This document shows positions 1-64,000 of a stretch of 64,000 nt of DNA, one piece after another (the first letter of the stretch is position 1; the number at the start of each line of letters is the position of its first letter). The stretch is from NCBI GenBank assembly GCA_951406725.2, contig OX597819.1:129642001-129706000 (forward strand), in the 5' to 3' direction. Both the position numbers and the translations under genes were made by a program. The notes under the pieces were generated by a model, which ran no database searches, was not told the origin of the DNA, and was given only the letters and a program-made list of their open reading frames with translations. This DNA is from Octopus vulgaris. Taxonomy: Eukaryota.

Positions 1-242
1 GGAATTTGTTGAGGTAAATATTTTATGGCTGGATGCCTTACCTGTTACCTGCTCTCACCTGTTTCCATGCAAGGTAATATTTTCCCCATAGTTAGACATG
101 TTTTTTTTGCAGAAGATTGGAAATGAACAACCTTACTTGTATAAAAATGATACTTATTTACAAATATTACATGTGATGTCTAGACACTGGCACACACAAG
201 TATACACTCATACATACATACATACATACATTATATATATAT

Positions 243-478
243 GGCACGTAAAAAGCACCATCCGATTGTGGCCGTTTGCCAGCCTCGTCTGGCCCCCGTG
301 CCGGTGGCACGTAAAAAGCACCCACTACACTCACAGAGTGGTTGGTGTTAGGAAGGGCATCCAGCCGTAGAAACATTGCCAAATCAGACTGGGCTTGGTG
401 CAGCCTTCTGGCTTCACAGACCCCAGTTGAACCGTCCAACCCATGCCAGCATGGAAAGCGGACGCTAAATGATGATGA
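243..478 (+). mobile_element. SINE family D, 3' part, with (GAT)n tail
   Basis: ggcacgtaaaaagcacc...ggaagggcatccagccgtagaaac...catgccagcatggaaagcggacgctaaatgatgatga; near-identical to 3690-4034 and related to 2505-2790. Confidence 0.8.
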
Positions 479-738
479 TAAATTAGAAAAAACCCACCTT
501 TTATCAATTCAAAATGAACAATTATAGGTTTTTATTATGTTTTTATTATCATTTTGCAATTTACTTTGCATCTCAAAATAAATACAGTAACGAAAGGGTT
601 ATAAGCAAAAATGCATGGAAAAAGGAAAGAAATTATGGTTTAAATTAGGTCATAGATTAAATCATGGTTTTATTTTTGTTGAATGTTTAATGAAATATCT
701 TAATGGCTCTTCTTGAATAGCTATTTTCCATTTTCTAG

Positions 739-847
739 GACATGAAGCGGCTTAAGTTGACCAACGATGTAAATGAAGGTTTGTCCTCTGAAAAACCAAG
801 TTTTGTTCTCCCATATGATATTCCATTGAAACCGTACAAGAAAGATG
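739..847 (+). CDS. Internal coding exon of an unidentified gene (DMKRLKLTNDVNEGLSSEKPSFVLPYDIPLKPYKKD)
   Basis: Pyrimidine-rich acceptor ttttctag at 731-738, open frame, donor G|gtttgt at 848; ends in phase 1, matching the next exon. Confidence 0.7.
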
Positions 848-1339
848 GTTTGTATATTTTTAACTTTTTGTTTTTGAGTTCAGATCTCACCTAAGTTACT
901 TTTGTCTTTTATCCTTTGTAAATTGACCGTTCCTTCCTCTCAAATTCCTGGCATTGTGTCTTTGTTAAGAATGATTACCCTGGAGAACATTTAAAAAAAA
1001 AAATGTTTAGTTGTCTTGCTTTTTACAATTAGTCCTACTTAATTTGGTGGTGTTGGGCTCAGAAATGCCCCCAGAAATTTTATATCATGTCATAATTTTT
1101 GTTAAACAGGAATTAATTTTTTTACCAAAAAATGTCAATTTTGCCATTAAATGCAAGACTGAAATAAGAAACTAACACAAACCAAATGATATTTTTTTAT
1201 TGTTTAACAGATATATTACACAAAATGTTTAATTACACATCTCAAAATAGATATTTCTGTCAAATTGGAGTTTGAACTACTCAAGGAATGAACTTTCTCT
1301 GTTGCTTTATGGGAATAAATTGCATCATGTCCAGTCTCT

Positions 1340-1511
1340 TTGCAGTGGTCAGCAGTAGACAGCCCCATGCTGGTGTTCCACCTGCCTTGATACTTAGTGC
1401 CCATGTTCTTGATGTCTTGGAGGAATCTTTTTCCTTGCTCATCACTATTGCTTTAGGATTTTCAAGCAAGTAGTCCAGATGACTGTGCAGCAAATGCACA
1501 TTTACACTCAT
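1340..1511 (-). pseudogene. Chapaev/Chapaev3-like DDE transposase C-terminal fragment, frameshifted
   Basis: MSVNVHLLHSHLDYLLENP then, after a frameshift, SDEQGKRFLQDIKNMGTKYQGRWNTSM; matches the motif HxLHSHLDxFPxNxGAVSDEQGERFHQDIxxMExRYQGxW that I recall for this family. Confidence 0.75.
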
Positions 1512-1645
1512 GTGTAAAGTGACTGGACATGATGCAATTTATTCCCATAAAGCAACAAAGAGAGAGTTTATTCCTTGAGTAGTTCAAACTCCAATTTGAG
1601 AGAAATATCTATTCTAAAATGTGGAATTATTCTTTTTATTTTTAA

Positions 1646-2024
1646 CTAGCAGTATCGCCCGGTGTTGCTCGGGTTTGTAAGGGAAATAACTATATAAGCA
1701 TTTTTAGAGATGTAAAGTATAATAGCCATCTCAATATGGCTAAACCACAAAGGGGTGGGGGTGTTACTGTAGCTTTTTACGTTCTGAGATTTAATAATAA
1801 ATTTTTAGAGAGTTACTTCCCTTATATATGCCAAAAATGCATTAAAAATGGAAAAAATTGATGGTAAATTCTTTTTAAAATCGTAGACTCATCGTAGAAG
1901 GGCTCAATATGAATCACGACTATAAGATACCCGGTTTTGGTTAAACTGCACTGGAAAATGTGGGAGTAGTTAGGAATCTAAATCGTAGGAGACAGACACA
2001 CAACCTTACTTTTATATATAAAGA
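1646..2024 (-). mobile_element. Non-autonomous Helitron
   Basis: On the - strand it starts A|TCtttatatata and ends with hairpin cccgagcaacaccggg, 8 nt, CTAG|T; inserted at an A|T site with no TSD. Confidence 0.8.
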
Positions 2025-2134
2025 TTTCTGTTAAACAATAAGAAGTATTACTTGGTTTGTGTTAGTTTCTTATTTCAGTCTTGCATTTAATGGCAAAATT
2101 GACATTTTCTGGAGCCCAGTGCTCAAAAACTGGT

Positions 2135-2490
2135 TTACAGGGTCTGCACAAGATCTTCATAATTTGATGGTTTCTTGTTTCTCAGAAAACCAGATACAAC
2201 TGCAACAAAAGCATTCCCTGCTTCTTTTTCAAAGCCGGACATGGTCTCCAAAAATAGCTCATCCTGTGATAGTCCCCTAATAATGTGGCCCATCAAACAC
2301 TCCAACCGTAATTTTCTCACAAGACAAAACTGGAAACTTTCTGCTTAAGTACTTGAATCAGTCACTGCCTCAGTTATTTAACACAGGTTTTGCACACAAT
2401 ATGGGACGCCCAGGCTTTGTCTTGTCACCCAATTTCATGCTAAAGTAAGGAAGGAAATAATGTTTCTTCACAAAATCTGTGATTTTGTTT
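2135..2490 (-). pseudogene. Chapaev/Chapaev3-like transposase, N-terminal and central fragments
   Basis: ITDFVKKHY..YFSMKLGD and FKYLSRKFPVLSCEKITVGVFDGPH...FEKEAGNAFVAVVSGFLRNKKPSNYEDLVQTL resemble the family motifs KFPxLSxxKxKxGxFxGPQI and FLGNxKxxNYxxLV. Confidence 0.7.
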
Positions 2491-2504
2491 CACTGCCTAA
2501 CCAT

Positions 2505-2790
2505 TCGAGCGTGATCGTTACTAGCATCGCCTTACTGGCACCTGTGCCAGTGGCGTGTGTAAAAGATTCGAGTCAGGTTGTTGCCAGTACCACCTGACTG
2601 GCCCCTGTGCCGGTGGCACGTAAAAGCACCCACTACACTCTCAGAGTGGTTGGCATTAGGAAGGGCATCCAGCTGTAGAAACTCTGCCAGATCAAGATTG
2701 AAGCCTGGTGCAACCATCTAGTTCGCCAGTCCTCAGTCAAAATCATCCAACCCATGCTAGCATGGAAGGCAGACGTTAAACGATGATGAT
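2505..2790 (+). mobile_element. SINE family D
   Basis: Same body (gtggcacgtaaaagcacccactacactc, ggaagggcatccagc) and ...gacgttaaacgatgatgat tail as 243-478. Confidence 0.75.
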
Positions 2791-3689
2791 AACTGGGAAA
2801 GCATTTTCAGAATAGTCAACAGTTATAAGGTAAGCAAATGCAGATTTGTGATGGCAAAGTTCCATAAAGGGCATACCATACCATGAAGTGCTTTTCACAG
2901 TTCTTTGACCATAATTAATGAAAAGTGACCTTGGCTCGTGTGACCTCACAATCAAAATGTTAAGGGCACATTCAAAATACCAATTTTCATAAGAGACAGT
3001 TAAAAGTTCAACAAAACACATCTCATCTAGTTTGCAATCAGTCACACTAAATTAAGCAAAGCGTGGGGGATATCTGCAGATAAATTACACAAATATGAGA
3101 CATATGTGATGTCAAGGGTCACAAAAATATGTTGTTTCTTAACATTTAATTGTATAAAGGACATTTGAAACTGGTTAGGTTGAAAATACTGAAAATTGCT
3201 CCAAGTTTGATACTTTTTATTTACTAAAGATACTTAAATCATAACTTTTTTTTTCACTTTTGTAGTTATATTTACTTTAAATGACATAGAAAATCTATGT
3301 TTTCAAAGTTATGTCATGCTCCATACATGGGTTTGCCTTTGATGAAGTCAAATCTATCCTTAGAAATGGTGGCAATACCAGAAATGTTGAAAAATGGACG
3401 TCTGAGTTTGTGAAAAATTTTGACATGATAGAGCAAAATAGATTTCATTTTTGAAATCAGCACCCTAGAATTAGTAGGAAACATGTTTCCAACATCAGAC
3501 AACAAAAACCCTGTTCCCTAGTGTTGTTATTATTGTTTTTGAGTTAAAAAATCTTATTGAGGCCAACTTTGCTTTTATCTTTGTGAGGTCACTAAAATAA
3601 AGTACCGGTAAATTAGTAAGCCAATATAATCAACTGTTCCCTGCACCCCCCCACTTAATATTTCTGGCCTTGTGTCTGTGTAAGTAATT

Positions 3690-4034
3690 AAAAGCACCAT
3701 CCGTTTGTGTCCGTTGCCAACCTCGCCTGGCCCTCGTGCCGGTGGCACGTAAAAGCACCATCCGTTCGAGTCTGTTGCCAGCCTCGCCTGGCGGCACGTA
3801 AAAGCACCATCCGTTCGTGGCCGTTTGCCAGCTCCGTCTGGCACCTATGCGGGTGGCATGTAAAAAGCACCCACTACACTCACGGAGTGGTTGGCGTTAG
3901 GAAGGGCATCCAGCCGTAGAAACACTGCCAGATCAGACTGGGCCTGATGCAGCCTTCCGGCTTCTCAGACCCCAGTTGAACCGTCCAACCCATGCTAGCA
4001 TGGAAAGCAGACGCTAAATGATGATGATGATGAT
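3690..4034 (+). mobile_element. SINE family D with internal tandem sub-repeats
   Basis: Three aaagcaccatccgtt...ggcacgt units, then the shared body and (GAT)n tail. Confidence 0.8.
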
Positions 4035-4081
4035 GTTTTAGTGTTTGAGTTCAATTCTATATTTTTTGTATTTCTTTACAG

Positions 4082-4132
4082 ATGAGCCATGGGTTTATGA
4101 TATTGCACACAAGGAGCTTCCTGATTGCAATG
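4082..4132 (+). CDS. Internal coding exon of the same gene (DEPWVYDIAHKELPDCN)
   Basis: Acceptor tttctttacag ending 4081, donor G|gtatga at 4133; 51-nt phase 1/1 exon that joins in frame to 739-847. Confidence 0.7.
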
Positions 4133-4599
4133 GTATGATGTGGTGCCCATCCCTCTTGTAGTACACCAACCAATTTCCATCCTATACTTTTTTTCTTGAC
4201 AAGAAGACAAGGTCTGGCCGATTGACTGACTAACTTGAGATTTTAATTTCATCTCACTAATACTGCTAACATGACCACCACCACCACGACCACCAAATCA
4301 CAAAAAAAAAAAGAAAAAAAGAAACCCGCAACAACAATAATAATGACAAATATGGTGTCTTCTGGAGTAATCTTACCTTGCTTCCTTCAGTGGCACAAAT
4401 TATGCTACTGTAATCTACCTGAAGAGATTATTCCACAAATCCTTACTCTTAAGAAACACCTGAAATTCGTACTCTTAAGAAACACCTGAGATTCGCACCC
4501 AGTTCACATAAGACAGCGGAAAACATTTAGAGAGCAGAGAATGCTGCAAACATTATTTGAAATAAAGAGTAAAATAAAACCATATTCATTTTAAATATG

Positions 4600-4631
<32 letters not shown>

Positions 4632-4710
4632 CTTATTTTCCTTTTGTTTTCTTAGATTTGTTTAATTGTTTCTCTGTTGATCTCCTGCAATTTGTTTCTT
4701 TTACTTTTAG

Positions 4711-4739
4711 ATTTTCTCAATGACTTTATCAAATTATAA
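4711..4739 (+). CDS. Probable terminal coding exon (DFLNDFIKL-stop)
   Basis: Acceptor tttcttttacttttag ending 4710, phase 1 continuation, TAA at 4737-4739. An alternative acceptor at 4655 cannot be excluded. Confidence 0.55.
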
Positions 4740-4977
4740 AGCAGCTCTCGAATACCCAGACTGTATCTTTATCTTTTATCTCGGTTACTTGTTTCATCAT
4801 CAAACCAAGACCATGCTGGGGCACCACCTAGAAGTATTTTTCAGTCGGTCAGATTGATCCCTGTACTTATTTATTCTGTCAGTCCTTTTTTTTAGCTGAA
4901 ATGCTAAGTTAATGAGACACAAACAAACCAACACTGCTTGTGAAGTGTTGGTGCAGGACAAAGACTCACACACATAC

Positions 4978-5025
<48 letters not shown>

Positions 5026-6201
5026 ATATATGTTTATATATAACATATACATTATGCATGTGTGTATACGTGTGGCTGTCTGAGTGGTAAGAAGTTTGCT
5101 TCCTGAACACATGCTCTTATACGGTAACCTTGGGCTGACCAAAGCCTTGTCAGTGGATTTAGTACACAGAAACTGAAAGAAGCCCATTGTATGCATGTAT
5201 ATATAGCTATGTATATATATATATATATATATATATAGATAGATATATATATATACATATGTATATTGATACGTATATATGTGTGAGTGTTTGTTTCTTC
5301 CCCCTTCTGCTTGACAACTGGTGTCCCTGTAACTTAGTGGTTTGGCAAAATAAACCAATAAAACAAGCATCAAGCTTTGGAAAAAATAAAGTACTGGGGT
5401 GGTGCCCTGGCATGGTCACTGTTTAATGTCAGAAAAAAAGTAAAAAATAAAAGATGTGTGCCTGCATGGGTGTGTTTTGCATGGAGGTGTGTTTGTATCT
5501 CCTTGTCTTGGCATCAAGCAATTGTTGTAAACGAGTGTCACCAGTATATGATCGGGGTCGTTCATTTCCTTTTTCTGTGGAAAATCTATATAGCCACGAG
5601 GAAACATTAACTGCTTGGAAACAGGTGAAGGTTGACAAGAGGAAGAAACATCTGGCTATAAAAAAATCAGCCTCAGTGAATTCTGTTTGACTCCCAGAAG
5701 CATGGATAATTTGATGTTAAAACAAATGTGGCAGAATTGTTAGCAGATCAGGCGAAGTGCTTAGTGCCATTTTGTCTGTCTTTATGTTCTGAGTTCAAAT
5801 TTTGTTGGGGGTTAACTTTACCTTTTATCCTTTTGCAGTTGATAAAATAAAGTACCAGTTGAACACTGGGGTTGATATAATCAACTTAGCCCCTCGATTG
5901 GTCTTCTGCCAAAATTTGGAACCAATATTCAAAAGTTTCAGCAAAGAATTCTTGTTATTCTTTTAACTGGCACCGTTTAAATATACTCCAAAGTATACTT
6001 GTAGCCTATTGGAGAACCATTCATTCAGTTTTGTGTTTGCAGTAAATCCATTTTTAAAATGGGATTTTTTTGTTCTAATATTTAGGATTTAAATGTGATT
6101 TCTATTTACTTTTTTGTTTACTGTGGTCTTGGGTTCAGTCCTACTGCATGACATTCTGGGTAAAGTGTCTTCAACTGTAGCTCTTGGCCAACAAAATCCT
6201 C

Positions 6202-6509
6202 GTGGAGGCACATGGCCTAGTGGTTAGAGCAGCGGACTCGCAGTCGAGGGATCGCAGGTTCGAATCTCAGACTGGGTGATGTGTGTGTTTATGAGTGAAA
6301 CACCTAAGCTTCACGTGGCTCCAGCAGAAGGTAATGGCGAACTTCTGCTGACACTTTTGCCACAACTTTCTCTCACTCTTTCCTCCTGCATCTTGCAGCT
6401 CACCTGCGACGGATCGGCATCCCGTCCAGGTGGGAAACCTATACACCAAGGAAACCGGGAAACCGGCCCTTATGAGCCAGGCATGACTCGAGAAGGAACA
6501 AAAATAAAT
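6202..6509 (+). mobile_element. tRNA-derived SINE family C
   Basis: A box tggcctagtgg and B box ggttcgaatc; flanked by TSD aacaaaatcct (6190-6200, 6510-6520); inverted copy at 42305-42613. Confidence 0.85.
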
Positions 6510-6537
6510 AACAAAATCCTTGTGAGTGAATCTAGTT

Positions 6538-6819
6538 CAGTGTTTCTCAACCTATTTTTCCCCAGGCCCCGCTACATCTTTCCAAACAAATGAATGCCCC
6601 ACCAGTGGTTGAAGAAAAAACAATTTTATTTTTTAATATTTTATTATAATTATTTTATACAAAAGAATCTACCAGTAACTAAAGTACTGAGTACAAAAAA
6701 AGTACATTATTGACTAAGAAAAAAAAATATTTTCACTCTTCCATGTCCCACTAAAAAAAAAAATTGGATTCCATGCACCAAACACAATTTATCAAGGTTC
6801 TACTGGTGGGGAATTACTG
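6538..6819. mobile_element. hAT (Charlie-type) MITE
   Basis: Imperfect TIRs cagtgtttctcaacc / ggtggggaattactg; exact 8-bp TSD atctagtt (6530-6537, 6820-6827) with central TA. Confidence 0.75.
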
Positions 6820-6965
6820 ATCTAGTTGATAGAAACTGAAAGAAGCCTGGCGTTTGTGTGCGTAAATATTTATGTGAGATGTTTTTGCCGTGTAAGGAGG
6901 GGAATTGTTTTTAGCCCACTCCAGATGTTCTGAAATCTCTCTCTTTGCAACCAATTTTAGCATCA

Positions 6966-7341
6966 TCTCTCTATATATAAACGGCAAAATGTCTGTCTGT
7001 CTGTGTGTGTATTCTTTATACAAATCCATAATTTTTCAGTTAGAGGGCTCACACTTTCTATGATCATTCAAAACCGTCCAAGGGTGGTCGTGCACATCTT
7101 TACATTTCCCCAGTTAGCCCACAAAGCCATTAAAAAATCAATAGAAGTGACTTTTTTGTGAATTTTCTATCCAAAACCCAATCAAAATGCCCGAAACTTG
7201 ATGCGCCAATTGAATGCCAGCTAGGTGTATGTGATTGGTTGGAGATTTGGACAGTACTCGCGTGTATGTGCGCACGCACGCACGCAGCTGTATATGCATG
7301 CACTAGCACTATGACCTGGCATTGCCGGTTCATAATGCTAG
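6966..7341 (+). mobile_element. Non-autonomous Helitron, second family
   Basis: A|TCtctctatatata start, terminal hairpin and CTAG|T end; second copy at 39060-39416. Confidence 0.85.
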
Positions 7342-8515
7342 TTTCTGAATAAAACCTCCATATCCACTATAATATGAGTAGTGTACAGTGTAAGAGTAAA
7401 GGTGACTAAGTCGACTGGGTATTGGACAAATGACCAAAAGAGTAATCTGTTCATATTCTATTGATGGGTCCTGTATTGTGATCACGGCAAAGAGACTTGA
7501 TTCACAAACCTCTCAGTTCACACAACATTCGTATAACTAACTGCTGTAAGCAATATTTCTGAGACTGGCATGGAATGGTAATGGCTCAGTAAGTTGCTCT
7601 ACTGTGAATCTCATAAATTCTATTGACTGTAGTAGACTAGGATCCACCAACTGACTTGGTTCACTTTGAAATTTTATTCAGTCTCTGAATGTTGGTCATG
7701 TGCTGTGACAACTTCGTGTCAGGTGGTGTGTTCAGCACCAGGCATCTCTACATTGAGTTCTTCATTCATAGGAATATATCACCAGGTGTGGACCTCCATC
7801 ACCAGGTATAGGATTGTGGTATGCTCTGGAAGAGCTGAGTCTGCTAATATTTGGTAAGAGTTTCAATCTTCATTTCCCCTCTATTCTATCAACTCTTCAC
7901 AGTTGTTTTACTTACATAAATTTTGTCAGTTTTGGATTCTTTACTTGAAGCAAAATCTTCGGTGGTGATGGTCATGACCCACTAACACATTCAAGGTTGT
8001 GGGTATATTTTTTATTCATATTACTCCACCAAAAAGCACCATTCACTTTAATGGTTGAGAAATGCAACTTTAAAATCTCAAACACGAACTTCCTTTTTAA
8101 AAGTCCCTTTTACTGTTCTCTCTCATCTCTCTCTCATATATATATATATATAATGTATATATATATATATAATGTATGTATATATACACACTGGGCAAAG
8201 AATGATATTGCTTGGTTGAAAACTATGATAATGATAACATTGATGATTTTATTAAGATTAGTAATAAAATTTACTTGTTTTGGGGGGAATTTTGTGTTTA
8301 TTTTTCTTTGTATAAACCCCCTGCTGTGTTTAATATGTGATAGCGTGTAAACGTGTGTGTGTTTGGTTGCATGCATGAGTATGGTGGTGAAGAAGCTTAA
8401 AAATGTAGTACAATGAGAAGTATGCTTTGTAGTATGTATCTGGTTTAGTTCAGAGTTCGAATTTCTCTACTAATATCGATATTTTTTTTATCTGTCCTGA
8501 TAGTTACATTTGCTT

Positions 8516-8559
<44 letters not shown>

Positions 8560-8964
8560 GAGCCCCACGGAGGCGATGACGAGTGACTGAGACCTTGGCG
8601 ATATGCTGTGCTTGAGAGGACTCGTCAAGCCAAATGAGATGGTAGTCATGACCGTTACCAGTGTCATGTAAATGGCATCCGTGATCGTGGTACATAAAAA
8701 CCACCCATTATATTCTCAGAGTGGTTGGCGTTAGGAAGGGCGTCCAACCGTAGAAACCATGACAAATCTGGTGTAGCTCTCTGGCTTAACAGTTCCAGTC
8801 AAACAGTCTAATCCATGCCAGCAGGGAAAACGGACGTTGAATGATGATGATGATGGTGATGTTATTATTAGAAGAAAAAATTTAGGCAGATATCAATAAA
8901 GCACTCAGCTTTAAAAGAATTTGGTTAACAATATTCAACAATTAGACATCAGTGAATGTAAGTA

Positions 8965-9004
<40 letters not shown>

Positions 9005-9073
9005 GTTTAAATATTTATTGGCTAAACTGGCAAAATGACCATTCCGAAATATAATAATATATATATATATATA

Positions 9074-9481
9074 ATTATTATTTGAGGGAATATCATTCCT
9101 AACTTAGAGGGAAAAATTCAATTTAGAAATACTAAATCAAATTTCACACAATATAATATATACATAAAAATTAGAACCCCCCCCCACCTTTTATCAATTA
9201 AAAATGAACAATTAAATTACACCATCTAGAAAATTACATATAATAGAAATATTAAAAATAAAATAACAATAAAATACCGATGATTAAGTAAATTGCAAAA
9301 AAAATAATAAAAACGTATATAATTGGCAGCAATTATACGTTTTTATTATTTTTTTTTGCAATTTACTTAATCATTGGTATTTTATTGTTATTTTATTTTT
9401 AATATTTCTATTATATGTAATTTTCTAGATGGTGTAATTTAATTGTTCATTTTTAATTGATAAAAGGTGTTTTTTTCTCTA
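9074..9481. mobile_element. (TA)n-embedded fold-back element, probable Penelope-like terminal remnant
   Basis: Inverted arms 9185-9469 (about 140 bp each, centre near 9326), one-sided extension 9074-9184, TA tracts on both sides; a fragment recurs at 481-524. Confidence 0.55.
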
Positions 9482-10066
9482 ATATATATATGCATGCATT
9501 AAATGGTGCGCATATGGGAACTTATATTCAGGACTTAAAGTTTCTGAGACAGAAATTTGATGATTCTTGCACGTCTTCAGCCGTTGTAGGCCCGTTGCGC
9601 GTGGCACCATCGATTGCAAATTACTGAAAATGCATTCCTTGGGTGCCTTTAATTATGGATCTATGCGTATGTATGTAGGTGCGTAGATGCAATTATGGTT
9701 GTGTGGTTAAGAAGTTCGCTTCCAAATCACATAGTTTTGGGTTCAATCCCATAGCGTGGTACGTTGGAATCAGTTTCTTCTGTTATTGTTCCATGCTGAC
9801 CAAATCTTTGAAAGAACTTGATGGAAACGAAAAGAATTCCATCGCATATGTGTGTGTGTGTGTGTTTCCTTGTCTTGATATAGCTTGATAGATGTAAATG
9901 AGCATCATCGTTGTACAAGCGATACCATCATTTTCCAATTCTCCGTGTAAACATGCCCGACCATAGGGAAAATATTATTTTGCTGAGAAACTGGTAAAGG
10001 TTGGGCATCCGACTGTAGAAAATTTGCCTTAGCGGATTTCGTCAGCGAAGGTTGGAAAAGCAGACG

Positions 10067-10116
<50 letters not shown>

Positions 10117-10119
<3 letters not shown>

Positions 10120-10450
10120 CCCTAACCCTAACACTTTAAAGCTAAAACCAGTACAAACGCACGAACGATGTCATAAATAACAGTGACAAAAGAAAAATAC
10201 ACCACCGATAGTTGTTGTTGACAAACAGCGGCAGTAATTTTATTCAGCTGAATACACGTCATTGATTGGTTGAAATTACCGAAATAGAACAACTTTAACG
10301 TGAAATAACTTCGTAAATATAAGTTTTTCTCAAAAATGCTCAGAGTAAAAGATGTTTTATATGACACATTCTACCAGTGTCCGAAGTTTGAAAGTGTTTA
10401 GTTACAAAAAATTATTTTTTAAATCTGTCGGTCAAAAAGTAAAAAGATCC
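10117..10450. repeat. Unclassified interspersed repeat with ggatc terminus and short (taaccc)n
   Basis: Diverged inverted copy at 26359-26645 (shared cattctaccagt, gtcattgattggttgaaatt, atgtcataaataac). Confidence 0.6.
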
Positions 10451-12507
10451 CAACCCATAATTACGGAAACCTAAAGACATAGACACACAGACGAAACACG
10501 TAGAGTTGCAGTGAAACGAACACACAGACACACAAATACAAGAACACACAGACTTAGAGACGGAAATACAAGAACCCATAAAACAGCAGGAAAATAGAAA
10601 GAAAAAGAGACAACATGAAAAAGCACAAACGAAAAGAAAAATTATAGTGAGATAGGGCACCCCCAACTTGAAAGGAGTAAGTGGTTACTCTTTACTCTTT
10701 TACTTGTTTCAGTCATTTGACTGCGGCCATGCTGGAGCACCGTTATAATTTTGTAAAGACTGTAACTGAAAGAAGTGATTGCTTGAACTTTTTAGGAAGA
10801 AAAAAGGGAAAAATAATGTAAATTTTGAGCAGGTTTCCTAAAGTTTTTTTGAACCCTGTGATAAACATTTGGTTCTCTTTTAGTTTTAAAAAAGGAAAAG
10901 AAATAAGTAAGGACTGTATGAACATCGGTTTAAAAGGTTTATAATGGTAGGGCAAAAGCGAAGAGGGAAGTCGCAGTTTCGCCTCGGAGCGAGGCTAAAG
11001 GTTGTGTTAAAGGAATCCACGGTTTCATCTCGCAGTGGGGAGTGAGATGGCCGACTTATTTGCATTGTAAATATATTCATTTCATATTCATCCGTCATTA
11101 TGATTTATGTTCCCGCATGTCTTTGTATGTCCCCTCTGTAATTAGGCCTTGTGCCTGTAATCAAGAATTAATTAATCTCAAGCGGCCGGGGGTTCACTAA
11201 TGACGATGGGTACAAATAGCCCGAAACCGTTCGATCTTGTGATCCCGTTGTCTGCTAGGAGATAGTAGGGGTTCGGCCCTCTGCTTGCAATATATACCGT
11301 GTGCAGATTGCATCGATAATCAGGTGGAGGAGGCTCTTTCTGGGGGTTATCAACGGTAGTAATGTCGAACGGCCTTATTGATGTGGCGATAAACATTACT
11401 TCTCAAAATTAATCCTTTTAACGTAAAATAATGTTAGCTGATAAAGACTGTGGTCTTGTATTTCGCCCTTCAATATTATTTTCCCTAGAGTACAAAAATC
11501 TCGAATGTAAATCGTAATAAAGAATGACGTACCAATACGACCACGACAACCACCGTTGCTCTCTTCCTTTGGCGCTTTTGTAAAAGACCAGGCCGAGCAG
11601 TTAAAAGAGCGGAGCTGCTTCAGGGCTATTTTGAAAAGACGTATTTTAATTCTACAGGTGACTGAACCATTTCAAATAAAGTTTGCGGTCTGCTATCCAC
11701 GCAATTTAGCTAATTACCATGTTAATCCAAAATGGTAAAAAAAAAATAAATAATAAAAAAAATCAGTGGCAATTGGAAAAGAAGCTTGGTATATGTGACT
11801 GAGAGTTCCAGGTCATCAACAAACATTACTTCGTTTTTTTTTCAATTAAAGTCTCAGTTTTACTGATGTTGTTTCAAAGTTTATTAGTTGTCATTGGACA
11901 GACAAAAGCTGATAATTTAAAATTGTATCGACATCAGCGAAGACTCAATACAGAAAATTTCATAACAAGAACTCTACTGCATAACCTTTTTTCTTTCTTT
12001 ATAGTGTATCTCAGAGTTTTCCTTGCAGCCTTATATCATCTTTCGCATTTAAGAAATAAAGTTCAAGGTGTTACCCGAAGCACACCTGAAGACGTTTCAA
12101 ATTCGTGGCTGCTTCCGTACGTAGTATGAGCATTAGTATTAGCATGCGAGGCAGGCCTTTGGTGGCCTGACTTTGGTGCCTGGGGTACTTCAAAATATTC
12201 TGGGTGGGCATTAATTTCTGCAAACTGTATTTTCTAAATCTGAGGGTGCACCGTTTAATAGTGAGGGGTCAGTGACGTCTAATGCATCTCCTTAGCGAAT
12301 GGACATCGTACAAAGATATTATCAAATGAGTTTCAACGATAACCACCCGACACTTTTTAAAGCACATTGAATTGAGAACCACATAATCGAATGTGTCTCT
12401 ATTAAAGACGGCAGAATATGGTGTGAGGGATATTTAACTGCTAATTCTAGTATATTGAACAGTCATGAAGAGATGTCAGCGTGAACACTATATAAATTCC
12501 GAGCGTT

Positions 12508-12953
12508 AAGGCGGCGAGCTGGCAGAAACGTTAGCACGCCAGGCGAAATGAGTAGCCGTGTTTCGTCTGCCGTTACGTTCTGAGTTCAAATTCCGGGTTC
12601 AGTCCCACTGCGTGGCATCTTGGGCAAGTGTCTTCTGCTATAGCCCCGGGCCGACCAATGCTTTGTGAGTGGATTTGGTAGACGGAAACTGAAAGAAGCC
12701 TGTCGTATATATGTATATATATATATATGTGTGTGTTTGTGTGTCTGTGTTTGTCCCCCTAACATTGCTTGACAACCGATGCTGGCGTGTTTACGTCCCC
12801 GTCACTTAGCGGTTCGGCAAAAGAGACCGATAGAATAAGTACTGGGCTTACAAAGAATAAGTCCCGGGGTCGATTTGCTCGACTAAAGGCGGTGCTCCAG
12901 CATGGCCGCAGTCAAATGACTGAAACAAGTAAAAGAGTAAAAGAGTAAAGAGT
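12508..12953 (+). mobile_element. Chimeric SINE: family B head fused to family A body and tail
   Basis: ggcggcgagctggcagaaacg...gagttcaaattccg joined to ggttcagtcccactgcgtgg...gactgaaacaagtaaaagag; 12-bp TSD attccgagcgtt (12496-12507, 12954-12965). Confidence 0.85.
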
Positions 12954-13289
12954 ATTCCGAGCGTTTCTTCTGCATGCAGTTCTTAGAAATCCCGAGCAAG
13001 AAGGAAGAAGTTACAATAACAATTATATTTCGTCGCCCTTATTTTTTTTTTTCTTATATATAAATTCTTCCTCAACTGCTGGGCATTTATTTCAATTAGC
13101 GTCTTCCGTAGTGGGCGAGGCTAACCAGTGCAAGCTATAGTATTTACTTGGTTGAAATTCCGCTGCCAAGAGGTGTCTGCTCGTCTGAATGAAGCCACTT
13201 TGGCAACGGAACGTCTTTCTGTTTATTTATTCAGTAAAAGTAAATGGCCAACTGTAAAAACTGCCTTCAGTGTTTGTGTATGTGTGCGT

Positions 13290-13714
13290 GAGAGAGAGAG
13301 AGAGAGAGAGAGGGGGTGGTGGTAATTGTGGTGGTGGTGGCGGGAGGGGGGAAGAAGCAATGACAGCAGTAACAATAACAACTACAACAATAACAACAAC
13401 ACTATCACTAAAAGAAAGATTATAGTCATTATCAAGTGGTCCGCTAAATGTTAAAGCTACTAAACAAAATCTTAGCTGTTTGCTTGATATTTTAAACCAC
13501 CCGCCTCCATCTCTTTCTCTCTCTCTCCTCCATCCTCATCCCGTCTTCTTCTCCTTCTTCTTCTTCTTCTTCTTCTCCTTCTCCTTCTTCTTCTTCTTCT
13601 TCTTCTTCCTCGTTTTTCGTCGCCATCGCCGTTTCGCTGGTTCTGACGCCTTCCTCAAATAACAATTGATAGAATTACCTAACTCTTTCCCTTCCTACCA
13701 CGACCACCACGACC

Positions 13715-13754
<40 letters not shown>

Positions 13755-14000
13755 CCGCTGCCTCTACCGTGTACGTCTCAATTACCATAATCACCACTAC
13801 AACCACCAGAACTGGTACCACGAACTGCAATGCCCAAACTACCTCTGCTACTGGGACCATCAACCACGACGACGACGACCACTATTACCACTACTACCAC
13901 ACCCATCACCACCATCGTCGCCTCCGCTGTCATCGCCGCAACCACCACCACCACCACCGCTACCCACCACTATCACTGCCTTCATCACCAGCACCAGCAT
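13290..14000. repeat. Cluster of simple repeats: (GA)n, (CTT)n, (CTG)n, (CAC)n
   Basis: Directly visible; source of the poly-C/A/H/T/P ORFs in the track. Confidence 0.9.
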
Positions 14001-14001
14001 C

Positions 14002-14375
14002 GTGGAGGCGCAATGGCCCAGTGGTTAGGGCAGCGGACTCACGGTCGGAGGATCGCGGTTTCGATTCCCAGACCGGGCGTTGTGTGTGTTTATTGAGCGA
14101 AAACACCTAAAAGCTCAACGAGGCTCCGGCAGGGGGTGGGAGGCGGCGACCCCTGTTGTACTCTTTCGCCCCAACTTTCTCTCACTCTTTCTTCCTGTTT
14201 CTCGTCCCCGACTTCCTACGCAACCGCTGAGCCTGGATGCTCATTCATCCATCCGTCGATGCTCTCGGTGTCGGGGGTTGATCTGCTTTCTCTTCTGCGG
14301 GTCTTACGAATAGCAAAGGACCACGTTTCGGACTTCTCCCATCTTGCGAGCTCTGGGACGAAGACCGCTTCGCTC
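14002..14375 (+). mobile_element. tRNA-derived SINE family C with an alternative 3' tail
   Basis: gtggaggcgcaatggcccagtggttagggcagcggactc...ggtttcgattccc head, same body as 6202-6509, different tail ending in CAA/CAG repeats. Confidence 0.8.
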
Positions 14376-14693
14376 AACAGCAACAGCAGCATCAGCACCA
14401 CCACAACAACCACGAACCCCTTCCCCCCACAAGTATTTTCTCGAGTTGACAAGTGAGTGAACTTAGTAAAACGAGAAACTGTGCGGAAGCCCGCCACACA
14501 CAAACATATAATCTGAATGGGTGCGTCACCATTTGATAGCCGATGTAGGTTTGTTTACACCTCTGCAGTTGAGCTAAAGAAAGACCGATAGCATACTTCA
14601 AATAAATACAGAGGTCGATTTAATCAACTTTAAAATAAAATCCCTTCCAAGGTGGTGCTCCAGCATGGCTGCAATCTAATAACTGAAATACTA

Positions 14694-14855
14694 GGCGCAG
14701 GAGTGGCTGTGTGGTAAGTAGCTTGCTTACCAACCACATGGTTCCGAGCTCAGTCCCACTGCGTGGTACCTTGGGCAAGTGTCTTCTACTATAGCCTCGG
14801 GCCGTCCAAAGCCTTGAGAGTGGATTTGGTAGACGGAAACTGAAAGAAGCCCGTC

Positions 14856-14915
<60 letters not shown>

Positions 14916-15096
14916 ATATGTTTGTGTGTGTGTTTGTCCTCCCAGCATCGCTTGAAAACCGATGCTGGTGTGTTTACGTCCCCGTAACTTACTAGGCTTA
15001 CAAAGAATAAGTCCTGGGGTCAATTTGCACGACTAAAGGCGGTGCTCCAGCATTGCCGCAGTTAAATGACTGAAACAAGTAAAAGTGTAAAAAGAG
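14694..15096 (+). mobile_element. tRNA-derived SINE family A
   Basis: ggcgcaggagtggctgtgtggtaag head, internal (TA)n(TG)n, tail ggtgctccagca...gactgaaacaagtaaaag. Confidence 0.9.
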
Positions 15097-16015
15097 GGAG
15101 TAATATATGAAATAAACCACAAACCAAAGATAAAAGTTTATAAATAAGAGGTCGCTCGACCTGCTAGAAACAGCAGTTGAATCTCCTTAATATCCTCGTC
15201 TTAGAAAAAGCTACATTGAATAATGTAGCCCTGAGTTCCCAGCACGAAGGAAAAAGACGGGTTGGTCACCGCTGGACTGCCTGTGATTAACGCTGCCACC
15301 ACTGTCAACATGTTGATTCATCATCATCATTATCGTCTTCATTGATCGTCATCATCATATTGTTGTCGTTGTCCACTTTTTCGTTCTCCTCCACCTCTTG
15401 CCCTTCCTCCTCCTCCTACTTCGCCTCGTCGTCGTCATCATCATCATAATAACCCCACCACCACCACCACCACAACAACAACAACAACAACAACAACTAT
15501 CAACAGCAATCACAAAGAAAAAACATCATTGACACTTGCCCTACCCATTTAAATCACCCCTTCTTATATTCTAGCTCAAGTACGGAAACTGAAGAACTTT
15601 GGGTTTGTTCCAAAGTCTGTCAGCTTTAGCCTAACAACAACAAAAACAAAACAGGAGAGAGGAAAGGAGGAAGAGAGAAAGAGAAAGTGAGAGAAAAAAA
15701 GAAAGAAAACGAAAGAGGCGAGACTAGCAATGTAAAGACGGAAGAAAAGCGTCTTTATATTGCGCGAGGGAGCAAAGTTTTGGTAACAGACCTGACTGTT
15801 TACACCAAGTACACTTAATAAACTCAACAAATAGTTCCTACCGATACCAGACACACCCACAGCCGCCGATTCTTTTTCGCTAAGTTTGTTTGTGTGCTTG
15901 TGTGTGTTTGCGTGTGTTCGTGTGTGTGTATGTGCGCGCGTGTATACACATACACACATAGAAAAAGAGATAGATAAGCAAATATGTAACTACGTAGCTA
16001 TTTATACATATATAT

Positions 16016-16211
16016 AAAAAAAAATACAAAATGGGACAAGAACGCAAAACATCCGAAATTGCGAGGATGATCCGGTTCTTGACTGAAGATTAAAGGCTTC
16101 GAATGACCCGTCCGTGTTTTTTGTATCGTCTTCTAGATGTTTTGCGTTCTTGTCCCATTTTGTATTTTTTTAATATATATATAGCGGCATACGTACACTT
16201 TGTTCTCTTAT
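16016..16211. mobile_element. (TA)n-embedded fold-back element
   Basis: Arms 16016-16053 / 16136-16171 and constant tip agcggcatacgtacactttgttctct; longer relative at 62594-62888. Confidence 0.65.
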
Positions 16212-16417
16212 ATATATAATTAGGATAAAGTCATTAATTAATGATTTTTCAGTGGCCAGTGTACAAAAAGCCATGTAGATTAAATTAATACTCAAAGTAT
16301 AATTATAAATATATGATTATAAATAAGGGCGCTAGAGGGGCAGCACCTGCACGCCAGAAAACGTTTGTGGAGTGAATAAATATATATATGATAAAGTCAT
16401 TTATATATATATATAAA

Positions 16418-16625
16418 TGTGACCGCGTGTGTACCGTTGGCGATTTTTTTCCCTCTGTCTTCCCTTCTCTGGATCTTTCCTTCTCCTATGTTTCCGACGA
16501 AGAGCTCCGCTCGAAACATTAAATCCTCCTTCTTTCCTTCTTTCCTGAGCGTCCAATAATACTATCTTTGTTCCACGTCCTTGCGTTGTTGTGTTTTTTG
16601 TGCTTTCTTATTTGGATTAAATTTA
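16418..16625 (+). mobile_element. (TA)n-embedded element with a decayed hammerhead (core CCGACGA)
   Basis: Homologous to 45577-45785 (- strand) and 47370-47474. Confidence 0.65.
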
Positions 16626-16727
16626 TATATATATATATTTAGATTCAAATGAATATAGTATTTAAGTTAGATGAACCAGAATTTTGTATGATGTTATCCA
16701 TATGTAACAACGGAAAACCTCTATTAA

Positions 16728-16811
16728 TGGCTGATGAGTGCTCAGCATTTTAAAACTGTTGTAATACTTACAATATTTAATAAAATGATGTAGTGCGAAA
16801 CGATCGTACCA
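16728..16811 (+). ncRNA. Candidate type-I hammerhead ribozyme
   Basis: tgg-CTGATGA-gtgct...agtgc-GAAA-cgatcg-TA-cca: canonical core, palindromic helix III (ACGATCGT), GUA site, 3-bp helix I. Confidence 0.65.
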
Positions 16812-16860
16812 AATTACCGAAGTTATTCTTGTTGCTTATTTTGATTATATATATATATAT

Positions 16861-17022
16861 ACGACGGGTTTCTTTCAGTTTCCGTCTACCAAATCCACCC
16901 ACAAGGCTTTGGTCGGCCCTAGGCTATAGTAAAAGACGCTTGCCTAAGGTGCAACGCAGTGGGACTGAACCCGGTACTATGTGGTTGGTAAACAAGCTAC
17001 TTACCACACAGCCACTCCTGCG

Positions 17023-17024
<2 letters not shown>
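16861..17024 (-). mobile_element. SINE family A, 5' half
   Basis: Reverse complement of the family A head up to the internal (TA)n. Confidence 0.85.
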
Positions 17025-17093
<69 letters not shown>

Positions 17094-17098
<5 letters not shown>

Positions 17099-17497
17099 TT
17101 ATTAGAGACAAAACCACTATTTTGCAAAACAAACAAGGAAAGACTTAATCAATACATAAAATTTTAATAAATAGTCAAAAAAACCGCCACTACAATCGTT
17201 TCTTGTCTTGATCGACAATCTTCAGGTGGACTTCAATAAGTCAGTTTCAAATTATAATTTGAAACTGACTTATTGAAGTCCACCTGAAGATTGTCGATCA
17301 AGACAAGAAACGATTGTAGTGGCGGTTTTTTGACTATTTATTAAAATTTTATGTATTGATTAAGTCTTTCCTTGTTTGTTTTGCAAAATAGTGGTTTTGT
17401 CTCTAATAATATTTTATAATATTTTACTATAAAATTGGATTTAATCCTAAATCTGATTTTTTTCCCTGTAAATTTGGATTTATTCCCTAATATTTAT

Positions 17498-17500
<3 letters not shown>
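17094..17500. mobile_element. (TA)n-embedded fold-back element with a 321-bp loop-less palindrome
   Basis: Arms 17094-17254 / 17255-17414 differ only by one base in an A/T run; one-sided extension to 17500. Confidence 0.75.
17280..17322 (+). ncRNA. Candidate minimal type-I hammerhead ribozyme (mirror copy at 17187-17229, - strand)
   Basis: ccac-CTGAAGA-ttgtc(gatcaa)gacaa-GAAA-c(gatt)g-TA-gtgg: all three helices pair and the core is canonical. Confidence 0.75.
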
Positions 17501-17549
<49 letters not shown>

Positions 17550-17800
17550 TCAGGGTGAGTACTTGATAATTGTAAGCACCTGTATATACCGTTTGGTGGT
17601 GTAGGTGTGAGAGAAGGACGAGATGGACGCTTCATTTTTGTGCTGTTGCCGCATTATGTCGTACGCGAATGAGAGGATTTGCATCCCCAACGTAGAATTT
17701 TTGATGTAATACATGTCCTTGAGGTAGTAATTATGCGCGGCTGAAGAAGGCCATAGACACACATTATGCATTGTTATAAATCCGTCTAATAAAGGCCCGT

Positions 17801-17845
<45 letters not shown>

Positions 17846-17918
17846 ATACATATATGCATATATACATAAATACATACATACACACACACATACATACATA
17901 CATACATACATACATACA

Positions 17919-17950
<32 letters not shown>

Positions 17951-17951
17951 C

Positions 17952-18015
<64 letters not shown>

Positions 18016-18019
<4 letters not shown>

Positions 18020-18615
18020 GTACTTGTATATAATGTATGATGAATTTGTGGAATGATGTTCCATAAATTCCATCAATTTCGTTAAGAATGGAAGAAACAA
18101 ATTGTTAAAATTTATAAGAAGTTTAATTTTTGCAGACGATCGTTTCGTACAGAGGTATATTAATATGAATTCACGACTGAATTAAATTAAACAAATATCA
18201 ACGTACTCTTCAGTGCAGGAAGGAAAGAAACCATAATACAAAGAACTTAAAAAGGAAGAGAGCAGAAAAATTGGATCTAGCAGAGTCATATTTGTATCCC
18301 GTGAGAAAGAGATGGGAGTCATGTCGGATATTTAACCATAATGAGTTCGTATTATATCTGTGTACGAAACGATCGTCTGCAAGAATTAAACTTCTTATAA
18401 ATTCTAACAACTTGTTTCCTCCATTTTTAACTAATTTGATGGGATTTATGGAACTTCATTCCATAAATTCATCGTACTTTATATACAAGTACTACTTTCA
18501 TATCTTCGCAAATTTACACCTGTAAACTACCATCTAAGTATGAAGAATCAACTTTAAAAATCTTTTTTGGTAACCTCTAATTAAAAGACGAATCCACATT
18601 CAACCTTTATACACC
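18016..18615. mobile_element. (TA)n-embedded fold-back element with diverged arms
   Basis: Imperfect inverted arms about 18016-18160 / 18345-18495, extension to about 18615. Confidence 0.65.
18131..18217 (-). ncRNA. Candidate type-I hammerhead ribozyme with a long loop II
   Basis: - strand: tgca-CTGAAGA-gtac...gtac-GAAA-cgatcg-TC-tgca; canonical core and GUC site. Confidence 0.72.
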
Positions 18616-18672
18616 TATATATATATATATTTTCTATTTTTCTATTTTCTCTCCCTGTTTATTTCTGTGTTC

Positions 18673-18708
18673 CTTTCTGCTGAAGAGCGTAGGCTCGAAA
18701 CGTAAAAG
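18673..18708 (+). ncRNA. Hammerhead-like motif with variant core CUGCUGA
   Basis: cttt-CTGCTGA-a-gagc(gtag)gctc-GAAA-cg-TA-aaag inside a TA-flanked element (about 18630-18800). Confidence 0.5.
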
Positions 18709-19194
18709 AATTTCTTACTTCCCGAGCGTTAAACTAATACATCTGTTAGTTGTTTACACAACCATCTTCGTCTTTTGTTTGTTTTGTAAATTCTCACTAC
18801 ACACACACACACACACACACGCATATATATGTATGAGCTTTTATGAGTTCACCAGTAGATATCTGCTATATAAAAATACAAAAATGTGTGTGTGTACATA
18901 TATGTATGTATATCATTATTCAGTTTTATTTCAAGATTACTAGCCTATAGAAAAAACAGTCGGTTTCTAAGCTAGATCCAAGGCTTGATCACTTGAATTT
19001 CAACAATATCACACCCTGTTGATATGTCTGTGTGTCTGTGTGTATGTGTGCAGTATTCGGAGTCAATGCACGTGCAGATTTGTGTCTTGTTTTACGTATA
19101 TAGTCTCATGCATATATCTACACATCTAGACAGGCGCATATATACCTAAATGGTGAACTGGAAAGTTTTACAAATTTTTACAGTTCCAGTGACG

Positions 19195-19246
19195 GTATGT
19201 ATGCATGCATGTATGTATGAATGTACTATGCATGCATGTATGTATG

Positions 19247-19280
<34 letters not shown>

Positions 19281-19524
19281 TGTATGTATGTATGTATGTA
19301 TGTATGTATGTATGTATGTATGCATGTATGCATGTATGCATGCATGTATGTATGTATGTACGTACGTACGTATGTATTAATGTATGCATGTATGTATGTA
19401 TGATTGTATGTATGAATGTATGTATGTATGAATGTATGTATGTATGTATGAATGTATGTATGTATGTATTTATTTATTTATGCATGTATGTATGTATGTA
19501 TGTATGTATGTATGTATGTATGTA

Positions 19525-19559
<35 letters not shown>

Positions 19560-19824
19560 ATGTATGTATTTATTTATGTATGTATGTATGTATTTATTTA
19601 TGTATGTATGTATGCATGTATGCATGTATGTATGTATGTATGTATGTATGTATGTATGTATTTATTTATGTATGTATGCATATATGTATGTACGTATGCA
19701 TGCATGTATGTATGCATGTGTGTATGTATGTATGTATGTACGTACGTACGTATGTATGTATGTATGCATGCATGCATGTATGCATGTATGTATGTATTTA
19801 TTTATGCATGTATGTATGTATATA

Positions 19825-19871
<47 letters not shown>

Positions 19872-19992
19872 ATGTGTGCATGTGTGTATGTGCGTATGTA
19901 TGTATATGTGTATGTATGTATGTGTGTATGTATGTATGTATGTATGCATGTATGTATGTATTTATTTATGCATGTATGTATGCATATATGTA

Positions 19993-20025
<33 letters not shown>

Positions 20026-20195
20026 ATGTATGCATGCATGTATGTATGTGCGTATGTATGTATATGTGTATGTATGTATGTATGTATGTATGCATGCATG
20101 TATGTATGTGCGTATGTATGTATATGTGTATGTATGTATGTATGTATGTATGTATGTATGTATGTATGTATGTATGTATGTATGTATGCATGCAT
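19195..20195. repeat. Compound (ATGT)n microsatellite, about 1 kb
   Basis: Directly visible; explains the 346, 324 and 261 aa MYVC ORFs. Confidence 0.95.
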
Positions 20196-20512
20196 ATCGT
20201 CTCAGCGACAACGTCATCATGTCGCACTGGGAAGTAGAATCTTGACGTTTCTCTTCAGCTGCTTATTGCATGTGAGATGCCTTCCACGGAAATCTGTCAT
20301 AATCGACATTTTCGGTTGCATCTTGCGGGTTTCAATCGCTTCACTGTCTCTTTCGTTTTATAAAGTACATAGCAGCAATCGCCCACTCTTCGTTTGCAAG
20401 CGATAACATTTGAAGTGTGATCTGATATATATTGGTCACAAACCCAAGAAAGGTTGCATTTCATGTTGATTTTAGTGTCATTTTCAAATCGGAAACGAAC
20501 CCACACAGTCCT

Positions 20513-20545
<33 letters not shown>

Positions 20546-20548
<3 letters not shown>

Positions 20549-20715
20549 TTTTATTCGTTTCAGTCATTTGACTGCGGCCATGCTGGAGCACCTCCTTAAA
20601 TCGAGCAAATCGACCCCAGGACGTATTCTTTGTAAGCCTAGTACTTATTCTATTGGTCACTTTTTGCCGAACCGCTAAGTTACAGGGACGTAAACACACC
20701 AGCATCGGTTGTCAA
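20546..20715 (-). mobile_element. SINE family A, 3' half
   Basis: tttcagtcatttgactgcggccatgctggagcacc...gtaaacacaccagcatcggttgtcaa. Confidence 0.8.
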
Positions 20716-20746
20716 ACACAGACACAGACACACACACACGCACACA

Positions 20747-20817
<71 letters not shown>

Positions 20818-22324
20818 AGCGTGTCACGTCCAGAATATATTAGTCCAGCTGGCTGGGCGTTGTATGAGAGGTCATCAAGAAGAACGTACTTTCTGAGGCA
20901 CAGATTGTCGATACGTAGGGTGTTCTCTTCATTTTCAGCTCTAGGTTTACATATATATATATATATATATATATTGCTGCTGTTGTTTAACAGGTGCTGT
21001 CTGAGAGATACTATACGACATTTGAAAAATATCTGTTCTGGCCTCAAGCCTCAACCTCCTTTATCTCTTCTTAGGTAGAGTTTTACGATATCACTGCTTC
21101 TGTGGAACTTTCCAGTTCATATCAGGATCTTGCGGATTTTAAGACGTACAGAGGCGAGTTCCTCTCCAAGTCAGTCAATTGACCACTCGTTTTGTCACAA
21201 ATATAAATCAGCTATTCACAATACACAGATTCGCCAATTTACACGTGTTTTATTTTAGTTCCTTCAACGGTCAAGACTGACAGCGTGTTCATACACGTAT
21301 GCGCAGGCTTGGGCAAGATTTTTTTTTTTAGGAAGAATGGCAATTATTCCTGTATATAACCTACTCTCTCTACGTCTTGATGTTTAACTAAGGGGGAAAA
21401 ATAAACTTCCGTTATGACGGCATAGCTTGGCACCAATGTTAGAATGCAAAGCGACGGAAGAGATGCCGTAAAGTATTGTGCTCGGAGTTCTTACAGTTTC
21501 TAGAATCCATTGGCCTGGATTGCATTTTCCTTTGTTTACCCTGAAAGGATGAAAGATAAATTTGACCTCGGCAGTATTCGAACTCAGAATGCGGTGAGTC
21601 GGAACAAGTATCACAAGGCATTCTACCCAACGCTCTAACGACTCGGCCAATCCGCCTACTTGTACACCTACATTACCAATTAAATATAGAGAGAGCAATT
21701 TTATGTTCAATACATGGTGTGCCACTTTCGCCTTCAATTGCTAATCTTCAACCATTAACATGGATAAGAAAATATCTCCGATTATTTTTTAACGCTTAGT
21801 TATGGATGGAAGGGCAGCCTCCATGGCCCTATTTTTTTTCTTTCAGGGCCTCCGGGACTGGTAGGATGAAGAGAAGCCATTATTTTCAGAGACCAGCCTC
21901 GAATTTTTGCGACTGAGTGAGCTCTGCCAGAGTCTTCCAAAGGCCATGTGGTGAGGTTAAACTGGGAGACGGATTAAGACTATCAAACAAGAACTGAAAA
22001 CGTAAAAACCTAGAACAAATGTTATCAGGTACCTCCGTCGGTGCTCTACCAATTTTTTTCAATCATCACTTTGGATTTGTACGAAGAGATGAAAGATAAA
22101 GGTGATTTCGGAGGGATTTCAACTCCGAACAATTTCAACTCAGAGCGCAAGATTCAGAACAAATAACACTCTAATGATTCAACCGATTCACAAGACTTGA
22201 GTAGCTAAGCTTATCTGATCTAACATGATAATTAGGAACATCAGAATACGGTTCGACACGAAATTATCAAACATAAAGCTAAAATAATTACCGAGGTAAG
22301 ACAGTGATACATAATCCCCCAAAT

Positions 22325-25300
22325 AAGGCGGCGAGCTGGCAGAAACGTTAGCACGCCGGGCGAAATGCTTAGCGGTATTTCGTTTGCCGCTACGTTCTGA
22401 GTTCAAATTCCGCCGAGGTCGACTTTGCCTTTCATCCTTTCGGGGTCGATTAAATAAGTACCAGTTACGCACTGGAGTCGATGTAATCGACTTAATCAGT
22501 TTATCTGTCCTTGTTTGTCTCCTCTGTGTTTAGCCCCTTGTGGGTAGTAAAGAAATAGGTATTTCGTCTGCCGTTACGTTCTGAGTTCAAATTCCGCCGA
22601 GGTCGACTTTGCCTTTCATCCTTTCGGGGTCGATTAAATAAGTACCAGTTACGCACTGGAGTCGATGTAATCGACTTAATCCGTTTGTCTGTCCTTGTTT
22701 GTCTCCTCTGTGTTTAGCCCCTTGTGGGTAGTAAAGAAATAGGTATTTCGTCTGCCGTTACGTTCTGAGTTCAAATTCCGCCGAGGTCAACTTTGCCTTT
22801 CATCCTTTCGGGGTCGATTAAATAAGTACCAGTTACGCACTGGAGTCGATGTAATCGACTTAATCAGTTTATCTGTCCTTGTTTGTCTCCTCTGTGTTTA
22901 GCCCCTTGTGGGTAGTAAAGAAATAGGTATTTCGTCTGCCGTTACGTTCTGAGTTCAAATTCCGCCGAGGTCGACTTTGCCTTACATCCTTTCGGGGTCG
23001 ATTAAATAAGTACCAGTTACGCACTGGAGTCGATGTAATCGACTTAATCCGTTTGTCTGTCCTTGTTTGTCTCCTCTGTGTTTAGCCCCTTGTGGGTAGT
23101 AAAGAAATAGGTATTTCGTCCGCCGTTACGTTCTGAGTTCAAATTCCGCCGAGGTCGACTTTGCCTTTCATCCTTTCGGGGTCGATTAAATAAGTACCAG
23201 TTACGTACTGGAGTCGATGTAATCGACTTAATCAGTTTATCTGTCCTTGTTTGTCTCCTCTGTGTTTAGCCCCTTGTGGGTAGTAAAGAAATAGGTATTT
23301 CGTCTGCCGTTACGTTCTGAGTTCAAATTCCGCCGAGGTCAACTTTGCCTTTCATCCTTTCGGGGTCGATTAAATAAGTACCAGTTACGCACTGGAGTCG
23401 ATGTAATCGACTTAATCAGTTTATCTGTCCTTGTTTGTCTCCTCTGTGTTTAGCCCCTTGTGGGTAGTAAAGAAATAGGTATTTCGTCTGCCGTTACGTT
23501 CTGAGTTCAAATTCCGCCGAGGTCGACTTTGCCTTTCATCCTTTCGGGGTCGATTAAATAAGTACCAGTTACGCACTGGAGTCGATGTAATCGACTTAAT
23601 CCGTTTGTCTGTCCTTGTTTGTCTCCTCTGTGTTTAGCCCCTTGTGGGTAGTAAAGAAATAGGTATTTCGTCCGCCGTTACGTTCTGAGTTCAAATTCCG
23701 CCGAGGTCGACTTTGCCTTTCATCCTTTCGGGGTCGATTAAATAAGTACCAGTTACGCACTGGAGTCGATGTAATCGACTTAATCCGTTTGTCTGTCCTT
23801 GTTTGTCTCCTCTGTGTTTAGCCCCTTGTGGGTAGTAAAGAAATAGGTATTTCGTCTGCCGTTACGTTCTGAGTTCAAATTCCGCCGAGGTCAACTTTGC
23901 CTTTCATCCTTTCGGGGTTGATTAAATAAGTACCAGTTACGCACTGGAGTCGATGTAATCGACTTAATCAGTTTATCTGTCCTTGTTTGTCTCCTCTGTG
24001 TTTAGCCCCTTGTGGGTAGTAAAGAAATAGGTATTTCGTCTGCCGTTACGTTCTGAGTTCAAATTCCGCCGAGGTCGACTTTGCCTTACATCCTTTCGGG
24101 GTCGATTAAATAAGTACCAGTTACGCACTGGAGTCGATGTAATCGACTTAATCCGTTTGTCTGTCCTTGTTTGTCTCCTCTGTGTTTAGCCCCTTGTGGG
24201 TAGTAAAGAAATAGGTATTTCGTCCGCCGTTACGTTCTGAGTTCAAATTCCGCCGAGGTCGACTTTGCCTTTCATCCTTTCGGGGTCGATTAAATAAGTA
24301 CCAGTTACGTACTGGAGTCGATGTAATCGACTTAATCAGTTTATCTGTCCTTGTTTGTCTCCTCTGTGTTTAGCCCCTTGTGGGTAGTAAAGAAATAGGT
24401 ATTTCGTCTGCCGTTACGTTCTGAGTTCAAATTCCGCCGAGGTCAACTTTGCCTTTCATCCTTTCGGGGTCGATTAAATAAGTACCAGTTACGCACTGGA
24501 GTCGATGTAATCGACTTAATCAGTTTATCTGTCCTTGTTTGTCTCCTCTGTGTTTAGCCCCTTGTGGGTAGTAAAGAAATAGGTATTTCGTCTGCCGTTA
24601 CGTTCTGAGTTCAAATTCCGCCGAGGTCGACTTTGCCTTTCATCCTTTCGGGGTCGATTAAATAAGTACCAGTTACGCACTGGAGTCGATGTAATCGACT
24701 TAATCCGTTTGTCTGTCCTTGTTTGTCTCCTCTGTGTTTAGCCCCTTGTGGGTAGTAAAGAAATAGGTATTTCGTCCGCCGTTACGTTCTGAGTTCAAAT
24801 TCCGCCGAGGTCGACTTTGCCTTTCATCCTTTCGGGGTCGATTAATTAAGTACCAGTTAGGCACTGGGGTCGATGTAATCGACTTAATCCGTTTGTCTGT
24901 CCTTGTTTGTCCCATCTGTGTTTAGCCCCTTGTGGGTAGTAAAGAAATAGGTATTTCGTCTGCCGTTACGTTCTGAGTTCAAATTCCGCCGAGGTCGACT
25001 TTGCCTTTCATCCTTTCGGGGTCGATTAATTAAGTACCAGTTACGCACTGGGGTCGATGTAATCGACTTAATCCGTTTGTCTGTCCTTGTTTGTCCCCTC
25101 TGTGTTTAGCCCCTTGTGGGTAGTAAAGAAATAGGTATTTCGTCTGCCGTTACGTTCTGAGTTCAAATTCCGCCGAGGTCGACTTTGCCTTTCATCCTTT
25201 CGGGGTCGATTAAATAAGTACCAGTTACGCACTGGGGTCGATGTAATCGACTTAATCAGTTTATCTGTCCTTGTTTGTCTCCTCTGTGTTTAGCCCCTTG

Positions 25301-25501
25301 TGGGTAGTAAAGAAATAGGTATTTCGTCTGCCGTTACGTTCTGAGTTCAAATTCCGCCGAGGTCGACTTTGCCTTTCATCCTTTCGGGGTCGATTAATTA
25401 AGTACCAGTTACGCACTGGGGTCGATGTAATCGACTTAATCCGTTTGTCTGTCCTTGTTTGTCCCGTCTGTGTTTAGCCCCTTGTGGGTAGTAAAGAAAT
25501 A
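22325..25501 (+). repeat. SINE family B-derived tandem array, 17 x 184 bp
   Basis: Units start at 22374 + n*184 (last at 25318); only the first carries the 5' head; flanked by atacataatcccc(c)aa on both sides. Confidence 0.95.
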
Positions 25502-27844
25502 TATACATAATCCCCAATGATCCAGTCCACCCAAATATGAATTAGGCATCATAATGAGAAAGTATTGCTTACAAATGTTACCGACAGAAACCACTGCCTA
25601 TATCACAGATGGCTGTTTCGTTAGCGTTCCGTAGCGAGTTCAAGTATGTTTTATAGTATATTCTTCCCCAGAGATCTTAAATAAACGGCATTTCCAAATG
25701 TTCCACCACTTCTCTGCATCTTCAAGCATTCACCGATTTATCCATCAAAGTAATTCATGTTCGGATCAATCGAGTATTCTTTTAATTTGCCCGAACGCTC
25801 AAAGGGACACTGGTCTCCTTTCCTATTCCTTTATTCATTTAATTGTTATGTCGAGGGTTTTTGTCGAATTCACCGATATCAGTTCCTTTTTAATTATTTT
25901 AATGACTCCAGGAAGGATAAAAGCAAAAGCCGACCGGTGATAGGAAATCAGACGGTAAAGAGATATAGATCTTTTATCCGAAAATCCAAACGATTCTCGA
26001 TTCCGCTAATCCACGTCAGTTTACATTTTTGTTTTACAAATGTTATTTCAGGATTTCCTTATTTCTTCAGTTTCGACATTCTCTTCCATTTCAATAAGAA
26101 GTAGTCAAAAACGTAAAGGAAGCGAACCAGCAGAATCGTTACAGCGTCGGATAGTATAATATGATTTACGCTATCTCTTCCGTTTTACTGCGGCTTGAGT
26201 TCAAACCTCAGTGGAGACAATTGAAGTTTACTGTGAGACAACACCCTATAATTCTCTCTCACTCATTCGATCTCTCTCAGCAATTACTACTAACAATGAA
26301 GAGAACCAAACTCCGCATGCTTTTGGATGTATCAACGTGCCCGTCGAGCCAAAGTATTGGATCTTTTCGCTTTGACCGGCAGATTTTTAAAATAATTTCT
26401 TTGTAACTAAAAAATTTTAAACTTCGTATACTGGTAGAATGTGTTTATAGAACATCTTTTTCTCTTGGCTTTCTTGAGAATATTCTGTAGTTTGTAAGAT
26501 ATTTGTTGGTTATTTTCTTGCATTTCGGCAATTTCAACCAATCAATGACGTCTGTTGAGGTGAAAACGATTTCTGCCGTAGTGTGTCAACAACATTTTCT
26601 GGCGATGTCATATGAAAATGTCCCCGTTATTTATGACATATTTCATATCAGTTCTATCCTATCAGGGTACCCCCCCCCCAAAAAAAAACCCCTAATCTTT
26701 TCAGTCAGTACTGGGAGCGATTGTTTATTCATTTGTTTCTTTCTGCCCGCCTTTCTCTCAAAAACAGAAGCAGAAATCGGCAAACCAGCTGTGATCAGAT
26801 CTGGAGAAGGAAAGACTTCCGTAAGGTTTAAATGTTGACTGCATATCCGTATTTAGCGGCGGTAACCCTAAAAACGCCGCCAGGAGTAGCGGGGACAAGA
26901 TACGTCCAAAACGCAAGAGAAATTAAACTAAACATCCAGTAGCTCCAAAATGTGTGTGTGTGTAATATAATATAATATACATGTATCTTTAATTTGTTTC
27001 AGTCACTGAACTGCGGCCATGCTGAAGAGTCTTAATTAAAAGGAATAGATCCCTGACTTATTTTTGATCCTCTTACTTATCCTATCAGGTGGTCCATTGC
27101 TGGGATTTAAGGATTTAAGCAACAACAGAAAAATTGTAATCTAAATTTTTAACCCCTTTCCCGCACTAAGCGAGTCCGCGCGCGCATGTGCGAATAGTGC
27201 TTATTCTATCGGTCTCTATGGCCGAATCGCTAAATTATGGGGACGTAACCACACCAACATCGGTTGTCAATCGGTGGGGGTGTGGACAAACACATAGATA
27301 TATACATGTATATATATGGCAGGGTTCTTTCAGTTTCCGTCTACTAAATCCACTTACAAAGTTTTGGCCAGCCCGAAGCTATAGCAGAAGACACTTGCCC
27401 AATGTGTTACGCCCTGGGACTGAACCCGAAGCAACGTGGTTGAGAAACAAGTTTCTTTTTCACACATTACACGCCTGTCGGTTGACATTCTTGTTTTAGT
27501 TTCTCACTTAAAGTCACAAAACAAATATATTATGGTCCGAATGGTATTCCTTAGTTTCTAATTGTGTCTTCAATATTCTGGCGTCATTTACGAGCAAATG
27601 ACACCGCGTGTTTCTCTTTAACTCGTTGCAATGTTTGTTTGAAAACACAACGAATCAGAGCGAAAGTGGGAGGCAATCCGAACAGTAGGACTCGTTGACA
27701 GCCATAAGGTTCTGTAGCTTTTTCTTTCATTCGTTTACGTGCAATAGTAACCACGCCACCTCTACCCCGCTCTATCTCGCACATCTCCTCTCCCTCTTCC
27801 TCGGTGTGTGTGTGTACGTGTGTAGGTGTATGCATGTATGTATT

Positions 27845-27881
<37 letters not shown>

Positions 27882-28007
27882 AAAATAAGCAACAAGTATA
27901 TCCGAGGTAATGTGGTACAATCGTTTCATGCTACTTCATTTTATTAAACACTGAATCTAAATTTTGCTGAACTTATATATATATATATATATATATGTGT
28001 ATATATA

Positions 28008-28060
<53 letters not shown>

Positions 28061-28114
28061 ATGTTTATATGTATCTATCCAGTTAGCTCTCTCTCTCTCT
28101 CTCTCCCTCTCCCC

Positions 28115-28156
<42 letters not shown>

Positions 28157-29774
28157 GTAGCGAATCCTGCAAGCATGAAGTGGATTCGATCCACCATAGC
28201 CAAATTTAAATCAACACTGCTACAGAACTTTCCCCACGATGAAACAATGGTTTTTCTCTGAAAGCAGTTATTACATTTTCCAGATGCCATTAGCTAGGCC
28301 GAAATAATGTCTTCACCAACTTGACCCTTTCTAACCTCTTCTACTTCACCAAAAGCTAGAATAGATAACAAGACCACCAACTAAATCTATTGTTCTCAAC
28401 GATAAGTCTATCCTTCTGGATCTTTATATAAGCAAGCACATCCCAAGCAAAAATCAGTTAGTCACCGGCCGGTGACGACTCAAGGAGAACGTAGTCTGGC
28501 TGACCAGCTACAATCTTGGCCAGAGGGAGAAATGAAGTTCACTGGGAGACAACACCCTACAATTCTCTCTAGCTCTAATTCTGTCCCTTACAACATCATT
28601 CTATCTCTCTCAGCAATAACTACTAACAATGAAGAGAACCAAACTCCGCATGCTTTTGGATGTATCAAGCTGTCCGTCGAGGCAAGGTATATATAATGTG
28701 ACGGTAAATAAATTACTTTCTTAAAACTTTGTGCACTTTGATCTTTCACATCTTATAGGATGCAATCATGACAACTAACTTTTTATCGTTGCATCTGCTG
28801 ACTTCAACATCAACATGCTATTGCAACACACACACACATTCATCCCCGTAGGGATGAATGGCAATAGTATATTGATCAACACACGCGCACACACACACAG
28901 GGTACCGAGTAATAAATTTGATCACACTAGACAAATTAACACGTGACTGCTGACGTGGAAGCCTAACAGTAGCAGTGAAGCGAACAAAAATTCGACTGCT
29001 ATATAAGAACCAAATCTAGTTTATGAAGATGAGACTGTAATAACCTGATCATGTTGATATTATGAACTTGAGAACTTTATTGTTCCAAGTATGTTGCGAA
29101 AAACTCATAAAGAAAATTTGGTAATAGGAAAGATAAAACTGGAACATAGTCGTGTTTTTAATGAAACACACACCTGTAAAGTAAACCTAACTATACGCAT
29201 TTTATATCACAGATGTGCGGGGAGAAAAAGTGTAAGAGTTTCCTGACAAACCATTTTCTAGTTGTTGACCACCCCTCAGAGAAAACCAGCCCACTTTCCT
29301 TCTCCAATCAAAACCATAGGATTGTTGTTTATAAAGCACTCATAAATTAGGCTAGCATCGTAATAGACAGCCTAATTTGCATATTTGTGATTTTGACGCT
29401 TTGATATGAATGTAAAGTAAACATTAGCTATTTAAGCACAGCACTACGTTAATACAAAGAACTGAAATAATTTTAAATATTATAATCCCTCACTATGGGT
29501 TAGATATGAATGTGAATACATTCTTTCTTCATTACTGATGTGCGGGAAAAAGGAGTGAGTTTTCTGACAGGCCGTTTCACAGTTTATCATGGTGCTGGTC
29601 TAATTCATAGACTGCTTTGTAAGCAGCTGATCTTTGTAACTGATTAGTGGAGGAAACCGGGTAGGCTTTTCTAAGGAGCAGTCAACAAACCATAAAACGG
29701 TCTGTCAGGAAACTCGTTCCATCTCTTTTCCCTACATCATGCGTATAATATATCTGTGTAGTTAACTGAAGCGA

Positions 29775-30030
29775 GGGCGGGTGACCGAGTGGTTAAGGTG
29801 TTACACTCTCAACCGCCAGATCATGGTTTTGATGCCAGAACCGAGTGGCGCTTTTTCTGTTCTTGCACGTTGCCCAGCGACATCAGATGTGTGGCACACT
29901 GTGCCCCTATGTCGATTTGATAAAGGGATTTAGCACAAACATTTGATCACTATAATCAAAACATTCGTGCGGCTTGTTCAGCAAGAAATTGCGGAATTCT
30001 TATCTGTTGTCTACGACAGGAGAGTCCATC
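29775..30030 (+). mobile_element. Old tRNA-derived SINE
   Basis: A-box-like tgaccgagtggttaagg and a degenerate B box; diverged, end approximate. Confidence 0.45.
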
Positions 30031-31644
30031 AGTTAATCAAATCATATTAAATACATTTATACGTGACAAAGTAGAGATTTCAACACACAAAATAGAGAAT
30101 ATATAATTCTTTTCATCAAGAAACATATTAAAAAATTCTGGACCAAACTGTTTTCATTTATATGGAATCTTCTGCAGTTAGACGTCGAAAATTGAAGCTT
30201 GTCCGTAAAATTATTCAGCAGAAAAGAAATTTGACTTGAAGCAGATTTGACATAAAAATCCCTGTAGAGTTTGAAGATATAAAAATATATACAGAAAAGC
30301 GTCATTTGGAGAACTATTATCTCATATATATATATTTATATATATATATATATATATTCTACAAATATTTGTTAGAAATACATTGATATACAGTAGTTAC
30401 TTTTAGAATCGTTTGAACATAAAGTTTCATAGGAACTCTATACATTTTTGGTCACATAAATATTGTTCTCTTTGTGCTAACTCGGTATATTTTATAATAT
30501 GAAACTCGTACACACTTACATACTCAAAACTCGCACACACGCGTTCACACATCATACGCATACACGCTCTTCTTTCATTTTCTCTTTCTCACAGATACAC
30601 TGCGGCAACAACTCTGATTGGTAGAATCGCTAGAGTGTCAGGAAAATGTCAAAAATGCCCCAAATCCCCCAAATACCTTGTTTAAATGTAGCCGCGGACA
30701 ACTTTGCCATTCATCCCTATGGGGTCAATAAGATAAAGTGTCAGCCAAGTGGTAGGGTCCGGGTAATAGACTGAGCCCTTCTCCTCAAATTTGTTGGTTT
30801 TCTGATTTCCACGGTGAATTAGTGGACGAGATTTCAACATTCCCTCCGAACGAGATACAAGTCCGTTACAATGTTCAAGGACAGAAATGTTTGAGGGGAG
30901 GGAGCAAGACGTTTACAAAAATTCCAGTACTTGACAAGTACTTTATTATATCGATACCGGAGGGACAAAAGGTAAAGTTAACCTCGGCGAGATTTGAGTT
31001 CAGAGCATAAAGAACTGTAAGAGATGCCGCTCATTTAACAACATTTTGTCCTATGTACTAGCAATCAGTTCTGCAAAGTAGCCGCCTTAATTCCACCCTA
31101 CTGAAAAAAAAAAAAAAAAAAAAAAAGGGCTCATAATTTAATGAAGTCTGGAGGCTATAATAAAGAAAAATGATGCGGTGGTCACGGCTGTGGTAAGTTT
31201 GATCGTGGGTATTCTTGATCCGGGCCGAATTGGGATTAAACAACACCACCAGATTTTTGCCAATGTAGAGTACAACTGTTTACAAATACTTGTCGAGCCC
31301 CCACCTCGGAAGATTTTATGCAGTCACTCGACCTGAGAGTAATAACAGTCAAATATCCTTCAAAACACACCTTACAACATATCAAATAGTATAATCCTAG
31401 ATTTACTGTGCTTGGTGGTGGTGGTGGTGGTGGTGAGGGGGGGAAGATGGAATGATTTTGATTAGTACTTGACACCAGCACCACCAGCACCAGCACCACC
31501 AGCACCAGCACCACCAGCACCACCACCACCACCACCACCATCATAACTCTCTACCTATCACCATTATCATCGGCACTTTCCACCGCCTCTACTACTCCTC
31601 CTTGATAATGACTATCATCATCTTCAATATCAAGATAATCGCGA

Positions 31645-31646
<2 letters not shown>

Positions 31647-31722
<76 letters not shown>

Positions 31723-32165
31723 TAATAATAATAATGAAATTATTGTATACAGTGCTCAGGTGCACCACAACTTGTCAAAAGTGCATATAAAGTATATGCA
31801 GTAATGTACAAATGTCTGGAAAGCGAACAGTGTATGAGTCAGATACATGCTTGTGTGTGTATGGAGGGGAGAAACTCAGGTGTAGTGTTGACGAATCTCA
31901 GGAAGCATGGAAGTTTTGAAGGATGCAGTGCTCCGACAACTAACAACTGATGCTGGCAGTTTGTTCCATACTTCAGCAACTCTCAGCGTGAAAAAATGTT
32001 TCCGAAAGTCAAGGAAGGAGCTGTGCTGTTTTCTGACTTTGTAAATATGTCCATGGGTGTTAGACAAATGGAGTTTGAAAAGGTGCTCAGAGTTATTGTT
32101 TGTAAGATGGTTAATAATTTTATGGGTGTCTGCCAAGTCAGCTGCCAGACGTCGGAGTTTCAATG
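31647..32165 (-). mobile_element. CR1-group LINE, 5'-truncated 3' end with (ATT)n tail
   Basis: RRLAADLADTHKII...THGHIYKV...RKHFFTLRVAEVWNKLPASVV...FK matches the CR1 ORF2 C-terminal pattern TRGHxxKL...RxxFFxxRVxxxWNxLP. Confidence 0.85.
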
Positions 32166-32566
32166 TAGAACGGTCGTGGCTGGAATACTTTTCATGAGGA
32201 ATACTTTTCTGATTTACTCGGTGTACGATTTAGGTTTGGAAATACTTCCAGATGGTTAAGTTTTTCAAAGCACTAAATACTTTATTTTTCTTTACTCTTC
32301 TTCCATGGATGCCTTTTGCACGAAGTTTATAACGCTACATAAAAAAAAACAAAAAAAAAAATGACAGAAATATGCGTAGATGGGGTGAGACAGCGTGCTG
32401 TGTGTGAGGAGAGAATGAGAGAGAGAGAGAGAAAGAGGGGAGAGAGAGAGAAAGAGGAGAGAGAGAAAGAGAGAGGGAGAAAGGGAGAGAGAGAGAGAAT
32501 GTGTGTGTGTGTGTATTATGTGTAGGGAGAGAGAGATGGAGAAGACAAAAAGAAAAAGGGTGATAT

Positions 32567-33460
32567 AGAGGGTGGGTAGAAAGTAACTAGGCATTTGAAA
32601 TTGTTTATAGAATTTTTAGTATCACTGAAGTTATGACGAAAGCATGTTTTAAAGGGACAACACTAATAGGGATTTTTTTATTGTCTTACTGTCTTATTTC
32701 TTATTTTCCGGATGACCGGTCGCTTGACTGTTCAGGAGTGAGCTAAGATAGCAGCACGCTATGAAGTGTGGAATTCCATTGTTTTGGTTCAGAGATGGTG
32801 GCGTGCATGGAAAGGTAAGCATGCAACACTACATCCGGAGACAACAAAAATAAAAAAGTTGCTATGCAAAGCTGATGACCACGGGGGGCTCTGTGAACGA
32901 TGCAAGAAGTGGGTGTCGGACCACCTCCCGATCAGCGGAGAACGTAGCAACAGAGCAGGATATGTTTAATCGCAGACTGAAAAAAATCAACGTCAAGCAG
33001 ATTGTGAAATTGGACTAACGAAACACACAGTACGCACGGTATTGCATAAAGAATTGAATTTTCGTTCGTGGAAACCCCGTTACGTACTGGAGCTAAAACT
33101 TGAAGACTGTAAGCGAAGAGGTCCAGAAATCCAGAATACTAAGAAGTCTAGATCTCACTCCATGGTATTTTTATTGTGGGGTTACACAAGACAAAGCCTC
33201 GTACTCTTGAGGACTTGGAGACACGGATTCAGGAGGTTCACAATGATATCCCAGACGACGTCCTTCAGAAGGTTGTTCATTCCATCCGTGGCCGTTTGAG
33301 GAAACTGGTTTACGCCTCCGTTGCTTATGTTGTAATATGAAGATTTACTTTCATTTTCCCATGTAATAAGGAACATGTTTCATTTGCTTCAATAAATTTA
33401 TAAAAGGAATATGGATTTTATTACCAATTTTTAATGCCTACTTACTTTTCATCCACCCTG
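32567..33460 (+). mobile_element. Decayed Tc1/mariner element
   Basis: Imperfect 28-bp TIRs gagggtgggtagaaagtaactaggcatt / aatgcctacttacttttcatccaccctg; internal remnants HKELNFRSWKPRYVLELKLED and SLDLTP...FLLWGY (SPDLTPxDFFLWG-like). Confidence 0.7.
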
Positions 33461-33482
33461 TGTGCGTGTACACACACAGCTA

Positions 33483-33544
<62 letters not shown>

Positions 33545-33546
33545 AA

Positions 33547-33602
<56 letters not shown>

Positions 33603-33608
33603 AATGCA

Positions 33609-33666
<58 letters not shown>

Positions 33667-33798
33667 CATACATTCATATAGACGCATTCCTATAGAAATT
33701 AATAGATGCAAGGAAAATATCTTTATCTTTTTTCATCTTTTAAAACACCTGCCAAACACCGCCTCTTCAGATTAAGTTTTATATTATACGCGTCTTAA

Positions 33799-34010
33799 AG
33801 TCGGCGAGCCACTAGAATAGTTAGCACGCCGGATAAAATACTTGGCGGCATTTCGTCCGTCTTTATATTCTGAGATTAAATGACACCGTGGTTGACTTTG
33901 CTTTTCATCCTTTCGAGGTCGATAAAATGCATACCAGTTGTACACGGGGGTCGATGTAATCGACGTACACCTCTCCTAAAACTACTGGCCGTGTACCAAC
34001 ATTTGTAATC
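33799..34010 (+). mobile_element. Older SINE family B copy
   Basis: Diverged match to the family B head and gactttgcttttcatcctttcgaggtcgataaa core. Confidence 0.7.
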
Positions 34011-34138
34011 ATATTACACATATCACATACATAATTTGTATGTGTGTGTGTATTATTTACACACACTTACAAATTATATAAACATATATAAACACACTTA
34101 CAAATCATATAAAAATATAAACATAAATTATATAATCA

Positions 34139-34303
34139 GGCGCAGGAGTGGCTGTGTGGTAAGTAGCTTGCTTACCAACCACATGGTTTCGGGTTCAGTC
34201 CCACTGCGTGGCACCCTGGGCAAGTGTCTTCTACTATAGCCTCGGGCCGACCAAAGCCTTGTGAGGGGATTTGGTAGACGGAAACTGAAAGAAGCCCGTC
34301 GTA

Positions 34304-34347
<44 letters not shown>

Positions 34348-34560
34348 CGTGTATGTTTGTGTGTCTGTGTTTGTCCCCCTAGCATTGCTTGACAACCGAT
34401 GCTGGTGTGTTTATTACTTAGCGGTTCGGCAAAAGAGACCGATAGAATAAGTACTGGGCTTACAAAGAATAAGTCCCGGGGTCGAGTTGCTCGATTAAAG
34501 GCGGTGCACCAGCATGGCCGCAGTCAAATGACTGAAACAAGTAAAAGAGAGAAAGAGAGA
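34139..34560 (+). mobile_element. SINE family A, full length
   Basis: Head, internal (TA)n and tail as at 14694. Confidence 0.9.
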
Positions 34561-34608
34561 GATAATCATGTTCATATTAAAGGACACAGATACATACACG
34601 TCTGTCTG

Positions 34609-34684
<76 letters not shown>

Positions 34685-35380
34685 ACCATCTATCCATCTA
34701 TCTATCGATCGATATATCTATCTATTCTGGTTTAATATATAACCAAGGAGAAAAAAGATCCAAGGCGAGCCAAAACAAAAACCAAGCAACGATTAAAAAT
34801 AAAACAGAATGTCTCCAGTTTAGGCAGCAGATTGAGACCAACCTAGTCCTGTGGATGGGGAACAGGGTTCGTCGAAGACTGCCATAAAAATTACCGAATA
34901 CGGCAAACACTCGAAGAAGGTGAGAGAGTACAACGGCCGGAATATTATGACTGTAATGCTCAAGATAAGGTACTTTAGTCCCAATATAATATACAGTAGA
35001 TTCAACATAACAATATTGAGGGCTTTTTTGCTTCATTGCAAACCACACTGTTTGAATCCATAATTACACACACACACACACACACGAATCATCATCATCT
35101 ATGCGATGAGAATGGATACCAAGCTATATTCAGTTATTTTCCAGGAAAAGTGACAAAGTAATGCAAAAACAAAGATCAAAGAATCAAAGAAAGCGAAGAT
35201 CCAGCTTCGTAATCGGCGCTCATGATGGGAAGTACAGACGGATGTTCAGGAAGGGTTCTTGTGTCCAAGCCATATTACAATAATTAAGCAATGACCCGAT
35301 CTTATGACATGGCCTGGCCCCTGACAAAAATAGTCCTTGCTGTGGAGTTGACGAGAGTTTGATAAGGCAGTATGGAAAAG

Positions 35381-35610
35381 GTGGCGAGCTGGCAGAAACG
35401 TTAGCGCGCCAGTGCGAAATGATTAGCGGTATTTTGTCTGCCGCTACGTTCCGAGTTCAAATTCCGCCGAGGTCGACTTTGCCTTTCATCCTCTCGGGGG
35501 CGATTAAATAAGTACCAGTTACGCACTGGAGTCGATGTAATCGACTTAATCCGTTTGTCTGTCCTTGTTTGTCCCCTCTATGTTTAGCCCCTTGTGGGCA
35601 GTAAAGAAAC
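35381..35610 (+). mobile_element. SINE family B monomer
   Basis: Head plus exactly one array unit; B box gagttcaaattcc. Confidence 0.9.
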
Positions 35611-35874
35611 AAGTATGGAGCGGGGACATGAGAACAAGTACCTAAAATAAAAGGAATTCTTGATAGCATGTACATTCTTCAGGCGATGGTGGCATGTATT
35701 GAGTCTGTAATGTCTATTGGACTTAAGAAAAATAAGTGGTTTATGAATTGTAAGATAAGCAGAGAAAGTATAATAATAGACACAGCACAAGCACAAGAGG
35801 AAAAAACCAGGGCTTAAAAATTAAATCCTCAGTAAATGTCGGTCCCAAATTTTGGCACGATGCCAGCAATTTTA

Positions 35875-36635
35875 CTTACTCACTGACTCGCTCGCTCACT
35901 CACTCACTCACTCACTCACTCACTCACTCACTCACTCACTCACTCACTCGTCACTCAGCTACTCACTCACTCCCTCACTCATTCACCCACTCGTCACTCA
36001 GCTACTCACTCACTCAACTACTCACTCACTCACTCACTCATTCATTCACTCACTCGTCACTCAACTACTCAATCACTCACTCGTCACTCAGCTACTCACT
36101 CACTCAACTACTCACTCACTCAACTACTCACTCACTCAACTACTCACTCACTCAACTACTCACTCACTCGTCACTCAGCCTCTCACTCACTCAACTACTC
36201 ACTCACTCAACTATTCACTCACTCAACTACTCACTCACTCACTCATTCACTCACTCGTCACTCAGCTACTCACTCACTCAACTACTCACTCACTCACTCA
36301 CTCACTCAACTACTCACTCATTCTCTCACTCACTCACCTACTCACTCACTCAGCTACTCACTCACTCACTCACTCATTCACTCACTCGTCACTCAGCTAC
36401 TCACTCACTCAACTACTCACTCACTCACTCACTCACTCAACTACTCACTCATTCTCTCACTCACTCATTCACTCACTCGTCACTCAGCTACTCACTCACT
36501 CAACTACTCACTCACTCACTCACTCACTCAACTACTCACTCATTCTCTCACTCACTCACTCACTCACTCACTCACTCATCACTCACCTACTCATTCACTC
36601 ACTCACTCACTCACTCACTCACTCACTCACTCACC
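35875..36635. repeat. Compound (CACT)n microsatellite
   Basis: Directly visible; explains the 387 aa LTHS ORF. Confidence 0.95.
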
Positions 36636-36849
36636 CCAATCATTCGATCAGTCAATCACTCAACCAATCATTCAGTCAATATGTGCGCGCTTCTATGTAT
36701 GTATATATGCACGTATACACGCACACACACGCGCGCACGCATATATTCACATCATTTGTTATATACTTATTCTGTGTTATTTTCAGGTATTTAAAAAAAA
36801 ATAATTACATTCTAATGTTAAATACTTCCTTAGACATTTTTTTACATAG

Positions 36850-36892
<43 letters not shown>

Positions 36893-37121
36893 CACACATG
36901 CATATATACATATACGTATATAAAATTGTGTATGTATGTATGCATTTATGCGTATGCTATACACATACATAAAGATATATATATTAATATATTGTACACA
37001 TACACACTCACATAAAGCGTACATATACGCATGCGTGCCCACACGTACGCCATTCCTCACACCTCACACAGATGCATAGTACTTAAAGCGTTTATATAAC
37101 GCATATATATACATACATACA

Positions 37122-37172
<51 letters not shown>

Positions 37173-37963
37173 ATGTTCATATGTGTATGAGTTTAATCGC
37201 TTGAGTGAGTGAATTTGGAACGTTTGTGTGCGTTTTCCCCTCCACCAAAACCATCGTACATGGCTGCACTTGCACCCGACCTCCCTCTTCGTGTTTATTT
37301 AATAATCTACATATATTTCAAACCGATCGTTTCACCCATATCGTTATCGAACATAATAAATAAGCGAGATTTACATATTTCACAGATTTTTCACTGCATT
37401 TGTTACCTTTGTTCAAACTTTTATGAGCAACATGAATGACTGAGTGAATGGTTAAATCGCATGCATTAGAGAGAAAATTTTCAATTCAAGATTTATGATG
37501 AAAGCCACATCGCTACATAACGTAGTTTATTTTTCAATAGTAACATCGCCGCCATCACCACCACCAACGCCAACACCACCACCGTGGTCTTCATCACTAG
37601 CATGGTCATCACAAACATTACGAATACCACCAACACCAACACCATCATCAACAACCCTACCACTTCGTCCAATGTATCATCACGCATCGATTCCATCACA
37701 TAGGTAGCAACTTGTAAAGATTGTATAGCAATGAAGCCGTAAATTTCCGTTTAGGTCTGTTTATGGAAAGTCTTCGACAATGGTTATGTATATTTTTGAA
37801 AGGCAATGATTTATTGTTTCGTAAGATATTAGGTATTTTTTGAATGACTTTGCATAATAAATATATTTTACACCGACCGACACATATAATAAATGAGCGT
37901 CGTTTTGTTTATTAAATGGTTGAGACAAACAAACTTCTTTCCCTTTACAAATTATAGGACATT

Positions 37964-37994
<31 letters not shown>

Positions 37995-38301
37995 TACACA
38001 CACACACATATCGTCATTTTATTTTGTTATTGTTCCCGTTAATGTTATATATATATATGTTGTATGTGTACGTGAATGTTTCTATGTATATATAATGTGT
38101 GTATCTATGTATGTATGTATGTATGTATGTATGTATGTATGTATGCATGCATGTGTGTATGTATATATATACACACATATATATGCAGAGCGAGAGAGGG
38201 AATGAGAGAGCTTAGTAACAGGAACAACAACAATGACAGCGATGACGCCATTTAAAATGGCTTCTTTTGACTAACCATAAAAGCATTTAGCAGTAGAACA
38301 G

Positions 38302-38335
<34 letters not shown>

Positions 38336-38765
38336 CACCACCACCATCAGTACTAACGGTAGAATTACTCGTAGTGGTACACCACGAACTACCATGGAAA
38401 ATGAAACGGTTGCAGGCCCCAAATGTATGTACCAGTTGCTCAATAGATGGGAGATCTGTCTAATCTAAGTTCCGTTAGAATTCAAACATAGTGGGCCCGA
38501 ATTCACTAAACAAATTCAATGGAATATGCTTGCTAACCCGAAAAGATTTCGTATAAACATAAAAAAAAGCTCTTGATACAGAGGACGAAGAAGCAGCTTA
38601 CACTTTGAGGCTATTTCAATCTATGTCAACCGCATGATAAAAGAAAAAAAAATGGATGAACATTAGCAAAAAACAAGGCAAAACAAAACAAAAGAAGCTA
38701 AAACAAAATTGCAACTGTTACTCATACTCGATGGTGATTTGGTAGCATGTGATACGCTTTCGTTA

Positions 38766-38900
38766 AAGCTGAGTGGACTGGAGTACGTGGAATGAAGTGG
38801 TTTGCTCAAAAGCACAACGCATCTCCCGACCCAAGAATCGAAACCAAAATCTCACGATCATGGGTCTAACATCCTAAACATTAAGCCACGCACTTCCACA
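38766..38900 (-). mobile_element. Old tRNA-derived SINE with a CORE-like segment
   Basis: - strand gtggaagtgcgtggcttaatg...ggtttcgattc...tgagcaaaccacttcattccacgtactccagtccactcagct. Confidence 0.5.
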
Positions 38901-39059
38901 CTAAAAAAACAATACCAGTGTGTGTAACATTTATGATGTATATACAAATGTAGAATGGCACGAAAGAGCAAAGCCCTGTGCTTTGTATGTAAGACAAGTC
39001 TCTTTGAGAAGTTTTTCTGAGACAAAGTATTACGTCTTCTGCCGTACTACGTTTATAAA

Positions 39060-39416
39060 TCTCTCTCTATATAAACGGCAAAATGTCTGTCTGTGTGTGT
39101 GTCGTTTATACAAATCCCCAATTTTTCAGTTAGAGGGCTCGCACTTTCTATGGTCATTCAAAACCGTCCAAGGGTCGTGCACATTTCCCCAGTTTCCCCA
39201 CAAAGCCATTAAAAAATCAATAGAAGTGACTTTTTTGTGAATTTTCTATCCAAAACCCAATCAAAATACCCGAAACCTGATACGCCAATTGAATGCCAGC
39301 TAGCTGTATGTGATTGGTCAGAGATTCCGACAGTACTCGCGTGTATGTGTGCACACACGCAGCTGTATATGCATGCACTAGCACTATGACCTGGCGTTGC
39401 CGGGCCATAGTGCTAG
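39060..39416 (+). mobile_element. Non-autonomous Helitron, copy of 6966-7341
   Basis: A|TC start, terminal palindrome, CTAG|T end, high similarity to 6966-7341. Confidence 0.85.
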
Positions 39417-40102
39417 TACATTATAAAACATTTATACACCGATATAGAAATAAAAAATAGAAATATGAAATATTGGTAGATGAAAGTAAAAACAATCATA
39501 CCTTAAATTTCTTAGTCAAATGTCCACATCACTAGAAACAGGTTGTAATAACAGAACTATTCAATAAAATCTCACACGTTTACAGCCTTATCAGAACTTA
39601 GTTCTCCGTTATCACCACAGTATAAAAGATGTCATTATATTTAAACTAGTATTCTGGAACTGACTTGGGTGTTAAAAACAACAATAACCACCACAACGTA
39701 CAACGTAGCAAATCTAAGCACATCCCACATAAACTACAAAACAGCCAATGTGCACCATTGCTGGTCGTCTGGTATTTGCCTCTCACCAAATGTTTTGTCT
39801 GCGTACCGTTAAAGACTTCAGTCTCATCGGTTTCGGAGAGAACAAAAATGGCCAAGTCACAGTCCTTTCCTCCAGGCAGAAAAATGAAAAGAAATCAAAT
39901 TGAAGAGAAGCAAATTTATTTATTCATTTATTTTATCTGTGGCCATGGTGGAGCACCGCCTTGAAAATTTTTAATTGAATGAATCGATCCGGGAACTTAT
40001 AATTTTTAAAGCCTGGTACTTATTCTATCGATCTGTTCGACCCAATCACTAAGTTCCGGGGACGTACACACACCAACACCGGTTGTCAACTGGTGGTGGG
40101 GA

Positions 40103-40196
<94 letters not shown>

Positions 40197-40849
40197 AACA
40201 CACACACACACACTCACACACAAACGCAAACACGTACGCACACACATGTATATATATATTTAGCAAGGCTTGCCCAAAGTGCCACGTAGCGCAGTTGAAC
40301 TGAACCCGGAACCATGTGATTGTGAAGCAAACTTCTTACCACATAGACACGCCTATTTACTTATTTACTTTATTTACTTTATTCGAGGCTTAGTTATGAC
40401 AAGTCGGGGGTGGGGGAGGACGATGTTAGCATCTGACAAACGATCTACCCCAAATGCTTGCAGCATAGACTCTGCCAAAGGTATCCAAGATCCAGGTAAT
40501 TCCTGTGAAGTCTAAGACTCAGTAACCAGGAATTGTCACTCTGACCGACTTGCACATAGATTCCGTCAATCGAATTCCGTTAACGAGGCTTTGGTCGAAC
40601 AGGGGCCGTAGTAAAAGATATTTACTCAAAACTCTGTGCAGTGGGATCGAATTCAAAATCACGTAGTTATTTATTTAAAAGAACAAATTATTACAATTAT
40701 AATGAATATTTTGATTGACGACGATAAAATAGTTACATCAAGTTTTTAAATAATCCTTAAAAATTATTTCTATCGTATACGGAGCAAAAGTTTTAAACAT
40801 TTAAAATTTAAATTATAATTAAAAACTGGTTTCAAATTTTGGTATTCGG

Positions 40850-41230
40850 CCAATATTTCGGGGGAGGGGACGAGTCAATTACAACGACTCCAGTGCTCAA
40901 CTGCTACTTATTTTATCGACCTCGAAAGGTTGAAAGGTAAAGTCGACCTCAGCGGAATTTGAACTTAGAACATAGGGATTCTGCCAGCTCGTAGCCTTAA
41001 TTTATAATTTAATATTGCAGAGCGATTATATAATATTATTTCTTTATTACCCACAAGGGGATAAACATAGAGGGGACAAACAAGGACAGACGGACGGATC
41101 AAGTCGATAACATCGACCCCAGTGCGTAACTGGTACTTAATTTATCGACCCCGAAAGGATGAAAGGCAAAGTCGACCTCGGCGGAATTTGAACTTAGAAC
41201 ATAGGGATTCTGCCAGCTTGCAGCCTTAAT
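40850..41230 (-). mobile_element. Two tandem, internally deleted SINE family B copies
   Basis: Both contain gaaagg(t/c)aaagtcgacctc..cggaatttgaacttagaacatagggattctgccagct. Confidence 0.75.
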
Positions 41231-41761
41231 TTATAATTTAATATTGCAAAACGATTATAAAATATAAGTGTATGTGTGTGTGTGTTTGTGCAACGTGGAT
41301 TTGTAAAATACATTGCCCAGTAAGCAAAAGATGTATGGGTCGATTCTCGTCAGTGATTTCGCTATTTTTCGACCTCAAATTTTTTGTCTGGTGGTTTGAA
41401 CGTATGTGTGTATGTGTGTGCATAATTAAATTTTTATAATTTACACAAACTAGCTAGTTGGTTAGATAGATAGATAGAATTGCGCTCTGGGTTACTCAGT
41501 TTCTTGGTTACGTATTGTTTTGAACTGGATCTTAGCCTTACAACAATGCTAATATCTTGTTAGGGCGGCTTTATTAGAGGTAACTCCCACATGAATTTGT
41601 TTTAGTCTCAAGGGACTGCTGCCATTTCTGACACTAACATATGCATACACACTTCGGCTCCGAAAAGGGAGTATATTGCATTCTTTCAAATGACAATATG
41701 ATGGATATTAACATTAAATTAGAAACTCGATCTATGAAATCACTCATTCAATAATTCTCTT

Positions 41762-42075
41762 TTATTTATTTAATTTTCTTTTTATTGACTGGGTCTGGAG
41801 AAAGGGTTCTGCGTATGGCCTTTGCAACCCCTCCGAGACCGGCGAGATCAACAAGCTTAACGTTCCTCTTGAACAGTTGCAAGTTGACGGTTGCTGGGGG
41901 GGGGGGGACAAACAAACGTGTGTAGGGTGACAATTTCAGAGGGTCGACATACTGGGTAGGAAGAGTGGGCGTAATGGTTTGGGTAGGGCCTCCTGGGCGG
42001 GTGAACATAATTTGGGTGATAAGAGTCGGAATAAGAGTAGGAGTGACGAATGAATCGAAACTCTCTGACTAGGAA
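41762..42075 (-). mobile_element. Decayed CR1/L2-group LINE 3' end
   Basis: Frameshifted NHYAHS..LPSMSTLxN...PATVNLQLFKRNV resembles a LINE ORF2 C-terminus, followed by an A-rich tail. Confidence 0.5.
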
Positions 42076-42280
42076 GCGCAGAGAAGTAGAGGCCATTGAC
42101 ATTAGCAGCAGCAGTAATAGTAGCAATAGTAGTAGTTGAAAAAGCAGAGAGAAGAAACATGTTTGCGGACCTGAAATTGACGTGTGTTTGTGATTGATTT
42201 TATGTCAATCCTTCTTTCTTTTACGGAGATGTACTTGCATAGCAAGTGACTTAATCGGAGATCGTGTACTGAAACAAAAA

Positions 42281-42796
42281 CAATTGCAGCGTGGAAGGTG
42301 TTTGTTTGTTCCTTCTCAAGCCATGCCTGGCTCATAAGGGCCGGTTTCCCGGTTTCCTTGGCGTATAGGTTCCCCACCTGGACGGGACGCCGGTCCGACG
42401 CAGATGAGCTGCAAGATGCAGGAGGAAAGAGTGAGAGAAAGTTGTGGCGAAAGAGTCAGCAGAAGTTCTCCATTACCTTCTGCCGGAGGCGCGTGGAGCT
42501 TAGGTGTTTCGCTCATAAACACACACATCACCCGGTCTGAGATTCGAACCCGCGAACCCTCCACCGCGAGTCCGCTGCTCTAACCACTAGGCTTCTAACC
42601 ACTAGTGCCTCCACTGGAAGACGTTTATAAGCCATTTAAAAACACACAAAAACTGCAGCACGGAATTTTGTCTGAACAGGTCGCGGTTTCAAAGCGACGA
42701 AAATATTTTGACAAATTAAATTTAAATGTTGAGGTGAATCTAACGGTTTTCTTTGTATTTTTAAATGGCTTATAAACACCTTCCTCGCTACAATTG
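42281..42796. mobile_element. MITE-like inverted-repeat element interrupted by a SINE
   Basis: caattgcagcgtggaaggtgttt[SINE]ataagccatttaaaaa versus tttttaaatggcttataaacaccttcctcgctacaattg. Confidence 0.55.
42305..42613 (-). mobile_element. SINE family C
   Basis: Reverse complement of 6202-6509; imperfect TSD tggaag(gt/ac)gttt. Confidence 0.85.
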
Positions 42797-43672
42797 ATTT
42801 CTTTCTCTGGATGTGACCTAAAATAAGTAGAATGTGATGCTCCAGAATGAGCGCAGTTCAAAGACTGAAACAAGTAAAACATAATGTAGTCAAGATATTA
42901 CAATTATTAAAAAATAAAAATAAAATCTAATACTCCTCTGTAATTAAAATTTAAAGCTGCATTTTATCTGCATTTGTGTATATAGAAGCAGCATATAATT
43001 ACTAATGCGGTTCTCACCTGAGCTTTGTGGAGGATTACTTGTTATAGCCGGAGTATTTTCTTTTTTGCTTTTGCTCTGAGATGAAGATTTTGCTGTTCCT
43101 TTATTCTTTTACTTGTTTCAGTCATTTGATTGCGGCCATGCAGGAGCACTCTCTTTAGTCGAACAAATCGATTTCATGACTTATCCTTTGTAACCCGAGT
43201 ACTCATTCTATCGGTCTCTTTTGCCGTACTGCTAAGTTACAGGGACGTAAACACACCAACATCGGCTGTCAAGTGATCATGGAGGTACAAACACAGACAC
43301 ACAAATACACACACACACACACACTAAACACACATATGCATAGAGAGAAGCGCAGGAGTGGCTGTGTGTTAAGTAGCTTGCTTCTCAACCACCTGTTTCC
43401 GGGTTCAGTCCCACTGCGTAGCACCTTGAGTTTCTTTTCAGTTTCCGTCTACCAAATCCACTGACAAGGCTTTGGTCGGCCCGAGGCTATAATTCCTTCG
43501 TCTGAGATAAAATACATTTTCTAGTTGAAAAATTTCTTTCTCTCAGAACATCAGATCTCTCTTCTTCCCACTACATACGATCATATCCAAACTCATAAAA
43601 ATTGTAAATGCTGACTAGTTCTTTGGGAGTAGTCGCTTCTTGGAAATGTAATGTTTTCCCACTGTTTATGAA

Positions 43673-43976
43673 GTGATCACGTGACCGACCAGACCATCAT
43701 ATGTTGTTACACATCGCTGGTCACAATGCGTTTGCATTGTTTTAGCCTTCAAATGATGCCACCCCGCTGGCTAAGCGAGCAGGTCAACAGATAAAAGAGT
43801 GAGAGAAAGAGTGGTGAAAGAGTACAACAAGGGTTGCCCCCACCCCCTGCCGGAGCGTCGTGGAGATTTTAGGTGTTTTCGCTCAATAAACACACACAAC
43901 GCCCGGTCTGGGAATCGAAACCGCGATCCTACGACCCGAGTCCGCTGCCCTAACCACTGGGCCATTGCGCCTCCAC
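43673..43976 (-). mobile_element. SINE family C with a third type of 3' tail
   Basis: Head nearly identical to 14002; tail ccagcggggtggcatcatttgaaggctaaaacaatgcaaacgcattgtgaccagcgatg differs from the other two. Confidence 0.8.
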
Positions 43977-44692
43977 ATGTTTATGAAGTATATTATATAA
44001 TTATGTTATTCACGACTGGACAGCTTCCTTCAAGGATAAATTTTAGTTCCTAAGGATCTCGCTCTTTTCTCCAGGGGTTTTGCTGTTTTGTCTTGTTAGT
44101 TTGTTGCCTCACGTTGAAGACTTTGTAGAATTCCAAGATATCGTCTTTCGTTAAAATTGTTGTTTTTTTTGCTTGTTACTACTTCATAAACATATATCAC
44201 AGCAACACCAAAGAACATCAAACATGGTTGTGTGGTTAAGAAATTCGTTTCGCAACTACGTAGTTCGGGTTCATTTTCCACAGTGTGACACTTTTATCAA
44301 GTATCTTCCACAATTTCGCAACCAATGTCTTGTGACTTTGGTTGGCGGAAACTGTATAGGAAGCAGTTGGAATGACCGTTTTGCTTCTCTATAGTGATGG
44401 GAGTGGGGGCTACACTTAATTCATCACCCGGGTCGATAACAACACCTGACCCTGGGGTCTCTTTAATGAAATCTTTCCGTTGCACGCATTCGGGTAAGGT
44501 CTCTGATCAGAGGATAACTTCTTACCCGTCTGTTAGGCTGTAGCGAATTTTTTTCTATTTTTTTTTTTGCTGTGTTAAATAGATAAGATTATTTTCTCTG
44601 GAATCATAAAATTTTCTCTTGGAGGGGATTCCTATTCCTTACCAAAAACTTTCCTTAAAAAATTTGGCATCTAATGTATATTAGTTACTTAT

Positions 44693-45107
44693 ACTCTTTT
44701 ACTCTTTTACTTGTTTCAGCCATTTGACTGTGGCCATGCTGGAGCACCGCCTTTAGTCGAGGAAGTTGACCGCAGGACTTATTCTTTGCAAGCCTAGTAC
44801 TTATTCTATCGGTGTCTTTTGACGAACCGCTAAGTTACGGGGACGTAAACACACCAGTATCGGTTGTCAAGCGATGTTGGGGGGAAAAACACAGACACAC
44901 AAACTTATACACACACACACACACACACATACATATATATACATATATACGAAGGGCTTCTTTCAGTTTCCGTCTACCAAATCCACTCAAAAGGCTTTGG
45001 TCGGCCTGAGGCTATAGTAGAAGACACTTGCCCAAGGTGCCACGCAGTTGGACTGAACCCGGGACCATGTGGTTCGTAAGCAAGCTACTTACCACACAGC
45101 CACTCCT
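44693..45107 (-). mobile_element. SINE family A, near full length
   Basis: Reverse complement of the family A consensus. Confidence 0.9.
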
Positions 45108-45226
45108 ACTAGTATGCGACCATTCGTTGAGCAATGTATTACGAATGGAATGTCTTACGAACTTGTTAGATGGAAACTGTGCAGAAACCTGCTACTATGT
45201 GTAAGCGCGTGTGTGTGTGCTCTTGG

Positions 45227-45284
<58 letters not shown>

Positions 45285-45290
45285 TTTTTA

Positions 45291-45530
45291 AATTAAAACT
45301 GCAAAAACATCACAAAAGACCGTGGCTCAGAGTTTCATGTTTCCGTTCGTCAGACAGTTGTGATGAAGACAGCCTTGATCACAATTGTCCGACGAACGGG
45401 AACGCAAAACTCTGAGTTACAATATTTTGTGATGTTTTTGTAGCTTTAGTAGAAATATATATTACTCTTCTCTCTGTATTCGAGAGTATTCTTTCCACCC
45501 TGTTTTGCATTTATGTGCCGACTCGTGTGT
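45291..45530. mobile_element. (TA)n-adjacent fold-back element with two decayed hammerheads
   Basis: Arms carry motifs at 45319-45358 (-) and 45384-45423 (+); consensus attgt-CTGACGA-acg(ggaa)cgt-GAAA-ctc(t)gag-TY-acaat. Confidence 0.6.
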
Positions 45531-45680
45531 GTGTGCGTGTGTCTGTGTATATGTATATATATATATATATATATATAGTTAATCCAAACATGAAAACACA
45601 AAGAGAAACACACAACAACGCGAGGACGTGGAACAAGTATAGTGTTATTGGACGCTCAGGAAAGGAAAGAAAGAAGGAGG

Positions 45681-45715
45681 ATTTAACGTTTCGAGCGGAG
45701 CTCTTCGTCAGAAAC
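45681..45715 (-). ncRNA. Candidate minimal hammerhead ribozyme in TA-flanked element 45577-45785
   Basis: - strand gttt-CTGACGA-a-gagc(tcc)gctc-GAAA-cg-TT-aaat. Confidence 0.6.
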
Positions 45716-46835
45716 ATAGAAAAAGGAAAGGTCCAATGAAAGGAAGACGGAGAAAGAAAATCGCCAACGATACACACGAGGTCATATATTGAATGACCAT
45801 ATATATATATATATATATACATAGTTCAAATTTACAGAAAATTTGAGGGAACAACAAACAGGTGTATTAGTTTGACGGTCGGGAAGAATGGAAAAGTCTT
45901 TGATGTTTTGAGTCTTTGATGCTAAGTGGAAAAAAATGGAGAGAGAAAAAATGTGTCGGAGAGCAGGAGAGCTCGTTCATGAATGATTTAATCTTACCCG
46001 TGTTTTACAAGCGAATTCAGATACGTCATGCGATAATTGTTACCTAAACTATTGCTTAACGTGATTTAAACTCCAAGTGTTCAGGGGAAACCTCTAATCC
46101 GTTAGTACGCCGGGCGAAATGCTTGGCGGTGTTTCGTCTGTCGCTACGGTCCGCCAAGGTTGGCTTTGCCTTTTATTCTTTCGGGGTCGATGAAATAAGT
46201 ACCAATTACGCACTGGGGTCGATATAATCGACTAACTGCCTTCTCACAAAATTTCCAAGGCCTTGTGCCTAGACTATCGAAAAGTGAAGGAAATTGGAAT
46301 ACAATGATTACTTAAAGCACTTTACATATACACTTTATATACTTTATACACAATTTTATAGATTAATACAAAGCACTCTCCTTCTTTCTCTTTTACTGTT
46401 CGCCTTACCACCTTTCTTTCGCTTTTGTGTTTCCTTCAACTATTCACGTGAAAGTGTTACAGACGGGCTAAGTAACGGAGGTAAACAAATTTAGTTTTAA
46501 AAAATTACACATTTCACTCAACACCACCTCTTCCCTCCTATTCCCTTATCTCTCCTCCTCTCCTCATACATATAAACATACACATTTATACACACACCTC
46601 TTCCCTCTCCCTCTTCCCTCCCATCACACCCAACTTTCCCTCCTTTCTTCCATTCCTTAGTTCCTCCCCTACCCCTTTCTTCCCTCCCCCTCCTTCCTTC
46701 ATGTGGAAGCGTTACGGACGGGCTAAGTAGCAGAGGAACAAACAGAATTATTATAAGATTGGCGTTGGGGGCTGGAGGTTTTTCCCGTACCGAAGTTCGA
46801 TAAGCTGAAAAAAGTTATATATATATATTTAATGT

Positions 46836-47160
46836 AGGATAAAATTTTTTCGGAAAAAAAATTTTATCAATGGCCAGCATATTAAAAAATACCGTTAAAG
46901 GTTAAAATTATAAACAACTTATAAATAAGGGCAAACGAAAAAAATTCTAATGCCAAATATGCCGAAAATTGGACATATTGTCCATTAGCATATAATTTTT
47001 CACAATACGCATATGGTAATAATGGAATTTTTTTAGAAATTTCTGTCGGCCTTTTTTCGAGTAGCGTGCGTATTGTGAAAAATTATATGGTTATGGACTA
47101 TATGTCCAATTTTCGGCATATTTGGTATTAGAAATTTTTTCGTTTGCCCTTATTTATAAG

Positions 47161-47162
<2 letters not shown>
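46836..47162. mobile_element. (TA)n-embedded fold-back element
   Basis: Arms about 46916-47011 / 47067-47162; terminal motifs taggataaa...tggccag...ataaataaggg shared with 16221-16330. Confidence 0.6.
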
Positions 47163-47210
<48 letters not shown>

Positions 47211-47474
47211 TGGTTTGGTGATGCAACCAGGAAATATAAAACGTGTCTATCTGTATACCTGTATATATATGTATATGTGTGTGCATATGTATATGTATGT
47301 GTATATATGTATATGTATGTATATATGTATATGTATGTGTATACACACATACACACACACACATATATAATCCTCCTTCTTTCTTTCCTTTCCTGAGCGT
47401 CCAACAACACTATACTTGTTCCACGTCCTCGCGTTGATGAGTTTTCTCTTTGTATTTTCATATTTGGATTAACT

Positions 47475-47701
<227 letters not shown>

Positions 47702-48052
47702 CACACACACACACACCTTATTCGTATTTACGGGTACTCTCATTTACATGTGTCTAAGTAGGCACAAATTTTCCTTATTTGTGTATTTATGTATTTGCTT
47801 ATTGAACCGCTCTCAACGGCTAAACTATATGAAAACAAGAATCATCCACGTGACGTTGTAATTGTGCTTATAATGTGTTCCAGAACTATCCAGGGAAATT
47901 CCATTATCACCGCTATATAAATTTACAGACACTCAATTTGTAACCAGTTTGAAAAGTGCTAACACACGACACGCTCAGCCATTGAGTCACTCTGTTGCTT
48001 CTGCTATATATATACACACACACACGTATATGTGTGTATGTATGCATTTATG

Positions 48053-48104
<52 letters not shown>

Positions 48105-48108
<4 letters not shown>

Positions 48109-48421
48109 TAAAAACGGTAAGATAACAAAAGAAAGAAAGAGACCTCAATATTATGTAAATAGTGGAAATTTATCTATAAAATAATATGTACATTTACTCG
48201 ATAGTCAAGATAAAACTCTGAGTTTCAGATGCCGAAGTGGAAATCCACAACACCATCTCTTCGGTTATCTGGCTATCTGAAAAACGCTATGAAAAAGATA
48301 ACGGTATTTTTTCATAGCGTTTTTCAGATAGCCAGATAACTGAAGAGATGGTGTTGTGGATTTCCACTTCGGCATCTGAAACTCAGAGTTTTATCTTGAC
48401 TATCGAGTAATGTAACATATT

Positions 48422-48424
<3 letters not shown>
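48105..48424. mobile_element. (TA)n-embedded fold-back element
   Basis: Arms about 48181-48296 / 48307-48424, extension 48105-48180, TA tracts on both sides. Confidence 0.7.
48334..48396 (+). ncRNA. Candidate type-I hammerhead ribozyme
   Basis: agataa-CTGAAGA-gatg...gtgga(tt)tccac...catc-t-GAAA-ctc(a)gag-TT-ttatct; 6-bp helix I. The mirror arm has the mutated core CCGAAGA. Confidence 0.62.
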
Positions 48425-48512
<88 letters not shown>

Positions 48513-48538
48513 CATCTGAATCTAAATTTTGCTGAACT

Positions 48539-48574
<36 letters not shown>

Positions 48575-48606
48575 TATATTTACGCACACACACATATATA
48601 AACATA

Positions 48607-49120
<514 letters not shown>

Positions 49121-49316
49121 ATGATGACGCATGAACATGCACACATCATACCCACGAATTTGCTTATGCATCGATTAAGTCACTTATAGAACACGCTCAC
49201 ATACACACATACACATACATGCACACATGCATACGCATACATTCTCCGTGGCCTCCTACAACCTGACACATACATATAAACAAAACATTTATACACACAC
49301 CAGTAAACATACACGC

Positions 49317-49386
<70 letters not shown>

Positions 49387-49734
49387 ATATTCGGGCATAT
49401 ATACACACTCACCGATAACCATGCGTGTACACACACACTTGACGCCAAACATCTGGCGGCATAATTTTATGACATCTTTTGATTCAGTAATATTTCACCC
49501 GTTCCCCACCCGTCTTGCCTGTCTAGGAACCCCCACCCTCACTTGATTCTGCAGACAACACCAGTCTCCCACCGCCCAAACACATCCACTCCATTCAGCT
49601 GCTGAATTTCTTAATTCTTCTTGCCTAATTTCTTTACCTAACTACAAGCCAAAGAGGGAGCACCCTTGGTTCAGTTAGAAACAGCAGCCAAATCTCACTC
49701 AAATCATACTTTGTCGTCTTAAAAAAGGATGGAC

Positions 49735-49904
49735 AGGCGTGGCTGTGTGGTAAGAAGTTTGTTTCCCAACCACATGGTTCCGTGTTCAGTCCATTGCGTG
49801 GCACCTTGGGCAATTGTCTCCTACTATAGCTCCGGGCCGATCAAAGTTTTGTGAGTGGATTTGGTATGCGGAACTGCAAGAAACCCTTCGTATATATATG
49901 TATG

Positions 49905-49937
<33 letters not shown>

Positions 49938-50022
49938 GTATGTATATATATATATGCATATATATATGTATTTATGTATGTATGTATGTATTTATGTATA
50001 TATATATACATATATATGTATA

Positions 50023-50076
<54 letters not shown>

Positions 50077-50356
50077 CATATATATACATATATATATATA
50101 TATACATATATATACATATATATACATATACATATATATATATATATATACATATATATACATATAACGGGAAGCTTTATGAAAATAAACAAAAGAGGAA
50201 GGCAGGTGGAGTACAAACAAACAATTGTATTAGTATGGCGCTCAGGAATATAAACAAAACAAGTCTTTTACGTTTCGAGCCTACGCTCTTCAACAGAAAG
50301 ATACACAGAAAAGAAACACGGAGAGAAACAAGGAGAGAAAAAAATGCGTGCAGCAG

Positions 50357-50412
<56 letters not shown>

Positions 50413-50528
50413 ATATACACACACACAAATATCTATGTACGTGTGTCTTTGTGTCTCTGTTTGACCCTCCCCACCAGCTTCCCTCCGTTTGACAACTGGT
50501 ATTGGTGTGTTTTCGTCCCCATAACTTA
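49735..50528 (+). mobile_element. SINE family A split by an expanded internal (TA)n and a nested element
   Basis: Head 49735-49890; body resumes near 50440 (tttgacaactggtattggtgtgttttcgtccccataactta). Confidence 0.7.
50264..50301 (-). ncRNA. Hammerhead-like motif with variant core CUGUUGA in TA-flanked element 50167-50358
   Basis: - strand tcttt-CTGTTGA-a-gagc(gtag)gctc-GAAA-cg-TA-aaaga. Confidence 0.5.
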
Positions 50529-50530
50529 AC

Positions 50531-50914
50531 GGGCCAACCAGGAGCCCATAGATGTTCAGATTAGACGAAGGAAATGGAGATGGATCGGACACACACTGCG
50601 GAAAGAACCCTCGAATGTGACACGACAAGCACTTGACTGGAACCCGCAGGGGGAAAGGGAGCGAGGACGCCCGAAGCAGACATAGAAGGGGAGCATTTTG
50701 GACGAGCTCAGGACCACCGGCCTGACATGGGAAACAGCCAAGAAACACGCCAATGACCGCCAAAAGTGGAAAACAACTGTTGAGACCCTATGCTCCACAA
50801 GGGGCAAAAAAGATTAAGAAGAATTTGATTATTTGAGGGAAATTTTGGCTGTTAGTTCTAGTAGGATAATCGACGGCACAGAGACTCGATAATTGGCTGT
50901 CGTGGCATTGTATA
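50531..50914 (+). repeat. Inverted duplicate of the RTE 3' end plus flank (copy of 51633-52021)
   Basis: Reverse-complement match including about 90 bp beyond the (AAG)n tail. Confidence 0.9.
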
Positions 50915-51222
50915 TGTATTTTCCAATTAAGTTGTTGCTGTTTTACCTCAGTTCGGCAAAGCGACCGATGAAATAAGTACCTGGTTTAGAAAAAATAAGT
51001 AAGTCCTGGAATCGATTCATTCGACTAAAAATTCAAAGCGGTGCCCCTGAAACAAGTAAGAGATAAAAAGAGATATACAGTTCGAGATATATAAAACGAG
51101 TTGATCATAGCTGGAACATGTTTGAATGTAGGTTTGCTTTAGGAAAGCTGTTCTTGCCGTTAAGGAAGAGGACACGGCTGGACTGAGGTAGAACAGCAAC
51201 AACTTAATTGAAAAATAATTCA

Positions 51223-51632
51223 GGGCGCAGGAGTGGCTGTGTGGTAAGTAGCTTGCTAACCGACCACATGGTTCAGGGTTCAGTTCCACTGCGTGGCACC
51301 TTCGGCAAGTGTCTTCTACTATAGCCCCGGGCCGACCAATGCCTTGTGAGTGGATTTGGTAGAAGGAAACTGAAAGAAGCCTGTCGTATATATGTATATA
51401 TATGTGTGTGTATGTGTGTTTGTTTGTGTGTCTGTGTTTGTCCCTCTAGCATTGCTTGACAACCGATGATGGTGTGTTTATGTCCCCGCCACTTAGCGGT
51501 TCGGCAAAAGAGACCGATAGAATAAGTACTGGGCTTACAAAGAATAAGTCCTTGGGTCTAGTTGCTCGACTAAAGGCGGTGCTCCAGCATTGCCGCAGTC
51601 AAATGACTGAAACAAGTAAAAGAGTAAAAGAG
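51223..51632 (+). mobile_element. SINE family A, full length
   Basis: Head, internal TA/TG run, tail aaaagagtaaaagag. Confidence 0.9.
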
Positions 51633-51723
51633 TATACAATGCCACGACAGCCAATTATCGAGTCTCTGTGCCGTCGATTATCCTACTAGAACTAACAGCC
51701 AAAATTTCCCTCAAATAATCAAA

Positions 51724-53088
51724 TTCTTCTTCTTCTTAATCCTTTTTCCCCTTGTGGAGCATAGGGTCTCAACAGTTGTTTTCCACTTTTTGCGGTCATT
51801 GGCGTGTTTCTTGGCTGTTTCCCATGTCAGGCCGGTGGTCCTGAGCTCGTCCAAAATGCTCCCCTTCTATGTCTGCTTCGGGCGTCCTCGCTCCCTTTTC
51901 CCCTGCGGGTTCCAGTCAAGTGCTTGTCGTGTCATATTTGAGGGTTCTTTCCGCAGTGTGTGTCCGATCCATCTCCATTTCCTTCGTCTAATCTGAACAT
52001 GTATGGGCTCCTGGTTGGCCCTTTCCCACAGGTCGGTGTTTGGCACTTCTGTCGAACCACTTCAGATGGGGGATCTGCTGGAGACATTTATTGATGAAGG
52101 TCTGGATCTTCTTGTAGTTGCTGCAGGTGACTCTCCATGTTTCAGAGTCATACAAAAGCACAGGTTTTACGTTTGAACTAAATAAGCGAAGTTTAGTTTG
52201 AGTTGAGATGGCAGTGGACTTCCATACCGGCCGAAGAATAGCGAAGGCTTGCCAAGCCTTCTTGCTTCTTGCTGTGATGTCCTCGTCTGATTCACCTGAT
52301 TTGCTGATCTTGCTACCAAGATAGACAAACTCACTAACGTCCTCCACAGGTTCCCCCTCGATTGTGATTGGCTCTTCCTGCTTGTTGATACGCAGCACTT
52401 TTGTGTTTTCCCGGCTGATCCTCAAGCCCACTCGCTGTGAAGTTTCTGTCAGGTGGTCTACCTTATCTTGCATGTCTTGCAGGCGATGTGAGAGTAGCGC
52501 GAGATCATCTGCGTAGTCCAAATCTATCAGCTTCTTCATCAGTGTCCACTGAATACCTTTCCCGGAGGTAGCGTAGGCCGTCCTGGCGACCCAGTCCAGC
52601 ACGACGAGGAACAAGAGCGGTGACAACAAACAGCCCTATCTGACTCCTGTGCTGACCCTGAATTCCTCCGACAATCTCCCAGCATGGATGACCTCGCAAG
52701 AAAACTCCTCGTAGAGTAAATCGAATAATGCCCACGTTCTTCTCTGGCACACCATAGTGTCGTAAGATGTCCCAGATTGTCTGCCTGTCTACGCTGTCAA
52801 ATGCTTTTTCGAAGCTGATGAAGCACACACAGTGACGCTTGCCATTCCATTGTCTGCTCCACAATGACTCTGAGTATCACAATCTTTTCCGTGCATGATC
52901 TCTCTTTTCGAAAACCTGTCCACTCCTGTCACCTTTCCGTTCTTTAAGCTCTTCATGGCTTTGCGGATTTCTGGCTTGGTGATTTCTCCAATGTGGATAT
53001 TGAGCGGGATCCATGGGCCCAATTCTGGCGGCTCTTGAGGTGGAGGGCGGTTAAGTGTTTCTTGGAAATGTTCCTTCCATCTCGCCGA
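51724..53088 (-). mobile_element. RTE-clade LINE, 5'-truncated and frameshifted reverse transcriptase
   Basis: RT motifs FEKAFDSVDR, GCLLSPLLF, LDYADDLALL, FVYLGSKI; RTE-type C-terminus [14 protein letters not shown]...WNPQG...GRPK; (AAG)n tail. Confidence 0.9.
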
Positions 53089-53738
53089 GGAATCGATCCA
53101 TTTGACTAAAAATTCAAGGTGGTGCTCCTGAAAAGCTAAAGGACAAGGACGGTTGCTAACTTCCATTGAGGAAATAATCAAATTACTGTCTTACAAACAG
53201 AAGTACACACTGGGAAAGAAAAAAAAATCAATGGTCACAGTTGGAATGAATTCAATGATAGGTTTAAGAGTTCAGCTAAGAGTTGAGTAAACAATAGTAG
53301 ATCAATAAAACACACACACACACACACACACACGTATTGTACAGAGACAGCTAAGGTGCTTCTTCGGAGTTGGATGACATACTAAAAAGACAGCCAAATC
53401 TTCATAAAGCATTTTTCATATTGCCGTGCTTAGGAAAAAAGAACACGTTAGACAATGTAGATAATTTAGTCGTTTATTGGCGTCTTTCGCTGGACAGTGG
53501 GACACAGTCTTTAAGGATCTTGGCGAATATTGGTTGATCATATCAGCCCAAGAATTCATTCCAGTCTAGTCCTTATTTTATCAATTTTCTATTTGTCAAA
53601 CAGCAAGATTATCGGATATAAAGGGAGATGTTACAAACACAAAATTCCCCAATTCCTCTCCTCATATTTCTTCGCATTAAATCACTGAATACATAAACAT
53701 TCATATACATATGCACACATATACAGATCTGTGTGTGT

Positions 53739-53796
<58 letters not shown>

Positions 53797-53805
53797 CGAT
53801 ATATA

Positions 53806-54036
53806 AGGCGGCGAACTGGCAGAAACGTTAGCACGTCGGGCGAAATGCGTAGCCGTATTTCGTCTGCCGTTACGTTCTGGGTTCAAATTCCGCCGAGGTC
53901 GATTTTACCTTTCATCCTTTCGGGGTCGATAAATTAAGTACCAGTTACGCACTGGGGTCGATGTAATTGACTTAATCCGTTTGTCTGTCCTTGTCTGCCT
54001 CCTCTATGTTTAGCCCCTTGTGGGTAATAAAGAAAC
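53806..54036 (+). mobile_element. SINE family B monomer
   Basis: Head plus one unit; flanked by a gatatataagg duplication. Confidence 0.9.
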
Positions 54037-54193
54037 AGATATATAAGGGTACAATACAGGGATTCAAGCGTAGGTCTTTGTAAGCTTCAAGAAGTCCGTG
54101 GAAAGAATAGAAAGCAAAAAGTGGAGAGTGTACGGTAACATAGAACAACAATTTATTGGCATCGGAAGTTAGATACCGTTCCACTCTCTCAAC

Positions 54194-54337
54194 ATGTATG
54201 TATGTATGTATGTATGTATGTATGTATGTATGTATGTATGTATGTATGTATGTATGTATGTATGTATGTATGTATGTATGTATGTGTGTGTGTATGTATG
54301 TATGTATGTATGTATGTATGTATGTATGTATGTATGT
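54194..54337. repeat. (ATGT)n microsatellite
   Basis: Directly visible. Confidence 0.95.
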
Positions 54338-56847
54338 ACATATACATGTACATATACATGTACATATACATATAATTTAAGTTTCCAACGCATTGTGAGA
54401 AACCGTGTGGATAAAATTTGGTAAGAACACTGGAAAAATTGCAGAAACGTCTAGATGTCACAGAGGTTTATCGTCCGGTAAAATATATGCATATTTTAAT
54501 ATGCGTACATTGGATCTTCGTTCTCTGATTTCCTTTAATCCATTTAAATATAGCACAACTAAATTTCAATTAGACGTAGAGCACTCCTAATGAATAAATA
54601 CCAGGATTACACAAATTATGTTCTGTCGTGTGATGTATATGTGTCTCTAGTTTGCACCCTTCATACACACGCACACACGTTTAAAAATATATACACACAC
54701 ACAAAATTCGGTGTATGCAGTATCTATGCGTCATACTTAACACTGTAGTGCGGTCCGATATATATATATATATGGTTGCTGGGTATATGGTTAATATTAG
54801 ATTATTATTATTATTATCGTTATTATTATTAAACTGTCACTATTACTATTTTTGAACAGCGTGTGTAGTTTGGGTTGTTGCTACCTTACATGTTCTCTCA
54901 GTTACGAGATCTTGTTCCTTGTATGTAGACTGATTCAGTGACTTGCCGGAGCGTTGAATCATGCAGATTTGTGGACAGAAATTTTACTTCGACATTGCTT
55001 GTCAGTCTAAGACGTTTATTCTTGGTATATTAATGAAACGTTGTCACTGGTTTCTTTTCACTTTACCTAAAATAATATCCTTTAATTCTTTCACCTATAT
55101 TACAGGGCTTTTCTCCTATATTAGTTGTAGTGATGACTGTAGATTACCTCTCCAAGCATCTCCTGCATTATACAACGTTCTTAATTTATTCAGTTCATCT
55201 AACGGTTGGTTTTGAAAACTGTGCAGTTACTATGAGTACAGTGTTTTCTCAAACGAGCATGACCTAGTAATAAGTAATTTATAGTATCTTTTCGATTACT
55301 TTAATTCATTGTGGATTACTTTCCAAGCATGAGAGTTAATTCGCTCTTAGATCTAACACCATCGAATATTACGTCTTGGAATCTGGCCATACCATGAGCT
55401 TTGTTTTTTCCTTCCTATGCTATTCTAATCTGCACCTGTTGCATTAGTATTGGTTCCGATGTTAAGTTTGAACAATCTCTTGTTTTCTCTCTAAATTCTA
55501 ATTCAGTCTTGTTGGCTATATCAGGGAAATTGTAATCTGCCGTGACCAGAGCTGACAGCTGCAGGATAAGAAATGAGTACTCAAAACTGAATTAGAATGT
55601 ATAATTTATATTTACCCAGACCCAAGTTAGTCCAGTTCCTTGGATTTCGCTAGAGCCATATAGACCAGATCTCATATATTTAGCTTGTTGTCCTGGTTAC
55701 ATTAGAGATGGCACAAATCGCGTGATGTTCTGTTGCTTGTCTTGTAATGACGTGATTTTAGTTTTAAATGAAAAGAGGTATTTTTCACTGGACTGGATTC
55801 ACAGAAGATAAGCCAGTATCATTGTTACCTTTTTCATTCTTCTCTTTCTCCACATGCATACATTCTCGAAAACATTTACACGCCTGCGGGGTAGTATCAA
55901 AAAGTTCCTGCACTAGTTATCTGTATATATATCAGGCAAGATGTGTATGTGTGTGTGTGTACGTGATTGTCGTTTATGCACATCCACAAATTAGCACGCA
56001 TGTCGCTCAAATTTTAGGAGGACATTCGTCAACATCCTATCTGGGTTTTGTCAACTTATTTTTTTTCTCGAAGCACCCGCGGATAGCGGTAAAAATCTAT
56101 TTTCAGCCATAGCTTTTTGATGGCGTCTAACAAAAAAAAAACAAGATAAAGAAAAGTGGGAGAGTTTCACGGCGTCTAAACAACAAAAAAAGGGAAAGAC
56201 AAAGTGAGAGAGGGAGGGAAGAGAAAGAGAGAGAGAGTAAGTGACGACGTTCATAAAAAATAAAATGTAAAATGTTTTGTTTTTTCTTAAACTCGAGATA
56301 TGGTGTTCAAATTCAGGATGTTAATAATCATAGTATATATATTTTCTCACACAACAATTACAATATATTTATTTTAAATCATTTATTTATTTTAAATCGT
56401 TCATCTTTCTCCCCCTCTCTTTCTCATTACTCTGGGTGCGAAAGAGTTTTGTTTTTATTTTAAGCCGAGTAAAAAAGTGTTTTGTTGAGAATCCATTTAT
56501 TTAACAACAAAGAAACAAAGAGGTGGGTAACAATTTGTCAGTGAATTATACAATATAAATGGGTATAATTTCCGAGGATTCCACACACCCACTCCGTTTC
56601 ACGGACCACAAAAAGAGTTTTGAAGCATATTAGGAGGCCAGAGTAGTTGATTCCACGCAAAAAAAGCGATTTTTTTTCTAAGTGAAAATCGTGCGAGAGT
56701 TAATCTGTAAATTTAACATTTTTCCCATTCATTTCTGTTTATGAACATGTATACGTGCACAAAACATGCAATAGGTGTACGTACGTACGTGTGCATGTGT
56801 GTTCGTGTCTGTTGTCCATATATATTTATATTATATTATATATATAC

Positions 56848-57262
56848 TCTTTTCTCTTTTACTTTTTTACTTGTTTCAGTCATTTGACTGCGGCCATGCT
56901 GGAGCACCGCCTTTAGTCGAGCAAACTCGACCCCGGGACTTATTCTTTTTGTAAGCCCAGTACTTATTCTATCAGTCTCTTTTTGCCGAACCGCTAAGTG
57001 ACGGGGTCGTAAACACACCAGCATCGGTTGTCAAGCAATGCTAGGGGAACAAACACTGACACACAAACACACACACACACATATATATATATACATATAT
57101 ACGACAGGCTTCTTTCAGTTTCCGTCTACCAAATCCACTCACAAGGCATTGGTCGGCCCGGGGCTATAGCAGAAGACACTTGCCAAGATGCCACGCAGTG
57201 GACTGAACCCGGAACCATGTGGTTGGTTAGCAAGCTACTTACCACACAGCCACTCCTGCGCC
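56848..57262 (-). mobile_element. SINE family A, full length
   Basis: Reverse complement of the family A consensus. Confidence 0.9.
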
Positions 57263-57349
57263 TATATATATATAATATATATTTATATTATATTATATTT
57301 ATAATATATATAATATACATATAATATATATATAATATATATATATAAT

Positions 57350-57475
57350 ATGACCAATTTCAACGGATTTCGCCCAAATTTGACGTCGATATTACTTAGT
57401 TTGGTTTGAAATAAAGAACTTGATTAGCTTAATAATCATAACTTAATCCCGGGAAAAGCCGGGTTATACTGCTAG
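57350..57475 (+). mobile_element. Helitron 3' end fragment
   Basis: Hairpin cccgggaaaagccggg, 8 nt, CTAG at 57472-57475; followed by G rather than the usual T. Confidence 0.5.
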
Positions 57476-57501
57476 GGTTTAATAAAAATGAACTTACTTA
57501 C

Positions 57502-57925
57502 CTAAGTTTTACCATCATCTCCTTCGAAATAGTCACCTTGCGCAGCTATACACCGGTCCCAGCGTTCCTGCCGCTTTTGGAATCCAGCCTGGAAATCGTT
57601 TTCTGTAAGCGAGTCGAGAATCCTCTGCGGTTCGCTCTGGATCTCGACAACGGTGTTAAAACGGCGACCTTTGCACAGCATTTTCATCTTGGGGAGGAGC
57701 TAAACTTGGCGAATAGGGTGGTGCGAAAGTGATATATATTTTTAGCGAGGAACTCACGAGTGAGGAGAACTTGGTGACAGGGTGCATTGTCGTCGTGAAG
57801 AATCCAGTTCTTCGTGCTCCACAGATCCGGTCGGTTTCTCTAAATATCCTCCCTTAAACACATCAAAACGTCGCAGTAGAAATCTCGATGCACAATACAC
57901 GGATGTCGAAATACACGATGAGCAT
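57502..57925 (-). pseudogene. Mariner transposase C-terminal fragment
   Basis: WILHDDNAPCH, PPYSPSLAP (YSPDLAP-like) and KGRRFNTVVEI...ERWDRCIAAQGDYFEG across frameshifts. Confidence 0.85.
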
Positions 57926-57926
57926 G

Positions 57927-58145
57927 TGTATGTATGTATGTATGTATGTATGTATGTATGTATGTATGTATGTATGTATGTATGTATGTATGTATGTATG
58001 TATGTATGTATGCATGTATGTATGTATGTATGTATGCATGCATGCATGTATGTATGTATGTATGTATGTATGTATGTATGTATGTATGCATGTATGTATG
58101 TATGTATGTATGTATGTATGTATGTATGTATGTATGTATGCATGC

Positions 58146-58178
<33 letters not shown>

Positions 58179-58260
58179 TGTATGTATGTATGTATGTATG
58201 TATGTATGCATGCATGCATGCATGTATGTATGTATGTATGTATGTATGTATGTATGTATG
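57927..58260. repeat. (ATGT)n microsatellite
   Basis: Directly visible. Confidence 0.95.
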
Positions 58261-58416
58261 TATATATATATACATATATATATAAACATTTAAAACAGTT
58301 TGATTCCGCTTCATGCGACTTAATTTTTCGCGCGCTTCTAACGAAAACCTATCTCGTTCACTCGCGTGTGTGTGTATATATATATGTATATATATATACA
58401 CACATCTATATGTATA

Positions 58417-58480
<64 letters not shown>

Positions 58481-58686
58481 GATAGATATACATGTAATGT
58501 AAATTTATATTTAAAATAATAAGGGTGAAAAATTCAATATTAATTTGATCAATATGAATTTAAAACCAGTGGTGTAGCATATAAGACCATAGCGGATCTT
58601 TTTGTAGCATAATGGATGTCCACCTTTAATAGTTTCACTATTAAAGTGAAAGTATTAAAGTGAAAGCATCTGACATTCCAATAGAG

Positions 58687-58902
58687 CAGGGGTGGGCGAA
58701 CGTTTTTGATCGCGGGCCGCACAGTGCGTCTTTGGAACCTTGGCGGGCCTCATTTATAAAAATCAAGTGAAAATATTGTGAATTACCGTACAGTTACGAA
58801 GTATCTGCATAGAAGTTGGGATTCATAAAAGCTCTCGGCGGGCCGCATGAAAATCTATGGCGGGCCGCATGCGGCCCGCGGGCCGTAGTTTGCCCACCCC
58901 TG
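58687..58902. mobile_element. hAT (Charlie-type) MITE, 216 bp
   Basis: TIRs caggggtgggcgaac / gtttgcccacccctg; exact 8-bp TSD caatagag (58679-58686, 58903-58910) with central TA. Confidence 0.92.
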
Positions 58903-59138
58903 CAATAGAGAGATGTTTTTATTTCACTTTTAACACGTAATACTGAAATAGTGGAGAAGATTTGATATTGCTGTGGGCTCGCACTAGGCAAAAAGTTAAT
59001 TTATCCATGATACTACATGGACCCTAAGTAAGGCATGTGTAAAATTTGAATGAAATTGGTTGTGTAGTTCTCAAGTTTTAGGGATTCACACAGAGAGACA
59101 GACAGACAGACACACATTCTCAGTTTTATATATATAAA

Positions 59139-59652
59139 CTAGCAGAGATACCCGGCGTTGCCCGGTTACATTCAATTGAAGAATTAGACCTTTCTGTTAT
59201 ATTTTCTGTAATGAACTGGAATATCTTATTCGAATTTCATCAAAATTGCAGATGAGGGTTATTTCCCTCTTTACACACCCTAAAAAATTTGTAATCGTGC
59301 CACATGTATCCCATACTACTGATTTTTATGCGCATATTCCAAAATTCCAGTGTTATTGAACCTGTTAAAAAGATTTTGCTCCTAAAAAATGAAGGTCATG
59401 GAGCTCTAAAATGTGAGAGTTAAGGCCCCTGTTGGGGGTGGGCATCTTAATGTCAACCAGAGAAGTTGGATTGTTGAATATCTTTTTAACTTGGGTGTTA
59501 TTTCTATTGTTTGAATTTCTTTGAAATAGGAAATATATGTTCACTGGGTTTGTAAATGAGAGCAAAGCTACAGGAAACTAAAAGACGAATGATCACAATA
59601 AGCAGTCAGTTACCCTAGTCGTTACTTGAAGTAACGGTTCAAGAACTATGTC

Positions 59653-59705
<53 letters not shown>

Positions 59706-60546
59706 CATATATGTATACACATGTGTGTGTGTGTATACATATATGTATATATGTATATAAATATGTATACACACACACACATACAAACACACACACACAC
59801 ATACACACACACACAAAGATAAATTGATAGATACAACTGAGTGGGCAAGCAAAAATATGAGACACTTCGTAGTGCTGTTTTATATTTTGATAAGCCTGGT
59901 ACTTATTCTATCAGTTTCTTCTTGTGAAACCAGTAAGTTATGGGGATGTAAATAAACGAACACCAGTTGTGAAGCAGTGATGAGGGAGAAACACAAAGAC
60001 ACACACATAGACTTACATATATACATACATATACATACAATTGATTTCTTTCAGTTTCTGTCAACAAAATCCACTGACAAGGCTTTGGTTGGTCTCAGGC
60101 TATAGCAGAAGACACGTGCCAAGTTACCACACAGTGGGACTGAACTAAGGACCATGTGTTTTGGAACCAAGTTTGTTACCACACAGCCACACCTGCACCT
60201 GTGTGTATGTGTCTGTGTCGGTGGATCGGTGTGTGTGTGTTTGTGTGTATGGGTGTATATATGTATGCATGTATATATATGTATATATATGTGTACATGT
60301 TACATGTACATCTATATATACATCTAGACATACATGTTTGTATATATATGTATACATATACATCTATATATATACATGTATATATGCGTAGGAGTGGCTG
60401 TGTGGTAAGTAGCTTGCTTACTAACCACATGGTTCTGAGTTCAGTCCCACTGCGTGGCACCTTGGGCAAGTGTCTTCTTCTATAGCCTCGGACTGACCAA
60501 AGCCTTGTGAGTAGATTTGGTAGGCAGAAACTGAAAGAAGCCTGTC

Positions 60547-60588
<42 letters not shown>

Positions 60589-61061
60589 ATGTTTGTGTGC
60601 CTGTGTTTGTCCCCCCAACATCGCTTGACAATTAATGGTGGTGTGTTTATGTCCCCGTAAGTTAGTGGTTCGGCAAAAGAGACCGATAGAATAAGTACTG
60701 GGCTTACAAAGAATAAGTCCTGGGGTTGATTTGCTTGACTAAAGGTAGTGCTCCAGCATAGCCACAGTCAAATGACTGAAACAAGTAAAAGAGAATATAT
60801 ATATATATATATATATGTACAATAGAGAGATGCTTTTGTGTCACTTTTAACACGTAATACTGAAATAGTGGAGAATGTGATATTGCTGTGGGCTCGCCCT
60901 AGGCAAGAAGTTAAACATTTCTTTTGCCCATGACACTACATGGACCCTAAGTAAGGCATGTGTAAAATTTGAATGAAATTGGTTGTGTAGTTCTCAAGTT
61001 TTAGGGAAACACACAGACAGACAGACAGACACACATTCTCAGTTTTATATATATATATAGA
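59139..61061 (-). mobile_element. Non-autonomous Helitron with nested SINEs; a second copy abuts it at 58903-59138
   Basis: - strand A|TCtatata start at 61061; hairpin ccgggcaacgccggg and CTAG|T at 59139; 60821-61050 matches 58904-59135. That the two ends belong to one element is inferred. Confidence 0.65.
60387..60794 (+). mobile_element. SINE family A, full length
   Basis: Family A head, body and tail. Confidence 0.9.
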
Positions 61062-62359
61062 TAACATACACACATACACGCACACACATATTTTACTACA
61101 CATATTTTTGTTAATATCAACCAGCAGATATTTGATGTAGCGTGTATATTTTGCTGCATATATATATATGTGTGTGTGTGTGAGTATGTGTGTGTGTGTG
61201 TGTGTGTGTGTCTATATCAGGCTATTTATGTACAGATTGTATGTATATCTGATTATATATACACATAACCATACACTTCCACACACATACACACCCATAT
61301 ATCTGGCTATTTTCTTTTACCAATGCAATGTGTGGGTGTGAGTGTGTGTGTATCCATTCGTTTATTTATTTACGTTTGGGTGTTTGAATGTGTGTATATA
61401 CACACACACACACATACATTTACACACGTGTATATATATATATATGTATATATACATACACACACATATATATATATACACACATATATATTCAAATACT
61501 TACATTCATTAATGCACATAGATAAATAGATGAAATACGCACGCATACATCTCGGTGTGAATATCAGTTTCTGCTTGTTTGATGTAGCGTGTATGTTTGA
61601 TGTGTGTATACGTATGTGTAAGTATATGCTTTCTTCTCTGAGCATGTATGTGTTTATATGCGTGTGTCCGTATATGCGTGTGAATGTGTGACTATATATG
61701 ATTGCATCCGCATGTATATGTGTTTATTAGTGTGTGTGTGCGTGTGTTTTTATATAGTGTCGGTCTTACAGTCGGCTGCCCGTTGAGGGAACGGTAATGT
61801 GCGACATCTGGTGGCCGTTTAGCCACTTATTAAATACATAATCGAGCCGACGTTTCTTTGACACTTTCACTGGGCCCTGCTAAACCAACTGTCGACAAAA
61901 TGGTGTCAAGGTAGTGGTGGATGGTGCAGTGGCGGTGGTGGTGGTATTGCTATACGAGGTGATGAGGGGAAAATAATATTTTGGATGTGGTAGGTGTGTG
62001 TGTGGCGAATTTAGAGAATGTAGGGGTATGTTTTCTTTTCGTAGCTTTTGACGATGTATAGTATCTTGGTGGTGCTCATAGGTCGACAGTTTTCGAACAG
62101 ACCTTAGATCAAAGTCACTCTAATCGGGTCAGTTACTGAGAGTGAAATTTGAGGGAGATTTAGTGGCTATATCTAACAGATCAAGGGACTAAACAGACTT
62201 GCAGTGGCAGTGGTTGTTATGTGGAATAAAAAGTTATGTGGAAGTTAGTCACAAAGACGTTTATGAGCAAGTGTCTTCTGGTGCAGTACCGGGCAAATCA
62301 ATGCTTTGTGAATGTAGTAGTCGGAAACTGTGTGGAAGACCGTCGTCGAAGACAGGTAA

Positions 62360-62505
62360 GGGAACAACAAGCAGGTGTATTAGTTTCACGCTCAGGAAGA
62401 ATGGGAAAATGTTTGGCGTTTCAAGCTTTACGCTCTTCGACAGAAACGGTTGAGAAGAAAAAAAAATGGAGAGACGACGAAAAAAAAACGAGAGAAAATT
62501 AGGTA
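62360..62505 (-). mobile_element. TA-adjacent element with a decayed variant hammerhead (62411-62447)
   Basis: - strand gttt-CTGTCGA-a-gagc(gtaaa)gctt-GAAA-cg-CC-aaac; downstream ttcctgagcgtgaaactaatac as in 18630-18800 and 50167-50358. Confidence 0.55.
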
Positions 62506-62507
62506 GG

Positions 62508-62588
<81 letters not shown>

Positions 62589-62593
62589 TATAT

Positions 62594-62818
62594 AAACTAC
62601 GAAATGGGACAAGAACGCAAAACATCCGGACAACCAGGTGATACAGAAAGGGACAACAAAACATCCAGATAGACAATACAAAGAAAACAAGGACGGACTG
62701 AGGATAAAAAGTTTCGAATGACCCGTCCTTGTTTTTTTGTATCGTCTATCTGGATATTTTGTTGTCCCTTTCTGTATCACCTGGTTGTCCGGATGTTTTG
62801 CGTTCTTGTCCCATTTCG

Positions 62819-62858
<40 letters not shown>

Positions 62859-62888
62859 AGCGGCGTACGTACACTTTGTTCTCTTATA
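62594..62888. mobile_element. (TA)n-embedded fold-back element, same family as 16016-16211
   Basis: Arms 62594-62696 / 62723-62824 and tip agcggcgtacgtacactttgttctct. Confidence 0.7.
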
Positions 62889-62918
62889 TACATACATACA
62901 TACATACACACACACACA

Positions 62919-62991
<73 letters not shown>

Positions 62992-62994
<3 letters not shown>

Positions 62995-63255
62995 TTAGAG
63001 AATTGACCACTAAAAGTGAACAGCCTGTATGCTAGATATAGATGTGAAAATCGCCATTTTCCACGAAGAATGTGTTCTCAAGAAAAATTCATCACAATGG
63101 CGATTTTGACGTCTATATCTAGCATACAGGTTGTCCAGTTTTAGTGGTCAATTCTCTAAATTTGTATATAAAAAAAATTTTAATCTTCGGATTTTTAAAA
63201 AATATGATAGGCCACTGGTTGTAATTGATTAATATCAATTTCTACCCTTATTTAA
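62992..63255. mobile_element. Microsatellite-flanked fold-back element
   Basis: Arms about 62992-63058 / 63096-63162; its terminus resembles 58517-58572 in inverse orientation. Confidence 0.55.
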
Positions 63256-63288
63256 TTTTATATATATGTATATATATATTTCCCATAA

Positions 63289-63462
63289 TTCAGGCAAATT
63301 CCTCTCTGTGAACATATAGAAAAATGTGCAGGTAACATCAAACCACATTTTACAGTCTTCCCCTTCTACCAGTGCAAAGACACAATCTCTCCACTAGAAC
63401 GTTTAAATAAAGAAACATTTTTCATTGAAAAATACAGAACACGTCTTAATATGCACGCATAA
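63289..63462 (+). pseudogene. C-terminus of a Penelope-like element ORF (GIY-YIG endonuclease end)
   Basis: FRQIPLCEHIEKCAGNIKPHFTVFPFYQCKDTISPLERLNKETFFIEKYRTRLNMHA-stop fits the GIY-YIG C-terminal H...RxxxExxxI....LN pattern; 5'-truncated at a (TA)n tract; absent from the ORF track. Confidence 0.7.
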
Positions 63463-63748
63463 CCAACTTTTATCTTTTTGCATATTTCAATTCACGATTA
63501 CATCACTGTACATAAATACCCTCACTAAACAATTTTTTCGAAACCTTTTTTGTCTGTACATATGTATTTCCCTCCCATTACCGAAAGCTGAACAGTTATC
63601 TCCCATACCTACAACAATAACAATAAGGATAACCAATTACCTCCCCTTATTTCTCTACTTGTGAAGTCATTCGCTCGTAAATATCATCACACACAAAATG
63701 GACAAAATTTCTTCTTAAGAAAATATATATTCAAATAAATAAAATATA

Positions 63749-63783
63749 ATATCATGAATAGCAATAGCGAAACCGGTCGATAT
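63749..63783 (+). ncRNA. Candidate minimal hammerhead ribozyme with A3-U8 core variant
   Basis: atatc-ATGAATA-gc(aata)gc-GAAA-ccgg-TC-gatat; 5-bp helix I, palindromic helix III, GUC site; lies 3' of the Penelope-like ORF. Confidence 0.6.
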
Positions 63784-63837
63784 ATAAAAAATTATATTAA
63801 AACCATGTAAAGTGTGTGTATTTTCCTTTTTTAATTT

Positions 63838-63903
<66 letters not shown>

Positions 63904-64000
63904 TTTGTTGTGCAAGATTTTTTATGCGGTCACAGGAGTGTGACGAAAGAACTTTGGCCGAAAAAAAAAAAAAAAAAATAAATATCACTGAAGCAAAATA

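What the first reader, a model, noticed from the sequence alone, without database searches (positions are those of the whole stretch)
22307..25517. One SINE insertion expanded into a 17 x 184-bp satellite inside a single TSD
Seen: a complete family B head (22325-22373) is followed by 17 exact-length 184-bp units, each retaining the B box (gagttcaaattcc) but not the A-box head. The 3.2-kb block is bracketed by atacataatcccc(c)aa (22307-22322, 25503-25517). Monomeric copies exist at 35381 and 53806. Inference: birth of a satellite from a SINE, seeded either by reiterative template jumping during reverse transcription or by a later duplication; it also creates a regular array of potential TFIIIC sites at near-nucleosome spacing.
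Basis: partly seen in the sequence, partly recalled or inferred. Interest (0 to 1): 0.7.

Follow-up and report, generated by a model that had tools for sequence, protein, structure and literature searches.

The report
Octopus SINE grown into 184-bp satellite
A short jumping-DNA element (SINE), likely from an octopus, lies here as one full copy plus 16 headless 184-base copies inside a single insertion scar; it likely arrived as a short chain of at least two copies and likely grew later by DNA block duplication, a tidy new example of a known route from jumping DNA to satellite DNA.

Summary
Observation confirmed: a 49-bp SINE head plus 17 gap-free 184-bp units (22374-25501) between one 13-bp exact target-site duplication; 16 of 16 junctions are identical and hold no spacer. 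The family matches Octopus bimaculoides sequence. The units are not one reverse-transcription product: their variants form a higher-order repeat, and the last step was a 6-unit (1104-bp) duplication with 1 mismatch in 1172 bp. The 5' and 3' ends carry different alleles that also occur in dispersed monomers (4 of 14 variable columns; about 1-3% expected from one founder), which hints at two or more founding copies. The junction lies in the loop of the head hairpin, beside the only hexamer complementary to the tail end. Best reading: a short multimer inserted once, then expanded by unequal exchange. The architecture is published (squamate SINE-derived satellites; blood clam TSD-(SINE)n-TSD arrays), so it is a new member of a known kind; I found no cephalopod report in 10 searches. 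Junction recurrence elsewhere in the genome could not be tested. The TFIIIC/nucleosome idea has no support here.

The parts
22307..22319 (+). Left copy of the target-site duplication (13 bp exact; continues imperfectly to about 22324)
22325..22373 (+). SINE head, present once; A-box-like 8-mer starts at 22337
22357..22386 (+). Predicted head hairpin: stem 22357-22367 with 22376-22386, family-consensus loop 22368-22375; the unit start 22374 lies in or at the 3' edge of this loop
   Evidence: 97.4% of 77 cells paired; no covariation above shuffles
22374..25501 (+). Array of 17 x 184-bp units (SINE nt 50-233), no indels, mean pairwise difference 2.2%, no run of 4 T
22552..22565 (+). First of 16 identical tail-to-unit junctions; the last 6 nt of the tail are the reverse complement of unit nt 3-8; no spacer, no direct microhomology
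22399..22411 (+). First B-box-like motif, repeated every 184 bp to 25343 (17 of 17 units)
22570..24845 (+). Higher-order repeat: 22570-23741 matches 23674-24845 (offset 6 units, 1104 bp) with 1 mismatch, a CpG transition at 23919
24766..25501 (+). Units 14-17: second haplotype group (unit columns 81T, 103G, 147C; unit 16 is a mosaic)
25503..25515 (+). Right copy of the target-site duplication
25649..25652 (+). First run of 4 T after the array (possible Pol III stop for a read-through transcript)
35377..35611 (+). Dispersed monomer of the same family, own 8-bp TSD (35369-35376, 35612-35619); shares 17C, 81A, 103A with unit 1
53805..54037 (+). Dispersed monomer, own 11-bp TSD (53798-53808, 54038-54048); shares 17T, 81T, 103G with unit 17

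Best explanation
This is a SINE-derived tandem array (one head, 17 units, one target-site duplication) that likely inserted once as a short tail-to-head chain of at least two different family copies and likely grew to 17 units by DNA-level unequal exchange, most recently by duplicating six units. Shown by the sequence: the anatomy, the single junction, the 6-unit duplication, and two haplotype groups at the two ends. Inferred: the junction was first made when the partner LINE reverse transcriptase finished a SINE RNA whose 5' end lay at nt 50, in the loop of the head hairpin, and jumped to the tail end of another SINE RNA; pairing of the tail with unit nt 3-8 would hold the two ends together. 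That jump may have happened at this site or at a source locus whose read-through Pol III transcript was then copied here. After insertion the 184-bp homology allowed out-of-register exchange; new mutations were copied in 2-, 3- and 6-unit steps. The array is most likely neutral; no host function is indicated.
For: One TSD around the whole block and none at 16 of 16 junctions. Higher-order repeat: 1 mismatch in 1172 bp at a 6-unit offset; a run of 6 unit pairs with at most 1 difference at one lag arises in 17 of 100000 shuffles; 7 column pairs show all four gametes, which needs exchange or repeat mutation. Founders: 4 of 14 variable columns, all non-CpG, have both alleles in the 3 young monomers; one founder plus mutation gives this in 383-1568 of 50000 trials across 12 settings; unit 1 has the 35377 monomer's alleles, unit 17 the 53805 monomer's, units 2-13 the crossover type. 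Junction: no direct microhomology; only 5 of 200 possible starts make a 6-bp stem with the tail; 4 of 160 starts give end-pairing probability of 0.5 or more and nt 50 is one, rank 5 of 160. An R2 reverse transcriptase jumps only from a template's 5' end and crossed at least 10 templates in vitro (bioRxiv 10.1101/2021.04.30.442027, passages). TE dimers expand by unequal exchange (PMC5932611, passages).
Against: The founder test was chosen after seeing the data, rests on 3 monomers, and column overlap alone is not significant (P=0.12). Units 1 and 17 differ at only 8 of 184 sites, less than any unit-monomer or monomer-monomer comparison made (9-18), and all 17 units share an allele at column 153 absent from the 3 monomers, which fits one founder too. 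The hairpin has no covariation support (461 of 500 shuffles pair as well). End pairing fails for the 53805 monomer (nt 50 ranks 22 of 160). Loop position and tail complementarity are one coincidence, not two, since the tail resembles the hairpin's 5' arm. No second locus with this junction was found: 0 others in the window, none in the 8 protein hits read (7 of 19, plus 1), searches with little power. The nearest T4 lies 147-456 nt past the three elements, so free RNA ends at the tail are assumed, not shown.
Confidence: 0.5

Rival explanations
1. Double insertion with a hidden TSD: a full-length copy inserted first, then a second, 5'-truncated copy primed inside its tail, so the second duplication is the tail itself; the dimer then expanded by unequal exchange.
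For: Explains two founders and the end-to-end polarity equally well. Tail-to-internal tandems of non-LTR elements are attributed to consecutive insertions (PMC5932611); the squamate paper also names insertion into the same locus. A second chimeric tail-to-head pair of this family exists at 40.8-41.3 kb.
Against: No flank-derived base at 16 of 16 junctions: the second nick must fall exactly at the tail end. It does not explain why the break sits beside the tail-complementary hexamer (5 of 200 starts).
Confidence: 0.2
2. One monomer inserted; a local DNA repair or slippage event at the hairpin duplicated nt 50-233 (possibly via the 5-bp direct repeat shared by head nt 38-42 and the tail, with loss of the loop), and all variation is later mutation plus conversion from dispersed copies.
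For: Units are closer to each other (at most 10 of 184) than most are to monomers, and share column 153 against 3 of 3 monomers. A 5-mer direct repeat exists at nt 38 and 228. 8 differences would need about 6 My on a rough rate, which is not absurd.
Against: Four non-CpG columns hit the same alleles as monomers, 0.8-3% under one founder, and they sort to the two ends. No direct microhomology at the actual junction.
Confidence: 0.2
3. All 17 units were written in one reverse-transcription run (serial template jumping or rolling circle on a 184-nt RNA circle).
For: Identical junctions; the 184-nt unit is predicted to fold with its two ends paired (probabilities 0.59-0.84); serial jumps are possible in vitro.
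Against: Private variants recur in register at 6-unit offset over 1172 bp, which neither random templates nor one circle would give; 0 of 16 adjacent pairs are identical (though 36% of shuffles also give 0). At most 11 units can predate the last duplication.
Confidence: 0.03
4. The copy number is an assembly artefact: the 6-unit block is a false duplication or two haplotypes joined in tandem.
For: A near-perfect 1.1-kb duplication with a single difference is what a haplotype join could look like.
Against: The window has 0 N in 64000 bases and runs through a 1-kb microsatellite, as long-read assemblies do; 0 indels in 3128 bp; the one difference is a CpG transition. The remaining 11 units are distinct and cannot be an artefact.
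Confidence: 0.07

Closest known systems
SINE-derived satellites (sSat1-3) of squamates, Vassetzky et al. 2023, PMC10702118 (read parts 1-4 of 5)
   Same: Unit shorter than the parent SINE, a longer leading unit reaching the SINE terminus, units that keep the 3' part of the head with box B, alternating di- and trimeric subvariants; sSat3Ati2 (179 nt: end of head, body, LINE-derived region) has nearly this layout.
   Different: Mollusc, not reptile. Here both SINE ends and a TSD are intact; that paper's main text never mentions TSDs, templates, hairpins or reverse transcription (0 hits) and proposes unequal recombination. Number of loci and chromosomal position are unknown here.
TSD-(SINE)n-TSD arrays of the blood clam Scapharca broughtonii, Martelossi et al. 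2024, PMC11481361 (section 15 and passages)
   Same: Mollusc tRNA-type SINE; 4-15 units inside one TSD; first element with a full head, later ones with the same head truncation.
   Different: There the leading and middle units usually have truncated tails (a plain internal duplication); here every unit keeps the complete tail, so the junction is a true tail-end-to-internal join. 17 units, with a resolved higher-order repeat.
Tandem dimers from double insertion, McGurk and Barbash 2018, PMC5932611 (passages)
   Same: Intact 3' end joined to a 5'-truncated neighbour, then growth by unequal exchange into higher-order repeats.
   Different: Their hallmark, a TSD copy inside the junction, is absent at 16 of 16 junctions unless it is hidden in the tail.
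PcH-Sat of the limpet Patella, PMC11121367 (parts 2-3 of 6)
   Same: Mollusc satellite of about 180 bp derived from the 3' part of a Nin-SINE. The body of the present family resembles the Nin/Deu domain (recalled; no call confirmed it).
   Different: PcH-Sat is a mature pericentromeric satellite (up to about 10% of the genome) lacking both boxes; this is a 3.2-kb single-site array that still has its head and TSD.
Octopus tRNA-derived SINEs OK, OR1, OR2 (Ohshima and Okada 1994; seen only as a reference entry and in citing passages)
   Same: Family matches an O. bimaculoides predicted protein at 96% over about 24 residues of antisense translation.

Membership tests
tRNA-type SINE | Short non-coding dispersed repeat with own TSDs | tested here: met
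   233 bp; 2 of 2 full-length monomers in the window have TSDs; longest ORF over the element is 68 aa on + and 113 aa on -
tRNA-type SINE | A and B boxes in a tRNA-related head | tested here: inconclusive
   Loose A box at 22337 and a B box lacking C61 (consensus recalled); ARAGORN finds 0 tRNAs; no Rfam tRNA match at E up to 10
tRNA-type SINE | Pol III transcription and LINE-derived tail | not testable with these tools
   No expression data; partner LINE not identified (only a broken RT fragment at 52-53 kb)
SINE-derived satellite (sSat) | At least four middle monomers | tested here: met
   15 middle units
SINE-derived satellite (sSat) | Unit shorter than the SINE, with a longer terminal unit reaching a SINE end | tested here: met
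   184 versus 233 bp; leading unit has the full head
SINE-derived satellite (sSat) | High homogeneity, often alternating subvariants | tested here: met
   97.8% mean identity; 3- and 6-unit periodicity
SINE-derived satellite (sSat) | Same unit at many loci; subtelomeric bias | not testable with these tools
   No host genome available; 0 other junctions in 64 kb
TSD-(SINE)n-TSD array (blood clam type) | One TSD around the array, full head only on the first unit | tested here: met
TSD-(SINE)n-TSD array (blood clam type) | Leading and middle units truncated at the 3' tail (stated as usual, not required) | tested here: not met
   All 17 tails end where the monomers end
Double-insertion tandem | TSD copy inside the junction | tested here: not met
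   0 of 16 junctions carry flank sequence; a TSD made of tail sequence would be invisible
Retrozyme or ribozyme-processed tandem retroelement | Self-cleaving ribozyme in the unit | tested here: not met
   No ribozyme family among 2 weak Rfam matches at E up to 10 over 22200-22800
Nin/Deu-domain SINE superfamily | Central domain homologous to Nin/Deu | not testable with these tools
   Resemblance recalled; 0 motif hits in the one readable supplement file; SINEBase supplements unreadable

The most novel reading that the evidence does not exclude
Octopus SINE RNA is cut in the loop of its head hairpin; the 3' piece closes on itself because its tail pairs with the freed arm, and the LINE reverse transcriptase jumps onto such pieces (or runs round a ligated 184-nt circle) to write head-plus-multimer inserts with one fixed junction. 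The terminator-free arrays are then transcribed and moved whole. RNA structure would thus programme where and how a satellite family is born, genome-wide, and fix its unit length.
Probability: 0.17. Interest if true: 0.72.

Novelty: new member of a known kind. Interest (0 to 1): 0.38.

Why it matters
How dispersed elements turn into tandem arrays is still argued mostly from old arrays whose ends are lost. This one keeps its head, its tail, its TSD and a readable duplication history, so the seeding step can be tested: orthologous alleles give the starting copy number, and a genome-wide junction census separates template jumping, mobile multimers, double insertion and local duplication. If the junction is fixed by RNA structure and recurs, it would be a mechanism for satellite birth that the squamate and bivalve papers do not propose. 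If not, it is one more SINE-derived array, useful mainly as a length-polymorphic marker and a note for cephalopod repeat annotation.

Tried and rejected
Looking for the junction elsewhere: no other copy in the window (the 17th match is a monomer tail plus flank); 0 matches for two body motifs in bacterial and archaeal genomes, tried in the hope of host contamination; junction-spanning ORF searches found no candidate, one O. bimaculoides protein with a monomeric copy and nothing at E up to 1; the HMMER search gave 19 hits, none aligning past query residue 60 of 69, of which 7 were read and none held the junction, 12 were not read. These are weak negatives. The organisms behind those unnamed hits stayed unknown. 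No host genome, reads, metagenome or viral contigs could be searched. Ribozyme or known RNA family: none. Back-splicing: rejected, the unit starts one base after the position an AG acceptor in the head would give (sequence). Covariation proof of the hairpin: not obtained. Greedy collapse of the array below 11 units is ambiguous and is not used as a history. Host gene context: of 150 of 166 non-simple ORFs scanned, only one RT fragment and one spurious low-complexity match hit Pfam, so intron versus intergenic is unknown. TFIIIC array at nucleosome spacing: no test possible; the period follows from the junction. Literature: 10 searches showed no report of octopus SINE arrays; most subscription papers, bioRxiv supplements, the SINEBase supplements and one MetaSINE supplement file were not visible, and the octopus repeat library itself (one search shows only summary tables) may already list this unit among its 80 satellite families.

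Full report
Observation. The window is an AT-rich, microsatellite-laden animal sequence with no N. At 22325 a 233-bp element begins; its last 184 bp (nt 50-233) are repeated 17 times without a gap to 25501. The block lies between two exact copies of a 13-mer (22307-22319, 25503-25515), the only 2 matches in the window; 11 of 20000 random non-simple 40-bp pairs share a 13-mer. All 16 junctions are identical and contain no spacer. Two full monomers, at 35377 and 53805, have their own TSDs, and BLAST finds 10 further partial or older relatives. An antisense translation matches an Octopus bimaculoides predicted protein that has captured a monomeric copy, so the host is likely an octopus; the species is not determined.

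History written in the units. Fourteen of 184 columns vary. Identical pairs are units 2/7/13, 3/6/12, 4/10 and 5/11; no neighbours are identical. At an offset of six units, 22570-23741 matches 23674-24845 with one mismatch, a CpG transition. A run of 6 unit pairs with at most 1 difference at one lag arose in 17 of 100000 shuffles of unit order, and 4 identical pairs in 27 of 100000; the mean-distance statistic is weaker once the choice of lag is allowed for (6744 of 100000). So the last step took the array from 11 to 17 units at the DNA level. On the calibration quoted in PMC13282606 (distance 0.09 = 25 My; part 1 of 3 read) this is roughly 0.12 My old (0.003-0.66), a rough figure. Seven column pairs show four gametes, as expected from repeated exchange. 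Collapsing further is ambiguous and I draw no history from it.

How many founders. Unit 1 carries 17C, 81A, 103A like the monomer at 35377; unit 17 carries 17T, 81T, 103G like the monomer at 53805; units 2-13 carry 17T with 81A and 103A, the type that one out-of-register crossover in a two-copy seed would give. Four of 14 variable columns have both alleles among the 3 young monomers, all four non-CpG. One founder plus mutation reproduces this in 383-1568 of 50000 trials over 12 settings. Against: the test is post hoc, column overlap alone has P=0.12, units 1 and 17 differ by 8 of 184, fewer than the 9-18 seen in the unit-monomer and monomer-monomer comparisons, and all units share one allele absent from the 3 monomers. 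Two or more closely related founders is the better reading, not a proven one; conversion from dispersed copies could mimic it.

The junction. There is no direct microhomology at nt 50. The head is predicted to fold into a long hairpin; in the first element the loop is nt 46-49 and the unit starts at the next base, and in the 7-sequence consensus the loop is 22368-22375 and the start lies inside it. The stem is paired in 97.4% of 77 cells against 38-53% for slid controls, but shows no covariation beyond shuffles. The last 6 nt of the tail are the reverse complement of unit nt 3-8, the only such site in the element; 5 of 200 possible starts give this stem. The 184-nt unit alone is predicted to fold with its ends paired (0.59-0.84); nt 50 ranks 5 of 160 starts for end closure in the first element, similar positions score in the 35377 monomer, but not in the 53805 monomer. 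Loop position and tail pairing are linked, so they count as one coincidence of a few percent. An R2 reverse transcriptase jumps only on reaching a template's 5' end and can cross at least 10 templates in vitro (bioRxiv 10.1101/2021.04.30.442027, passages); if that holds for the unknown partner LINE, a jump here implies an RNA cut in the loop. Cleavage of SINE RNAs is reported for mouse B2 (search listing and abstract starts only). No ribozyme was found.

Mechanism. I commit to: one insertion delivered a head-plus-multimer of at least two copies, joined by an end-to-end reverse-transcriptase jump at the loop (here or at a source locus), and unequal exchange then expanded it (0.5). Rivals: second insertion with a TSD hidden in the tail (0.2), local duplication of one copy (0.2), false duplication of the six-unit block (0.07), all 17 units in one run (0.03). 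Shared versus random unit order among such loci would. All my attempts to find the junction elsewhere were negative but weak.

Chromatin idea. The B-box-like motif is in 17 of 17 units but lacks the consensus C61 (consensus recalled). The 184-bp period is the element length minus the head. The squamate paper notes that many satellites have 150-180 bp units, but nothing here tests TFIIIC binding or nucleosome phasing.

Comparison and novelty. Squamate sSats share the layout, including B-box-retaining units and alternating subvariants (PMC10702118, parts 1-4 of 5). Blood clam has 4-15 unit arrays inside one TSD with head-truncated later units (PMC11481361, section 15), though usually with truncated tails. 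A limpet satellite of 179 bp derives from a Nin-SINE (PMC11121367, parts 2-3 of 6). Dimer-then-expansion is the model of PMC5932611 (passages). I also saw passages of PMC4824008, PMC5804259, PMC4758252 and PMC3531059 for family naming; the names OK and Nin/Deu for this family are recalled and unconfirmed. Ten literature searches showed no octopus case, with the gaps listed under Tried and rejected. Verdict: real, a new member of a known kind; interest 0.38. The structured junction is the part worth following: probability 0.17 that it marks a general RNA-programmed route, interest 0.72 if so.

Noticed in passing
window 40820-41265, minus strand: Two family members tail-to-head that share about 32 bp of 5' flank and the same private head deletion; the first has the young tail, the second an older-family tail. 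Looks like a young copy inserted with a long duplication of flank and head of a resident copy.
   Followed up: partly
window 12508-12700: Head of this family joined at the B box to the body of a different, abundant SINE family (CORE-like by recall): a chimeric SINE.
   Followed up: no
window 50528-53190: Broken LINE reverse-transcriptase fragment on the minus strand (Pfam RVT_1 4e-9, DUF6451 2e-16); 50528-50914 and 51633-52024 form a 392-bp inverted pair at 96%.
   Followed up: no
each unit, e.g. 22490-22536: A branch-point-like hexamer, long pyrimidine tract and TTTAG form a 3' splice-site-like motif on the + strand (sequence); predicted proteins P0003 and P0020 include the family in antisense, so it may be exonised or mis-predicted often.
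   Followed up: no
each tail, first at 22545: Loose A-box-like 8-mer 40 nt before the next unit's B box, closer to tRNA spacing than the head's 64 nt; could give internal units a cryptic promoter, but 1771 of 20000 shuffles also match.
   Followed up: partly
unit columns 125 and 130 (first at 22498 and 22503): Two substitutions 5 bp apart are perfectly linked in 8 of 17 units and absent from the 3 young monomers: one multi-base event or a third founder.
   Followed up: partly
window 19195-20192, 35874-36634, 48607-49120: Very long degenerate tetranucleotide microsatellites (up to about 1 kb); also nested inverted pairs at 1125-2112 and 18016-18496.
   Followed up: no

Follow-up and report, generated by a model that had tools for sequence, protein, structure and literature searches.

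A natural A3–U8 core pair is the family consensus of a minimal hammerhead motif in a Penelope-like retroelement of Octopus vulgaris

Introduction

Minimal hammerhead ribozymes (min-HHRs) of Penelope-like elements (PLEs) have been published as acting as dimers with low activity, and a natural U3–A8 core pair has been published for PLE hammerheads, including that of Schistosoma Cercyon (Cervera and De la Pena 2014, PMC4209133). In the anole Poseidon element PAc, the hammerhead cleaves only with the element protein; in the available text on this element, hammerhead mutants are without effect on insertion in vitro and no RNA-seq ends are reported at the hammerhead cut (Frangieh et al. 2024, PMC11167929). 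Both that paper and the survey of EN+ PLEs by Craig et al. (2021, PMC8557442) treat it as an open question whether hammerheads of PLEs have a function or are passengers.

The pair between core residues 3 and 8 forms in the active fold and is absent from minimal ground-state crystals (PMC3884650), and the general acid is proposed to be the 2'-OH of G8 (PMC6155905). A complete scan of double mutants in a type III hammerhead gave rescue by the G–C swap alone, with low activity in the other mutants of that region; because of this, A3–U8 ranks as poor in that scan (PMC9901934).

Here we describe a locus in a 64-kb stretch of Octopus vulgaris DNA (the window) in which a hammerhead-like motif carries A3–U8, together with its relatives in the same genome.

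Results

The locus in the window

An earlier, sequence-only reading of the window had described a peptide followed by a hammerhead-like motif between TA tracts. The sequence is as described, and the locus consists of the following parts.

63260..63279, no strand: TA-rich tract at the 5' truncation junction; family similarity begins at about 63279–63281.
63279..63462, plus strand: coding remnant of a GIY-YIG C-terminus; holds a 57-aa frame, 51/57 identical to residues 579–635 of the relative L101.
63463..63845, plus strand: family A 3' UTR / pseudo-LTR; 40 scored genomic matches (of 2,630 candidates) at 89–100% identity, self included.
63749..63783, plus strand: minimal type I hammerhead motif with A3–U8; A3 is 63754 and U8 is 63759, with a predicted cut after C17 (63778).
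63807..63813, plus strand: splice-donor-like site about 30 nt 3' of the predicted cut; most copies read GTAAGT, the window copy having one extra A.
63840..63904, no strand: (TA)n target array; the window copy is without the optional tail of about 50 nt.

The 57-residue frame runs from stop to stop at 63289–63459, with the C-terminal letters KETFFIEKYRTRLNMHA and the stop codon at 63460–63462; the distance from this stop to the start of the motif is 287 nt. The frame is this short because it was cut by the 5' truncation and by a stop at 63286–63288, in place of the Gln of relatives, and is no gene. The copy at 63279–63845 is a dead, 5'-truncated Penelope-like retroelement in (TA)n, an ordinary fragment that differs by 6.8% from the family A majority, at a mean pairwise divergence within the family of 9.3%. 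The splice-donor-like site is conserved in family A and would fit a Penelope-like 5' UTR intron spanning the pseudo-LTR boundary.

Stem I of the motif (5' strand 63749–63753, 3' strand 63779–63783) has 5 bp; A9 lies at 63760, stem II and its 4-nt loop at 63761–63768, the GAAA at 63769–63772, the palindromic centre at 63773–63776, and U16.1–C17 at 63777–63778. The literal CUGANGA core is absent, A3 and U8 standing in place of C3 and G8; the other core positions are kept (U4, G5, A6, A9, G12, A13, A14, A15.1–U16.1, H17) and a Watson–Crick pair is possible at 3–8. Stem II is closed by G10.1–C11.1, and the palindromic stem III (a 6-nt palindrome) permits a double hammerhead. The extra nucleotide between A9 and 10.1 that is typical of min-HHRs is absent, as it is from a few published hammerheads that also have a palindromic stem III (PMC4209133). 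To call all helices intact, as had been done, was generous: stem I has its 5 bp, but stem II has only 2 bp, with no tertiary contact evident, and stem III has one pair in the monomer. The motif is the sole match of a strict hammerhead descriptor within the 64 kb, and it had no hammerhead match in Rfam (in one scan, none among the 150 of 257 matches listed).

Identity of the element

A 560-bp stretch of the locus gave the 2,630 candidate matches in the 2.8-Gb genome of the species, of which the 40 scored were 89–100% identical, self included. In all 30 fetched family A loci the alignment reaches the query end or stops no more than 5 nt short of it; copies have a common 3' end and variable 5' truncation, and several have an inverted partner, seen as inverted self-hits. 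Among 30 copies found by pattern, the optional tail of about 50 nt is present in 14 and (TA)5 or more lies within 200 nt in 25. The pseudo-LTR organisation is thus represented in the family by 5' truncation, inverted or tandem partners and the optional tail. In one copy (L045) the tail runs on into a coding start homologous to that of sister family B, described below.

The 635-aa frame of L101 combines a reverse transcriptase (RVT_1, E 1.1e-6, 28.9 bits, just below the 29.6 cut-off) with a C-terminal GIY-YIG domain (Pfam match at residues 542–630, E 1.6e-6, above cut-off), so that both occur in one frame at the family level; the window copy keeps 57 aa only. The window peptide alone had no Pfam match, and its 51/57 identity (89%) to L101 residues 579–635 overlaps the GIY-YIG match of that relative. 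Longer family A copies encode a reverse transcriptase, then a CX4CxxC linker (CX2-5CxxC as defined in PMC8557442), then GIY-YIG with CCHH: the Cys pair falls between the GIY and YIG boxes and the His pair further downstream, the last His lying within the window peptide. The linker before GIY-YIG is present in families A, B, D and E, and the nearest named database proteins are from bivalves (45–47% identity). From these encoded domains the family A element is assigned to the C-terminal-endonuclease (EN+) Penelope-like retroelements, and the L101 match and its Pfam domain bear out the initial view of a Penelope-like 3' end with a GIY-YIG C-terminus. A Neptune/Nematis-type placement is suggested by motifs, the trees below having been built without reference Neptune or Nematis sequences.

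The copy had also been thought to tie the TA-embedded elements of the window to an autonomous partner, a view that gained no support. Family A matches only 63279–63860 in the window; the other hammerhead cores there are C3–G8, have different stems and have no sequence in common with family A; and the best family A protein matches include no full-length intact frame, the longest having 635–673 aa among the 138 scored of 21,955 candidates.

Other elements were noted in passing. The C3–G8 hammerhead-like cores belong to short TA-associated repeats with no sequence relationship to family A, at 17225–17284, 18680, 45353 and 45711 of the window. Short elements that fold back as near-perfect inverted repeats lie between TA tracts at 62559–62859, 17084–17422, 9185–9469 and 48060–48508, an arrangement typical of inverted PLE-type insertions. 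A tandem array at 22374–25501 repeats a 184-bp unit 17 times at 97% matches, the unit resembling a SINE elsewhere in the window. On the minus strand of the genomic locus L004, a frame from 284 encodes another kind of GIY-YIG C-terminus, which has a CxxC close to its end and may belong to a Hydra-type PLE.

A3–U8 in family A

Collection of genomic copies by DNA and protein homology gave 59 loci, 9 of which were dropped as duplicates or as not spanning the motif. In the window copy and the 50 remaining distinct copies, A3 is present in 51/51 and U8 in 50/51 (one gap); in the pattern-found copies the counts are 30/30 and 29/30. A family A pattern with positions 7 and 8 left free matched the genome exactly at 442 sites, and its reversed control at none, with U8 in 99 of the first 100 matches listed. 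Since the motif is the only strict-descriptor match in 64 kb and the family pattern gave 442 matches against none, it is not a chance occurrence. A3–U8 is the consensus of family A, with no private mutation or decay, and the alternative of a CUGANGA family consensus fails.

Variation in family A is 1.6% in the core (9/559) against 6.0% in the UTR, a difference not taken as proof of constraint because copies decay neutrally and base composition differs. Sequencing contigs (from runs labelled as four organisms) cover the motif and have no difference at positions 3 or 8 among the 40 of 161 differences listed, a suggestive result within that scope; a narrower contig comparison over the motif had no letter differences listed and is uninformative for these positions.

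Census and related families

CCGG-type motifs number about 8,200 genome-wide (about 5,800 U–A, 1,240 A–U, 110 G–C and 120 C–G; C3–G8 share below 2%), as extrapolated from pattern counts with a CCGG centre in which pair types were counted by hand on the first 100 matches listed per pattern. The H3/V8 pattern had 6,792 matches (control 35), the first 100 listed comprising 85 U–A, 7 C–G, 4 U·G and 4 other mismatches; D3/U8 had 1,275 (control 9), with 97 A–U among the first 100 listed. For G3/V8 there were 155 matches (control 12), and the first 100 listed included 73 G–C, one of them a spurious long match, the remainder being mostly single-mutant copies of other families. For C3/B8 there were 135 (control 15), with 88 C–G among the first 100 listed, mostly from a tandem repeat of 359–360 bp. 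The description of A3–U8 as a rare natural core variant is therefore apt for the printed record but not for this genome, where about 1,240 copies occur in two separate lineages.

Because the census patterns fix the other core positions and so cannot show their conservation, two more families were retrieved by DNA homology from pattern-found seeds (60 loci, 1 without alignment). Family G1 has A–U in 25/30 copies, plus 1 G–C copy; family G2 has G–C in 23/29 and G·U in 2/29; both lie behind GIY-YIG remnants. The two A3–U8 lineages are unrelated in stem I, stem II and flanks, whereas G1 (A–U) and G2 (G–C) have theirs in common, and G–C copies within G1 keep the G1 stems (L206; about 14 among the first 100 G3/V8 matches listed). 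A protein search also retrieved the young sister family B (61% identity), whose many near-identical copies with frames of 753–782 aa make it look recently active; its pseudo-LTR has the same motif with U3–A8. The position of the motif in the pseudo-LTR is fixed across every related family examined, and the other core positions are fixed across families that are about 55–65% identical in protein.

Several copies have features of their own. Five family B copies (L093, L094, L099, L105, L106) have an upstream frame of 340–380 aa, a C/A-rich stretch and then the 753–782 aa RT-endonuclease frame; this layout could come from homopolymer errors that interrupt a single long frame, from an intron, or from a two-frame organisation of the PLE. 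In L120 and L107 (families B and C) the U3–A8 motif has an extra A in or after GAAA, which gives an 8-nt palindrome and leaves the register of the cut site ambiguous between U17 and G17. The 359–360 bp tandem repeat (L246–L248, L253; G000:C1:20002279-20004541) carries a C3–G8 hammerhead and has flanks in common with dispersed U3–A8 copies, with a faint GIY-YIG remnant upstream in L248; it has the look of a retrozyme-type derivative and seems to represent a fifth compensated change. Within family D, a small subfamily (L249, L250; 3 among the first 100 H3/V8 matches listed) has a U3·G8 wobble and is a possible intermediate between U–A and C–G.

History of the 3–8 pair

An RT-endonuclease protein tree was built from 23 copies and 6 outside proteins, and a DNA tree of the endonuclease region from 59 of 123 rows, after rows without a readable core had been dropped and family A thinned from 49 to 14. 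A U–A family is basal, followed by a polytomy of a U–A family, the G group (G–C and A–U), and a group of A–U families with two U–A families. Position 3 changes four times on the RT-endonuclease tree, each time with a complementary change at position 8, and position 8 changes five times, the extra change being the U·G wobble in L249. Families with a purine at position 3 are rejected as a single clade on the protein tree (AU test, p=0.0005) and on the DNA tree (p=0.037), values to be read with the groups having been tested after the first tree was seen, the rows having been pieced from decayed copies, one long-branch family moving between trees, and the model allowing no pseudo-LTR exchange between families.

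Because wherever position 3 changes among related families position 8 changes to its complement, pairing at 3–8 has likely been kept by selection, to judge from these sequence comparisons. The proposal that the A3–U8 core reflects selection rather than decay is in this way supported beyond a single copy, by compensated changes among U–A, A–U and G–C. A rule whereby residue 17 avoids pairing with residue 3 was considered and rejected: it fits A3/C17, G3/A17 and some U3 families, and fails for the U3/A17 family E and part of family D.

Folding and copy ends

The monomer fold of the window motif was not better than that of shuffled sequences (z 0.25); this and the missing Rfam match are as expected because the motif is so small. 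When two copies of the motif were co-folded, the minimum-energy structure was a double hammerhead at -13.7 kcal/mol, against +3.3 kcal/mol for the active-like fold of the monomer. The dimer energy of the window motif is not exceptional (75/200 shuffles as good); family C did best in this comparison (8/200), and 4 or 5 of 13 representatives, another family A copy included, co-fold otherwise.

Of the 423 copies with the 33-mer that follows the predicted cut, only 2 begin at that site, where the background truncation rate would give about 1; this count comes from inspection of the 29 copies with a non-C before the 33-mer, misses starts after a chance C, and takes the truncation density from the 30 pattern-found copies.

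Discussion

We read the locus as a dead, 5'-truncated PLE copy in (TA)n with a pseudo-LTR hammerhead in which A3–U8 is the family norm, likely under selection and a weakly active substitute for C3–G8; judged from sequence, this reading as a whole has a probability of roughly 0.6. Slow cleavage after C17, dependent on dimers and possibly aided by protein, would, by analogy with described PLE hammerheads, be somewhat favoured over its absence. Two copies of the motif, in tandem or inverted pseudo-LTRs or on two transcripts, would join into a double hammerhead by pairing of the 6-nt palindrome and of stem I; the 3–8 pair would form in the active fold and position the 2'-OH of residue 8 and G12 for the cut after C17. 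The cut would be slow, possibly made only with the help of the element's own protein, and its effect would be to trim element transcripts or limit them; new insertion ends are probably not determined by it. Since the ribose of residue 8 is the part credited with general-acid action, any Watson–Crick pair that keeps the geometry could substitute at 3–8. Other Watson–Crick pairs are reportedly tolerated there, as said of work by Przybilski and Hammann in 2007 and by Nelson and Uhlenbeck in 2008.

The motif might instead be of hammerhead descent and non-cutting, its fold and 3–8 pair serving as a structural or protein-binding handle for RNP assembly or RNA dimerisation. Functions besides cleavage are allowed for PLE hammerheads in PMC4209133, non-G–C swaps had low activity in one scan (PMC9901934), copy ends are not enriched at the cut, and the anole element needs no cleavage for insertion in vitro and has no reported RNA-seq ends at the cut (PMC11167929). 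Because the scan, the cut-site count and the anole insertion data count against cleavage, a structural role keeps a minor share of the probability and is, all in all, unlikely: the 3–8 pair belongs to the catalytic conformation (PMC3884650), G12, A13, A14 and the U-H cut site are retained, and four compensated changes imply selection on exactly this pair.

Less probable again is that the covariation is real and arose in fewer events, through pseudo-LTR modules swapped between families or a single fixation of A3–U8 by master-copy drift. PLE copies are often chimeric, as in L031, where a family D frame is combined with a family A motif, and the deep nodes are partly unresolved, with one long-branch family shifting between trees. 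Against this, the two A3–U8 lineages are unrelated in both stems and in flanks while G1 and G2 are alike in theirs, which argues against a simple swap; G–C copies occur inside G1 on G1 stems, and G·U intermediates occur in G2. The idea of a chance look-alike, or of private decay of a canonical CUGANGA core in one copy, could appeal to the missing Rfam match and the unremarkable monomer fold, and it now has a negligible probability: it is refuted by the excess of exact matches over the control and by A3 and U8 being essentially fixed throughout family A, with the motif at the same pseudo-LTR position in all related families examined.

The preferred reading, in which A3–U8 is a selected and weakly active substitute, can be extended to a picture that we consider possible and rather doubtful. 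In it, the 3–8 pair of one PLE clade would have passed through U–A, A–U and G–C by four or more compensated steps, with C–G in a related repeat that is non-coding, all states cleaving in vivo as dimers, with the element protein chaperoning the active fold and relaxing the base-identity demand of the bare RNA. If this were true, the clade would offer, as a natural allelic series, proof that PLE hammerhead catalysis has long been under selection, and CUGANGA descriptors would fail to detect the majority of hammerheads in genomes of this kind. Standard CUGANGA searches would overlook nearly all of this motif class in the Octopus vulgaris genome. Repeated compensated changes at a pair found only in the catalytic fold are evolutionary evidence for selection on the active conformation, and U–A, A–U, G–C and C–G in near-matched contexts form a ready-made natural series.

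What is new here is the joint census of the 3–8 pair and the tree with repeated compensated flips in one clade; U3–A8 was already known. Small PLE-associated hammerhead variants that cleave as dimers are reportedly, by its title, the subject of work by Lunse, Weinberg and Breaker in 2017. A literature search by literal terms found no natural A3–U8 or G3–C8 hammerhead in its coverage, outside which the 2017 variants lie; these may include such pairs.

Among the closest described counterparts are the min-HHRs of PMC4209133, with which the window motif has in common the pseudo-LTR position, type I topology, a short stem I, the G10.1–C11.1 pair, a palindromic stem III that implies dimers, and tolerance of a compensated 3–8 change. 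It differs in its stem II of 2 bp, against 4–8 bp, and in the absent nucleotide between A9 and 10.1; the available alignment rows of that paper have only C3–G8, U3–A8 and one U3·G8, whereas the window core is A3–U8 and sister lineages add G3–C8. Natural 3–8 covariation was likewise found among the core variants of Perreault et al. (2011, PMC3088659), where the available text reports U3–A8 alone and mentions no purine-3/pyrimidine-8 pair, in contrast to the A3–U8 of the window family. The anole element PAc (PMC11167929) is alike in a tail from internal RT initiation, in AT-rich targets and in a hammerhead that does not mark insertion ends; it differs in its C3–G8 core and in a hammerhead that overlaps the start codon, and Poseidon elements are without the linker zinc finger. 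The Neptune and Nematis EN+ PLEs (PMC8557442) have, like family A, a reverse transcriptase, the CX4CxxC linker and a GIY-YIG domain with CCHH, together with 5' truncation, inverted partners, an optional tail, microsatellite targets and a hammerhead in the pseudo-LTR.
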